A stretch of DNA of 64,000 nucleotides from Armatimonadota bacterium (GTDB lineage: Bacteria; Armatimonadota; UBA10988): contig JACRKZ010000067.1 in assembly GCA_016235455.1 (NCBI GenBank), forward strand, positions 1 to 64,000. Reading direction: 5' to 3'. A program made the position numbers and the translations under genes. Positions 1-64,000 of this stretch are shown piece after piece. The notes under the pieces are model-generated. The model was not told the DNA's origin, did not search any database, and saw only the letters and a program-made list of their open reading frames with translations. Position 1 is the first letter of the stretch, and every line of letters begins with the position of its first letter.

Positions 1-1054
1 CGCGCAACTGGTCCGTGGCACGGGCCAGCGACACATAGCGCGACTGGATCTGCTGCACCCCGGCCGCGGCACCCAGCAGCGCGACGACGAAGAGCGCCAC
101 CAGGCTAATGAGCAGCTTGCCGCGCCGCTGCCATTGGGCCAACGCCTCGCTCTCGTCGACCTTGGTGATCAGGATCCAGGGGGTGCTCGGCACCTCGTGG
201 AGCGCGGCCAGGACGCGGACGCCGCTGTAATCGAGGCCGCGCACCGCGCCGCGCTGGCCGAGCACCGCCCTGACCGACGGCACCTCGGTGCTCGACAGCG
301 GGATCCGCAGCTTGACCGCCGCATCCTTGGCCCGCCGCAAACGGTTGAGGTAGAGCACGGACTCACCGTCGCGCCGCACCAGCAGCGTCTCGGCCGACCT
401 GCTGGCGGTGGGCCACCAGTTCACCGCGTTGAGCAGCAGATCGTCGGCGTCCGCCCACAGGACGAGCGCGCCGAGCGGGCCGCTCCCGGCCGCAACGCCG
501 TCGTAGACCGGCGCCACGAGCAGGAGGTAGGCTTGCTCGGAGTCTGCCGACCGCACCAAGTCGGACATGATGGGACGACGGGCGGCGAAGGCTTGCGCCA
601 GCGGCTCGCCCAGGTCGTTGTCGACGCGACGGTCGCGGCCAGAGACGCTTGCCACCGCTCGGCCGCGCGGGTCGACCAGGGCGCAGCGCGCGTAACCGTA
701 CTGAGTGATCAGTTCGGTCAGATACGACGTCACGCCAACCTCGGCCCGCTCGCTGAGCCGCGGCGAGCGCTCGCGCAGCGCTTCCCACAGCAGCGGCCCG
801 CGGCCGAACATGCCGGCGTCGGACAGCCGGTCATCGCGCCACTGCGTGGCTTGCCTGATCTTGAGTTGCGCGATGTTGTCCAAGTCGACCAGAACGCGCC
901 GTTGCTCCGACTCAGCCTGCCCGCGGTAGAGGGCGATGCCGGCCACCGCGGCCAGGAGCGCCAGGATAACCAGCGCCACCCAGTACGGACGAGGCTGCGC
1001 GACCGCAGTGGGTGCTGCGTCGGTTACGGCCCGCTCTGGGCTCGGCGCGCTCAT
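1..1054 (-). CDS. Membrane sensor protein, N-terminal part (TM, Cache-like extracytoplasmic domain, TM); probable histidine kinase or diguanylate cyclase; runs off the window edge
   Basis: Translated by hand (absent from ORF track): MSAPSPERAV..YWVALVILALLAAVAGIALY..IAQLKIRQATQWRDDRLSDA..SAETLLVRRDGESVLYLN..GLDYSGVRVLAA..PWILITKVDESEA..LLISLVALFVVALLG; open to the edge. Confidence 0.7.
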   Translation of the reverse strand, partial: MSAPSPERAVTDAAPTAVAQPRPYWVALVILALLAAVAGIALYRGQAESEQRRVLVDLDNIAQLKIRQATQWRDDRLSDAGMFGRGPLLWEALRERSPRLSERAEVGVTSYLTELITQYGYARCALVDPRGRAVASVSGRDRRVDNDLGEPLAQAFAARRPIMSDLVRSADSEQAYLLLVAPVYDGVAAGSGPLGALVLWADADDLLLNAVNWWPTASRSAETLLVRRDGESVLYLNRLRRAKDAAVKLRIPLSSTEVPSVRAVLGQRGAVRGLDYSGVRVLAALHEVPSTPWILITKVDESEALAQWQRRGKLLISLVALFVVALLGAAAGVQQIQSRYVSLARATDQLR

Positions 1055-1153
1055 CTGCTGGCCTTAGACTCCAGCACACCCCCCGCGAGACGGCCCGTCA
1101 CGTGCCCGGCTCGCGCCGACGCCGACGGGTCGTCTCGCTCACTGTACATCCGC

Positions 1154-8806
<7,653 letters not shown>

Positions 8807-8809
<3 letters not shown>

Positions 8810-8940
8810 CGCGGTCTCCTCTTGAATGCAAACACGACAAACAGCGGCGCGGCTGACAGCCGATTCCGCCGGGGAAAGGGGGTACGCGAAGGGGTCAGAT
8901 CGTGGGTGGTCGCCAGAACCGGCTGAGGAAGCGCCGCGAC
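8807..8940 (-). promoter_or_regulatory. Nested mRNA stem-loop able to sequester the secA SD and start codon
   Basis: Inner 12-bp stem CAGCCGGUUCUG (8925-8914) with CGGAAUCGGCUG (8868-8857); outer stem GUCGCGG..UUCCUC (8940-8925) with GAGGAG-A-CCGCGAU (8821-8808). Confidence 0.6.
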
Positions 8941-9257
8941 TCGGGCACCGTGGGCCGCGCCTCGGCATGGAGCGCGAGGGTCAGCCGCGCCGAACCGTCG
9001 GCCGCGGCGCGCACCACGCTCCAGTAGCGCGTCGGCGCCGGCTGAGCGGTCACCGCCTCCGCACGCTTGGCGGCTGGCGCGGCGTCGATGGTACGCACAA
9101 TCGACGCGCCGGGCAGGCCGCTGGCCGAGCCGAGCACCACCGCCGCGGGCGCATGTGAGAACACCGCCAGCAAGCCCAGCAGCGCAATGACGCTGCGCTG
9201 AGCCTGCCGCCGATGCCACTCATGCTGCATGGTCGGGGCGTGCATAGGTTCGTCCAC
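8895..9257 (-). CDS. Small exported protein upstream of secA; candidate SecM-like translation-arrest peptide (start may be 9257, 9245 or 9230)
   Basis: Basic plus hydrophobic signal (RRQAQRSVIALLGLLAVFSHAPA), C-terminal RRFLSRFWRPPTI*, 85 nt gap to secA, same strand. Confidence 0.6.
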   Translation of the reverse strand: MDEPMHAPTMQHEWHRRQAQRSVIALLGLLAVFSHAPAAVVLGSASGLPGASIVRTIDAAPAAKRAEAVTAQPAPTRYWSVVRAAADGSARLTLALHAEARPTVPESRRFLSRFWRPPTI

Positions 9258-9262
9258 TGCGT

Positions 9263-9291
9263 AGTGTACCCGAAGGCCGCTGGCGTGTCAC
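9263..9291 (-). promoter_or_regulatory. Sigma70-type promoter for the uORF-secA unit
   Basis: GTGACA-N17-TACACT on the minus strand; predicted start site falls near the GTG at 9257. Confidence 0.55.
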
Positions 9292-9395
9292 GCGCCCCCA
9301 AACCCGGCGACGTAGGATGCGCTCCGGCACGGAGTTCGGGCTCCATGGGCCCGTCGCGCCGATGGCGCTCCGCCGAACCTCCGAACCGACCCCGT

Positions 9396-9424
9396 TTGAC
9401 GATCCACCTCGCGGGGCGTAAACT
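9396..9424 (+). promoter_or_regulatory. Sigma70-type promoter for lrp-aminotransferase
   Basis: TTGACG-N17-TAAACT. Confidence 0.65.
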
Positions 9425-9467
9425 GAACAGCGCGAAGCGCGGCAGCCCCGCGCCATGGTGGCGATTG

Positions 9468-9962
9468 ATGACGGACGAACAGCGCAAGGAACTCCTCGAA
9501 ACCATCCAGGACGACCCCATGGTCGACCGGGCCGAGTTGGCCGTGCGGCTGGGCATGGATGCCGCGGAGACCCAGGCCGAGGTGCAGCGCCTCGAAGCCA
9601 ATGGCATGATCAAGGCCTATCGCGCCATCATCGACTGGGACCGGCTCGAAGACGCACCCATCTACGCGTTTGTCGACGTCCACGTCAAGCCCGAGCCCGA
9701 TTCGGGGTTCGATGCCATCGCCCGGCGCATCGCGTTGTTCGACGAGGTGCACTCGCTCTACCTGATCAGCGGCGGCAAGGACCTGCTGGTCGTGGTCGAG
9801 GGCGGCGACTTCAAGGAAGTCGCGCTCTTCGTGGCCGAGAAGCTCTCGCCGCTCAAGGGGGTGGAGAGCACCGGCACCAGCTTCGTGCTGCGCAAATACA
9901 AGAAGGACGGCGAGCTCCTGCTGAGCGCCACAGAGGACACGCGACTGGCCATTGCTCCCTAG
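9468..9962 (+). CDS. Lrp/AsnC family transcriptional regulator
   Basis: HTH ELAVRLG..VQRLEANGMIKAY; RAM domain FDAIARRIALFDEVHSLYLISG; YugG/AlaR-like and paired with an aminotransferase. Confidence 0.9.
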   Translation: MTDEQRKELLETIQDDPMVDRAELAVRLGMDAAETQAEVQRLEANGMIKAYRAIIDWDRLEDAPIYAFVDVHVKPEPDSGFDAIARRIALFDEVHSLYLISGGKDLLVVVEGGDFKEVALFVAEKLSPLKGVESTGTSFVLRKYKKDGELLLSATEDTRLAIAP

Positions 9963-10047
9963 CCACGACGTCGCCCGGCGACGTCGTGGCAGCACCGAGC
10001 AACGCGTTACTCTGCCTTGTCGATTTGCCCCTAGAATGGCCAGGACT

Positions 10048-11235
10048 ATGGATACGATGGTTTCCACCGACCGCCGCACCGGTCGCATCAGTCAGCTTGT
10101 CGCGGATCTGCCGCCGTCAGGCATCCGCCGCTTCTTCGATCTCGTCGAGCAGACCGAAGGCGTCATCAGCCTCGGCGTGGGCGAGCCCGATTTCGCCACG
10201 CCTTGGACCTTCTCCACCGCCGCCATCACCGCACTTGAGGTCGGCCGCACCAACTACACCTCCAACCTCGGTCTGCTGAGCCTGCGCAAAGGCATCGCCG
10301 CGCACCTCGACCGCCGCTACGGGGTCACCTACGACCCGCGCGGCGAGGTGCTGGTCACCGTCGGCGTGTCCGAAGCGCTGGACCTGGCCTGCCGCAGCAT
10401 CCTCGATCCCGGCGACGAGGTCATCATCATCGAGCCCTGCTTCGTCAGCTACGGCGCTACGGTCAAGCTGGCCTATGGCGTGCCGGTGGCCGTCAGCACC
10501 CACGCCGAAGACCACTTCGTGCCGCGTATCGAGGCCATCGAAGCCGCCATCAGCCCGCGCACGAGGGCCTTTCTGGTCAGCACCCCGAGCAACCCCACCG
10601 GCGCGGTCATCGGCCGGCAGCGGCTGCTGGAGATCAACGAACTCGCCGCCCAGCACGACCTGCTGGTCATCTCCGACGAGATCTACGACCGGCTGTCGTA
10701 TGGCCCCGAGGGCCACACCTGCTTCGCCAGCCTGCCCGGCGCGCGCGAGCGGACCATCCTGCTCAACGGCTTCTCCAAGGCCTATGCCATGACCGGCTGG
10801 CGCATCGGCTATGCCTGCGCGCCCGGCGACATCATCGGCGCGATGAACAAGGTGCATCAGTACTCGATGATGTGCGCCTCGATCATCAGCCAGGAAGCCG
10901 CGCTGGAAGCGCTCAAGCGTGGCGAACGGCATGTGCAGGACATGGTCAAGGCCTACAACCAGCGCCGACGCATGGTGGTCGACGGGTTCAACCGCATCGG
11001 GCTGACCTGCTTCGAGCCGCGCGGCGCGTTCTACACCTTCCCCTGCATTGAGTCTACTGGGCTGGATGAGGAGACCTTCTGCGAGCGACTGCTCAATGAG
11101 CAGAAGGTGGCTACCGTGCCCGGCAGCGCCTTTGGCGCCTGCGGCGCCGGCCACATCCGGGCCACCTACGCCGCGAGCATGGAGCAGTTGCGCGAGGCCC
11201 TGGCCCGCATCGAGCGGTTCGTGCAGAGCCTCTAG
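10048..11235 (+). CDS. PLP-dependent aminotransferase class I/II (YugH/AlaT-like); start may be 10036, 10048 or 10057
   Basis: PSGIRRFF, SLGVGEPDF, PSNPTG, SDEIY, NGFSKAYAMTGWRIG. Confidence 0.92.
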   Translation: MDTMVSTDRRTGRISQLVADLPPSGIRRFFDLVEQTEGVISLGVGEPDFATPWTFSTAAITALEVGRTNYTSNLGLLSLRKGIAAHLDRRYGVTYDPRGEVLVTVGVSEALDLACRSILDPGDEVIIIEPCFVSYGATVKLAYGVPVAVSTHAEDHFVPRIEAIEAAISPRTRAFLVSTPSNPTGAVIGRQRLLEINELAAQHDLLVISDEIYDRLSYGPEGHTCFASLPGARERTILLNGFSKAYAMTGWRIGYACAPGDIIGAMNKVHQYSMMCASIISQEAALEALKRGERHVQDMVKAYNQRRRMVVDGFNRIGLTCFEPRGAFYTFPCIESTGLDEETFCERLLNEQKVATVPGSAFGACGAGHIRATYAASMEQLREALARIERFVQSL

Positions 11236-11243
11236 GAGCCGAC

Positions 11244-12074
11244 ATGGGCGAGCATGTGGGTGCGTGGCAGGGACTGGCCACCATCACCGATCGTCGCGAC
11301 CTGGCACCGGGCTACTTCGCGCTGGATGTCCACTGCCCGGCCATCGCCGCGGGCGCTCAGCCGGGCGGGTTCGCGCACATCCTGGTCGAAGGGCGGGACC
11401 TCTGCCTGCGTCGGCCCATCTCTTTCTTCGGCGTCGAGGGCGACATCGTCACGCTGGTCGTCGGCATCCACGGCGCGGGCACCGCATGGCTCGCCGCGCG
11501 GCAGCCGGGCGACAGTCTGGACCTGCTGGGCCCGTTAGGCGGCCGCACCTTGAGTTTGGCCGCGGGGGCTTCCCGCGTGGCGCTGGTCGGGGGTGGCGTG
11601 GGCATCCCGCCGCTACGCTTCCTGGCCGCCCGCTGTGTGGCATCGGCGCCCCAACTGGTGGCCTTCATCGGCGCGCGCTCGGCCGAGCGGCTGCTGGGCG
11701 CGGCCGAGTTCGCCGCACTGGGCTGCCAGGTGGTGGTCAGCACCGACGACGGATCGGCGGGCTTCCGCGGCACGGTGGTCAGCGCGCTCGACGAGTATGC
11801 CGAACAGACGCCCGTGGACCAGGTCATCGCCTGCGGCCCGACGCCGATGATGCGCGCGGCGGCCGAGTGGGCGGCGCGGCGCGGCCTGCCCTGCCAGGTC
11901 TGCCTGGAGGCGCGCATGGCCTGTGGCGTGGGCGCCTGCCTGTCGTGCGTCATCGAGACCACCGCGCCGGGCTTCCGCCAGTACCAGCGCGTCTGCCACG
12001 AGGGACCCGTGTTCGACGGCGCCGAAGTGGTCTGGGAACGGCTCTCACCGCTCTGTTCGCAGCCGGCGGGGTGA
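11244..12074 (+). CDS. pyrK: Dihydroorotate dehydrogenase electron transfer subunit
   Basis: LRRPIS, VGGGVGIPP, TDDGSAG, ACGP, MACGVGACLSC and RVCHEGPVF 2Fe-2S motif. Confidence 0.85.
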   Translation: MGEHVGAWQGLATITDRRDLAPGYFALDVHCPAIAAGAQPGGFAHILVEGRDLCLRRPISFFGVEGDIVTLVVGIHGAGTAWLAARQPGDSLDLLGPLGGRTLSLAAGASRVALVGGGVGIPPLRFLAARCVASAPQLVAFIGARSAERLLGAAEFAALGCQVVVSTDDGSAGFRGTVVSALDEYAEQTPVDQVIACGPTPMMRAAAEWAARRGLPCQVCLEARMACGVGACLSCVIETTAPGFRQYQRVCHEGPVFDGAEVVWERLSPLCSQPAG

Positions 12075-12156
12075 GTCGGTCAAGGAAAGTGCAACATCAC
12101 AAAGCGGACAAGGCACCCCTATCTAGGGCATAATGCCAGAAGTGAAGGGACGGACG

Positions 12157-12897
12157 ATGAACGAGTACAACGTCTACAGCTCGCGGCCGGAACAGAGCGG
12201 GGCCATGGCCGCCGCGCTCGGCGGGCGCCTGCCGTTTGTGCAGAAGGTCTACGCCCTGTTCATGCTGGGCATTCTGACCACCATCGGCGCGGGCGCCATG
12301 CTCTTTGCCGGGCCGAGTGAAGCGGTGACCGTGGGCGAGCGCACCATCCATGTGCCGTTGGCCCTGGCCGCGGTGGCCAACGCCTATATCGGCGTCCTCA
12401 TCGCGTTCATCGTCAGCTTCTTCATCGCGCGAGCGGTGTGGCGGGTGGCGGGCCTCAACGTGCTGATGATGCTGGTGTTCTGCGCGATTACCGGGCTCAT
12501 GATCACCCCGCGCGTGTTCATCGCCACCATCGCCGATGGCCCCGGCACGGTCGCCATGGCCGGCGCGATGACCGCGATCACGTTCGGCACGCTGACGCTC
12601 TATGCGTTCATCAGCCGCCGCAACTTCAGCTTCCTCGGCGCCGGGCTGAATATGGCGCTGTGGGGGCTGATCATCGGCGGGCTGCTCAACGGCCTGTTCT
12701 TCCACTCGCCGTTTACGCACTACCTGATGGCCTGGTTCGGCGTGGTCATCTTCGGTGGCTACGTGCTGTATGACACCAGCGTCATCCTGCGCGAACTCGA
12801 CGAGCAGGACTACACCGGCGGCGCGCTGCGGCTGTATCTGGACGCGGTGAACCTGTTCCTGACCATCCTCAGTCTGCTGAGTGGCCGCCGCGACTGA
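12157..12897 (+). CDS. Bax inhibitor-1/YccA family membrane protein
   Basis: FVQKVYAL, seven hydrophobic segments, GYVLYDTS, ALRLYLDAVNLFL. Confidence 0.9.
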   Translation: MNEYNVYSSRPEQSGAMAAALGGRLPFVQKVYALFMLGILTTIGAGAMLFAGPSEAVTVGERTIHVPLALAAVANAYIGVLIAFIVSFFIARAVWRVAGLNVLMMLVFCAITGLMITPRVFIATIADGPGTVAMAGAMTAITFGTLTLYAFISRRNFSFLGAGLNMALWGLIIGGLLNGLFFHSPFTHYLMAWFGVVIFGGYVLYDTSVILRELDEQDYTGGALRLYLDAVNLFLTILSLLSGRRD

Positions 12898-12911
12898 GCT
12901 GGTCCACAACA

Positions 12912-13009
12912 CAAGATCAAGGACCCGTTGACCGGGATGCCGTGGTGCCGGTGAGCTACCGACAGACGGTGAGGGTGTGAGGCACCTGGTCGGCGGGTCC
13001 TTGTTCTTG
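12912..13009. repeat. Long imperfect inverted repeat (about 30-bp arms) between convergent genes
   Basis: CAAGATCAAGGACCCGTTGACCGGGATGCC pairs with GGCACCTGGTCGGCGGGTCCTTGTTCTTG. Confidence 0.7.
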
Positions 13010-13015
13010 GGCGGC

Positions 13016-13624
13016 TCAGCCCAGCCGCTCGTAGCGACAGTTGGCCTGCGCCAAGGCCCGCACCTGCTCGGTCTGCTCGTCGGTCAGGCAGCGCTTGGGC
13101 AGCAGGTGGAAGAGGTTCGCCTGGGGGAAGACCAGGAACCCGTCGGGGCTCTCCAGCACGCGCTGGATGGCCGGCCAGCCCAGGCGGCCGTCGGCGTCCG
13201 GTCGCACCATCAGCACGCCATCCTCGCTGACCGTCCAGCTCCGCTCGTGCCGCCAGGCATCATCACGCCGGAGCATCCGCGCGGCAAGCAGGCGATAGAG
13301 CAGCCGCACATAGCCGGCCAGGAAGACCCCCATCACCACGTAAAAGGTGAGCAGCGCGATGCTGCCGGAGACCACCGCCATGAGCGCGCCCAGGCCGAAC
13401 AGAGCGGCCAGGCCCGCGCGCGACCGGCGCAGCGCGCCATGCCGACGATAGAACAGCAAGACCTTGGTCAGGTCGGCCTCGGTGTAGCTGAACGTCACCT
13501 CCACCGCGTCCTCACCGGCGGCGTGGGCGCGCAGGCGCGCGACACCCTCGGTGCCCGGCCCGAAGGCCACGCGCTCAGCACCAGTCACATCCACGCTCAG
13601 GCTGTCGTCGGGCCGTAGATCCAT
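13016..13624 (-). CDS. YcxB-like membrane protein (copy 1)
   Basis: Two TM helices, then VSEDGV..LGWPAIQRVLESPDGFLVF..FHLLPKRCLTDEQ, typical of the YcxB C-terminal domain. Confidence 0.7.
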   Translation of the reverse strand: MDLRPDDSLSVDVTGAERVAFGPGTEGVARLRAHAAGEDAVEVTFSYTEADLTKVLLFYRRHGALRRSRAGLAALFGLGALMAVVSGSIALLTFYVVMGVFLAGYVRLLYRLLAARMLRRDDAWRHERSWTVSEDGVLMVRPDADGRLGWPAIQRVLESPDGFLVFPQANLFHLLPKRCLTDEQTEQVRALAQANCRYERLG

Positions 13625-13687
13625 GGTTCCCACCAGCGCGGAGGACTGTCGGCCAGTGGCCAATCCGTCGCCCGGAGCATCGGGTCG

Positions 13688-13906
13688 ATGGCCTATCAGA
13701 TTCGCGCCTATACCGAAGCCGACCGCGCCGCGCTCAAGGATATCACTCGCGAGGCGTTCGGTGAGCTTCCGCCAGACTGTGATGGTACGCCGCGCCTGAT
13801 CAGCACGTCCTCTTGCGTGGGTCAGCGACCAGACTTGACCTGGGCCTACGCCGCGGCGCCGCCTTCGCCGGGCCTGGCCGGTGGACGCCGGGCGGCACAT
13901 CTGTAG
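13688..13906 (+). pseudogene. Truncated 5' copy of the GNAT acetyltransferase gene
   Basis: MAYQIRAYTEADRAALKDITREAFG identical to the 14499 protein, then unrelated sequence. Confidence 0.75.
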
Positions 13907-14436
13907 CGAGTGTGGGCCTGAGCAAGGGACCGCACCCGCTCCGCCTGCTCCGCGCTCAGACAGCGCGTCGGAAGCACGAGTGCGTCAGGGGTCCTGATCA
14001 GGAAGACGCCGCCGCCCTCAACAACGTCCTTGACCTGCGACCACGGCGTCCGCCCGGGCTCGGGCTGCTGAACCATGATCCCGTCGTCGCTGATCACCCA
14101 GAATGCGGGCTGGCGCCAAGCCTCGTCCGCACGTAGCACATAGCGGGCCAGCCAAGCGATCACCAGGTCGAAGCCGAGCAGGAGGCCGCCGCAAAGCAGC
14201 AACTCGGCGCCATTGACCAACCTGGCCAGAGCCGAGAGCGCCGGCCAGCACAGGAGTTGGCTGGCCGCGCGGTACGCAGACGCCACGCCGATGCCGATCA
14301 CCGCCCAGCGGCGCCAACTGTGCCGGTAGTCCAGCACGCCTGCCGCCACCAGCTCATCCTCAGCATAGTGCACTTCCACGGCCACCGGCAGGAACATGCC
14401 GGACGACCATCTGCTCTGGCCTTGACCGCTCATCAC
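13846..14436 (-). CDS. YcxB-like membrane protein (copy 2)
   Basis: VEVHYAEDEL, TM helices, ISDDGI..TPWSQVKDVVEGGGVFLI..VLPTRCLSAEQAERVRSLAQA; paralog of copy 1. Confidence 0.65.
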   Translation of the reverse strand: MMSGQGQSRWSSGMFLPVAVEVHYAEDELVAAGVLDYRHSWRRWAVIGIGVASAYRAASQLLCWPALSALARLVNGAELLLCGGLLLGFDLVIAWLARYVLRADEAWRQPAFWVISDDGIMVQQPEPGRTPWSQVKDVVEGGGVFLIRTPDALVLPTRCLSAEQAERVRSLAQAHTRYRCAARRPPARPGEGGAAA

Positions 14437-14498
14437 ACGCTCCCGTGCAGAGGACTAGCCTCGCACCCGTCCAATAGCTTGCCCGGAGTATCGGGTCG

Positions 14499-15002
14499 AT
14501 GGCCTACCAGATTCGCGCCTACACCGAAGCCGACCGCGCCGCGCTCAAGGATATCACTCGCGAAGCGTTCGGTGTCGCCAGCCTGGACCGCATGTGCGAG
14601 GAGCGCTGGGGCCAGCTGGGCGGCACGCCCTGGTGGCAGCGCAAGCAGGCCGCCATCGACGCCGACTGCGATGCCTATCCGCCGGGCATCTTCGTCGCCA
14701 CGAGCGACTCCGGCGAGGTGGTCGGGTTCATCACCTCGCGCCTGTGGCGCGAGGTGGCCACCGGCTGGATCGCCAACCTCGCCGTCCTGCCCGACCACCA
14801 GCGCCAGGGCCTGGCGCGCGCGCTGATGCAGGCCGCGCTCAACCATTTCCGGGAGCAGGGCATGACCCATGCCCGCATCGAGACGCTGGCCAGCAATGAG
14901 GCCGGCCAGCACCTGTATCCGGCGATGGGCTTCGAGGAACTGGCCCGGCAGATCCACTACACCATGGACCTGCGTGCCGTGGACACCGGGGAGGCGCAAT
15001 GA
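14499..15002 (+). CDS. GNAT family N-acetyltransferase
   Basis: IANLAVLPDHQRQGLARALM acetyl-CoA motif; NEAGQHLYPAMGF. Confidence 0.9.
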   Translation: MAYQIRAYTEADRAALKDITREAFGVASLDRMCEERWGQLGGTPWWQRKQAAIDADCDAYPPGIFVATSDSGEVVGFITSRLWREVATGWIANLAVLPDHQRQGLARALMQAALNHFREQGMTHARIETLASNEAGQHLYPAMGFEELARQIHYTMDLRAVDTGEAQ

Positions 15003-15004
15003 CC

Positions 15005-15092
15005 GGGCGTCGCGCGTCAGGCGTTAGGCGTCGGGACCGTGCCCGGTTGGTGCTGGCCGTCGCCCACGCCTCACGCCCGACGCCCGACGCCC
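15005..15092. repeat. Hairpin built from inverted heptamer repeats
   Basis: Four RGGCGTY-like units (15005-15032) and four SACGCCY units (15065-15092). Confidence 0.7.
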
Positions 15093-15141
15093 GCTTGACG
15101 CCAAGCCCGCCGTGACCGACCATCCCCCTCTGGAGGCGCCC

Positions 15142-16152
15142 ATGACCCCATCGCGACTGGACGAACTGCTGAACCGTCTGCCCAGCGTCAGCATCGCCGT
15201 GTTTGGCGACTTCTTCTTGGACAAGTACCTGATTCTCGATCCCGACCTGACCGAAACGTCCATCGAGACGGGTCTGCCGGCGCATCAGGTCATCGAGACA
15301 CGCTGCCAGCCGGGCGCCGCCGGCACCGTCACCAACAACCTGCGCGCGCTGGGCGTGGGCACCGTCGAGGCCGTGGGCTTCCGTGGCGCCGATGGCGACG
15401 GCTATGAGCTGCGCCGCGCGCTGCGCCGCTCGGGCGTGTCCACGACCACGCTGCTGGACACCGACGAGCGCTGCACGCCCTGTTACTGCAAGCCGCTGGT
15501 CTGCCGCGAGGGTCAGCCGCCCGAGGAACTCAGCCGGCTGGACACCAAGAACCGCACGCGCACCTCGACGGAGTTGGAGGACCGGGTCAGCGAGGCGCTG
15601 GAGATCGCCGCAGCGCGCTGCCAGGCGATCATCGTGGCCGACCAGGTGCCCGAGCCCGACTGCGGCGTGGTCACCGCACGGCTACGCGAGTTCATCAGCC
15701 AGTTGGCCCAGGTGGCGCCCGAGCTGGTCATCATGGTCGACTCCCGCTGCAACATCGGCGCCTTCCGCGGCGTGAGCATCAAGCCCAACGGCCACGAGGT
15801 GGTCGCGGCGTTTGGCGACGAGCCGGTGGAGGCGCTGGCCACCCGGCTCGCCACCGAGTGCGCTCGGCCGGTATTCATCACGCAAGGCGAGGACGGCGTG
15901 GTCGTGGGGCACGAGGGCCAGTCCAGCCGCGTGCCGGCCATCACGGTCGACGGGCCGATCGACATCGTCGGCGCGGGCGACTCGTTCTGTGCGGCGAGCA
16001 CGGCGGCGCTGACCGCTGGCGCGAGCCCGGTGGAGGCCGCCCAGATGGGCTGCCTGGTGGCCTCGATCACCGTGCAGCAGCTGGGCACGACGGGCACCGC
16101 CAGTCCCGATCAGGTGCGGGCCCGACTGCTCGAATCGCCGTATGTGCAATGA
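15142..16152 (+). CDS. PfkB family carbohydrate kinase (RfaE/HldE kinase-like)
   Basis: VFGDFFLDKY, PGAAGTVTNNL, IKPNGHE, DIVGAGDSF; GGAGG SD. Confidence 0.85.
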   Translation: MTPSRLDELLNRLPSVSIAVFGDFFLDKYLILDPDLTETSIETGLPAHQVIETRCQPGAAGTVTNNLRALGVGTVEAVGFRGADGDGYELRRALRRSGVSTTTLLDTDERCTPCYCKPLVCREGQPPEELSRLDTKNRTRTSTELEDRVSEALEIAAARCQAIIVADQVPEPDCGVVTARLREFISQLAQVAPELVIMVDSRCNIGAFRGVSIKPNGHEVVAAFGDEPVEALATRLATECARPVFITQGEDGVVVGHEGQSSRVPAITVDGPIDIVGAGDSFCAASTAALTAGASPVEAAQMGCLVASITVQQLGTTGTASPDQVRARLLESPYVQ

Positions 16153-16225
16153 GCGGCCCGACCGCGTTACAATGGACGGTAATCAGGGCACCAGTCCGCG
16201 AGATATCACGCAGCGAGTGAGGGCC

Positions 16226-16951
16226 ATGCTGGCAAGCGACGAACCCATGAGCGTGGAAGCGGCCATCGAGGACGTGCGTCGTGCAGCCATGGGCTGCCTC
16301 GGCTGCAAGCTACACGCACTGCGCACGCAGGTGGTGTTCGGCGTGGGTAATCCGCGCTCACCGCTGGTGCTCGTGGGCCAGTCGCCGGGCGAACAGGAAG
16401 ACCAGACCGGCCTGCCGTTCGTCGGGCCAGCCGGGCAGCTGCTCGGGGAATGCCTGGGCAAGGTGGGTATCCGGCGCGAGCAGGTGTGGATCACCAACAT
16501 CGTCAAGTGCCGGCCCTTCGAGCGCACGTCGTCCGCGCGTGGCAAGAACCGCGACCCGGAACCGGACGAGGTCGAAGCCTGCCAGGCCTGGATCGAGGCC
16601 GAGTTGGCGCTGTTGCGACCCAAGGTCATCGTCTGCATCGGCGCGCCCTCGGCCCAGCTCATCCTTGGCCGGCGCGTGTCGGTCACCAAGGATCGCGGCC
16701 GGTTCTACACCGACCATCGGTTCCGGCCGGCGCAGGTGCTGGCCGTGCTGCACCCAGCCTACATCCTGCGCCACCATGGCGAGGAGCTGGAGGCGCTGCG
16801 GCAGCAACTGGTCGACGACCTGGAGAGCGCCCGGCGCACCACGGCCCGCCTGCTCAAGGAGCCGGCCCCGACCCCGCCGGCGCCGCCCGCGCCGGAGCCC
16901 GAGGCTGAAGCAGCGCCGCGCGAGCAGATGTCGCTGTTTGGTGACGACTAG
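16226..16951 (+). CDS. Uracil-DNA glycosylase, family 4-like (4Fe-4S)
   Basis: CLGCKL, VGQSPGEQED, PFVGPAG, TNIVKCRP, LHPAYIL. Confidence 0.85.
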   Translation: MLASDEPMSVEAAIEDVRRAAMGCLGCKLHALRTQVVFGVGNPRSPLVLVGQSPGEQEDQTGLPFVGPAGQLLGECLGKVGIRREQVWITNIVKCRPFERTSSARGKNRDPEPDEVEACQAWIEAELALLRPKVIVCIGAPSAQLILGRRVSVTKDRGRFYTDHRFRPAQVLAVLHPAYILRHHGEELEALRQQLVDDLESARRTTARLLKEPAPTPPAPPAPEPEAEAAPREQMSLFGDD

Positions 16952-17036
16952 CTAGGGCAAAGAGGATCCGACGGACCGACGGCCAATGTGGAACTGTCGG
17001 CCGCTCGGCAGCGATTGGACCATAAGGGAGACGACT

Positions 17037-17942
17037 GTGGGCATCGGGAAGCGCATCAGCCAGATCATCCGCGCCAACTTCAATGACCTGCTCTCCTCGG
17101 CGGAAGACCCCGAGAAGCAGATGGACCTGGCGTTGACGGACATGCAATCGGCGCTGAAAGAAGCCAAGCAGGTCCTGGTACAGCAGTTGGCCGAGGAGAA
17201 GCGGCTCCAGCGCGAGCTGGACCAGGCCGACGACATGGGCCGCGTGTGGCAGGAGAAGGCGCAGAAGGCCGTGGACGCCGGCGCCGACGACCTGGCCCGC
17301 GAGGCGCTGCGCAAGAAGCGCACCTACGAGGACCTGGCCGCGCAGCTCGACGGCCAGTTGGCCGACCAGCAGAAGGCCGTGGACAACTTGCGCGCCGAGT
17401 ACAAGCTGCTGGAGCAGCGTATCGCCGAGGCCGGCGAGCGCCGCAAGCAGGTCACCCGCGAGCGCTACCGCCGCACCAACGAGCGCGGCGCCGACACCAG
17501 TGTGCGCCGGGTGGACAGCGGCCTGGTGCGCGACCGCAGCGCCTTTGACAAGTTCGAAGAGATGGCCGACAAGGTCGACCGCTTCGAGTCAGAGACCAGC
17601 GCCCGCCAGGAGCTCGAGCAGATGCTGGCCGGCGAGGACAAGCTGGCCGCGCAGATCGACTCGCTCGGCGGTGCGCCGGCGGCGGAGTCCCGAGGCCGTG
17701 GCGAACGCGACCTGACCGTGGACATCGAGCTCGAGGAGATGCGCAAGCGCGCTGGTCGACCGGCGCCGCCGGCCGAGGCGCCCGCTGCCGACGCTGGCCC
17801 GCAGCCGCGCCGCAGCCATCGCCGCGAGTTGGAGAAGCCCGCCGCGGAGGCCGCCCCGCCGGCCGACGCAGCGGCCAAGGACGACGCGGCGGACGAGGGT
17901 GGCGACGAAGCCGGCGGCACGGGCCGCCAGTTGGAGCTGTAG
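17037..17942 (+). CDS. pspA: PspA/IM30 family protein with long disordered tail
   Basis: GIGKRISQIIRANFNDLLSSAEDPEKQM, WQEKAQKAVDAGADDLAREAL, AFDKFEEMADKV; GTG start after GGGAG. Confidence 0.85.
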   Translation: MGIGKRISQIIRANFNDLLSSAEDPEKQMDLALTDMQSALKEAKQVLVQQLAEEKRLQRELDQADDMGRVWQEKAQKAVDAGADDLAREALRKKRTYEDLAAQLDGQLADQQKAVDNLRAEYKLLEQRIAEAGERRKQVTRERYRRTNERGADTSVRRVDSGLVRDRSAFDKFEEMADKVDRFESETSARQELEQMLAGEDKLAAQIDSLGGAPAAESRGRGERDLTVDIELEEMRKRAGRPAPPAEAPAADAGPQPRRSHRRELEKPAAEAAPPADAAAKDDAADEGGDEAGGTGRQLEL

Positions 17943-17948
17943 GCGGCC

Positions 17949-18980
17949 ATGGGTCTGCTACGCGATCTGCAAGCGGCACTGCGCGAGGGGCTGGACGAAC
18001 TGCTCAACGCCAACGCCCAGCGTGACGAGGTGGAGGAGGTCACCAGCCTGCTCGAAACCGACGTCAACGAGGCGCGCTCGGAGTTGAGCCTGGCCATCGC
18101 CGATGAGAAGCGGCTGCGCGCCCGCATCGACCAGGAGAACCGCGACGCCGACCGCTACCGCGAGCAGGCGCAGGCGTCAGTCGACAAGGGCGACGACGAG
18201 GCCGCGCGCGACTACATCAAGCGACGACGCCGCAGTCTGCGTGGCGTCGAGATCCTCGAGCAGCAGTTCGCCGAGCACCAGCAGTTGATCACCATGCTCT
18301 CCGACCATGTCGAGGAGCTGGAGGACAAGCTGCAGGAGGTGCGCCTCAAGCGCGACTTCGTGCGCACCCGGGGCCGCGTGCGCGCGCTCAAGGAACGCTA
18401 CGAGCGCTACCGCCGCGACTTCGGGCTCGATCCCATGCCGCTGGGCGAGGAGTTCGAGCTCGGCGGGCCTGGCGCGCCGGCGCTGCCGCTGGGACCCGGT
18501 CCCGACGGGCCGGCCGACGCGCTGCCCGAGGAGTTCGAGGCCGAGCCGCGTGCTCCTCGCGCGTCGCGGCGCGCGCCGGGCGAGGAGCCCAGCGCCGAGA
18601 CCGCGCCGGAGCCGCTGAGCGGCCTGGGCGAGGTGCCGCGGCCCGAGGCTCACGACGAGCCGGTGCTGCGCCGCCGCAATGGCCACGAGCCCGAGCCTGA
18701 CGAGCCGGCGCCCTGGGACCGGCCGCCGCGCGATATGCGCCAGATGCGCGAGCACCTGCTCAACCAGATCGAACGCAAGCAGCGTAGCGCCGAGTTCGAG
18801 GCCGCGCTCGACGCTGAGCTGGCCCAGATGAAGGGTGGGACGGCCAGCCCACCACCGGCCGAAGCGGAGCCGGCACGCCGGCCCGAGCCGGCGGTGCAGG
18901 GCCCGCGACCCACGGCCGAAGACGAGGACGAGGACGAGGCTGCCGATGACCGCGCCGATCAACCTGGAGCCGGTGCTTGA
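17949..18980 (+). CDS. Second, divergent PspA/IM30 family protein
   Basis: ELSLAIADEKRL..YREQAQASVDKGDDEAARDYI..LEDKLQEVRLKRD coiled coil; Pro/Glu-rich linker; LDAELAQMK. Confidence 0.75.
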   Translation: MGLLRDLQAALREGLDELLNANAQRDEVEEVTSLLETDVNEARSELSLAIADEKRLRARIDQENRDADRYREQAQASVDKGDDEAARDYIKRRRRSLRGVEILEQQFAEHQQLITMLSDHVEELEDKLQEVRLKRDFVRTRGRVRALKERYERYRRDFGLDPMPLGEEFELGGPGAPALPLGPGPDGPADALPEEFEAEPRAPRASRRAPGEEPSAETAPEPLSGLGEVPRPEAHDEPVLRRRNGHEPEPDEPAPWDRPPRDMRQMREHLLNQIERKQRSAEFEAALDAELAQMKGGTASPPPAEAEPARRPEPAVQGPRPTAEDEDEDEAADDRADQPGAGA

Positions 18981-20124
18981 CTTCTTCTCCGGCGACCCGT
19001 TCGACGCGGCCGTCGCCCGCATCACACGGCGACTGACCGTCGATGCGGCCGCGCTCCGGCTGCTGCGCCGCGCCGCCAGTCGGCGTGAGGCGCGCGCCAC
19101 GGCGACCTATGCCTGGGCCATCGGCGCGCGCACCGGCAGCGAAGCACTCAACAGTCCGGTGGCCATGGCCGACATCGCCGCCGAGGCCGCCGATCTGGCG
19201 CCCGACGACCCGGCGGTGCAGGTCTGCCTCGGCCTGGCCCACGCCGGCGCCTTCGGCGGCCGGCGCGCAACGCCGCTCACCGCGCGGCGCGCCTTCCACC
19301 AGGCCGCCCGGCTCAACCCCGACAACGCCGTGCCCCACCTGTTCTCGGCCGCCGCGCGCTTTGGCACCAACGACGAGGCCGGCGCCAACAAGGCGGTCGC
19401 CGCCGCGCTGGCCGCCACGGCCTTCACACCCTACCGCTCGCCGTTGGCCGCGGAGTTGCTGGCCGAGGCGCCGTGGCTGGGCTGGCCCCTGGTACAGCTC
19501 TGGCCCGAACGCGCCGACGGCGCCATCCGCTTCGCCACCGACAGCCTGCTGCACATCCGCCGGCGCTTGGACGTGCTGCGCCTCGCGCGCGGCATGGTCG
19601 CCAGCGGACCAGCGCGCTCGGGCAACGTGATGCACGGCCTCGGCCTCACCGGCCGCACGCTGGCCGCCATGGTCCGCGCCGACAACGATCCGCTGGCCGC
19701 CAAGGCCCAGCCGCAGATCGCCGCGCTCGCCGCGCGGGTGGTCGAGGAGCAGCGCGGACTGGCCAAGCGCTTCGAAGACGCCGCGGGCGGCCTGCTCAAA
19801 GCCGCCGGCGGTGGCGCCGGCGCCGGCGTGGTGACCAGCCTGTTGGGTCTGGTGCGCAGCCGCCGCCGCTGGCCGCCGCCCATCCCGCTGGTTTCGGCCC
19901 TGCCAGGAAGCCTGGCACTGCCGGGCTCCCTGGCCCTGCCAGGCCGCACCATCGGCCTGGCCGGCACGCTCATGACGCTGGGCTCCGCTGGCCTCGCGCT
20001 GGTGGAGAACGGCGCGGCGCGCGCTCGCCGCCGCGCGGTGGAAGCCGAACTGTTGGCCGACGAGGAAGCCGCCATGGCGCAGGTCGTGGAGGCCTATCAG
20101 TCCATCATCGCACCGCTGCTCTAG
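18946..20124 (+). CDS. Hypothetical helical (TPR-like) protein with hydrophobic C-terminal segments
   Basis: Overlaps the upstream stop; AADLAPDDPAVQVCLG and AARLNPDNAVPHL TPR-like turns; LPGSLA micro-repeat. Confidence 0.55.
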   Translation: MTAPINLEPVLDFFSGDPFDAAVARITRRLTVDAAALRLLRRAASRREARATATYAWAIGARTGSEALNSPVAMADIAAEAADLAPDDPAVQVCLGLAHAGAFGGRRATPLTARRAFHQAARLNPDNAVPHLFSAAARFGTNDEAGANKAVAAALAATAFTPYRSPLAAELLAEAPWLGWPLVQLWPERADGAIRFATDSLLHIRRRLDVLRLARGMVASGPARSGNVMHGLGLTGRTLAAMVRADNDPLAAKAQPQIAALAARVVEEQRGLAKRFEDAAGGLLKAAGGGAGAGVVTSLLGLVRSRRRWPPPIPLVSALPGSLALPGSLALPGRTIGLAGTLMTLGSAGLALVENGAARARRRAVEAELLADEEAAMAQVVEAYQSIIAPLL

Positions 20125-20138
20125 CTCGGGGAATCGCC

Positions 20139-21419
20139 ATGGCCGAACACCGCTACGAGCCCAACTGGGCTTCGCTCGACGCACGACCCTGCCCGCCTTG
20201 GTACGACGACGCCAAGCTCGGCATCTTCATCCACTGGGGTGTCTACTCCGTACCCGCTTGGGGGCCCAAGGGCGCCTATGCCGAGTGGTACTGGGACCAG
20301 TGGCAGAACAGCGTCGGCGAGACGCGCGCCTTCCACGACCGCACCTACGGCGCCGATTTCAGCTATCAGGACTTCGCGCCCCAGTGGACCGCCGAGTTGT
20401 TCGACGCCGAGCGCTGGGCCGATATCTTCGCCGCGTCGGGCGCGCGCTACGTCACGCTGACCAGCAAGCACCACGACGGCTTCTGCCTGTGGCCCAGCGC
20501 CCAGAGCTGGAACTGGAACAGCGTCGACGTCGGCCCCAAGCGCGATCTGGTCGGCGAAGTCTGCGCCGCCGTCCGCGCCAAGGGCCTGCGCGCCGGGCTC
20601 TACTACTCGCTGTACGAGTGGTACCGGCCGCTGTATCTCCAGGATCCCGAGCAGTATGCGCTGACCCACATGATCCCCCAACTGCGCGACATCGTCACGC
20701 GCTATGAGCCGTCGCTGCTGTTCACCGACGGTGAGTGGGCGCACCCCAGCGAGACCTGGCACTCGACCGAATTCCTGGCCTGGCTGTTCAACGACTCGCC
20801 GGTGGCCGACGAGATCGCCATCTGCGACCGCTGGGGCAGCGAGACGCGCAGTGTCCATGGCGGCTACTACACTACCGAGTATGGCGAGGTGGGCGGCGGC
20901 AAGGAGCTGTCGGCCGGCCGCAAGTTCGAGGAGAACCGCTCGATCGGCGCGTCGTTCGGCTTCAACCGCAATGAGGAGCTGGCCGACTACCTGAGCGAGC
21001 AGGCGCTCATCCACCTGCTGATCGACACGGTCAGCCGCGGCGGCAACCTGATGGTCAACGTTGGCCCCACCGCCGACGGCCGCATCCCCGTCATCTGCGA
21101 GGAACGTCTGCGCCAGCTCGGCGGCTGGCTGGCGATCAACGGCGAGGCCATCTACGGCACCCAGCCCGGCGGACCGGCCCAAGGCGACCTGCGCTTCACG
21201 CGCCGTGGCGACACGCTGTATGCCATTAGCCTGCGCTGGCCGGGGCCGGAGCTGTGCTTCGACGCGCCGGGCATCTCCGGGCCGGTGGAAGCGCGGTTGC
21301 TCGGCTGCGATGCGCCGCTGAGCTGCACGGTCGCCGATGGGCGCGTGCGGGTGAGTGTGCCGGCGCTGTCGGTGGATGAGGTCGTGGGTCGGTGTGCGTG
21401 GGTGGTGAAGGTGGGCTGA
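20139..21419 (+). CDS. Alpha-L-fucosidase (GH29)
   Basis: WYDDAKLGIFIHWGVYSVP, YAEWY, LTSKHHDGFCLWPS, GLYYSLYEW, VSRGGNLMVNVGP, NGEAIYGT. Confidence 0.93.
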   Translation: MAEHRYEPNWASLDARPCPPWYDDAKLGIFIHWGVYSVPAWGPKGAYAEWYWDQWQNSVGETRAFHDRTYGADFSYQDFAPQWTAELFDAERWADIFAASGARYVTLTSKHHDGFCLWPSAQSWNWNSVDVGPKRDLVGEVCAAVRAKGLRAGLYYSLYEWYRPLYLQDPEQYALTHMIPQLRDIVTRYEPSLLFTDGEWAHPSETWHSTEFLAWLFNDSPVADEIAICDRWGSETRSVHGGYYTTEYGEVGGGKELSAGRKFEENRSIGASFGFNRNEELADYLSEQALIHLLIDTVSRGGNLMVNVGPTADGRIPVICEERLRQLGGWLAINGEAIYGTQPGGPAQGDLRFTRRGDTLYAISLRWPGPELCFDAPGISGPVEARLLGCDAPLSCTVADGRVRVSVPALSVDEVVGRCAWVVKVG

Positions 21420-21433
21420 GCGAGCGCGCCGTG

Positions 21434-21460
21434 CGAGGCGCTGTCAGCGCCTCGTTGGTT
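21434..21460 (+). terminator. Possible intrinsic terminator
   Basis: CGAGGCGCT-gtc-AGCGCCTCG followed by TTGGTT. Confidence 0.4.
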
Positions 21461-21790
21461 GTACCGGCTTCAGCCAAATGACGCTTCCACTCAGGATCAG
21501 CTTCGCCAGGGCCGGTACGCCAATCTCCAGATTGGCATCGGCCGGAGGCGAAGCCGCAGGTCGACATCGCTGCGGACCGGTGGCAAACGGTGGTCCTGCG
21601 GACCACTGCCAATCTGGAGATGCAGCCAGCTCTGCTCGTTCAGCGTACCGGCGTCGGCATTGCCGGTCATCGGCGCGGGAGTCTGCCACCGCGGAGTGGA
21701 GGCGCCATTCGGCTTCAGCCGGCTCGCCAACCGTCGCGCCGCTGCTCGGCAATGGCTCGATGTGTTGGGAAGCCGGCTGAAGCCGGTTCA
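21461..21790. repeat. Cluster of nested REP-like palindromes (two families)
   Basis: GTACCGGCTTCAGCC (21461), CGGCTTCAGCCGGCT (21710), AGCCGGCTGAAGCCGG (21771); GGTACGCCAATCTCCAGATTGGC (21514) and inverted GCCAATCTGGAGAT (21608). Confidence 0.7.
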
Positions 21791-21814
21791 TCGAACGGTC
21801 AGGACGGCGCTCGT

Positions 21815-22437
21815 CTAGCCGGTCGTCGCGTCGGACACGGCTCGCGCGACCTCGCCCAACCACCCCCGCCGCTCTGCCGCCGAACTCGTCACCACCACGC
21901 GGAACACCTCGCGCCGCACGTCGCTCACCCCGCACAGGCCAAACACGCAATCGCGCCAGATGCGCTCCAGCGGGTCGCCGAAGACCGTCTGCTCGCGTGT
22001 CGCCTCGGTGTTGGACGTAGTGAAGACCAGCGCCCAGCGCGCCCGCAGCAGCCCGCGCGGCACGCCTTCGCCGCTGTCGCCCTCGACGAACTCGTAGGCC
22101 ACGCCGGGCCGCACCACGCGGTCCGCCCAGCCGGCGAGAATGGCCGGCGGCATACCCCACCAGTTGGGATGGACGATGATGATGCCGTCGGCGCTGGCCA
22201 GGTCAGCGCAGTGGGTGGCGATATCGGGCGGCAGGTCGGCGCCGCGGGGGATCTCGCCGGCCGGCAGCAGCGGGTCGAAGCCCTCGGCGTGGAGGTCGTG
22301 GTAGACCACCTCGTGACCGAGGGCTGTCAGCGTCTCGCGGCAGGTCGCGGCGATGGCGTCGTCTCGCGGCAGGTCGCGGCGATGGCGTGGTTGAAGCTGG
22401 CCGGGTCGGGATGGGCCAGGATCAGCAGGACGTTCAT
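21815..22437 (-). pseudogene. NAD(P)H-dependent oxidoreductase (flavodoxin-2 fold), frameshifted by a 29-bp tandem duplication
   Basis: MNVLLILAHPDPASFNHAIAA in one frame; DLHAEGFDP and HPNWWGMPPAILAGWADRV in another; exact repeat 22331-22359 and 22360-22388. Confidence 0.85.
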
Positions 22438-22463
22438 CGCTCACCGCCTACGGGCCGCAGGGC

Positions 22464-23243
22464 CTACCGATGCTGCGCTAACAGCCAGTCCCACAGGCCG
22501 GCGGTCCGGAAGGTCGGGTTCCAGGCGTCATGCCCCACCCCGGCGCATTCGGTGTACTTGGGGTCGCCGCCGGCCGCCTTGAGCGCGGCGATCATGTCGC
22601 GCGAGCCTTGGGGCGGCACCACGCCGTCCTTGTCACCGTGGAAGGCCCAGACCGGGATCTTGGCCATGGCCGCCGCGCGCGACGGGTCGCCCGAGCCGCA
22701 GACAGGAATGCCCGCGGCCCACATCTCGGGCTGCCGGCCGAGCAGGTCCCAGGTGCCGTAACCGCCCATGGACAAGCCCACCACGTAGCGCCGTGTGGCG
22801 TCGACCTTGAACTCTTTCTCGACCGCGGTCAGCGCACCGAGCACCATGGTCAGCTCGGGCGTGATGGCCACCTTCTCCTGCGAATAGGAGCCGTGGTTCC
22901 AGTCCACATCGACCCAGCGCTTGGGGCCGGGGCATTGGGGCGCCAGCACGAAGCAGGGGTACTTGGTGCGCTGGGGCTCGTTGGCCAGTTGGCGCAGGCC
23001 CTCGATCTGGTCGGTCATCTGGCCGCTGTTGTTGTCGCCCCGACCGCCCGCGCCGTGCAGCCAGAGCACCAGCGGGTAGGCCTTGGCCGGGTCGTAGTCA
23101 GCCGGCTTGAGCAGGCGGTAGAGCAGCTTGCCACCACCCTCGGCCCGGAACTCGCGCGCCTCGGAGGCGGCCACCGGATCGACGGTGGTCTGGGCCGCCA
23201 CGGCGGCCGGCAACAACAGCAGCATCCAGGACAGGGCTTTCAT
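22464..23243 (-). CDS. Secreted alpha/beta-hydrolase (predicted peptidase/esterase)
   Basis: Signal peptide MKALSWMLLLLPAAVAA; YPLVLWLHGAGGRG, APQCP, GLSMGG, WAFHGDKD, GHDAW. Confidence 0.85.
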   Translation of the reverse strand: MKALSWMLLLLPAAVAAQTTVDPVAASEAREFRAEGGGKLLYRLLKPADYDPAKAYPLVLWLHGAGGRGDNNSGQMTDQIEGLRQLANEPQRTKYPCFVLAPQCPGPKRWVDVDWNHGSYSQEKVAITPELTMVLGALTAVEKEFKVDATRRYVVGLSMGGYGTWDLLGRQPEMWAAGIPVCGSGDPSRAAAMAKIPVWAFHGDKDGVVPPQGSRDMIAALKAAGGDPKYTECAGVGHDAWNPTFRTAGLWDWLLAQHR

Positions 23244-23245
23244 GG

Positions 23246-23812
23246 CTAGATCCTTCGTCGCAGGGCATAGTATGCCAGAAGCGGCACCTCGCGCAGTCCA
23301 CCTTTGAGGCGCGTCTGCCAGCGCACCCAGCTGCCCGCGCCGTCGGCCGCGGCAAAGTAGCGACGGAACACGCGCTCGCAGCGGAAGACGTGGTAGTAGT
23401 CGGTGACGACCACCACGCGCACGCGGCCGAGCACCGCCGCCGCCTCGCGCGCGTTGCCCTCGGTGCTGGTGGAGCGCTGCTCGACGAGGATGGCGTCGTC
23501 CGGCACGCCGAGCTGCCGGGCCAGGTTGGCGGCCACCACCGATTCGGCGGGCGGCACCGTGCCCACGCCCCCGGTGAAGACCAGTCTGGGCGCCACGCCG
23601 CGCCGCCACAGGTCCACGCCGCGGCGCGTACGCATGGCCAGCGCCGGCGACGGCACGCCGCCCGGCCAGACCCGGCAGCCGGCCACGATGATCGCGTCGT
23701 AGCGCCCCGCCTTGACCGGACGGTGCCCGTAGCTATCCAGTGCCGCCGCCGCGGCCAGCCATGCGGCCAGGCCCAGGCCGGCCAGCAGCCCGGCTCGGCG
23801 GCGGTTGGTCAT
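23246..23812 (-). CDS. YdcF/DUF218 family protein
   Basis: DAIIVAG, FTGGVG, EQRSTSTEGNA, VVTDYYH. Confidence 0.85.
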   Translation of the reverse strand: MTNRRRAGLLAGLGLAAWLAAAAALDSYGHRPVKAGRYDAIIVAGCRVWPGGVPSPALAMRTRRGVDLWRRGVAPRLVFTGGVGTVPPAESVVAANLARQLGVPDDAILVEQRSTSTEGNAREAAAVLGRVRVVVVTDYYHVFRCERVFRRYFAAADGAGSWVRWQTRLKGGLREVPLLAYYALRRRI

Positions 23813-25254
23813 TTGGTCTTGTCAGCCGCGGCTTTGTCCGCTGCGGCCTTGTCAGCCGCCGCCTTCTCGGCCGCCTTGGTGGCCGCGGACTTGACCGCCG
23901 GCGGCTTGTTGCCCGCGGGCTCGGCCTGACCCAGGCCCCACAGCTCGCGGACGGTGTTGGGCATGTCGGTGTTGTCCAGATAGCGGCCGCGCACCGGGTC
24001 GTTCAGCACGGCCATCTGGGCCAGCCGGTCTGCGCCCACGCCGCGCGCGGCAAAGGGCAGCAGGCTGTTGGTGTGGCTCTTGTAGTTCCATTCGGCATTG
24101 GGCAGTTGGCCCTTGCCGTTGCCGGTCAGGCGCGTGCCCGCGTTGGGCTTGCCACCCTCGGGCTTGGGCGCGCACAGGTAGCCGGTTTCGTGGTCGCCAG
24201 TCACGATGACCAGGTTCTGCTCCCAGCCGCCGTGCGCCTCAACCCACTTCACGACCGCTTCCGCTGCCTGGTTGAACTCGGTCTCTTCTTCCACCGAGCG
24301 GTCCAGCAGGTTGGAGTGCCCGGCCCAGTCGATGGCGCCGCCCTCGATCATCAGGAAGAAGCCATCGGGATCGGCGCTGAGCACGTTGAGCGCGCCCTGG
24401 GCCATGACGCCAAGCGTGGGCACGTTGTCGTTGCGCGGCGCGCCCTTGGCGCGCCCTTCCTGCAGGGTCGTGGCCACCTGCGGCACACCGAACAGGCGCT
24501 TGGCGCGGAGGTTGCCGCTGGCCAGGTCCTCGAACTGCTGCTTGCTCTCGATCAAGGTCCAGGGATCGGGCTTGCCGTCGGCATCGGCATCGCCGCCGGC
24601 GCGGCCGGCGCGGAGCTGCGCCCAGGTCTTGTCGCCGCCGACGTACTGGTAGTCGGGCTTCTCGCGCGTCTTGCCGTTGTCGTCAAACAGGGGGCTGCCG
24701 GCGCCCATGACCACATCGGCGGCGCTCTCGTCGATCATCTCGCGGGCGATCTCGGCGTAACTGCCGCGGCCCGCGTTGTGCGCCAGGAAGCCCGCCGGCG
24801 TGGCGTGGCTGAGCGGCACGCTGGTGATCACGCCGGACGCCTTGCCCAGCTTCTCAGCCACCTGGCAGAGGTTGACCAGCGGCTTCTTGTCCAGGCCGAC
24901 GCCGATGGCGCCGTTGTACGTCTTGGTGCCGGTGGCCATGGCCGTGGCCGACGCGGCGGAGTCGGTCGAGTTCTGCTTGGCGTACTCGGCGTCCGCCCAG
25001 AACCGGGTCGGGTCGTAGCCCGTGCCGTCGGCCGAGTAGGTGCTCATGGCCAGCCTGGTCCAGCCCGACTGCCGATAGACCTCGCGGTCGAGCGCGCCGT
25101 TGGCCCACAGGCCAGCGGCGTCGATCTGGTTGAAGCCGCAGCCGTCGCTGATCATGATGATCACGTTCTTCGGTCGCGTCTGCCCGCTGGCCAACGAGGC
25201 CAGGAGAACCGCCAACAGGGCCGGCAGGGCCACGCGGGTACGTCGGGTCATCAT
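23809..25254 (-). CDS. Alkaline phosphatase
   Basis: KNVIIMISDG, TDSAASATAMATG, SHATPAGF, FFLMIEGGAIDWAGH, VTGDHETG; signal peptide. Confidence 0.92.
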   Translation of the reverse strand: MMTRRTRVALPALLAVLLASLASGQTRPKNVIIMISDGCGFNQIDAAGLWANGALDREVYRQSGWTRLAMSTYSADGTGYDPTRFWADAEYAKQNSTDSAASATAMATGTKTYNGAIGVGLDKKPLVNLCQVAEKLGKASGVITSVPLSHATPAGFLAHNAGRGSYAEIAREMIDESAADVVMGAGSPLFDDNGKTREKPDYQYVGGDKTWAQLRAGRAGGDADADGKPDPWTLIESKQQFEDLASGNLRAKRLFGVPQVATTLQEGRAKGAPRNDNVPTLGVMAQGALNVLSADPDGFFLMIEGGAIDWAGHSNLLDRSVEEETEFNQAAEAVVKWVEAHGGWEQNLVIVTGDHETGYLCAPKPEGGKPNAGTRLTGNGKGQLPNAEWNYKSHTNSLLPFAARGVGADRLAQMAVLNDPVRGRYLDNTDMPNTVRELWGLGQAEPAGNKPPAVKSAATKAAEKAAADKAAADKAAADKTK

Positions 25255-25255
25255 C

Positions 25256-26242
25256 TCAAGCGATCCTTCCGTCGATGTAGCCCGGCCGCAGCCAGGGCGT
25301 CTGCTGCTCGTAACTGACTGCCAGCCGCACCGACTCGCTCAGCGCGTGCCGCTCCTCGTGCGGCATGGGCTTGAAGCCGGTGGCCAGTGCAGCCAGATCG
25401 TCGATGTGCGCGAGGCTGTCCGCGCCGACCAGCACGACGCCCATGCCCGGCAGGCTGAGCGTATAGCGCACCAGGTCCGTGCCCTTGAGGTCGGAGTTGC
25501 GCGCGCCACGCAGCGGCTTGATGGCCACCGCGCCGATCTTCTTCTCGACCAGATGGGGCAGCAACTGATCCTCGGCCACCGGGTCGGGCCGACCCGCGGG
25601 ATAGGGGCAGGTGACGATATCGGGGTCGAAGCGCCGGGCGGCCTCGAGCAGTAACTTGGCGCCCAGGTGGCTGGTCATGCCCCAGTGCCGCAGGACCTTC
25701 TGTTCCTTGAGTTCGCGCGCCGCCTTGACCGCGCCCACCTCCAGCGTGTCGAGTTTGTCACGCATGGTCAGACAGTGCAGGTGGTAGCAGTCCAGGTGGT
25801 CGGTGCCCAGCTTCTTGAGCGTCTTCTCGACGCTCTTCTTGAAGCCGTCATACGAGCGCGCATTGGTCTTGGAGACCATGAACACCTTGTCGCGCACCCG
25901 CGGCAGGATGCCGGCGACCAGATCCTCGCTGAACACGGTCTCGCCGGCCTTGTTCTTGGCCGAGTAGTCGTCGGCGCTGTCCCAGTAGTTGATACCGTGG
26001 ACCTCGATCGCCCGCTGCAACATGGCGGCGGCGCCGTCCCGGTCGTCTTTGAAGGCGCCGCAGAACACGCTGCCCAGGCCAAGCCCGTAGATGCTGACCT
26101 CGCGGCCCGTGCTGCCCAGCAGGTGTCGGTCGACCTGCCCCGCGGCCGGCTCCGCGGCCCGCCCGGCGCCGGGCGCCACGCTCGCGCCGAGCCCGGCCCA
26201 AAATGCCCCGCGCAGGAATCCGCGTCGGTCCGTGCCTTGCAT
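25256..26242 (-). CDS. Aldo/keto reductase with Tat signal
   Basis: DRRGFL twin-arginine motif; GINYWDSADDY, VSKT, LGTDHLDCYHLH. Confidence 0.85.
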   Translation of the reverse strand: MQGTDRRGFLRGAFWAGLGASVAPGAGRAAEPAAGQVDRHLLGSTGREVSIYGLGLGSVFCGAFKDDRDGAAAMLQRAIEVHGINYWDSADDYSAKNKAGETVFSEDLVAGILPRVRDKVFMVSKTNARSYDGFKKSVEKTLKKLGTDHLDCYHLHCLTMRDKLDTLEVGAVKAARELKEQKVLRHWGMTSHLGAKLLLEAARRFDPDIVTCPYPAGRPDPVAEDQLLPHLVEKKIGAVAIKPLRGARNSDLKGTDLVRYTLSLPGMGVVLVGADSLAHIDDLAALATGFKPMPHEERHALSESVRLAVSYEQQTPWLRPGYIDGRIA

Positions 26243-26401
26243 ATCTCGCTCTCCGTGCGTAGTGTCGTCAGGTTGCGGCGTTGGTGTCAAGCTTGGACGA
26301 CACCACGCCTGGAGACTCGACGCTCCGTTGGCGAGATCGGTTCGGTCCCGAGGCAAGTTCGCGCTTCGGCCGGCTCTGCGTCGCACGCCATCGTTGCGAA
26401 A

Positions 26402-26410
26402 TGCTACAAT
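26402..26410 (+). promoter_or_regulatory. Extended -10 promoter upstream of the M6 protease
   Basis: TGCTACAAT about 46 nt before GGAGG-ATG. Confidence 0.45.
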
Positions 26411-26456
26411 GCGGTAGGACCCAAGCGCGACCTGGCGCGAGGCCAGGCGGGGAGGC

Positions 26457-29400
26457 ATGACCATGGTGCAGAGATCGTTGGGGCGTTGGGTGGCAGCCGC
26501 CATTCTGGCCATGTTGACTTGTCTGGCGACAGCCAGTGCAACGGAGGTCCGGTCCTTGCCGCGACCTGGTTGGGCCCGCACCTCGGCCAACGTGGTGCAG
26601 GTCCGTCAGAACGGCTGGCTGGTCGACGTCGTGGGCTTGCCCTCCGACCTGATGCCGCCGCGCCCGGGCACCGACCTGCCGGCCGTCGTGGCGCGCCGCA
26701 TGAAGGCCATCGGCGCCGTGCAGCAGACTCTCCGCCGCCGCACCGCCCGGGCCCCCCAGATCGGCACGCGCCGCGCGGTCTGCCTGCTCATCCAGTACAG
26801 CGACATGGCCGCCACCCTGCCGGCCAGCCACTACGACGATCTGCTATTCAGCCAAGGCACCTACAACGTGGGCGCCGGCAGCATGCACGACTACTACCAG
26901 AAGGCCAGCCACGGCCAGCTGGACTTCACCGGCCAGGTCACAGGTTCGTGGCTGACCGCCTCGCAGACGCACGACTACTACGCCGATGGGCAGTACGGTG
27001 ACGGCACGTTCCCCAAGAACGTCCAGGGCCTGGTGGCCGAAGCCGTGGCACTGGCCGACCCCATCGTCGACTTCAGCCAGTACGACAACGACGGCGACGG
27101 CATGGTGGACAACCTGATGGTCGTCCATGCCGGGCCGGGCGCGGAGTTCACGACCAATGTCAACGACATCTGGTCGCAGTCCTGGGGATTGGACACACCG
27201 GTGATGGTCGACGGCGTCGCCGCCCAGAACTTCATCATCCAGCCCGAGGACGGCGGCGTCGGTGTGTTCTGCCATGAGATGGGCCACGGCCTGGGCCTGC
27301 CCGACCTCTACGACCGCGACAACAGCTCGCAAGGCGTGGGCAACTATTGCCTCATGGCCGGCGGGTCCTGGCTGGGCAGCTCGGGCGGCGTCTACGGCAC
27401 CGACCCCGGCGTCATGTCCGCCTGGTGCCGCGCCGCGCTGGGCTGGGTGACACCGATCAACGTCACCGCCCCACGGCCCGGAACGATCCTCACACCCTCG
27501 GATGTGGGTGGCACACCGGCGCAGGATGTGGTCTACCGGCTCTGGCGGCGGGGCGCCAGCAGCCAGGAGTACTTCCTGGTTGAGAACATGCAGCACAGCC
27601 AGCTGCCCTCGCGCGGGTTGATGATCTGGCATTGCGACGACGCCAACAACGATTACTTCATCCAGAACGACTTCGAGTGGTATCCGGGCCAGCCGACCAA
27701 CCAGCACTATCTGGTCGCCCTGGAGCAGGCGGACGGCCGCTGGGACATGGAGCACAAGCGCAACCGCGGCGACGCCAACGACGCCTATCCTCTGGCGCTG
27801 GCCAGCGCTTTCGACGGCACCACGACGCCGTCCAGCCACGCCTACGACGATTCCGATAGCGAAGTGAAGCTGCAGAACATCCTGCGGCAGGGCGCGAACA
27901 TCCAGCTCGACATGACCCCCACCAACGTGGGGCCGCCGACGCAGATCGAGATCGTTCAGCAGCCCACCACCACCGCGGCGACGCAGCCCATCACGCCCGC
28001 GGTTAGTGTCCGGCTGCTCGACGCGACCGGCACTCTGGTCGACTGGAGCACGCAGAACGTCACGGTGGCCATCCAGAACAACCCCGGTGGCTCGACGCTG
28101 GCGGGCACCACGACCGTCCCGGTGGTCGGCGGTGTCGGCACGTTCGCCAACCTGGCGCTGAACAAGGCCGCCACGGGCTACACGCTGAAGATCTCTTCAG
28201 CCGGCTGCCCCGACGTGGTCAGCAGCGCCTTCGATATCGTGCCCGGCCCCGCGGCCTCGTGCGCCATCGTCGTCGACCCGACCGACGTGGCGGCCGGCGC
28301 ACAGATCAGCCCGCCGGTCGAAGTGCAGCTCTACGACGTGGACAACAACGCGGCCTCGCTGGACAACACCACCGTGGTCTCGGTGCGCATCCAGCCGTCC
28401 TCCAACGCCACCAGCGCCACACTGGGCGGCACGACCAGCGCGACCGCCCGCGCCGGCCGGGTGCGGTTCACCGACCTGTACATGGACAAGGTGGGCACGG
28501 GCTATCGGTTGGAGGCCACCATCAGCGGCGCCACCTCCCAGCCCAGCGCCGTGTTCCGCGTCACCGCCGGCCAACCATCGGCGCTGACCATGGTCACCTC
28601 ACCGGGCGACAGCACCGCTGGCGCGGCCCTGGCACCGACACCGCGAGTGCTCATCACCGACGCTTTCGGCAACGACGCGACCACCGCCACCAACAATGTC
28701 AGCGTGACGGTGGAAGTGGGCAGCGGCACGCCGCCGACCTTGGCCGGCACCGTGACGCGGGCCGCTTCGGCCGGCTTGGCGACTTTCAGCGATCTGGTCC
28801 TGACGCTGGCTGGCTCGGGCTACCAACTGCGCTTCACCTCGCCCGGCTTGACCGACGCGGTCAGCACGCCGTTCGACATCGTGCCTGGCGCCGCGGCCGC
28901 CATGGCCTGGGTGCAACAACCGGTGGCGACGCAGGCCCTGGCGACGATGTCGCCTGGCCCCCGGCTGCAACTGCTCGACGCCTACGGCAACGTCGCCGCG
29001 AACGACAGCGCCACGACCGTGGATCTGACGCTCGGCAGCAACCCGACGTCGGCGACCCTGGCGGGCACCTTGACGGCCACGGCACAAGCCGGCCTGGTCG
29101 CCTTTGGCGACCTCAGCGTGAACCGCGTGGGCACGGGCTACACCTTGCTGGCCAGTTCCACGGGCAAGCCCGCCGTGGCCAGCGAGCCGTTCGCCATCCT
29201 GGAACGCACGCCTGATCCCACCCGATCAACGGTCACCATCAGCCCACCAACCATCGGCATCGACGGCCAGGACGCGACGCTGCACATCGTGCTGCTCGAC
29301 AGCATCGGCTTGCCGGTGCAGGGCTCGCCGCGCGGCGCGCGGAGCCTGGTCGCCAACCCGGCCACGGGCGTCACCATCAGCGACGCCGGCGCGGCCAGCG

Positions 29401-30796
29401 ACGACGACGGCAGGTGCGAGGTGAAGATCCGCTCGACCGTGCCCGGCGGCTACACGGTGGCGCCGCGCATCGGCTCGGTCACGCTGGCCAGCGTGCCTCT
29501 GGTGGTCAAGCAGGTGTTCAGCCAGGACTACGCCGCCGGCCTGCACTGCCTCGGGCTGCCGCTGGACAACACCGACGGCCGGCCGCTGACGGTGCTGGGC
29601 GCCGCGGGCTGGCGCATGGCGCGGTACGACGCGGACAGCAACGCGTTCGTCGCGTTCGGCGAGACCGACAACGACGACCCGCGCTTCTCGTTCGCTCGAG
29701 CGCGCGCACCTTGCGGGTGCTGGGCGAGGTCACGCCCAACCAGCCGTTCGACGTGACCCTGGGCCAGGGCTGGAACTGCCTGGCCAACCCGTTCGACGGC
29801 GTCATGCCGTGGGACTTGAGCGCCATGCAGGTGCTCGTCGGCAACGACTTCGTGCCGCTGAGCAACCCCACCACCTGGGACACCGTGGCCCCCTATGCCT
29901 GGTACTGGGACGGCACGCAGAACCGCCTGGTGTTCGACCCGGCCGTGCCCGCCTTCGCCAACGCGCTGAGCAGTGTGCCCCGCGCGGGTGGCTTGTGGGT
30001 GTGGTGCGCCACGGCCAACACCACGTTGCGCCTGCCGCCGCCGGTGGCTGGCGCCAGCCGCGCCGTGCGTTCGGTAAGCACGCGTGACTGGTCCGTCGCG
30101 CTGACCGCCGTCGGCCCCGACGGCAGCAGTGCCGGCGCATCGGCCGGTGTGTCGGCCGCGCTGAGCCGCGGTCTGCGCATCGCCGAGCCGCCCCGCCCCG
30201 CGGGCAGCGGCGGGGTCAGCCTCGCCGTGCTCGACGGCACCACGCGCCTGGCCGGCGACCTGCGGGCCTGGTCGGCGGGCGCCCAGAGCTGGGACCTGCT
30301 GGTCACCAGCCCCAGCGCGGGCAGCGTCACGCTGACCTGGCCCAGCCTGCTGCGCGGCTTGCCCGGTGGGTTGACCGCCGAGTTGACCGACCAGCAGACG
30401 GGTCGCTCGATCCTGCTCAACACGCTGTCCACCTACCGCTTCACCGCGGGTCGCGCCGGTGAGCAGCGCCGCCTGCGCCTGACGGTGCAGCCCGGCCACA
30501 TCCAGCGCAGCGCGATCACCGCGCTGGGCCTGGTGGGCGGTCGCGCGGCGGGCACCACGGTGGCCATCGGCGTCAGCGGGCCCGCGGACATCACGCTGCG
30601 GGTCAAGGGGCTGGGCGGCCGACTGGTCAAGGAAGTGACCAGCGCGGCCACCGAGGCCGGCACGGTGCAGGTGAGCTGGGACGGCACCGACCAGGACGGT
30701 CGGACCGTACCCGCGGGCACCTACCAACTCGAGGCCACCGCGGTGGCGCCCAATGGCGCTGTGAGCCGCGCGGTCCGCGCCATCACGGTGCGCTGA
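26457..30796 (+). pseudogene. M6 (immune inhibitor A-type) metalloprotease with Ig-like repeats and C-terminal FlgD-Ig domain; frameshift near 29700
   Basis: Signal peptide; DFSQYDNDGDGMVD, CHEMGHGLGLPDLYD, CLMAGGSW, EYFLVEN; four Ig-like repeats; second frame continues TLRVLGE..GWNCLANPF..VSWDGTDQDGRTVPAGTY. Confidence 0.8.
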
Positions 30797-30828
30797 CGAA
30801 AGGAGCAGGTCCGATGAAGGCAACTCAC

Positions 30829-31515
30829 ATGACGCGACGACATAGTGCGCTCCTGGTCCTGGGCGTGGTGCTGTCCGTGCTGGCCGGCGGCTGCGGCTCG
30901 GGCTCGCCCAAGATCGGCACGGTGGCGGGCCGGGTGCTCGACGACCTGGGCGCGCCGGTGGCCGGCGTGCACCTCCTGGTGGGCGCGTCCGCCGGCGACA
31001 CCAACGCGCTGGGCGAGTTCAGCATCGCCGGCGTGAGCACCGGCGCGCACTCGGTATCGGCCACCAAGACCGGCTATACGTTCAGCAGCGCGGCGGTCAC
31101 GGTGACCGGCGGCGGGACGGTCATCGCCACGCTGACCGGTACGCGGGCCAACGACGCGCCGCAGTTGACCGCGCAGGCGGCGCCCGCCACGGTGACCTTC
31201 GTGGGTGGCACGTCGACGCTGACCGTGACCGCCGCGGACGCCAACAGCGACACGCTGGCGGTGACGCTGACCGGCCCCGACGGCGCGGTGGAACTGACCA
31301 GCCTGGGTAGCGGGCAGTACCGCGCGACGGTGCTGCTGCCGGCCAACAACAGCGTGACCGCGCGGACCTACAACTACCAGTTCGCCGCCAACGACGGCCG
31401 CACCACGACGCGGTCCACGGTGACGGTGACGGTCAACGGGCTGGCCACGCCGGGCGATGTGGGCGGTGGCAGCACCCCCGGTGGCGGTGGACCCGATATC
31501 CCCAACATCCGCTAG
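30829..31515 (+). CDS. Lipoprotein with carboxypeptidase-regulatory-like and Ig-like domains (start 30814 or 30829)
   Basis: Lipobox VLAGG-C; VAGRVLDDLGAPVAGV..TNALGEFSI. Confidence 0.75.
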   Translation: MTRRHSALLVLGVVLSVLAGGCGSGSPKIGTVAGRVLDDLGAPVAGVHLLVGASAGDTNALGEFSIAGVSTGAHSVSATKTGYTFSSAAVTVTGGGTVIATLTGTRANDAPQLTAQAAPATVTFVGGTSTLTVTAADANSDTLAVTLTGPDGAVELTSLGSGQYRATVLLPANNSVTARTYNYQFAANDGRTTTRSTVTVTVNGLATPGDVGGGSTPGGGGPDIPNIR

Positions 31516-31523
31516 ACACGCCT

Positions 31524-31560
31524 CGGGGCCGCGGCCATCGGCCGCGGCCCCGTTGCTTTT
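31524..31560 (+). terminator. Intrinsic terminator
   Basis: CGGGGCCGCGGCC-atc-GGCCGCGGCCCCG followed by TTGCTTTT. Confidence 0.75.
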
Positions 31561-31582
31561 GGGGCGGCGCGCGAGCACAGCC

Positions 31583-32953
31583 ATGGCACAGCCGGTGGAT
31601 ATGGCGCGGCGTACGCGCGAGTTGTCCGGGCAACGCTGGGGCATGTTCGTGTGCTGGTCGTTCAGCACGTTCTCGGGCCGCGAGTGGACGGGCGGCGTGA
31701 AGGACGTGCCGTTCTTCCGCGCCACGGGCGTGGACACCGACCAGTGGGCCCGCACCGCACGTGAAGCGGGCATGGGCTACATCCTCTTCCTCACCAAGCA
31801 CCACGACGGGTTCTGCCTGTGGGACACGGCCACCACCGAGCGGCGGGTGACCCGCGCGCCGCTCGGTCGGGACGTACTGGCCGAACTGCGCCGCTCCTGC
31901 GACAAGTACGGCATCAAGCTGGCACTGTACTTCTCCGAGGGCGACTGGACCTGGCCTGGCGCAACCGATGGCGCCGGCGGCAAAGGTGGCAGTTGGCCCG
32001 AGCAGAAGAAGGCCCAACTCCGTGAACTGCTGACCCGGTACGGGCCCATCGAGTACCTCTGGTTCGACCACGCCGTGGGCGACGGCGGGCTCAGCCACGC
32101 CGACACGGTGGCCTTCTGCAAGAGCCTGCAGCCCGGCTGCTTCGTGGGCTTCAACCACGGCGACCAGCAGGGAGCCGATATCCGTCTGGGCGAAATGGGC
32201 CGGCCCGGTCCGCTGGCCGACCAGTCAGCCGCCGGGCCGTACGCCGCCAAGGCCGCCAACAGCTACCGGCTGGCCGAGTTCACCTACCCCATCCTGCCCA
32301 CGCATGAGGGCGGGGCCATGTGGTTCTACTCGCTGCCGCGCCACGACAACCTGTGCCGTGACGCCGCCAGCCTGTATGAGGACTACCTGGGCGCGGTGCG
32401 TTACGGCAATGTGTTTGCGCTCGACGTGGGCCCGGACTACGCCGGCCGGCTGCGCGACATCGACGTGCGTACACTGCGCACCGTCGGCCGCATGATCCGC
32501 GCCGGCGCGAGCCGGCCGGCCAAGCCGCAGCCGCTGTCTGTCGGCTGCCCCGCCACGGCGTCCAGCACCTGGAACAGCCCCGGCTACGAGGCGGCGAAAG
32601 CCTTCGACGGTAGCGACGCCACCCGCTGGGGCGCCGCGCCGGACGCCCGCGCGGGCTGGCTGGCGGTCGACCTGGGCCAGCCGAGGCTGGTCGCGCGGGT
32701 GGTGGTGAAGGAGCTTGGCTTCCACCGCACGCAGCGCTTCGCCATCGAACTCAGCCGCGATGGCTCGATCTGGGAGACGGTCGCCACGGGCGAGACGCTG
32801 GCCGGCACGCGGACCTTCGACTTCGAGCCGCGCCTGGTACGGCGGGTCCGTCTGAACGTCCTGGCCGCCAACGAGGTGCCGACGATTGAGTCGGTTGAGG
32901 TCTATGGTCCCGAGCGCACGGCACTCGTCGGGCGGCAGCGGACGCTGCGCTAG
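31583..32953 (+). CDS. Alpha-L-fucosidase (GH29) with C-terminal F5/8 type C domain; start uncertain
   Basis: WGMFVCWS, DTDQWAR, TKHHDGFCLWDT, ELLTRYGP..WFD; ATASS..AFDGSDATRW..WLAVDLG. Confidence 0.85.
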   Translation: MAQPVDMARRTRELSGQRWGMFVCWSFSTFSGREWTGGVKDVPFFRATGVDTDQWARTAREAGMGYILFLTKHHDGFCLWDTATTERRVTRAPLGRDVLAELRRSCDKYGIKLALYFSEGDWTWPGATDGAGGKGGSWPEQKKAQLRELLTRYGPIEYLWFDHAVGDGGLSHADTVAFCKSLQPGCFVGFNHGDQQGADIRLGEMGRPGPLADQSAAGPYAAKAANSYRLAEFTYPILPTHEGGAMWFYSLPRHDNLCRDAASLYEDYLGAVRYGNVFALDVGPDYAGRLRDIDVRTLRTVGRMIRAGASRPAKPQPLSVGCPATASSTWNSPGYEAAKAFDGSDATRWGAAPDARAGWLAVDLGQPRLVARVVVKELGFHRTQRFAIELSRDGSIWETVATGETLAGTRTFDFEPRLVRRVRLNVLAANEVPTIESVEVYGPERTALVGRQRTLR

Positions 32954-32958
32954 CGGGC

Positions 32959-35900
32959 TCAGTCGTCGAACTCGATCAGCCCGTCAGGCTCTACCGCGCC
33001 GTCGGGGTCAAGCCACTGGGCGAAGCCGTCGATGGCCTGGCGCTTGGTGAGCCGCTGACCCGCCAGTCGCGATCCGAGGGTCCGCAGCGACCGATGGGCC
33101 ACGACGCGCGTGGTCAGGAAGCCGTTGATCAGGTCGATGACACCGAACGGCGTCGCGGCCAGCAGCATGTCCAGCGCGGGCTCGGGCGCGTCGAGGAGCA
33201 CCTCGGCCTGCCGTCGGCGCGGGTCGTCAGGCGGCATGGCGCGCAGCCCGTCGCGCACGGGCACCGCGTGCCCATCCTGGCGCAGTTCGGCCAACAGCGC
33301 CGCGATGCCACGCTCGGCCTCGGCCTGGAGCGCGCTGACGGGCCGCAGAGCCGGCGACTGCCCCAGCACCAACCCGCACTCGTCGCACACGAGGCGCGTG
33401 CGTAGCGTGGCGGCGAGGTCGGCGCGACGGCATTGCTTGACGCGCTCGGCCCGCAACGACGACGCCACCGCGGCCGCGCTGTCGGGCGCGTCGAGGGCGA
33501 GGCGCGACAGGTTGGCCAGCACACGCATATGCGGCCCGGTGCGGAAGGCATCGTAGGGCGCGAAGCGCTCGGCGCCGTGCTGCTCGGCGTGCCACTGGGC
33601 GTACGCCCGCACATAGCGGCGCCGCCAGTCGCCGCAGTCCGCGGGCAGGTCGGCATTGGCCGAGGCCACGGCCTCGCCGGCTGCAAGGCGTGCGAGGAGT
33701 GCTTCGCGCTCATTGGCCAGCGTCGTGCCAGCCGGCAGCTCGGCGGCGCGGAGCAGGCGCTGGGCCTCGATCAGCGCGTCCAGGTCGCTCTCGGCGAAGC
33801 TGACCAGCCGGCGGAACTCAGGCCAGGCCTGCTCGTCCAGGTCGCCCGCCTCGACCACCAGCCGCGCCAGGCCGTCGCGCGCGCTCAGCGCTGGCTCGAC
33901 GAGGAGGGCCAGCCGCAGGATGCGCTCGGCCAGGTCGAGTGTCTCGCGCCACTGCAACGGCTCATGGCCCAACTCGGCCACCGCACGGTCGACCGCACTA
34001 CGCAGGCCGGCCACGCCGGCCTCGGCTGCCGCGCGCCAGGCTACCAGCCGCTCAAACAGCGTCTGCTGCTGCGCATGGCCCAGTTCCGCGAGTTCGCGGC
34101 CGAACACGGCGCGCACCAGTGGCCGTAGCGCCTGTTGACCGGCTTCGTCGAGCAGCGGCGCGTGGCGCACCATGGCCACGCAGGCGCGTAACGGCGACGC
34201 CAGCGCCACGGGCCGGCGGTCGTCGTCGAGCGCTTCCAGATAGCCGCGACGCACTGCCGCGGCGACGAGCAGATCGGCCTGGTCGGTCACCAGGCCGTAG
34301 GACGACTTGGCCAGCCACCGCTCGACAGCGGTCAGTGTCACCGGCCGATCGGGCAGGTATTCGACCAGAGCGCGCGCCGGGCTGTCCTCGGCCAGATGCA
34401 GGCGGTAGTGGCCCTGCTCCCCTTCGGTCAGGCCCAGCGGCTGAGCGAAGTCCTCCACGTCGGCCGCCTGCTCGCCGCCGGGTGAGTCCACCACCTCGCC
34501 GGGCACAATGAACCGGGCGATGAGGCTGTCGGCCACGGCGCGGGTCAGCAGATGCCGCCGGGGAGCCACCGCGGCGAAGGCTGGGAACAGCCGGTCCAGC
34601 GACCAGCCGGCGAGGCGCTCAAGCGACTCACGCCACGAGCCGCCACCCACGGGCGCTGAGCCCCATCGAGCCAGCACGTAGCCGTCGCCATACAGCCGCG
34701 CCATCAGCGCCGCCAGCCGAGCGCGTCGGGCCTCGGCGTCCTCGTCGAGGCGCGAGCGCAGCGGATGGCCGGCCGTGAGCGTGGGATCCCCGCGCACGAG
34801 TTCCAGCGCCACATCCTCGCTCCAGGCGGTCCACTCGGCCTCGGTGGCCTCGCGCGGCACCCAGGCCAGCAGCGACTGCGTCCAGCGCTCGTCGGGCACG
34901 CGAGCCAGCGCCTGGGCGAAGGGCTCCGTCTGCCGGTCCAAGCGTTGGGGCTCGGCGAGGTAGAGGTAGACAGCCTCGTCGAGTTCGGGCCCAGCCAGCA
35001 GGGCAGCCTGGTTGGTCAGTTCGTCGGCCGACAGCGTGGCCAGGTCGCGCAGCGCCACGAACACCGGCCGCGTGGTGTTGCGCCAGACCACTTCGGCCGC
35101 GTGCGGGTGCAGCGCGGTGGCCAGTGGGAAAGCGGCGTCGACGCAGGACTCCACCGCCACGGCCGTCAGGCGACCGTCACCGGGCAGCAGTGTGGCCTGC
35201 ATGGCTCGTGCGCGGCGACGGATGGTCTCGTTGACATCGCAGTCCAGGTCGATGCGTGGCACATCGTTGAAGCGGCCGGGCCGGCGCTCGACGGTGACAA
35301 ACGAGCCGCGCTGGCGCAAGCGCTCCACCAGCGCGGCGACGCGCTCCTCGCGCGCGCCATCGGCCGGCAGCAGCGCCGCGGCCAGATCCTTGATGCCCCG
35401 CTCCACGCCGGCCAGCGCCAGCACCAGCAGCAGCGCCACCAACCGCTCGGCCAGAGGCCGATCGTCGGGCTCGACAACGGTGGGCAGGTTGCGCTGGTAC
35501 CACTCCCAGACCAGCTCGCGGTAGCGCCGCAGCTCGGCATGTTGCGCGATGTCCTTGGCGAAGTGGGCCCACAGCGCGTCGGGCGTGACCAGCGCCGGCA
35601 ACGGCTGGTCGATGACACCGGGCGCCAGCCCGTCGCCGCGCACGCGGGCCACGGCGAACTCCAGCACGCTGCGCGTCTGCGCCAGGAACCGCTCGGCACA
35701 GGCCTCAAGGCAGGTGAACGTCAGCGGGTGCAATGGGTAGACCTCGGCCAGCCGCGCGGCGCTCAGGTCGGCCAGCCGCGCGCCGCCCGTCCAGGCACGC
35801 AGCGTCGTCTCCACGGCGGCCTGGAACGTCGCTTCGTCGCGCCGCGCCAGCACGCGCCGGGCGAGCACGCCGCGCGTCGCGGCCAGAGTGAGCGCCAGGC

Positions 35901-37308
35901 GCGTCTCGAAGCGATCCTTGATCTGGCGCAGACTGTAGTGCTCGATGTCGCCGATATCCTCGATCTGCTTCTGCAGCGCACACAACGTCCACACCGGCTG
36001 CAACGCACCGCGCTGGCCCAGGAATTGCAGAAACGAGGCATCGGCCTGTAGCGGCGCATGTTGCTTGGCGCCAAGGAACACCGACAGCTCATCCAGCACG
36101 AACAGCACACCCGAGCGTCCGGCCTCGGCCGCCAGTTCCAGCAGGCGACCCAGCCGCTCCACGCGCGACTGGGCGAAGGCAATGGGCAGCTCGGCCTCGG
36201 CCACATAGGCCTGCGCGGCGGCAGCCGCGGCGGCGGGATCCACCGCGGCCAGTGCCGACCAGTCGCCGCCGGCAGCGCGGTCGAGCCCGGGAGCGTGGGT
36301 CGGCAGCAGATGCGCGCGCGTCGTGGCCAGCACGTAGCTGGTCTCGGCCAGCGGCGCGTCGCGGCCGGTCAGGCGGCGTAGCTCATCTTGTGCCGCGCCG
36401 AAGACGACATCCTCCAGCGCCGAGCTGGGCGGATGCTCGTCGAGCGGCACCAGTACCACCAGCCGATCGCCCGCGGCATCGAGCCCGGCGCGGAGATCGC
36501 GCAGGCTGGGCTGGTGCGCGGCCAGCGTGAGGCGGGCTTCGGCGCTGGCTGCCGCCAGGGCGACAGCGCCGAGCAGATGCGACTTGCCCGCTCCGTACAG
36601 GCCGGTGACCATGAACCCGCCACCGGTCGGGCCCGAGAGGCCGGCGACCACGCGCCGTGCCACAGCCAGCGTACCGCCGTCGGCGAGGTGCCACTGGGCC
36701 AGCAACATGGCCTCCAGCGCCTCGTCGCGGCGGGTCAGGCCGGGCGCCACCTGGGCCAACTGCACTACGGTCGGCACGTCGGCCACGGTGATGATGTCGC
36801 CCACCGTCGTGGGCGCGGCGGCCGGGGCGTCGACCGGCGCCGCCGACCGGCGTGCGTTACGAGGTGCCCGGCCGCCGGCACCGAGTTGGCCGACCCACTC
36901 CAGACTGTCGCCATGGGCGCTGCAGCCCGGCCACTCGCCCGGCTCGTCGGCCAGGCCCGCAGCCACCACCCGGTGCTCGATGGCCTCGGCCAGCGGCAGC
37001 CAGTCGGCGTCGTCGGGCAGGACCACGACGCGCGGCGTGTCGCCCAGGAGCATGCCCGAGCGACCCAACAGCGGGTTGACAGCGCGGGCCAGGGCACGCT
37101 GGAGGTCAGCGGCCGCAACCGAGGGCTCGGGACCACCGGCTAGCAGCAGGTCGACCTCGGCCGGCAGCACGGCGAAGGCCAGCACCGGCGCGCTGTGGCG
37201 GTCGGACAGGCGGCGCAACGCGGCGAGTACGGCCTCGATGGCGTCAGCCGTCTCGAACGGCGCCAGGCCCGGCGCGGCGGAGGCGATGATGTGAAGCGCG
37301 CTGGTCAC
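32959..37308 (-). CDS. DUF6079/BrxC-like P-loop ATPase with N-terminal inactivated RAYT (Y1 HUH) transposase domain
   Basis: Walker A GLYGAGKSHLL, Walker B VLFVLDELSVFL, IKDRFE, VYPLHP, C-terminal C..CDEC; N-terminal LAFAVLPAEVDLLL..VNPLLGRSG..VAAGLADEPGEWPGCS follows the RAYT pattern. Confidence 0.75.
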   Translation of the reverse strand: MTSALHIIASAAPGLAPFETADAIEAVLAALRRLSDRHSAPVLAFAVLPAEVDLLLAGGPEPSVAAADLQRALARAVNPLLGRSGMLLGDTPRVVVLPDDADWLPLAEAIEHRVVAAGLADEPGEWPGCSAHGDSLEWVGQLGAGGRAPRNARRSAAPVDAPAAAPTTVGDIITVADVPTVVQLAQVAPGLTRRDEALEAMLLAQWHLADGGTLAVARRVVAGLSGPTGGGFMVTGLYGAGKSHLLGAVALAAASAEARLTLAAHQPSLRDLRAGLDAAGDRLVVLVPLDEHPPSSALEDVVFGAAQDELRRLTGRDAPLAETSYVLATTRAHLLPTHAPGLDRAAGGDWSALAAVDPAAAAAAAQAYVAEAELPIAFAQSRVERLGRLLELAAEAGRSGVLFVLDELSVFLGAKQHAPLQADASFLQFLGQRGALQPVWTLCALQKQIEDIGDIEHYSLRQIKDRFETRLALTLAATRGVLARRVLARRDEATFQAAVETTLRAWTGGARLADLSAARLAEVYPLHPLTFTCLEACAERFLAQTRSVLEFAVARVRGDGLAPGVIDQPLPALVTPDALWAHFAKDIAQHAELRRYRELVWEWYQRNLPTVVEPDDRPLAERLVALLLVLALAGVERGIKDLAAALLPADGAREERVAALVERLRQRGSFVTVERRPGRFNDVPRIDLDCDVNETIRRRARAMQATLLPGDGRLTAVAVESCVDAAFPLATALHPHAAEVVWRNTTRPVFVALRDLATLSADELTNQAALLAGPELDEAVYLYLAEPQRLDRQTEPFAQALARVPDERWTQSLLAWVPREATEAEWTAWSEDVALELVRGDPTLTAGHPLRSRLDEDAEARRARLAALMARLYGDGYVLARWGSAPVGGGSWRESLERLAGWSLDRLFPAFAAVAPRRHLLTRAVADSLIARFIVPGEVVDSPGGEQAADVEDFAQPLGLTEGEQGHYRLHLAEDSPARALVEYLPDRPVTLTAVERWLAKSSYGLVTDQADLLVAAAVRRGYLEALDDDRRPVALASPLRACVAMVRHAPLLDEAGQQALRPLVRAVFGRELAELGHAQQQTLFERLVAWRAAAEAGVAGLRSAVDRAVAELGHEPLQWRETLDLAERILRLALLVEPALSARDGLARLVVEAGDLDEQAWPEFRRLVSFAESDLDALIEAQRLLRAAELPAGTTLANEREALLARLAAGEAVASANADLPADCGDWRRRYVRAYAQWHAEQHGAERFAPYDAFRTGPHMRVLANLSRLALDAPDSAAAVASSLRAERVKQCRRADLAATLRTRLVCDECGLVLGQSPALRPVSALQAEAERGIAALLAELRQDGHAVPVRDGLRAMPPDDPRRRQAEVLLDAPEPALDMLLAATPFGVIDLINGFLTTRVVAHRSLRTLGSRLAGQRLTKRQAIDGFAQWLDPDGAVEPDGLIEFDD

Positions 37309-37369
37309 GTGGCGTTGTTCGCGCCGTCGATGCCGATTCCTTGTGAAATCTTGCGCCAGACCGTGGCCC

Positions 37370-37404
37370 AAACAAATCGGCCCCGGCGCTGAACCGGGGC
37401 CGAT
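37370..37404 (-). terminator. Intrinsic terminator after the DUF1559 gene
   Basis: ATCGGCCCCGG-7nt-CCGGGGCCGAT followed by TTGTTT on the minus strand. Confidence 0.7.
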
Positions 37405-37439
37405 CGCGCTTCACAGGCTTAGGCCGTGAGGCCGAACGC

Positions 37440-38186
37440 CTACCACCAGTTCCAGCCGGGCTGGTCACTGACGTTGAACGTCGTGTAGGGGAACGCGGTC
37501 ACGAAGCCGTTGCGGTCGCCTTGCTTGAGCGGCGGCGAGACCTTGACGTGGCCGTCGGCATAGCAGATGTTCGCGTTCTGGCCCATGTGGCGCGGCAGGT
37601 TCGGGTCCCAGCCCGGACTGCCGTCACTGACCACGCGCTGCCAGCCGCCCGCCAGCGTGTAGTCCGCCTGCAGGCCGTAGCCGGCGGTCGCGTTCAACGG
37701 GCTCTCCCAGTTGCCGGCATTGCCGCCATTGCGGGTCGTCGCTCCGTCGATGAACATGCAGCGCAGCTCCGGCTGATCAACGATGGCCATGGACCGCCAG
37801 CCGAGCCCGTCCGAGTTCCACAGGTAGCTGCACGCGGGCGGATCGGGGTCGCTCGGGCACTTGTAGACCTGGAGGTTGTTCAGGTACGGCGTGATCTGCT
37901 GCTGAGCCGTCCAGCCGCGGGCCAGGTTGCCCTGCGGATCGGTCCAGCCGGCCGGGTACTTCTCGTCGTAGTCCTGCACATACTGCAGGGTCGCCGTGCC
38001 CAGTTGCTTGAGGTTGTTGGCGCAGCTCGACATGCGCGCCTTCTCGCGGGCCTTGGCGAAGACCGGGAACAGGATTGCGGTGAGGATCGCGATGACGACC
38101 AGCAGTTCGATGAGGGTAAACCCTCGGTGGGTACGACAGCGCCTTGACTTGTTCTGCCGCCACTCCCATCGGAGTGCGACCATCAT
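37440..38186 (-). CDS. DUF1559 / prepilin-type N-terminal cleavage-methylation protein (start uncertain)
   Basis: [63 protein letters not shown]. Confidence 0.88.
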
Positions 38187-39499
38187 CGAGGATTGGGCAA
38201 GTCAGAACCAATCGAAACGTTACAAGCGCCCACTCCGTGCCCAATGACCTCCAAAACCGCGAATGTCAGGCCGTGGTACGTCACCAGGTCACCGACGCGC
38301 GGCGGACGGTTGAGCAGCATCAGCACCAGGCCACTGACCGTGTCGACGTCCTCGCTCTCGAGCGCCAGGTCGAGGGTCTCGGCCAGGTCTTCGAGCCGCG
38401 CCGTGCCCAGCACAAACAGGCGGCCGCTGGCGTCCTCACGGATTTCGATGGACCCAGGCTTGCCCGCGGCAATCTCGCCGACGATCTCGGCCGACAGGTC
38501 GTCGGTGGTCACCAGCCCAGCGGTGCCGCCGAACTCGTCCATGACCACGGCCATCTGGCAGTGGTCGCGGCGCATGGCCTCCAGCACCGTGTCCAGCGGC
38601 GCCGTGGCCGGCACATACGGCAGCGGCGAGGTGACCTCGCGCCCCAACGGCGCGCCACGCAACAGCAGGCCGAGCATCCGCTTGACCGAGACGACGCCGA
38701 CGATGTGGTCGAGGTCGCCGTCGTAGACCGGATAGCGCGTGAAGGGATGCTCGGCCAGCGCGGCGCGCATCTGGTCGGGCTGGGCGCCGAGTTCGAGGCC
38801 GACCACCTGGGTGCGCGGCACCATCACCTCACCCGCGCTCAGGTCGCCGAAATCGAAGATCTCGCGCAACATGCGGCTGGATGTGCCTTCGAGCAGGCCG
38901 CCGGCCTCGCTCTCCGCGACGACGTACTCGATCTCCTCGGCGCTGTGGAAGTGGGCGCCCGACTCCTCGTCGCGTCGGATGCCGATGGCGCGCAGCACCA
39001 GCCCGCCCAGCGCGTGCAGACCGACGACAAGCGGCGCGGTCAGCCAGAAGCAGACGGTCATGAACGGCAGGATGCGCAGCAGCGCGCGCTCGCCCGAGGC
39101 CAGGGCCAGTGATTTGGGCACCATCTCGCCGAGCACGATGTGGAAGAAGGTCAGCGCGGCGACCGACACGATGCTGGCCAGGGCATGGGCGGCAATGACA
39201 CGCTCCACGGCGGGCAGCGCCAGGTGCAGCGCCAGCCAGCCGGCCAGCCCGTGCTCGCCAACCATGCCCAGCCCGAGGCTGGCCAGGGTGATGCCGAGTT
39301 GCGCGGTAGCGATGTAACGGTCCTGGAGCTTGGGAGTGTGCAGCAGCAGGCGCGCCGCGAGCGCCACGCGATGGCCGTCCTGGGCCAGCCGCTCGATGGC
39401 CGCGCGCGGCGCGCCGACCACGGCGAACTCGGCCAGCACAAAGGCGCCGTTGAGCGCCAGCAGCGCGATGACCACGATGACCGAGGCCAGGCTACCCAT
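38183..39499 (-). CDS. Hemolysin family protein (CNNM-CBS-CorC_HlyC)
   Basis: [50 protein letters not shown]. Confidence 0.9.
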
Positions 39500-40793
39500 C
39501 GCCGGCCTCCTCGCTGTCGGGCACGGGCAGCGCCAGCACCGCCATCACCGCCTGGCGGGCAACACGTTCGACGCGGACCCGCACGCCGTCGATGACCACC
39601 TCGGCGCCCGGCGCGGGCAGGCGGCCGAGCTCCTCGGTAACTCGCCCGCCGACGGTCTCAGCCTCGCCCGACCACAGCACGCCGAGCCACACCTCGGCCT
39701 CGTCGAGCCGCATGAGGCCGGGCAGGCGCACCCGGCCATCGGCCAGGCGCTCGGGCTCCGGCTGGCCACCGAGCGAGGCGTCGGGGATCTCGTCGAGGAT
39801 CTCGGTGAGGATGTCCTGCACCGAGACCATGCCGGCCACGCCGCCGTATTCGTCGACTACCAGGGCCACTTCGGTGCGGTGCTCGCGCAACAGCATCAAC
39901 AGCCGGTCGGCCGAAACATGCTCCGAGACCGCCGGCACGTCGCGCAGCAGTTGCTCGGGGTTGGTCAGCGTGCCGTGCTCGGCCACGTGCAGCACGACGT
40001 CGCGGCTATGCAGCAGGCCCAACACGTTGTCGGGCGTCTCGCGATAGGCGGGCAGGCGCGTGTGGGTCGAGCGCAGCAGGTGTTCGAGCACCTGCTCGTC
40101 GCCCAGGTCGAGGTTGACCATGTCCAGATAGAGCCGCGGCACCATGATCTGTCGCGCGGTGAGGTGTGCGAGCTGCAGCACGCGGTGCAGCCGCTCCTGC
40201 TCATCGGGCTCGAGCAGACCGCCATCGCGGCTCTCCACGAGCAGCAGGTCGATCTCCTCGGGCGAATGCACGTGGCGGTGGCCCGTCGACTGGAAGCCCA
40301 GCACTCGCAAGATGGCCTCGGCGGTGCCGTTGAGCACCCCGATGAGCGGGCGGAAGAGCGCCTGGCTGACCTGCATGGGCCGCGCGGTGAGCAGCGCCAC
40401 CCGCAGCGGCGCGTGGAGCGCGGCGGACTTGGGCACCAGCTCCCCGAGCACCATCAGCAGCACGGACAGCAGGAGCAGCACGATGGCGTTGGCCGCCGCC
40501 GGGCTGACCCAGGCCTTCAGCGCCTCCTCGACATACGGCGTGACCCGCGCCGCGGTGAAGGCACCGAGGATCAGGTTGGTCAGCGTGATGCCGATCTGCG
40601 AGGCAGAGATGTAGCGGTCTAGCCGGCGCGGGTCGTCGAGCAGGTCGAGCAGACGCGCCGCGAGGACGTGGCCCTCGTCGGCAAGCGCGCGCAACTGGCT
40701 GCGGCGCACGCCCACCGCCGACAACTCAGCAGCGACATAGAGCGCCGACAACCCCACCAGTAGCGCGATGACCAGCCAGGTTCCCGAAGTCAT
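39492..40793 (-). CDS. Hemolysin family protein (CNNM-CBS-CorC_HlyC), paralog
   Basis: YVAAELS, SQIGIT, GELVPKS, IMVPR, HTRLPAY, VVDEYGGVAG. Confidence 0.9.
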   Translation of the reverse strand: MTSGTWLVIALLVGLSALYVAAELSAVGVRRSQLRALADEGHVLAARLLDLLDDPRRLDRYISASQIGITLTNLILGAFTAARVTPYVEEALKAWVSPAAANAIVLLLLSVLLMVLGELVPKSAALHAPLRVALLTARPMQVSQALFRPLIGVLNGTAEAILRVLGFQSTGHRHVHSPEEIDLLLVESRDGGLLEPDEQERLHRVLQLAHLTARQIMVPRLYLDMVNLDLGDEQVLEHLLRSTHTRLPAYRETPDNVLGLLHSRDVVLHVAEHGTLTNPEQLLRDVPAVSEHVSADRLLMLLREHRTEVALVVDEYGGVAGMVSVQDILTEILDEIPDASLGGQPEPERLADGRVRLPGLMRLDEAEVWLGVLWSGEAETVGGRVTEELGRLPAPGAEVVIDGVRVRVERVARQAVMAVLALPVPDSEEAGDG

Positions 40794-40836
40794 GGCAACC
40801 CTATGATAGCCGACGCCGGCCCTCGTCGGTCGCAAA

Positions 40837-47133
<6,297 letters not shown>

Positions 47134-47159
47134 CGATACGATCTGGGGAGGAGAGTCCA

Positions 47160-47960
47160 ATGCGCTGGGTGCTGTGGATCATGGCGGCGGTGCTGGGCTG
47201 CTCGTCGCTGGCCTGGGCGTCGGACGGCGTCACGGGCCTGGTCGTCGACGCCTCCCACCTGCCGCTCAAGCGAGCGCGGTTTCCGCGCGTCTTCGATGAG
47301 GCGGGCGAGCTGCTCTACCCGCCCCCCAAGCTCTGCGAAGACCCGAACTACCAGGGCTTCGAGGGCTACCAGCCGACGCTGACCGAGGCCCGCGCCGACA
47401 AGACCCGTGTCGGCGCCAAGCCGCTGATCGTCAAGGCGCTCAAGGTCAAGGACAAGGACCCGTTGGAGGGCTCGGTGGTCATCTCCGCGGCCGATGCCGA
47501 GCAGGTCCGCGCCCTCAACGCCAAAGCCACCGCACTGCTGGACAAGGACAAGATCGCGATCGTCATCGGCCTGGCAGTGGTTCAGACCAAGCCGGCCGCC
47601 GACAGCAAGGATGTGGCCGAGGACGCGATCGTGGAAGTGGTCTTCTCCAAGCCGCTGAGCGACGACAGCGCGCGCTCCGCCGCATTGGTAACGGTGAAGA
47701 CGGCCGAAGGCGCCGCCGTGGCAGGTTCGACTCTTTACGCTGTCAGCACCAAAACTGCCACTTTCAGGCCCTCTAGTTCGTGGGCCAAAGGAACGACATA
47801 CACAGTAGTGGTGGACAAGAACGCTGAGGCCGAAGGGCTGGGTCGCCTGGATGGCGGCTACCAGTTCAGTTTCACCACGGTGGTGGCGCCGAAGGAAGCC
47901 GGGGGCGCCGCGACCGCCGACGGCGGCGACGGCAAGAAGCAGAAGGACGAAAAGAAGTGA
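47160..47960 (+). CDS. Secreted protein with C-terminal SbsA/Big_5 Ig-like domain
   Basis: Signal peptide; TGLVVDA N-domain; VVQTKPA..IVEVVFSKPL..TFRP..GTTYTVVV..FSFTT. Confidence 0.7.
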   Translation: MRWVLWIMAAVLGCSSLAWASDGVTGLVVDASHLPLKRARFPRVFDEAGELLYPPPKLCEDPNYQGFEGYQPTLTEARADKTRVGAKPLIVKALKVKDKDPLEGSVVISAADAEQVRALNAKATALLDKDKIAIVIGLAVVQTKPAADSKDVAEDAIVEVVFSKPLSDDSARSAALVTVKTAEGAAVAGSTLYAVSTKTATFRPSSSWAKGTTYTVVVDKNAEAEGLGRLDGGYQFSFTTVVAPKEAGGAATADGGDGKKQKDEKK

Positions 47961-49516
47961 CGGGCGCGCTGAGCGCCCGACGGGAGCAGGCGTTGGGCGC
48001 GATGGGCTTGGTTGAGGAGCAGTTGGTGGTGCCAGAGACGACAACGCATCCTCGCGGACGCGTACTCGTCGTCGATGACGAGAAGCCCATCGTCACCATC
48101 CTCGTCGAGGTGCTGCGTTCCGCCGGCTTCGAAGTGACGGGCGTCGACCATCCCGCCAAAGCCACGGCGCTGCCGGCCGACTCGTTCGATATCGTGCTCA
48201 CCGACTACAAGATGCCCGGCACCGACGGCATCCGACTGTTTGAGGAACTGCGCCTGAGCAATGTCCATCTGGTCGGCGTGCTGGTGACCGGTTTTGGCAA
48301 CACCCAGTTGGTCCAGGAAGCCATGCGCCGCGGACTCAACGGCATTCTGCTCAAGCCGTTCCCGCTCGAGCGCGTGGTGGCCACGGTCGAGCGTGCGTTG
48401 AGCCAGCGCTGGCTCAACGCGGAGAACGAGCGGCTGTCCGCCGTGATCGAGATGTACTCCGCGCGCCAGAGTCTGCATCGGCCGCGCAACCGCGACGAGC
48501 TGGCGCTGGCCCTGGCCGAACTGGTACGCTCCCGCCTGTCCCGCTGCGAAGCCTTAGTTCTGCTGGCCGACGCCACCGAGGGCCGGCTCTATGCGCCGCG
48601 CGGCCGCTCCGACCGAGCCGCTTGGGCGGATCTGGTCGATGAGTGGTCGGGCCAGAGCGCCGACTCGGTGCAGGGCGGAGTCGAACCCTATGGCGATCAG
48701 TGGCTGGTGCGGCTGCCCTTGACTTGCGACGGGACCGTCGAGGGCTGCCTGCTACTGCGTCAGGAAGGTGACCGGCCGACCACATCCGCCGTCGAGCGGC
48801 TCAGCCTGCTCAGTTCGCAGGCGGCGCTGGTGCTGTCGCACCTAAGACTGTTCGAGAGCCAACTGCGCGAGGAGAAGCTGGCCCTGGTTGGCCGCATGGC
48901 GGGCGTCATCTGCGACCGCGTGCGCACCCCGCTGCAGGCCATCGAGGCTGCGGTGGCCGAACTCGATCTCGAGACTCCCGACTACGCGGACATGATCCGC
49001 GACGAGACACACCATCTCGACCGCTTGTGCGCCGAGCTCTCGGACCTGGTCTCGGGATCGGACCGGCTCGTGCTGGCCGACACCAATCTCGCCGAGCTGC
49101 TGCTCGACTTGGCGCATCGCGTGCGGCCCGAGCAGGAGCGACGCGGCGTGCAGGTGTTGTGCATGGTCTCCGAGCCGCTCATCGTCCCTGCCGACGCCGG
49201 CAAGCTGACCCGCGCGCTGCACAACCTGGTCAAGAACGCCGGCGAAGCCATGCCCCAAGGCGGAGTACTGGCGCTCGGGCTCGATCGCGAGCCCGGCCAG
49301 GCAGTGATCACCGTGGGCGACACCGGCGTGGGCATGAGCAACGACGTGCTGGCCCGCGTGTTCGAGCCGTTCTTCAGCCACGGCAAGGTGCACGGCACCG
49401 GTCTGGGCGGCGCCGTGGTCCGCAGTGCCGTGCAAGCCCATGGCGGGCGCATCGAAGTGCACAGCCGCGAAGGCGAAGGCACCACCTTCCGCCTCTACCT
49501 GCCCCTGCCGGCCTGA
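47957..49516 (+). CDS. Hybrid REC-GAF-like-HisKA-HATPase sensor lacking the H-box histidine (start 47957 or 48002)
   Basis: VLVVDDE, LTDYKMPG, KPF; EKLALVGRMAGVICDRVRTPL; NLVKNA, DTGVGM, FEPFFS, GTGLG. Confidence 0.85.
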   Translation: MTGALSARREQALGAMGLVEEQLVVPETTTHPRGRVLVVDDEKPIVTILVEVLRSAGFEVTGVDHPAKATALPADSFDIVLTDYKMPGTDGIRLFEELRLSNVHLVGVLVTGFGNTQLVQEAMRRGLNGILLKPFPLERVVATVERALSQRWLNAENERLSAVIEMYSARQSLHRPRNRDELALALAELVRSRLSRCEALVLLADATEGRLYAPRGRSDRAAWADLVDEWSGQSADSVQGGVEPYGDQWLVRLPLTCDGTVEGCLLLRQEGDRPTTSAVERLSLLSSQAALVLSHLRLFESQLREEKLALVGRMAGVICDRVRTPLQAIEAAVAELDLETPDYADMIRDETHHLDRLCAELSDLVSGSDRLVLADTNLAELLLDLAHRVRPEQERRGVQVLCMVSEPLIVPADAGKLTRALHNLVKNAGEAMPQGGVLALGLDREPGQAVITVGDTGVGMSNDVLARVFEPFFSHGKVHGTGLGGAVVRSAVQAHGGRIEVHSREGEGTTFRLYLPLPA

Positions 49517-49540
49517 GCCAAGGTGGGACTCGGAGAAGCC

Positions 49541-49919
49541 ATGCGGTACCTGGTGGCCATTCATCACCCGGACGACTATGACCCGCTGGTCGCCGAGGAC
49601 GAAGCGATGTCGGCCGATATCGACACGCTCAACGACGAGATGGTCGCGGCTGGCGTCAGGCTGTTCGTGGGCGGCCTGCGCCCCGCCGGCAGCGCGACGT
49701 CGATCCGGCCGCAGCCCGATGGTGCGGTACTCATCACCGATGGGCCCTACTTGGCGACCACGGAGCACATGGGCGGCTTCTGGGTGCTCGAAGTCGCTGA
49801 CCTGGACGAAGCGCTGGCGTGGGGGCGCAAAAGTCGCTGACCTGGACGAAGCGCTGGCGTGGGGGCGCAAGGCCGCCATCGCCTGTCGGGTACCGGTCGA
49901 GGTGCGTCCGTTCTTCTGA
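49541..49919 (+). pseudogene. YciI-related (DGPF-type) protein frameshifted by a 40-bp tandem duplication
   Basis: TDGPYLATTEHMGGFWVLEVADLDEALAWG then KAAIACRVPVEVRPF in a shifted frame; exact repeat 49791-49830 and 49831-49870. Confidence 0.85.
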
Positions 49920-49944
49920 CGCCGCACCTGCCAGGAGGCCGGCC

Positions 49945-50598
49945 TCAGCCTTCGGGCTTGGGCACCAGCCTTTGCGTCGAGGCCATCAGCCAGACTCGCA
50001 CGCTCTGCCGATTGGACACGGCCCATAGCGCGGCGTCGGGCACTTTGATGCCGTAGTCACTCAGCAGGATGTCGAAATCCGCATCGACCCGCAGCAGGTC
50101 GCCGGGTAATCGATGCGCCGTCCCATCGGTCGCGGGGATCAGCGTCACTCGCAGCCGGAGCGGCACCTCGCGGGTCACGCCCCGCAGCGTCAGGTCTCCG
50201 GTGGCATCGAGGTCGGCCGGCTCCAGCGCTCTGAGCGCCAGAGTCGTGGCCGCCGACTTGATAGCCTTCAGTTCCAGCGTGACCTTGGGATGCTTGTCAA
50301 CCGCCAGCCAGCCGGCGCCGCGCATATGCTCGTCGCGAAGCGCAATGCCCGTGCCGAGCTTGGCGGCGTCGATCTCGAACTTGGCCGCCGGCTTGTCCAG
50401 CACGTTGTTCGGATCGACATCGACGGTTCCCTTGACCGACTGCGCGCGGGTGACGATGGTCTCCAGCGGCGCGACGGACGTGATGGTCACGACATCGCGC
50501 TCATAGGGGTCGTCCACCAGGTAGTTGGTGCGGCCAGCGGCCAAGGCCAAGCCGGCCGCCAGCGTCAGTATGGTCGTCGCAGTGGCTTTCGCGTTCAT
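49945..50598 (-). CDS. YceI family lipid/polyisoprenoid-binding protein
   Basis: Signal peptide; LGTGIALRDEHMRGAGWL, GDLTLRGVTREV, LSDYGI. Confidence 0.85.
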   Translation of the reverse strand: MNAKATATTILTLAAGLALAAGRTNYLVDDPYERDVVTITSVAPLETIVTRAQSVKGTVDVDPNNVLDKPAAKFEIDAAKLGTGIALRDEHMRGAGWLAVDKHPKVTLELKAIKSAATTLALRALEPADLDATGDLTLRGVTREVPLRLRVTLIPATDGTAHRLPGDLLRVDADFDILLSDYGIKVPDAALWAVSNRQSVRVWLMASTQRLVPKPEG

Positions 50599-50630
50599 GG
50601 TATGCTCCAGGCTGGTGCGGAGGACATACC

Positions 50631-53600
50631 GTGTCAGCAGGCCGAATCCTCTCTCTCGCCGTCATCGCGCTACTCCTGGGTGGCCAGGCTCGAGCACTGT
50701 CGCCCGAGGGCATCGTCTACGAAGCCGAAGCCGTAGCCAGCCCCCGGGACGCTTGGCGCAAGGACCAACGAGGCCCCAGCTTCTGGTGCCTGTGGACCGC
50801 CGAGGAAGACATCGCCAGCAAGCGCTCGGGCGGCGCCGTACTGGCTTCGCCGCCCACCGCCACCGAGCGCGCGCGGCCCGAGGATGGCGCGCCGGCCCTG
50901 CACTGCGTAATCACCGACCTCAAGCCGGGCGCCTACCGCGTGTTCGTCAGCTCGCCTGGCGCGCGGCCGCTGGGCTACTCGCTCGACGGCCAGCGCTGGC
51001 GGCCCTATGCGGGCGCCGAACTGGCGCTCGGCCTGCGCGATCTGCGCGATGGCCGGTTCGAGATCTGGATCGACGACCGCTACCCGCATCCCGCCGTTAA
51101 CGCCGGGTCGGGCTACTTCGACTACATCCGCTTCGTACCCGCCAGGCCCGGCGAGGTGGTGCGGCCCCCGAGCATCGACCACCTGACTGTCGCGCCAGGC
51201 GAGCTGGCCTGGACGACCAGCGGTCAGGCCGATGAGGGCACCGTGGTCTTCCAGCCCGGCGACATCAAGCGCACGGTAACCACCACCGGCCGCAACCACT
51301 TCGTCCGTCTCGACGGCCTCGGCCCCGCCGTCCGGCGGGCCACGATCACCATGACCATCGATGGCCGCGAGGTGAGCGCGGAAACGAGCCTCGCCCTGCC
51401 CCTGCCCGCTGGCGGCGCACTGGACGTGCCGCTGACCTGGCCCGCGGGCACGCAGTCGGCGGGGCCGACGCCGGTGGTCATGGGCCTGCCCTTCCCGCGC
51501 GGCGTGGTGGCCGAGCCGGGCGAACTGGCGCTGCTGGCCGACGGCACGCGCCAGCCGCTGCAGGCCGACCTGCAGGCGCGCTGGCCGGATGGCAGCGTGA
51601 AGTGGGCGGTTCTCTCGTTCGTCGCCGAACCGCGCGCCAAGCTGCGCCTGACGCGCTCCGCTGTCAGTCCTGCCACCACCTGGCTGAAGGTCAACGACGA
51701 CGCCGAGGCCTGGCGCGTCGACACCGGCTCGCTAGCCTTCGACCTGGGCCGTCGGCTGCCCGCTCTGTTCGCCCGGTTGGGCTGGGATCGTAACGCCGAC
51801 GGCCGCGTGGCCGACGATGAGCGCATCGCCGCGGCGCCGCTGGGCGCCAACGTCAAACTGGAGCTGGGCGATGGCTCGTTCTGCACGCTCGGCCCGCCCA
51901 GTGACCTGCGGCGCGAGGTCGACGGTCCGCTGCGCGTCGTGCTGCTCCTGACCGGGCCGCTGGTCAGCCAGGCCGGCCCGGCCGGCTGGTCCTACGAACT
52001 GCGTCTGACCCTGTGGCGCGGCGGCACCGACTTGGCCATCGACCTGGGCGTCATCCGCGACCAGGCCCAACCGGCCTTCGCGCCGATCAATGCGCTGGCG
52101 CTGCGGCTGCCGCTGGACGCGGCAGGCGGCGTGCGCGGCGCGCTCGACGGCCAGGCCGAGCAGCCGGCAGGCGATGCCGACGGCCAGTGGATCCTGCAAG
52201 ACACGGAGAAGCACTTCGTCCGGCGCGACGGTCTGACCACGCGCGGCGTCGCGGGTCTGGCCACGGTGCGCGACGACCGGTCACAGGTGGCCGTGGTCAT
52301 GCGCGACTTCCAGCAGGCCTATCCCAGCGGCTACGCCATCAAGCCCGACGGGCTGCACATCCGCCTGCTGCCGCCCTTGCCCGCCGACCAGTACCAGGAC
52401 GCCGCGAGCCGGCCGGTGTGGGGCAAGCTCTACTCCTGGTGCCGCTCGGGCCGCTATCAGGTGCGCGCTGGCCAGATGCTGCGGCGCGAGGTGCAGGTGC
52501 ACTTCGGCCCGCTGGCCGACGCTGGGGCCTGGGCCAAGACCTACCAGGATGCCCCTCGACCCACGCCCAGCGCCGCGTATCTGTGCGCCACCGCCGCACT
52601 GGGCCGCGCCTTGCTGCCGCGCACAGCGGGCACCTGGGACGTCTACGACGCCTGGTTCGACCGCGGCTTCGACGCCTATCGCGCGCGGCGCGAGGCCGAC
52701 CGCGCCTACGGCTTCATGAACTACGGCGACTGGTATGGCGAGCGGGGCAACAACTGGGGCAACAACGAGTACGACGCCGCCGCGACGCTGGCCCTGCACT
52801 GGATGCGCGATCCGCGGCCCGAGCTGTTCGCCGACGGTCTGGCCACCGCGCGGCACGTGGCCACCATCGACACGCTGCATGGCGCGCCGGCGGCCGGCCG
52901 CAACGGACTGCTGTGGGAGCACAGCTTCAACCACGTGGGCACCGACCTGACCGGCGACAGCCCGGAGCTGGCCGGCACCGACATGAGCGCCTACCTGGCG
53001 CGCTATGGCCGCAGCATGTTCACCGGCGCGATCGACCCCCAGGGACACCATTTCGTCGGCGGGCTGTGGCTCTATGGCGCCTTGGCCGGCGACCTCGTCG
53101 TGGCCGAGCAGGCGCGGCGCATCAGTGAGAACCAGGCCGCCATGCTCACCCGCAACTTCGACTTCGGCATCGAGCGCGCGGGCGGCTGGCCGCTGATCAA
53201 CATGGTCCATGCGTATGCCGCCAGCGGCCGGCCTTACTACCTCAACGCCGCGCGCCTGATGATCGCGCGCGCCCTGGAACGCCAGGACCCGGCCACCGGA
53301 GGCTGGCTGCACAACCCGCCGCTGGACGAGACCGACGGCGAGAAGGTGCTCGGCGGCAAGGCCTTCGCCGTGGGCATCCTGACCCACGGCATCCTGCGCT
53401 ATCTGGAGCAGGAGCCGGCCAGGCGGCCCGACGTGGAGAAGATGCTCCAGCGCGGCGTGGACTGGCTGCAGCGCGAGAGCTGGAACCCGGACAAGGGCTT
53501 CCGCTACATCAGCAACTCCTCCAAGTACAAGGACACCGGCGAACGCGGACTGACCGCGCTCATGGTGGCCGAGGCCATCGTCGCGGCGCGGCAGTTCAGC

Positions 53601-53756
53601 GGCGACCAGCGCTACCTCGACTTCGCCCACGAGGTGCTGCGCGGCGTGTTCGACAAGCCGCTGGGCGGCATGGGCAAGGGCTTCACCCAAGGCACGCGCC
53701 AGACGATCTTCGCGCTGGATCGACTGCGGGAGCTGGGTGAGGTGGCGCTGAAGTGA
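50631..53756 (+). CDS. Secreted YetA/PcRGLX-like protein (exo-rhamnogalacturonan lyase-like)
   Basis: Signal peptide; PVVMGLPFPRG, RWPDGSVKW, GFMNYGDW, WGNNEYD, ARHVATID. Confidence 0.65.
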   Translation: MSAGRILSLAVIALLLGGQARALSPEGIVYEAEAVASPRDAWRKDQRGPSFWCLWTAEEDIASKRSGGAVLASPPTATERARPEDGAPALHCVITDLKPGAYRVFVSSPGARPLGYSLDGQRWRPYAGAELALGLRDLRDGRFEIWIDDRYPHPAVNAGSGYFDYIRFVPARPGEVVRPPSIDHLTVAPGELAWTTSGQADEGTVVFQPGDIKRTVTTTGRNHFVRLDGLGPAVRRATITMTIDGREVSAETSLALPLPAGGALDVPLTWPAGTQSAGPTPVVMGLPFPRGVVAEPGELALLADGTRQPLQADLQARWPDGSVKWAVLSFVAEPRAKLRLTRSAVSPATTWLKVNDDAEAWRVDTGSLAFDLGRRLPALFARLGWDRNADGRVADDERIAAAPLGANVKLELGDGSFCTLGPPSDLRREVDGPLRVVLLLTGPLVSQAGPAGWSYELRLTLWRGGTDLAIDLGVIRDQAQPAFAPINALALRLPLDAAGGVRGALDGQAEQPAGDADGQWILQDTEKHFVRRDGLTTRGVAGLATVRDDRSQVAVVMRDFQQAYPSGYAIKPDGLHIRLLPPLPADQYQDAASRPVWGKLYSWCRSGRYQVRAGQMLRREVQVHFGPLADAGAWAKTYQDAPRPTPSAAYLCATAALGRALLPRTAGTWDVYDAWFDRGFDAYRARREADRAYGFMNYGDWYGERGNNWGNNEYDAAATLALHWMRDPRPELFADGLATARHVATIDTLHGAPAAGRNGLLWEHSFNHVGTDLTGDSPELAGTDMSAYLARYGRSMFTGAIDPQGHHFVGGLWLYGALAGDLVVAEQARRISENQAAMLTRNFDFGIERAGGWPLINMVHAYAASGRPYYLNAARLMIARALERQDPATGGWLHNPPLDETDGEKVLGGKAFAVGILTHGILRYLEQEPARRPDVEKMLQRGVDWLQRESWNPDKGFRYISNSSKYKDTGERGLTALMVAEAIVAARQFSGDQRYLDFAHEVLRGVFDKPLGGMGKGFTQGTRQTIFALDRLRELGEVALK

Positions 53757-53765
53757 CGCTGGTTC

Positions 53766-53825
53766 GTGGTTCCGCCTTCAGGCGGGGTCGCGCCGCGCGC
53801 AGCCTGCGGCCAAAGGCGGAACCAC
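53766..53825. repeat. REP-like inverted doublet between convergent genes
   Basis: GTGGTTCCGCCTTCAGGCGG ... AAAGGCGGAACCAC. Confidence 0.7.
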
Positions 53826-53852
53826 AATCCAGCAGCGCCGTGGCCATGGGCC

Positions 53853-54527
53853 TCACTTGCACCCGGCCTTGCGTAGTGCCTCGTCCAGCAGGTTGAGCGC
53901 GGCCATGGCCTCGCGCGCCACGTCATCACCCAGCACCTGGGGGACCGCCGTGAACAGCTCGCTCAGCGGCGCGTGGAGCCGGCTCTGGTAGCCGCTCTTG
54001 CGTGCCGCCGCTTGCTCGGGGGTGACCGCCTCAAGCGTCGGCAACTCGCCCTCGGCCAGCAGTCGGTAAGGCTCGAAGTGCATGCCATCGGGGCGCCTGA
54101 AGTGGCCGCCCCAGGCGAAGCCGCACTTCTGGAAAACGCCCACGATCTCGCGCAGGCTGCCCTGGTCGCCGCGCTTCGCCGGCTCGTCGCCGTACCCGTT
54201 CCAGTCGCAGTTGAAGTCGACCGCCGCGCCCCAGGCGTGCGTGCTCTTGGCGCCGCCGCCCCGGCTGGGGCGGTTGTTGTAGCAGCCGTCATAGGTCAGG
54301 ATCTTACCGGTCAGGCCGCACTCGTCCACGAGCCTCAAGGCTCGTCCGAGCATGGCGGCAATCCTGCGGTGGCAGTGGATGCTGTTGGTGCCGATCTCGG
54401 CGAGGGTCGGCGTCGCCAGTGTGACCAGAGCAGCATCATCGCCCGGAGCAGAGCCAAGCTCCGCCCCGCGGCTACCGTAGTCCCAGCACGTGATCACATC
54501 GGCGGCCAGCAGTTGTTCCTTCGTCAT
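53853..54527 (-). CDS. M15 family Zn peptidase (peptidoglycan hydrolase)
   Basis: YDGCYNNR, STHAWGAAVD, FAWGG, DGMHFE; GGAGG SD. Confidence 0.85.
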   Translation of the reverse strand: MTKEQLLAADVITCWDYGSRGAELGSAPGDDAALVTLATPTLAEIGTNSIHCHRRIAAMLGRALRLVDECGLTGKILTYDGCYNNRPSRGGGAKSTHAWGAAVDFNCDWNGYGDEPAKRGDQGSLREIVGVFQKCGFAWGGHFRRPDGMHFEPYRLLAEGELPTLEAVTPEQAAARKSGYQSRLHAPLSELFTAVPQVLGDDVAREAMAALNLLDEALRKAGCK

Positions 54528-54950
54528 GTTTGGCCCTCCCTTGTGCCTCAACTACCTTGCCGTACCTCATCAGTGAGGCCGGCGGCAGTATGCTCCCGGG
54601 CCGGCAACCTGCAGACCACTCGACGGCGAGGCCTGGGCGGACAGCCAGAACTCGGGGCTCATGACACTAAATAACACATCCTCACCCTGTGCGCCACATC
54701 ACCTACGTCGGAGCCCCGCCCGATCGAGTCCTGGCAAACCTGACCGGTATTTGGACTGCGTGGACACACGCCGGCCGAGCGCAGCTGACTCGGATCTGGC
54801 GAGGATCGACATCACACCGGCTGGCCGCGATTGTGCTGCTGGAGCCGGAGCTCGACGCCAACTATGAGGCGGTGAAGGCCGACACCTACGCCTGGCCCGG
54901 CGAGGTGTGAGGCGGTGGCGCCGAAGGGCGCGTTGTGATGGAGTCGCGCA

Positions 54951-55034
54951 CAGCCCCCACCCCAGCCCCCCCCGCGCGCGGGGAGGGAGCCCATGCACCG
55001 TCCCCCCGCTCGCGGGGGGACTACAGGGGGGCTG
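54951..55034. repeat. C/G-run hairpin repeat element
   Basis: CAGCCCCCACCCCAGCCCCCCCCGCGCGCGGGGAGGG and TCCCCCCGCTCGCGGGGGGA..GGGGGGCTG nested palindromes. Confidence 0.6.
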
Positions 55035-55093
55035 CCGACGTCGTGGCATCGCCATTCGTTGCTAGGCGGTGTCGCTTCGCGCACGGCCGCCGC

Positions 55094-55906
55094 CTAGCAG
55101 CGGGACAACCAACCCTCGATGACCTGCGCCACGCCGTCCTCATCGTTGCCCGGCGCGACCGCGTCGGCCGCGGCCAGCACCTCGGGTCGGGAGCCGGCCA
55201 TGGCGTATCCGGTACCGGCGGCTTCGAGCAGGGGGATGTCGTTGGGCGCATCGCCGAAACCGACGCTGTCGGCGGGGTCAATGCCCAGCCGCGCGCAGAG
55301 CGCGGTCAGCGCCTTGCCCTTGCTGACCGTGGGGTCCATGAACTCTAAGTACTCGTGCTCGGTGATGGTGATGTACAGCCGATCACCATACAGCGCCTGG
55401 AAGTGGACGCGGCAGCGCTCGATCTCGGCCGGGTCGTCGACGATGAGCAGCTTGGTGGCCGCACGGCCCGAAGCCCAGTCGAGCAGGTCCTCGCGGTAGA
55501 TGGGCCTGGCGTCCACGCGACGGATGTAGAGATCGCCCCATTCCGACGGCCGCGGGCAGTACATGCGGTCGTCGGCGTAGAAGTTGAGGTGCTGCCCGCT
55601 GGCGCGCACATGGTCGAGCACCGGTGCGCACAGGTCGGGCGAGACGCTGGTCTCGTGCCAGATCTCGCCGCTGGCCGGGTTGAGCACCAGCGCGCCGTTG
55701 TAGGCGATTACCGGGGTGTCGAGGCCGAGCCGCGCCACATGGACATCCATGCAGTCGCGGTACATGCGGCCGGAGGCCAGCACGCAGATACAGCCCGTTT
55801 CGGCCAGTGCGCGCACGGCGGCCAACGTGCGGTCGGAGATCACCTTGGACGAGTTGAGCAGCGTGCCGTCCAGGTCAAAGGCGGCGAGTTTGGGTAGCTT
55901 GGGCAC
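55094..55906 (-). CDS. Cof-type HAD-IIB hydrolase
   Basis: FDLDGTLL, ASGR, YNGA, VSKG, FGDAPNDIPL, NDEDGVA. Confidence 0.92.
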   Translation of the reverse strand: MPKLPKLAAFDLDGTLLNSSKVISDRTLAAVRALAETGCICVLASGRMYRDCMDVHVARLGLDTPVIAYNGALVLNPASGEIWHETSVSPDLCAPVLDHVRASGQHLNFYADDRMYCPRPSEWGDLYIRRVDARPIYREDLLDWASGRAATKLLIVDDPAEIERCRVHFQALYGDRLYITITEHEYLEFMDPTVSKGKALTALCARLGIDPADSVGFGDAPNDIPLLEAAGTGYAMAGSRPEVLAAADAVAPGNDEDGVAQVIEGWLSRC

Positions 55907-55930
55907 GACAGATCCTGCTGGGCTCGGGGC

Positions 55931-57172
55931 TTAGCCTTCGCCTCGGCGCTCCAGGTTGCGGCGCACGAAGGTCGGCATGTCCAGGTCGCTCTCGGGCGAG
56001 CCCGACGCCGGCGGCGGCATGGTCGGCAGGCCGGGGATGCCGCTGCCACCAGGGCTCGAGGCGGGCGCGCTCGGCGTCGACAGGCTCGAGCTGCTGCTTG
56101 AGCTCTGGAAGCCGCCGCCCGCGGGCGGCAGACCACTGCCGATGGGCGTGCCGCCGCTGGGCGTGGTGCGCCGCAGCGTGGGCGGGTTGCTGTACAGCGG
56201 GCGGCCGCTGGTCAGCGGGTTCTGCGCCTGCGTGCCGGCCGTCTCGACGAAGCTGGCGGCCAGAATGGTCAGGCGCAGCTTGCCCTTCATCTGCTCGTCG
56301 ATGACCGTGCCGAAGATGGTGCTGGGCATGTCGGTCTGCGTGGCCTGCGCCACGGCGTCGGCGATGTCGTGCACCTGCCACAGGCTGAGGTCGGGCCCGC
56401 AGGTGATGTTGAGCAGCAGATTGGTGGCGCCGACGATGCCGTTCTCGAGCAGCGGCGAGGCCACGGTGCGCGAGACGATGTCGGTGCTCGGCGCGTCCAC
56501 GGGCGATTCACTCATGCCCATGAGCACCGGCCCAGCATTGCGCAGCACGGAGCAGACATCGGCGAAGTCGACGTTGATGGTGCCGGGAATGGTGATCAGG
56601 TCGGACACGCCCTGCACCGCCTGGCGCAGCACGTCGTCGACCAGGGCGAAGGCGTCGGTCAGGCGGGTGTGCTTGTCCACCTGGTCGAACAGGCGCTGGT
56701 TGTCGATGGTGATCAGCGCGTCGACGCTGTCGCCGCACTCCTCGATACCCATCATGGCGGTGGCCATGCGGCGCTGGCGCTCGAAGCGGAAGGGTTTGGT
56801 GCAGATGCCGACGGTCAGCGCGCCCATGTCCTTGGCCATACGGCAGATGACCGGCGCGGCACCAGTGCCCGTGCCGCCGCCCATGGCGCCGGCCACAAAG
56901 ACCATGTGCGCGCCCGACAGCACGTTCTCCAGGTCCTTGGCGCTCGATTCCGCGGCGCGCCGGCCCTGCTCGGGGTCGCCGCCGCAGCCCAGGCCTTGGG
57001 TCACATCCTGGCCGATGACGATCTTGTTCGGCGCCGCGCAGTCGCGCAGCTTGCGCACATCGGTGTCGACGGCGAACAGTTCAACGCCGCTCACGTCGCT
57101 GCGCATGATCTGCGAGACGGCGTTGCAGCCGCCGTTGCCGACACCAATGACTCGGATGATGGGCCCGTTCAT
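55931..57172 (-). CDS. ftsZ: Cell division protein FtsZ
   Basis: GVGNGGCNAV, GLGCGGDPEQG, MGGGTGTG, TKPFRFE, INVDFAD, C-terminal DLDMPTFVR. Confidence 0.95.
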   Translation of the reverse strand: MNGPIIRVIGVGNGGCNAVSQIMRSDVSGVELFAVDTDVRKLRDCAAPNKIVIGQDVTQGLGCGGDPEQGRRAAESSAKDLENVLSGAHMVFVAGAMGGGTGTGAAPVICRMAKDMGALTVGICTKPFRFERQRRMATAMMGIEECGDSVDALITIDNQRLFDQVDKHTRLTDAFALVDDVLRQAVQGVSDLITIPGTINVDFADVCSVLRNAGPVLMGMSESPVDAPSTDIVSRTVASPLLENGIVGATNLLLNITCGPDLSLWQVHDIADAVAQATQTDMPSTIFGTVIDEQMKGKLRLTILAASFVETAGTQAQNPLTSGRPLYSNPPTLRRTTPSGGTPIGSGLPPAGGGFQSSSSSSSLSTPSAPASSPGGSGIPGLPTMPPPASGSPESDLDMPTFVRRNLERRGEG

Positions 57173-57242
57173 TGCTCACCTCGGTGACCTGGCTTGGTCA
57201 AGCACTCCGCACAACCCAGTCAAAGCGGGTGCGTGGGCCGCT

Positions 57243-57251
57243 AGCATACCA
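57243..57251 (-). promoter_or_regulatory. Extended -10 promoter for ftsZ
   Basis: TGGTATGCT on the minus strand about 70 nt upstream of ATG. Confidence 0.4.
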
Positions 57252-57336
57252 CGCACCCGCCTCGCCGGCTAGTTTGGACAACGCCCAGCGCACGTTGGTG
57301 TCAACGCGCGCCGGGCATTGCGCAAACGGTCCTTGG

Positions 57337-58500
57337 CTACACGTTGAACGTGCCCGACACGTCCATGGTCTGGCCCGACGTGGCCTTCTTGCCCGCGGAC
57401 GCGGCGATCTTGGCCTGGAGGGTTTCCTCGTAGAGATCCTCGTCGACGGGGATGTCCACCCAGCTGTCGGTCCAGGCCGAGAGCAGCATAGCGTTGTTGA
57501 GCTGGACGGTGTTGATGCCCTCGATGCCGGGCGCCAGCAGCGCCGAGCCCTTGGTGATGGCGTTGGTCCAGTTGCGGGTGATCTCGGAGTGGCCGCCGCC
57601 GCCGTGGCCGGCAGGCACCTCGATCTTCCACACCTCGGGCTCGCCGAAGCCGCCCTGGAACGTCCGCGAGAACTCGCTGACCGACTGCCGAGTGCGCCAG
57701 AAGGTGATCGCGCCACCCTCCATGACCACCTTGCCGCGGTCGGAGTGGACCTCGATGCGGTTGGTGCCGGGGCACTCTCCGGTGGAGGTGAGGAACACGC
57801 CCGTGGCGCCGTTGGGATACTCGACATAGGCGGTTACGTCGTCGTCGACCTCGATGTCGTGGTACTTGCCGAACGAGATGAAGCTGCGCACCCGGCTGGG
57901 CATGCCGCACCACCACTGCCACAGGTCGAGGTTGTGCGGGCACTGGTTCATCAGCACGCCGCCGCCCTCACCCGCCCAGGTCGCGCGCCAGCCGCCGCTA
58001 TCGTAGTAGCTCTGGCTGCGGAACCAGTTGTTGATGATGTAGATGACCCGGCGGATCTCACCGATCTCACCCGACGCCAGCAACTCGCGCAGCTTCTGGT
58101 GGCGCTTCTCCATGCGCTGGTTGAACATCACGCCAAAGACCAGCCCGCTGGCCTCGGCCGCCTCGTTCATCAGCCGCACCTGCTTGGTGTAGACACCCGG
58201 CGGCTTCTCGGACAGCACATGCTTGCCGCGCGCGAAGGCATCGATGGCCACCGGCGGATGGAAATAGTGCGGGGTGGCGATGAGCACACCGTCAACCTTG
58301 CCCGATTCGAGCAGATCGATATGGTTGTCGTAGCGGGCGACCGCATCGCCCCACTGGCTCTTGGCGTAGTCCAGCCGCGACGATGCCACATCGCAGACGG
58401 CCGTGAGTTCAGCGTTGGGCACGTCGCCGCGGGTCAGATAGCTCGCGTGGCCACTGCCCATGCCGCCCAGGCCAACGATGCCAATGCGTACCTTATCCAC
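57337..58500 (-). CDS. Gfo/Idh/MocA family oxidoreductase
   Basis: IGIVGLGGMG, ATPHYFH, HVLSEKP, MFNQR, GGGVLMNQCPHNLD; GTG start after GGAGG. Confidence 0.92.
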   Translation of the reverse strand: MDKVRIGIVGLGGMGSGHASYLTRGDVPNAELTAVCDVASSRLDYAKSQWGDAVARYDNHIDLLESGKVDGVLIATPHYFHPPVAIDAFARGKHVLSEKPPGVYTKQVRLMNEAAEASGLVFGVMFNQRMEKRHQKLRELLASGEIGEIRRVIYIINNWFRSQSYYDSGGWRATWAGEGGGVLMNQCPHNLDLWQWWCGMPSRVRSFISFGKYHDIEVDDDVTAYVEYPNGATGVFLTSTGECPGTNRIEVHSDRGKVVMEGGAITFWRTRQSVSEFSRTFQGGFGEPEVWKIEVPAGHGGGGHSEITRNWTNAITKGSALLAPGIEGINTVQLNNAMLLSAWTDSWVDIPVDEDLYEETLQAKIAASAGKKATSGQTMDVSGTFNV

Positions 58501-58526
58501 CGTGTCTTCCTCCTGGCACTCGTATG

Positions 58527-59195
58527 TTACGCCGTCCAGACGCTGTCGAACAGTAGCACCGCGACAATGGTCACGATCCCACCAAGCGCCGCCACGGTGA
58601 CCACCGGCCCCCACCCCGCCGCATCGCCCATCATGGCCGCCTGCGTGGAGTCGATGGACAGCTTGAGCAACGGCGCCACCAGCGGGAACGACACCACCGC
58701 GCCCAGCGCGCCGCGCGAGCGCGCCTGGGCCACCAGCGCCGCGGTGAAGGTCAGCGCCGCGGTCAGGCCGAAGCAGCCGGCGGCCAGGGACGCGGCCATC
58801 AGGCCCGGCGACTTGACCTCGGCGCCCATGAAAATGACAAAGCCCGGCAGCAACAGCACCGACAACGCCGCGAGCAGCAGCAGGTTGAAGGCGAACTTGC
58901 CCCAGTACACCGCCGTGCCCGAGGCCGCCAGCCGCAACGCATCGGCGGTGCGGCCGTCCTCCTCGGCCACAAACCCACGCGTCAGGCCGCTGAGTGCGGC
59001 GAAGTAGAGCACCACCCAGAGCAGCGCGGCCTGCACCGAGACCGCAGCGCCCAACCCGACCGCGAAGCTGACCGCGACCAGTGTGGTCAGCGCGAACATG
59101 CCGATGGCCGCCAGCGCAAAGCGCGTGCGGAACTCCACCAACAGGTCCTTGCGCAGCACCGCCACGGCTGCCGCCGTGGCGGTGTTAGCGGCCAA
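58527..59195 (-). CDS. ccmB: Heme exporter membrane protein CcmB
   Basis: LRKDLLVEFRTR, FVAEEDGRT, YWGKFAFN, SFPLVAPLL; six TM segments; overlaps ccmA. Confidence 0.85.
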   Translation of the reverse strand: MAANTATAAAVAVLRKDLLVEFRTRFALAAIGMFALTTLVAVSFAVGLGAAVSVQAALLWVVLYFAALSGLTRGFVAEEDGRTADALRLAASGTAVYWGKFAFNLLLLAALSVLLLPGFVIFMGAEVKSPGLMAASLAAGCFGLTAALTFTAALVAQARSRGALGAVVSFPLVAPLLKLSIDSTQAAMMGDAAGWGPVVTVAALGGIVTIVAVLLFDSVWTA

Positions 59196-59808
59196 GCTCG
59201 ATGATGCGGTTGCCATGGGCGATATCTCGCGGGTCGTTGGCGGCGATGAGGCAGATGCCGCGGCTGCGTTGCAGCGCGACGGTCTCGGCGACGATCTGGT
59301 GGCCGGCGTCATCGAGGTTGGCGCCCGGCTCATCGAGCAGCAGCAGCGCCGGCCGATGCAGCAGTGCCAGCGCCAGCCGCACGCGCTGCACGTAGCCCGA
59401 CGACAGTTCCGACACGCTCTGATCGACACGATCGGCCAGGCCCAGCCGGTCGAGCAGGTCAGGCTCAGGGGTCACCCCGTGCAGCTTGGCGAAGAAGGCG
59501 ACATTCTCGCCGACGGTCAACGGTCGATAGGGCAGCGTGTCGGGCGCGGCATAACCCACCTGGGCGCGATGTTCAGCGCTGGTCAGCCGTCGCTCGCCGG
59601 CGCGCAAGTCCACCGTGCCGCTGGTCGGCCGCACCAGCCCGGCGGTGATGCGCAGCAGCGTCGACTTGCCCGCGCCGTTGGCGCCGAGCACGGCAACCAC
59701 ATCGCCGCGCTGGAACGTGGCGCTCAGGCCGGCGAACAGCGCCCGACGCTCGAAGCGGTGGCCGACGGCCTGGTACGTCAGACTGATGCTGGGCTCGTGG
59801 TCTGTCAC
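59185..59808 (-). CDS. ccmA: Heme exporter ATP-binding protein CcmA
   Basis: GANGAGKST, LTVGENV, LSSG..QR, LLLLDEP; adjacent to ccmB. Confidence 0.85.
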   Translation of the reverse strand: MTDHEPSISLTYQAVGHRFERRALFAGLSATFQRGDVVAVLGANGAGKSTLLRITAGLVRPTSGTVDLRAGERRLTSAEHRAQVGYAAPDTLPYRPLTVGENVAFFAKLHGVTPEPDLLDRLGLADRVDQSVSELSSGYVQRVRLALALLHRPALLLLDEPGANLDDAGHQIVAETVALQRSRGICLIAANDPRDIAHGNRIIELGR

Positions 59809-59815
59809 GGCGCGC

Positions 59816-59823
59816 ATTATACT
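59816..59823. promoter_or_regulatory. Overlapping divergent -10 boxes
   Basis: ATTATACT reads TATAAT on minus and TATACT on plus in a 31-bp gap between divergent genes. Confidence 0.5.
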
Positions 59824-59839
59824 TGGCCCGAGGACGAAT

Positions 59840-61273
59840 ATGGCAGGCTTCGCTCCCTTCGATCCCGACACCTTCCGCGCCCAAGGCCATCGCCTCGTGG
59901 ACCGCCTGGCCGACTACCTGGCGCAGGCGGTCAGCGGCGACCCCGAGCTGCCGGTGCTGCCGCACGCCGACCCCAACCAGCTCCTGGCCCAGTGGTCGTG
60001 CGATTTCGAGCAGCCGATCAGCTTCGAGGCGCTGACCGAGCGCGTGCTGGCCGGCTCCAACCACCTGCACCACCCGCGCTACATGGGCCATCAGGTGACC
60101 GCGCCGCTGCCGCTGGGCGCGCTGTGCGAGCTGATCGATGGGCTGCTCAACAACGCCAACGCCGTGTACGAGATGGGACCGGTGGTCACCGCCATCGAGC
60201 GCAACCTGTCGCGCTGGCTCGGGGCGCGGCTGGGCTGGGACGCGCGGTGCGACGGGTTCTTCACTTCGGGCGGCAGCCTGGGCAACCTGACCGCACTGCT
60301 CGCCGCGCGCCAGGTGCAGGCCGGGTTCGATGTGTTCACCGACGGCCTGCTGGGCGGCGAGCCGCTGGCCGTGCTGGTGTCCGAGTCGGCGCACTACTCG
60401 GTGACGCGGTCGCTGCAGATCATGGGACTGGGCCAGCCGGGCGTGATCAAGGTGCCGGTCGATGAGCGCTACCGCCTGCGGCCCGAGGCGCTGCCCGCGG
60501 CGCTGGCGCAGGCGCGCGCCGCCGGGCGCCGGCCCATCGCCGTGGCGGCCAGCGCCTGTTGCACCGCCACCGGCACGTTCGATCCGCTGGGGCCCATCGC
60601 CGACTTCTGCGCCGAACACGGGCTGTGGCTCCATGTGGATGGCGCGCACGGCGCCTCGGCGGCGCTCAGCGAGCGCTATCGCGAGCTGCTGGCGGGCATC
60701 GAGCGGGCCGATTCGGTCCTCTGGGACGCGCACAAGATGCTGCTCACGCCGGCGCTCTGCACCGCGGTGCTGTTCCGCAACGGCGACCACTCCTTCGCCG
60801 CATTCACCCAGCAGGCCAGCTACCTGCTGCACCAGCAGAACCCGCGCGACGAGTGGTACAACCTGTGCGGCCGCACCGTGGAGTGCACCAAGACCATGAC
60901 CGCGCTACGGCTGTATGCGGCGTTGGCGGTGCTGGGGCCGCGCGTGCTGGGTGACTACGTCACGGACCGGTTCGATCTGGGCCGGCGGTTTGGCCAGATG
61001 CTGGACGAGGCCGACGACTTCGAGATGCCGGTGGCGCCCGAGTGCAACATCGTGTGTTTCGCCTACAGCCCGCCAGGCGCAGCCGCCATGCCGGGCCTGC
61101 AAGCGGCCATCCGACAGCGCTTGCTGGCCGACGAACGGTTCCACATCGTGCAGACACAACTCGGCGGTCGCGTCTGGTTGCGGGTGACGATCATCAATCC
61201 GTTGACCACGGAAGAGGATCTGGTGGCGCTGATGGCGGCGACCAGGGCGGCCGGCCAGGAGCTGTTAGGCTAA
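59840..61273 (+). CDS. PLP-dependent group II amino acid decarboxylase (Ddc/GAD-like)
   Basis: HHPRYMGHQ, FTSGGSLGNLTAL, AHYSV, WLHVDGAHG, WDAHKML. Confidence 0.9.
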   Translation: MAGFAPFDPDTFRAQGHRLVDRLADYLAQAVSGDPELPVLPHADPNQLLAQWSCDFEQPISFEALTERVLAGSNHLHHPRYMGHQVTAPLPLGALCELIDGLLNNANAVYEMGPVVTAIERNLSRWLGARLGWDARCDGFFTSGGSLGNLTALLAARQVQAGFDVFTDGLLGGEPLAVLVSESAHYSVTRSLQIMGLGQPGVIKVPVDERYRLRPEALPAALAQARAAGRRPIAVAASACCTATGTFDPLGPIADFCAEHGLWLHVDGAHGASAALSERYRELLAGIERADSVLWDAHKMLLTPALCTAVLFRNGDHSFAAFTQQASYLLHQQNPRDEWYNLCGRTVECTKTMTALRLYAALAVLGPRVLGDYVTDRFDLGRRFGQMLDEADDFEMPVAPECNIVCFAYSPPGAAAMPGLQAAIRQRLLADERFHIVQTQLGGRVWLRVTIINPLTTEEDLVALMAATRAAGQELLG

Positions 61274-61302
61274 GGAGGCTGGTGGCGACCACCAGCCTCC
61301 TT
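61272..61302. terminator. Hairpin between convergent genes (probable terminator)
   Basis: AAGGAGGCTGGTG-gcgac-CACCAGCCTCCTT. Confidence 0.65.
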
Positions 61303-61305
61303 GGC

Positions 61306-61845
61306 TCAGGACAACTGTCCCTCGGTGACCAGGCCGGTGAGGACCGTGGCGTCGCCCGAGGGCAGTTCAAAGGTGAAGCTACTGGGCGGGATCGGCTGGC
61401 GGTCGCGCCCCATGTAGACGAAGCGGAAGACGCCGCGCGCCTCGGCCTCGTGCTCGGCCGGCGCCACCTGGCCCAGGCCAGGCACCTGCGTCGGCATGGT
61501 GCCCTCGGGCAACCAGGTGATGCTGCTGAGCATCCAGCGGCCGCCCAGCGCACCCACGCCGTCCACCCGCCGGCGCTCGCCGAACGGGACCGGGCCCGCG
61601 GGCCGGCTGAGGTGCAGTTGGACCAGCGCCGTGGGCCGGCCGCCGGCGTTGCGCGCCACGACCAGGCGCTCGACCGCGGCCTGGAACGGCCCGACCGGCT
61701 TGCGGCTCAGCGGCACACTGCGCAGCGTCGGCGCGGACCCCGCCTCACGCGAGACACGCGGCGTGACCACCGGCGCGGGGGCCGCCTTGGCAGCTCCAGC
61801 CGTCATCACAACGCCCATGCCCATTCGTGTCAGGAACCCGCTCAT
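61306..61845 (-). CDS. Hypothetical protein
   Basis: GGAGAGG SD, GC-rich third positions, ends at the hairpin. Confidence 0.5.
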   Translation of the reverse strand: MSGFLTRMGMGVVMTAGAAKAAPAPVVTPRVSREAGSAPTLRSVPLSRKPVGPFQAAVERLVVARNAGGRPTALVQLHLSRPAGPVPFGERRRVDGVGALGGRWMLSSITWLPEGTMPTQVPGLGQVAPAEHEAEARGVFRFVYMGRDRQPIPPSSFTFELPSGDATVLTGLVTEGQLS

Positions 61846-62072
61846 CCGACCTCTCCAATGCTCTACCTCGACGAGGCGCCTGCCCAATAGGTTCCAGGCG
61901 GACGCCATTTTGGCGTTAAGGACCCGTTACGGCCCTGTCGAACGGCCCCAAAGGCGAGAATGAACGCCGATCTTACGTACCCGACATACGCGTTAGCGCG
62001 ATCGGCCGTAGTCTGGGGGGAACTTCGGAGGTCAGGGCGCCGGTCCAACCTCGCAGAGCCGGGAGAAGGTCG

Positions 62073-63179
62073 TTGAAGCGCGCGGTCAGGTTCGCCATCT
62101 TGACGGTGATGGCGACGGCAACGGTAACACTTGTGTGGGCCAGGCCCTGGGCATGGCAGCCGATCCGCCAGGCCCAGACCGGGCGTCTGCTGCATCGGGC
62201 CTGGCTGGGCCCGTGGCGACCCGTCCCGGCCGACGCTCCCGAGCCTGACGGTGCCGTGGACCGCCTCGTGCTCGCAGGCGTGACTCTGCCGCAAGCCGAT
62301 TTCCGCCACTGGCGCATGAGCAACGCCCAGTTCGCCAATAGCAACCTGCCGTGGGCCAACGGCGAACGGCTCACGCTCTGGTACAGCCGGCTGGCCCATG
62401 TGCGGCTGGTCGCCGCGCAACTGGACCACGCTCGCCTCTCGCATGTGGAGATCTCGGACAGCAACCTGCGCGGGGCCAAGGCGCGCGGCGCCTACCTGTC
62501 CAATAGCCAGCTCCTCCGCGTGGACTTGCGCGAGGCCGACCTGCGCGGCGCGGCAGTGCAGCAGACGGACATGCTGGGCCCGGTGGACCTGCGCGACGCC
62601 GACCTGCGCGGCGCGGTCTTCGCCGATGCCGACATGCGCCTCGCGCGGCTCGACGGCGCACGGATGGAGGGCGCGCGGTACCTGGGCAACACGCGCTGGC
62701 CCGCCGGCTTCGACCCGGCGAGCCGTGGCATGCGCGACGGCCAGGAGGAGCAGGAGCGCCGCCGGCCGTCGTCGCGACAGCAACTGAGCCTGCCGCCGAA
62801 CAGCAGCGCCGCCGTGCTCACCGATGTCGCGCCGCAGGCCGAGTTGGACGGCTACCAGTTCTTCAGCGCCGACCTGGGTCGCGCCCTGCTGCGCGGCGCG
62901 TCGCTGCGCGACTCCGTGCTGTGCTATGCCACGCTGCACGCAGCCGATCTGCGCGATACCGATCTGCGCCGCGCCAACCTGACCGGAGTCGACCTGACCG
63001 GCGCCGACCTGACCGGCGCACGCCTGGACGGCGCCGTGCTCGATGGCTGCTCCTGGGACTCGCGGACACGCTGGCCCGAAGGGTTCCAACCGCCCCACGC
63101 ACTGGCTCGCGACGAGACACAATCCATCAGCCAGGCCAGTATGGGTAACACGACGCGGGTAGACAGCCGGACACCGTGA
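62073..63179 (+). CDS. Exported or membrane-anchored pentapeptide repeat protein
   Basis: N-terminal hydrophobic helix; two blocks of A(D/N)Lxx repeats, each ending T-R-W-P-x-G-F. Confidence 0.85.
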   Translation: MKRAVRFAILTVMATATVTLVWARPWAWQPIRQAQTGRLLHRAWLGPWRPVPADAPEPDGAVDRLVLAGVTLPQADFRHWRMSNAQFANSNLPWANGERLTLWYSRLAHVRLVAAQLDHARLSHVEISDSNLRGAKARGAYLSNSQLLRVDLREADLRGAAVQQTDMLGPVDLRDADLRGAVFADADMRLARLDGARMEGARYLGNTRWPAGFDPASRGMRDGQEEQERRRPSSRQQLSLPPNSSAAVLTDVAPQAELDGYQFFSADLGRALLRGASLRDSVLCYATLHAADLRDTDLRRANLTGVDLTGADLTGARLDGAVLDGCSWDSRTRWPEGFQPPHALARDETQSISQASMGNTTRVDSRTP

Positions 63180-63298
63180 CGGTAAGATCGTCATTAAGTA
63201 TCGTGTTACAACCTGGTCCATCTGGGTAAGCCTCCATCAGGTGTAGTCGAGGGCAACCGAGTTGCCTCTGTGGCTACATCAGAGCAGCGGGGCGAGCC

Positions 63299-64000
63299 AT
63301 GGCCAGGCTACGACGTTGGTGCGCATGGGTCACGGTGATCTTGTGTGTCGCAGCCCTCGGTTGGGCGCGGCCGTGGGCGGCCGCGCCGGTGCGCCAGCGG
63401 GGCACGGGCCGCGTTCTGGCCAGGATGCGGCTGACGCCGTGGCGCCGCGTGACTGGCGCTGTGGTCTATCGCGCGCCGGCGGTGCGCCGCCTGCGCGCCA
63501 AGGACCTGGTCCTGGCCAACGCCGACCTGACGCACTGGCACCTGGAGCAGGCCCAACTCGACCGATCGAGACTGGCCTTTGCCGACGCCCGTGGCATGAC
63601 TCTGTGGCACAGCCGCTTGCAGGATGTCCGGTTGGTGGGCGCCATCCTCGACGGCACGCGGCTGCATCGCGTTGATCTGACCGGCGTCAGTCTGCGCCGC
63701 GCGCGGTGCCGCAACATGGTCATCAGCTACGGCCGCTGGCGCGATGTCGATCTGCGTGGCGCCGACTTGCGCGATGCGGCATTGCACGAAGTCGTGTTCG
63801 AGCCGGGTGTCGACCTGCGCGGCGCGGACCTGCGCGGCGCCACACTGGCCGGAGTCGACCTGCGACACGCGCGGATGGACGGGGTCCAGCTTGCCGGCGC
63901 CAGGCTCACCGTGGGCACCAGGCTACCCACCAGTTGCCCCATGCCAGGCCTGGCTCAAGCCGTGTCAGCGGCTGAGCGCGCCGCATCCCGAATGGCCGTC
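63299..64000 (+). CDS. Second exported pentapeptide repeat protein (partial)
   Basis: Translated by hand: MARLRRWCAWVTVILCVAALGWARPW..ADLTHWHL..VDLRGADLRDA..; paralog of the upstream gene; open to the edge. Confidence 0.8.
   Translation, partial: MARLRRWCAWVTVILCVAALGWARPWAAAPVRQRGTGRVLARMRLTPWRRVTGAVVYRAPAVRRLRAKDLVLANADLTHWHLEQAQLDRSRLAFADARGMTLWHSRLQDVRLVGAILDGTRLHRVDLTGVSLRRARCRNMVISYGRWRDVDLRGADLRDAALHEVVFEPGVDLRGADLRGATLAGVDLRHARMDGVQLAGARLTVGTRLPTSCPMPGLAQAVSAAERAASRMAV

Follow-up and report, generated by a model that had tools for sequence, protein, structure and literature searches.

Directly upstream of secA, the 64,000-nt stretch of DNA analyzed here (the window) carries a small upstream ORF (uORF) that is conserved, translated, of exported type, and invariably linked to secA, and whose product ends in an arrest-type motif on a tether of fixed length. 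Judged by sequence comparison, the uORF has all of the attributes by which Sec-monitoring arrest peptides are recognized in silico, and we consider it likely that its product is a genuine monitor of this kind acting on secA. We infer that the nascent chain would stall the ribosome, that force would release it, and that the stall would be coupled to secA. A preliminary description of the locus had proposed a new SecM-like monitor upstream of secA. That proposal is supported by the synteny, the export signal, the R-P-P-T ending, the constant spacer, and the lack of database relatives, whereas the W-R-P-P motif and the hairpin that it included are not supported.

Coding status and promoter of the uORF

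The uORF (Table 1) has an alternative GTG start at 9257, which would give a product of 120 aa, and it ends at a TGA stop (8897-8895). Exactly 85 nt (8894-8810) separate this stop from the secA ATG (8809-8807); an ORF of 110 to 120 aa ending 85 nt before secA, as first described, is therefore confirmed. At its C terminus, the product reads ...RRFLSRFWRPPTI, also given as ...PESRRFLSRFWRPPTI. When the uORF was compared with that of a close relative, 15 of the 20 listed nucleotide differences fell at codon position 3 (P = 1.7e-4). An overlapping plus-strand ORF (8826-9158) was rejected as a gene; the differences sit on its codon positions 1 and 2. Because the uORF has conserved homologs and its differences are concentrated at codon position 3, the comparison indicates a conserved coding gene that forms the first cistron of a uORF-secA operon. 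Synonymous codons vary across loci at the invariant R, P, P, and T, which argues that selection acts on the peptide.

Contigs from three RNA libraries, derived from a relative that is ~92 to 96% identical, cover positions 8902-9294 and 8504-8853 and leave out 8854-8901, a gap that carries no evidential weight. One of these contigs extends ~38 nt upstream of the predicted transcription start, so that DNA carry-over is possible and the RNA-library cover is no proof of uORF transcription.

Table 1. Features of the uORF-secA region, in window coordinates
Feature	Position	Strand	Remarks
uORF (candidate Sec-monitoring arrest peptide)	8895..9245	-	116 aa from ATG 9245, plus stop; M1 conserved in at least 90% of 20 sequences
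Promoter-like sigma70 site GTGACA-N17-TACACT	9263..9291	-	-35 GTGACA 9291-9286; 17-nt spacer; -10 TACACT 9268-9263; consensus scan
Export signal (predicted)	9159..9221	-	Residues 9-17, n-region E-W-x-R-R-Q-x-Q-R; residues 18-29, SVIALLGLLAVF as hydrophobic core
Central R-Y-W, residues 73-75	9021..9029	-	Y74 and W75 invariant in 20/20; Y also kept by all of the 8 most divergent
Arrest-type motif F-L-S-R-F-W-R-P-P-T, residues 106-115	8901..8930	-	R112, 8912-8910; P113, 8909-8907; P114, 8906-8904; T115, 8903-8901
12-bp stem, 5' arm CAGCCGGUUCUG (S-R-F-W codons)	8914..8925	-	In the MFE of some folded contexts only; would lie inside a ribosome stalled at R-P-P
12-bp stem, 3' arm CGGAAUCGGCUG, in spacer	8857..8868	-	No counterpart in 8 other loci
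uORF-secA spacer	8810..8894	-	85 nt; SD GAGGAG at 8821-8816
secA	1154..8809	-	2551 aa; starts MAKIHAPRR...; Pfam SecA_DEAD, PP_bind, P-loop, split SecA_SW, SEC-C

The uORF had been credited with a sigma70-like promoter of its own, and a matching site is present. A consensus scan of the region found 2 sites, compared with 0.1 expected from shuffled sequences, and 7 of 9 related loci keep the arrangement [GC]TGACA-N17-TAnnnT just 5' of the uORF ATG, the other two (G001 and M029) having a clear -10 box only. The gap between the -10 box and the uORF ATG is 17 nt in the window and 6 nt in G006, M028, and M029 (TATAAT, TACAAT, and TAGAAT, respectively). With so short a gap, these three loci probably produce the monitor mRNA without a leader. 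Divergent transcription from the same promoter region of the window would read two candidate ORFs (together ~9470-11235, plus strand). The first begins MTDEQRKELLETIQ... and resembles an Lrp/AsnC-type regulator by eye; the second, at 9952-11235, is aminotransferase-like.

Distribution of the family and linkage to a giant SecA

The preliminary description had made its reading depend on conservation of the ORF in relatives, and such relatives exist. A protein search of 61 related genomes gave full-length matches, extending to the last residues, in five other genomes, and a profile built from six sequences detected uORF homologs in six of the seven genomes of the host's GTDB class within Armatimonadota. 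In the seventh genome (G002), the secA match begins at about residue 32 at a contig end (G002:C57, contig end at 40108); the 5' end of secA is cut by this contig end, and the apparent absence of the uORF there is thus an assembly gap. Outside the class, homologs were found in 0 of 394 genomes by a profile search of 401 sampled genomes of the phylum in which only 11 candidates per genome were scored; only the six match. Global protein searches returned 19 matching proteins in 5.8 billion clusters and 17 in 1.84 billion representatives, and the source names of the matching database proteins were Armatimonadetes or Fimbriimonadaceae. One of these 17, P0026, was set aside as an unrelated 571-aa repeat protein that matches profile positions 10-50 only. 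Searches of Pfam (E <= 0.01), NCBIfam, and the PDB yielded no relative of the uORF product; PDB profile matches to Phactr1 peptides (E = 0.009) were regarded as chance hits.

Linkage to secA is complete among the loci for which DNA is available: secA lies 40-129 nt downstream of the uORF in 9 of 9 cases, including three metagenome contigs. Two members of the family with an R-A-P-T ending, P0027 and P0029, entered the analysis as proteins. A second monitor was sought in genome G000 and none was found; a crude filter for a signal-like N terminus combined with a RAPP-like tail gave 15 small-ORF candidates, none of which shares a contig with yidC (C167) or with secDF (C30).

The secA gene of the window is the only SecA_DEAD gene in a 93%-complete genome (single match to PF07517). 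The family co-occurs with giant SecA proteins of about 2494-2552 aa, and a giant SecA is common to its members, whose secA frames stay open for 2552, 2528, and at least 2494 aa. Within the SecA protein of the window, the region of amino acids ~850-2400 contains ~20 tandem divergent repeats of ~72 residues that are inserted in the wing/scaffold domain and split Pfam SecA_SW in two. The repeats take the form F[IV]R...L..L...[WFY]-P-[LIV]...L, as recognized by motif spacing and MAFFT alignment; blastp of SecA against itself gave no off-diagonal match at 1e-3. Our literature search found no description of a giant SecA with such repeats.

Conservation of the encoded peptide

Conservation was assessed in an alignment of 20 sequences comprising 6 genome loci and 14 database proteins, from which P0003-P0006 and P0010 were excluded as identical to locus translations. 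Family members are 113-124 aa long and share 31-48% overall identity between genera; conservation is concentrated in the signal region and the last 10 residues, and the middle is variable. Fourteen positions are invariant (E9, R12, R13, Q14, R17, G24, L25, Y74, W75, L107, R109, R112, P113, and P114), and T115 is conserved in at least 90% of the aligned sequences.

The N-terminal signal sequence of the preliminary description is supported by hydropathy. In the window, 3 positive charges are followed by a 12-residue core with a mean Kyte-Doolittle value of 2.77; across the alignment, 3-5 positive charges precede a 12-residue core (Kyte-Doolittle, 2.17-2.88) in 20 of 20 sequences by this hydropathy measure. 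The distance from the hydrophobic core to the second Pro is 84-90 residues in all 20. Between these two elements, the Tyr-Trp pair lies ~39 residues before the Pro-Pro, roughly a tunnel length, and a semiconserved R-L-x-L lies ~25 residues before the Pro-Pro.

The C-terminal motif of the family can be written [FWY]-L-x-R-[FLC]-x-R-P-P-T and lies 1-6 residues before the stop. W-R-P-P had been put forward as the arrest motif. However, position 111, which is W in the window, reads W, Q, V, R, L, C, or I across the family, and the conserved part is R-P-P-T. Among the eight members that diverge most, no C-terminal residue is invariant apart from R and the second P, and in M027, which stands outside the 20-sequence alignment, Q replaces the first R of the motif. 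P0027 ends in ...FLRAPTG and P0029 in ...LLRAPTD, each with a single Pro (R-A-P-T). Because these two divergent members end in R-A-P-T, the core of the motif is, on alignment, R-x-P, spaced as in the RAPP/RAPG arrest peptides. R-x-P is followed by T in 18 of 20 sequences, by N in 1, and by L in 1 (P0025).

The distribution of conserved residues bears on whether the uORF could instead encode an ordinary small exported or membrane-anchored protein, cotranscribed with secA (for example, as a partner of the giant SecA), whose C terminus serves as a binding or sorting signal and causes no arrest. Most of the mature part is poorly conserved, as expressed in the low identity between genera, although Y-W and R-L-x-L are kept there and the narrow range of lengths could mean a folded protein. 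Co-occurrence with giant SecA is what such a partner would lead one to expect; an export signal, on the other hand, is unexpected on a partner of cytoplasmic SecA. The invariance is concentrated instead in the last 10 residues, 1-6 residues before the stop, and the R-x-P core occurs both as RPPT and as RAPT, an alternation that known arrest motifs also show. We therefore judge an ordinary protein of this sort to be unlikely.

The invariant di-proline raises the further alternative of a plain EF-P-sensitive Pro-Pro pause that would tie secA translation to EF-P or Pro-tRNA status and not to secretion force. A precedent for caution is uA_LPPP, whose in vitro arrest with Escherichia coli ribosomes is, according to the accessible text of Fujiwara et al. 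2024 (PMC10987492), suspected to be an artifact of missing EF-P. Yet two members of the present family carry a single Pro in R-A-P-T, a pause of this type leaves the conserved export signal and the constant tether without a role, and EF-P is reported to leave RAPP arrests unaffected (Sakiyama et al. 2021, PMC7897499, portions available). An EF-P-dependent pause is thus very improbable as the explanation for the family.

RNA structure around the secA SD

In the full model of the preliminary description, a stall at W-R-P-P melts a hairpin in which the S-R-F-W and S-R-R-F-L codons take part, so that the secA SD becomes exposed, on the pattern of SecM. Both complementarities are present in the sequence. 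The duplex of CAGCCGGUUCUG with CGGAAUCGGCUG comprises 12 bp, including 2 G-U pairs, at -22.2 kcal/mol, and the S-R-R-F-L codons UCGCGG/UUCCUC (8939-8925) are complementary to GAGGAG..CCGCGA (8821-8809). The MFE contains the 12-bp stem when 199 nt or 483 nt are folded, the 5' arm of the stem would sit under the stalled ribosome, and 0 of 1000 shuffled spacers reached the stem energy for that one arm. That the pairing is meaningful, however, is not upheld by comparison with shuffled sequences. The folding energy equals that of shuffles (z = 0.37 for 171 nt and -0.14 for 483 nt), and the SD of the window was paired as much or more in 76 of 100 shuffles. When any arm in the last 60 nt was considered, the real stem was equaled in 31 of 300 shuffled spacers, and stronger duplexes with the spacer, reaching -30 kcal/mol, are formed by uORF 15-mers located ~80 nt upstream of the R codon. 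Conservation of the stem upstream of secA in relatives was likewise not borne out: the stem was not conserved in the 8 other loci, including that of same-genus G001, with which only the SD-to-start segment aligns, and it was found in this genome alone.

Folding was also modeled with and without a ribosome footprint, using contexts of 45, 60, 75, and 90 nt upstream and footprints that place the first Pro or the second Pro in the P site or a ribosome queue over the whole uORF. The results change with context, and no single structure was relied on. In the window, the SD pairs mainly with the spacer (0.34-0.64), and its pairing with the S-R-R-F-L codons ranges from 0.00 to 0.27 depending on context. 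In the 60-nt context, accessibility of the SD fell from 0.39 to 0.23 or 0.17 when the stall was modeled, and in the 90-nt context it changed little (0.35 to 0.41); the S-R-R-F-L codons lie 5' of the footprint of the stalled ribosome and are free to pair, so that the modeled stall leaves accessibility unchanged or lower. The predicted freeing of the window SD by a stalled ribosome was thus not reproduced. In these models, the hairpin drawn in the preliminary description is probably not the RNA step of the coupling, and with the W of its arrest motif also not conserved, we regard the complete hairpin scheme as an unlikely account of this locus.

Across the nine loci, the unpaired probability of the SD ranged from 0.02 to 0.45 and was no lower than in shuffles in 8 of 9; SD pairing exceeded that of shuffles (0 of 100 as paired) in M027 only. 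The predicted partner of the SD varies. It is formed by arrest-site codons in G003, G004, and M027 (p 0.70-0.98) and partly in G005 (0.35), loci with spacers of 40-51 nt; by spacer sequence in G000, G001, M028, and M029; and by upstream codons in G006. The modeled stall raised SD accessibility in 4 or 5 of the 9 loci, according to which Pro was placed in the P site, and not in the window. As modeled, therefore, the short-spacer loci agree with a SecM-like scheme, the SD being paired to codons under the stalled ribosome, whereas the window locus does not. The 129-nt spacer of G006 contains GAGAUUU/CAGAUUU units in several copies, which are predicted to fold into a long hairpin with perfect pairing, unlike the other loci.

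The stall might instead be coupled to secA by blocking Rho loading or RNase access on a C-rich segment after the stop, as in tnaC, or by RNA switches that are specific to each lineage. Such diversity would sit well with the nine loci, which have no common SD-sequestering structure, and with the pairing of the SD to arrest codons that is confined to the four loci named above. For the Rho or RNase route, the spacer of the window begins CCCCUUCGCGUACCCCCUUUCCCC, which is C-rich and G-poor, but this tract was not seen in G006, a scan of the region found 0 intrinsic terminators, and nothing in the data points to Rho; this route is speculative. Taken as a whole, a coupling of these other kinds is possible, though not probable.

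Proposed mechanism

In the mechanism that we propose for a secretion monitor, the N-terminal signal would engage the Sec pathway while the C-terminal L-x-R-[FL]-x-R-P-P-T, with its R-x-P core, would most likely arrest the ribosome at the peptidyl-transferase center. In the stalled state, the P-site tRNA would carry ...R-P-P and the A site Thr-tRNA, or Pro would be in each site one codon earlier. The T or N that follows R-x-P is consistent with a P site occupied by R-P-P and an A site occupied by Thr; a Pro/Pro stall is equally possible. Pulling by the translocon on the tether of ~85 residues would then release the arrest. Poor export would prolong the stall and lead to more translation of the sole secA gene, 85 nt downstream. 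Weighing against a monitor, RPPT is not among the motifs shown to stall in the accessible text of PMC10987492, and P-P is followed by L in one member and by N in another.

A bolder version of this mechanism would make R-P-P-T a mechanistically distinct arrest module. Thr-tRNA, and not Pro-tRNA, would be the blocked A-site substrate, and the chain would be read along the whole tunnel through the invariant L at -5 and R at -3 (relative to the R of R-P-P), R-L-x-L ~25 residues upstream and, close to the tunnel exit, Y-W at a distance of ~38 residues. The almost fixed tether of 84-87 residues would act as a force ruler, and the module would have coevolved with the sole giant SecA, perhaps to report an unusual mode of translocation, with the uORF mRNA leaderless in some members. 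We put this elaboration forward as rather unlikely.

Significance

Secretion-monitoring arrest peptides are a small and experimentally rich set in which each new motif has shown another way to disable the peptidyl-transferase center. The present family introduces no new principle, because the 2024 survey, in its accessible parts, had already found such peptides to be patchy and widespread (PMC10987492). By sequence, the family appears to belong with the RAPP-like secretion monitors, and its R-P-P-T variant and its host lineage are undescribed in the searchable literature. It adds to the set (i) an R-P-P-T/R-A-P-T variant that may tie the RAPP-like core, R-x-P, to a Thr A site and (ii) a candidate from an uncultured class of Armatimonadota that has an unusually constant tether and is linked to a giant SecA. 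For direct testing of the family, GFP-AP-LacZ and PURE assays have been published.

Comparison with known arrest peptides

The arrest motif of SecM from E. coli is FxxxxWIxxxxGIRAGP. The family described here has in common with SecM the logic of a uORF-secA operon, an export signal, a C-terminal motif with R-x-x-P, and an arrest site near the stop; it differs in that its motif is not that of SecM and in that no SD-sequestering stem-loop could be shown by the folding analysis. The uORF product matched 0 Pfam families at E <= 0.01, and so did not match the SecM family (PF06558); the description of the peptide as having no obvious similarity to SecM is therefore accurate.

Four in silico criteria for arrest peptides that monitor Sec or YidC have been set out by Fujiwara et al. 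2024 (PMC10987492, as given in its accessible text). They correspond here to a short uORF without a known family directly upstream of secA (9 of 9 loci, 40-129 nt), to an N-terminal secretion signal or transmembrane segment (20 of 20 sequences by hydropathy only), to C-terminal conservation among homologs (20-sequence alignment), and to a signal-to-motif spacer exceeding 30 residues (84-90), which falls in the long range reported for Sec monitors. The RAPP-like query motifs of that survey, as far as its text is accessible, include RAPP, RGPP, RAPG, RAPT, RAGP, QAPP, HAPP, RDGP, and others. RPPT and RPPN are not in this list, and RAPT occurs in P0027 and P0029 only, so that most of the family falls outside the RAPP-like (RQH) query set.

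The family and its motif appear to be absent from the published catalogue, so far as it is searchable. In the secA uORF table of PMC10987492, 8 rows are from Armatimonadota, at least 5 of them Fimbriimonadales or Armatimonadales (term counts give 5 Fimbriimonadales), and the class studied here is not represented among the legible rows. The strings EWQRRQ and QRRQ occur in no uORF of that table within the searchable supplements. A term search of a 2025 EMBO J paper on RAPP-like sequences, in its searchable text, did not return RPP, RPPT, or RAPT, and a full-text literature search for arrest peptides in Armatimonadota returned one paper, which is unrelated.

A neighbor in host lineage is uA_RQH_Fimbriimonadales, from the class Fimbriimonadia of the same phylum, which is likewise encoded by a uORF upstream of secA, has a signal peptide, and stalls ribosomes experimentally (PMC10987492, accessible text). 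Its motif is R-D-G-P, however, and its sequences, as far as they can be read there, begin MFPLLP... or MLSLIP..., end ...SRDGPL.., and are unrelated to this family. From another phylum, uA_LPPP of Phycisphaerae (Planctomycetota) is also encoded upstream of secA and stalls with Pro in the P site (PMC10987492, accessible text), and it shares with this family a proline-run motif within the last 15 residues of a secA uORF. As described there, uA_LPPP needs L-P-P-P or X-P-P-P, whereas the present family has two consecutive prolines after an invariant Arg; two consecutive prolines were all that was found in 20 of 20 sequences, which places the family outside uA_LPPP.

The closest resemblance is to the RAPP-like (RQH) peptides encoded upstream of secA or secDF and to ApcA, ApdA, and ApdP, as these are described in the accessible text of the two papers cited. 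Like them, the family is encoded by a small unannotated uORF belonging to a sec gene, and its members begin with an export signal that a long spacer separates from a C-terminal Arg-x-Pro-x, a few codons short of the stop. It differs from the RAPP-like peptides in that its main motif is R-P-P-T and no sequence similarity extends outside the motif, in its additional invariants (relative to the R of R-P-P, L at -5, R at -3, and Y-W ~38 residues upstream), and in the nearly fixed length of its spacer. ApcA stalls with R-A-P on the P-site tRNA, the three residues proximal to the peptidyl-transferase center are strictly required, and the best A-site residues after Pro for ApcA and ApdP include Cys, Asn, Thr, and Ser (PMC7897499, portions available). 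The T or N that follows R-x-P in the present family matches these reported A-site preferences.
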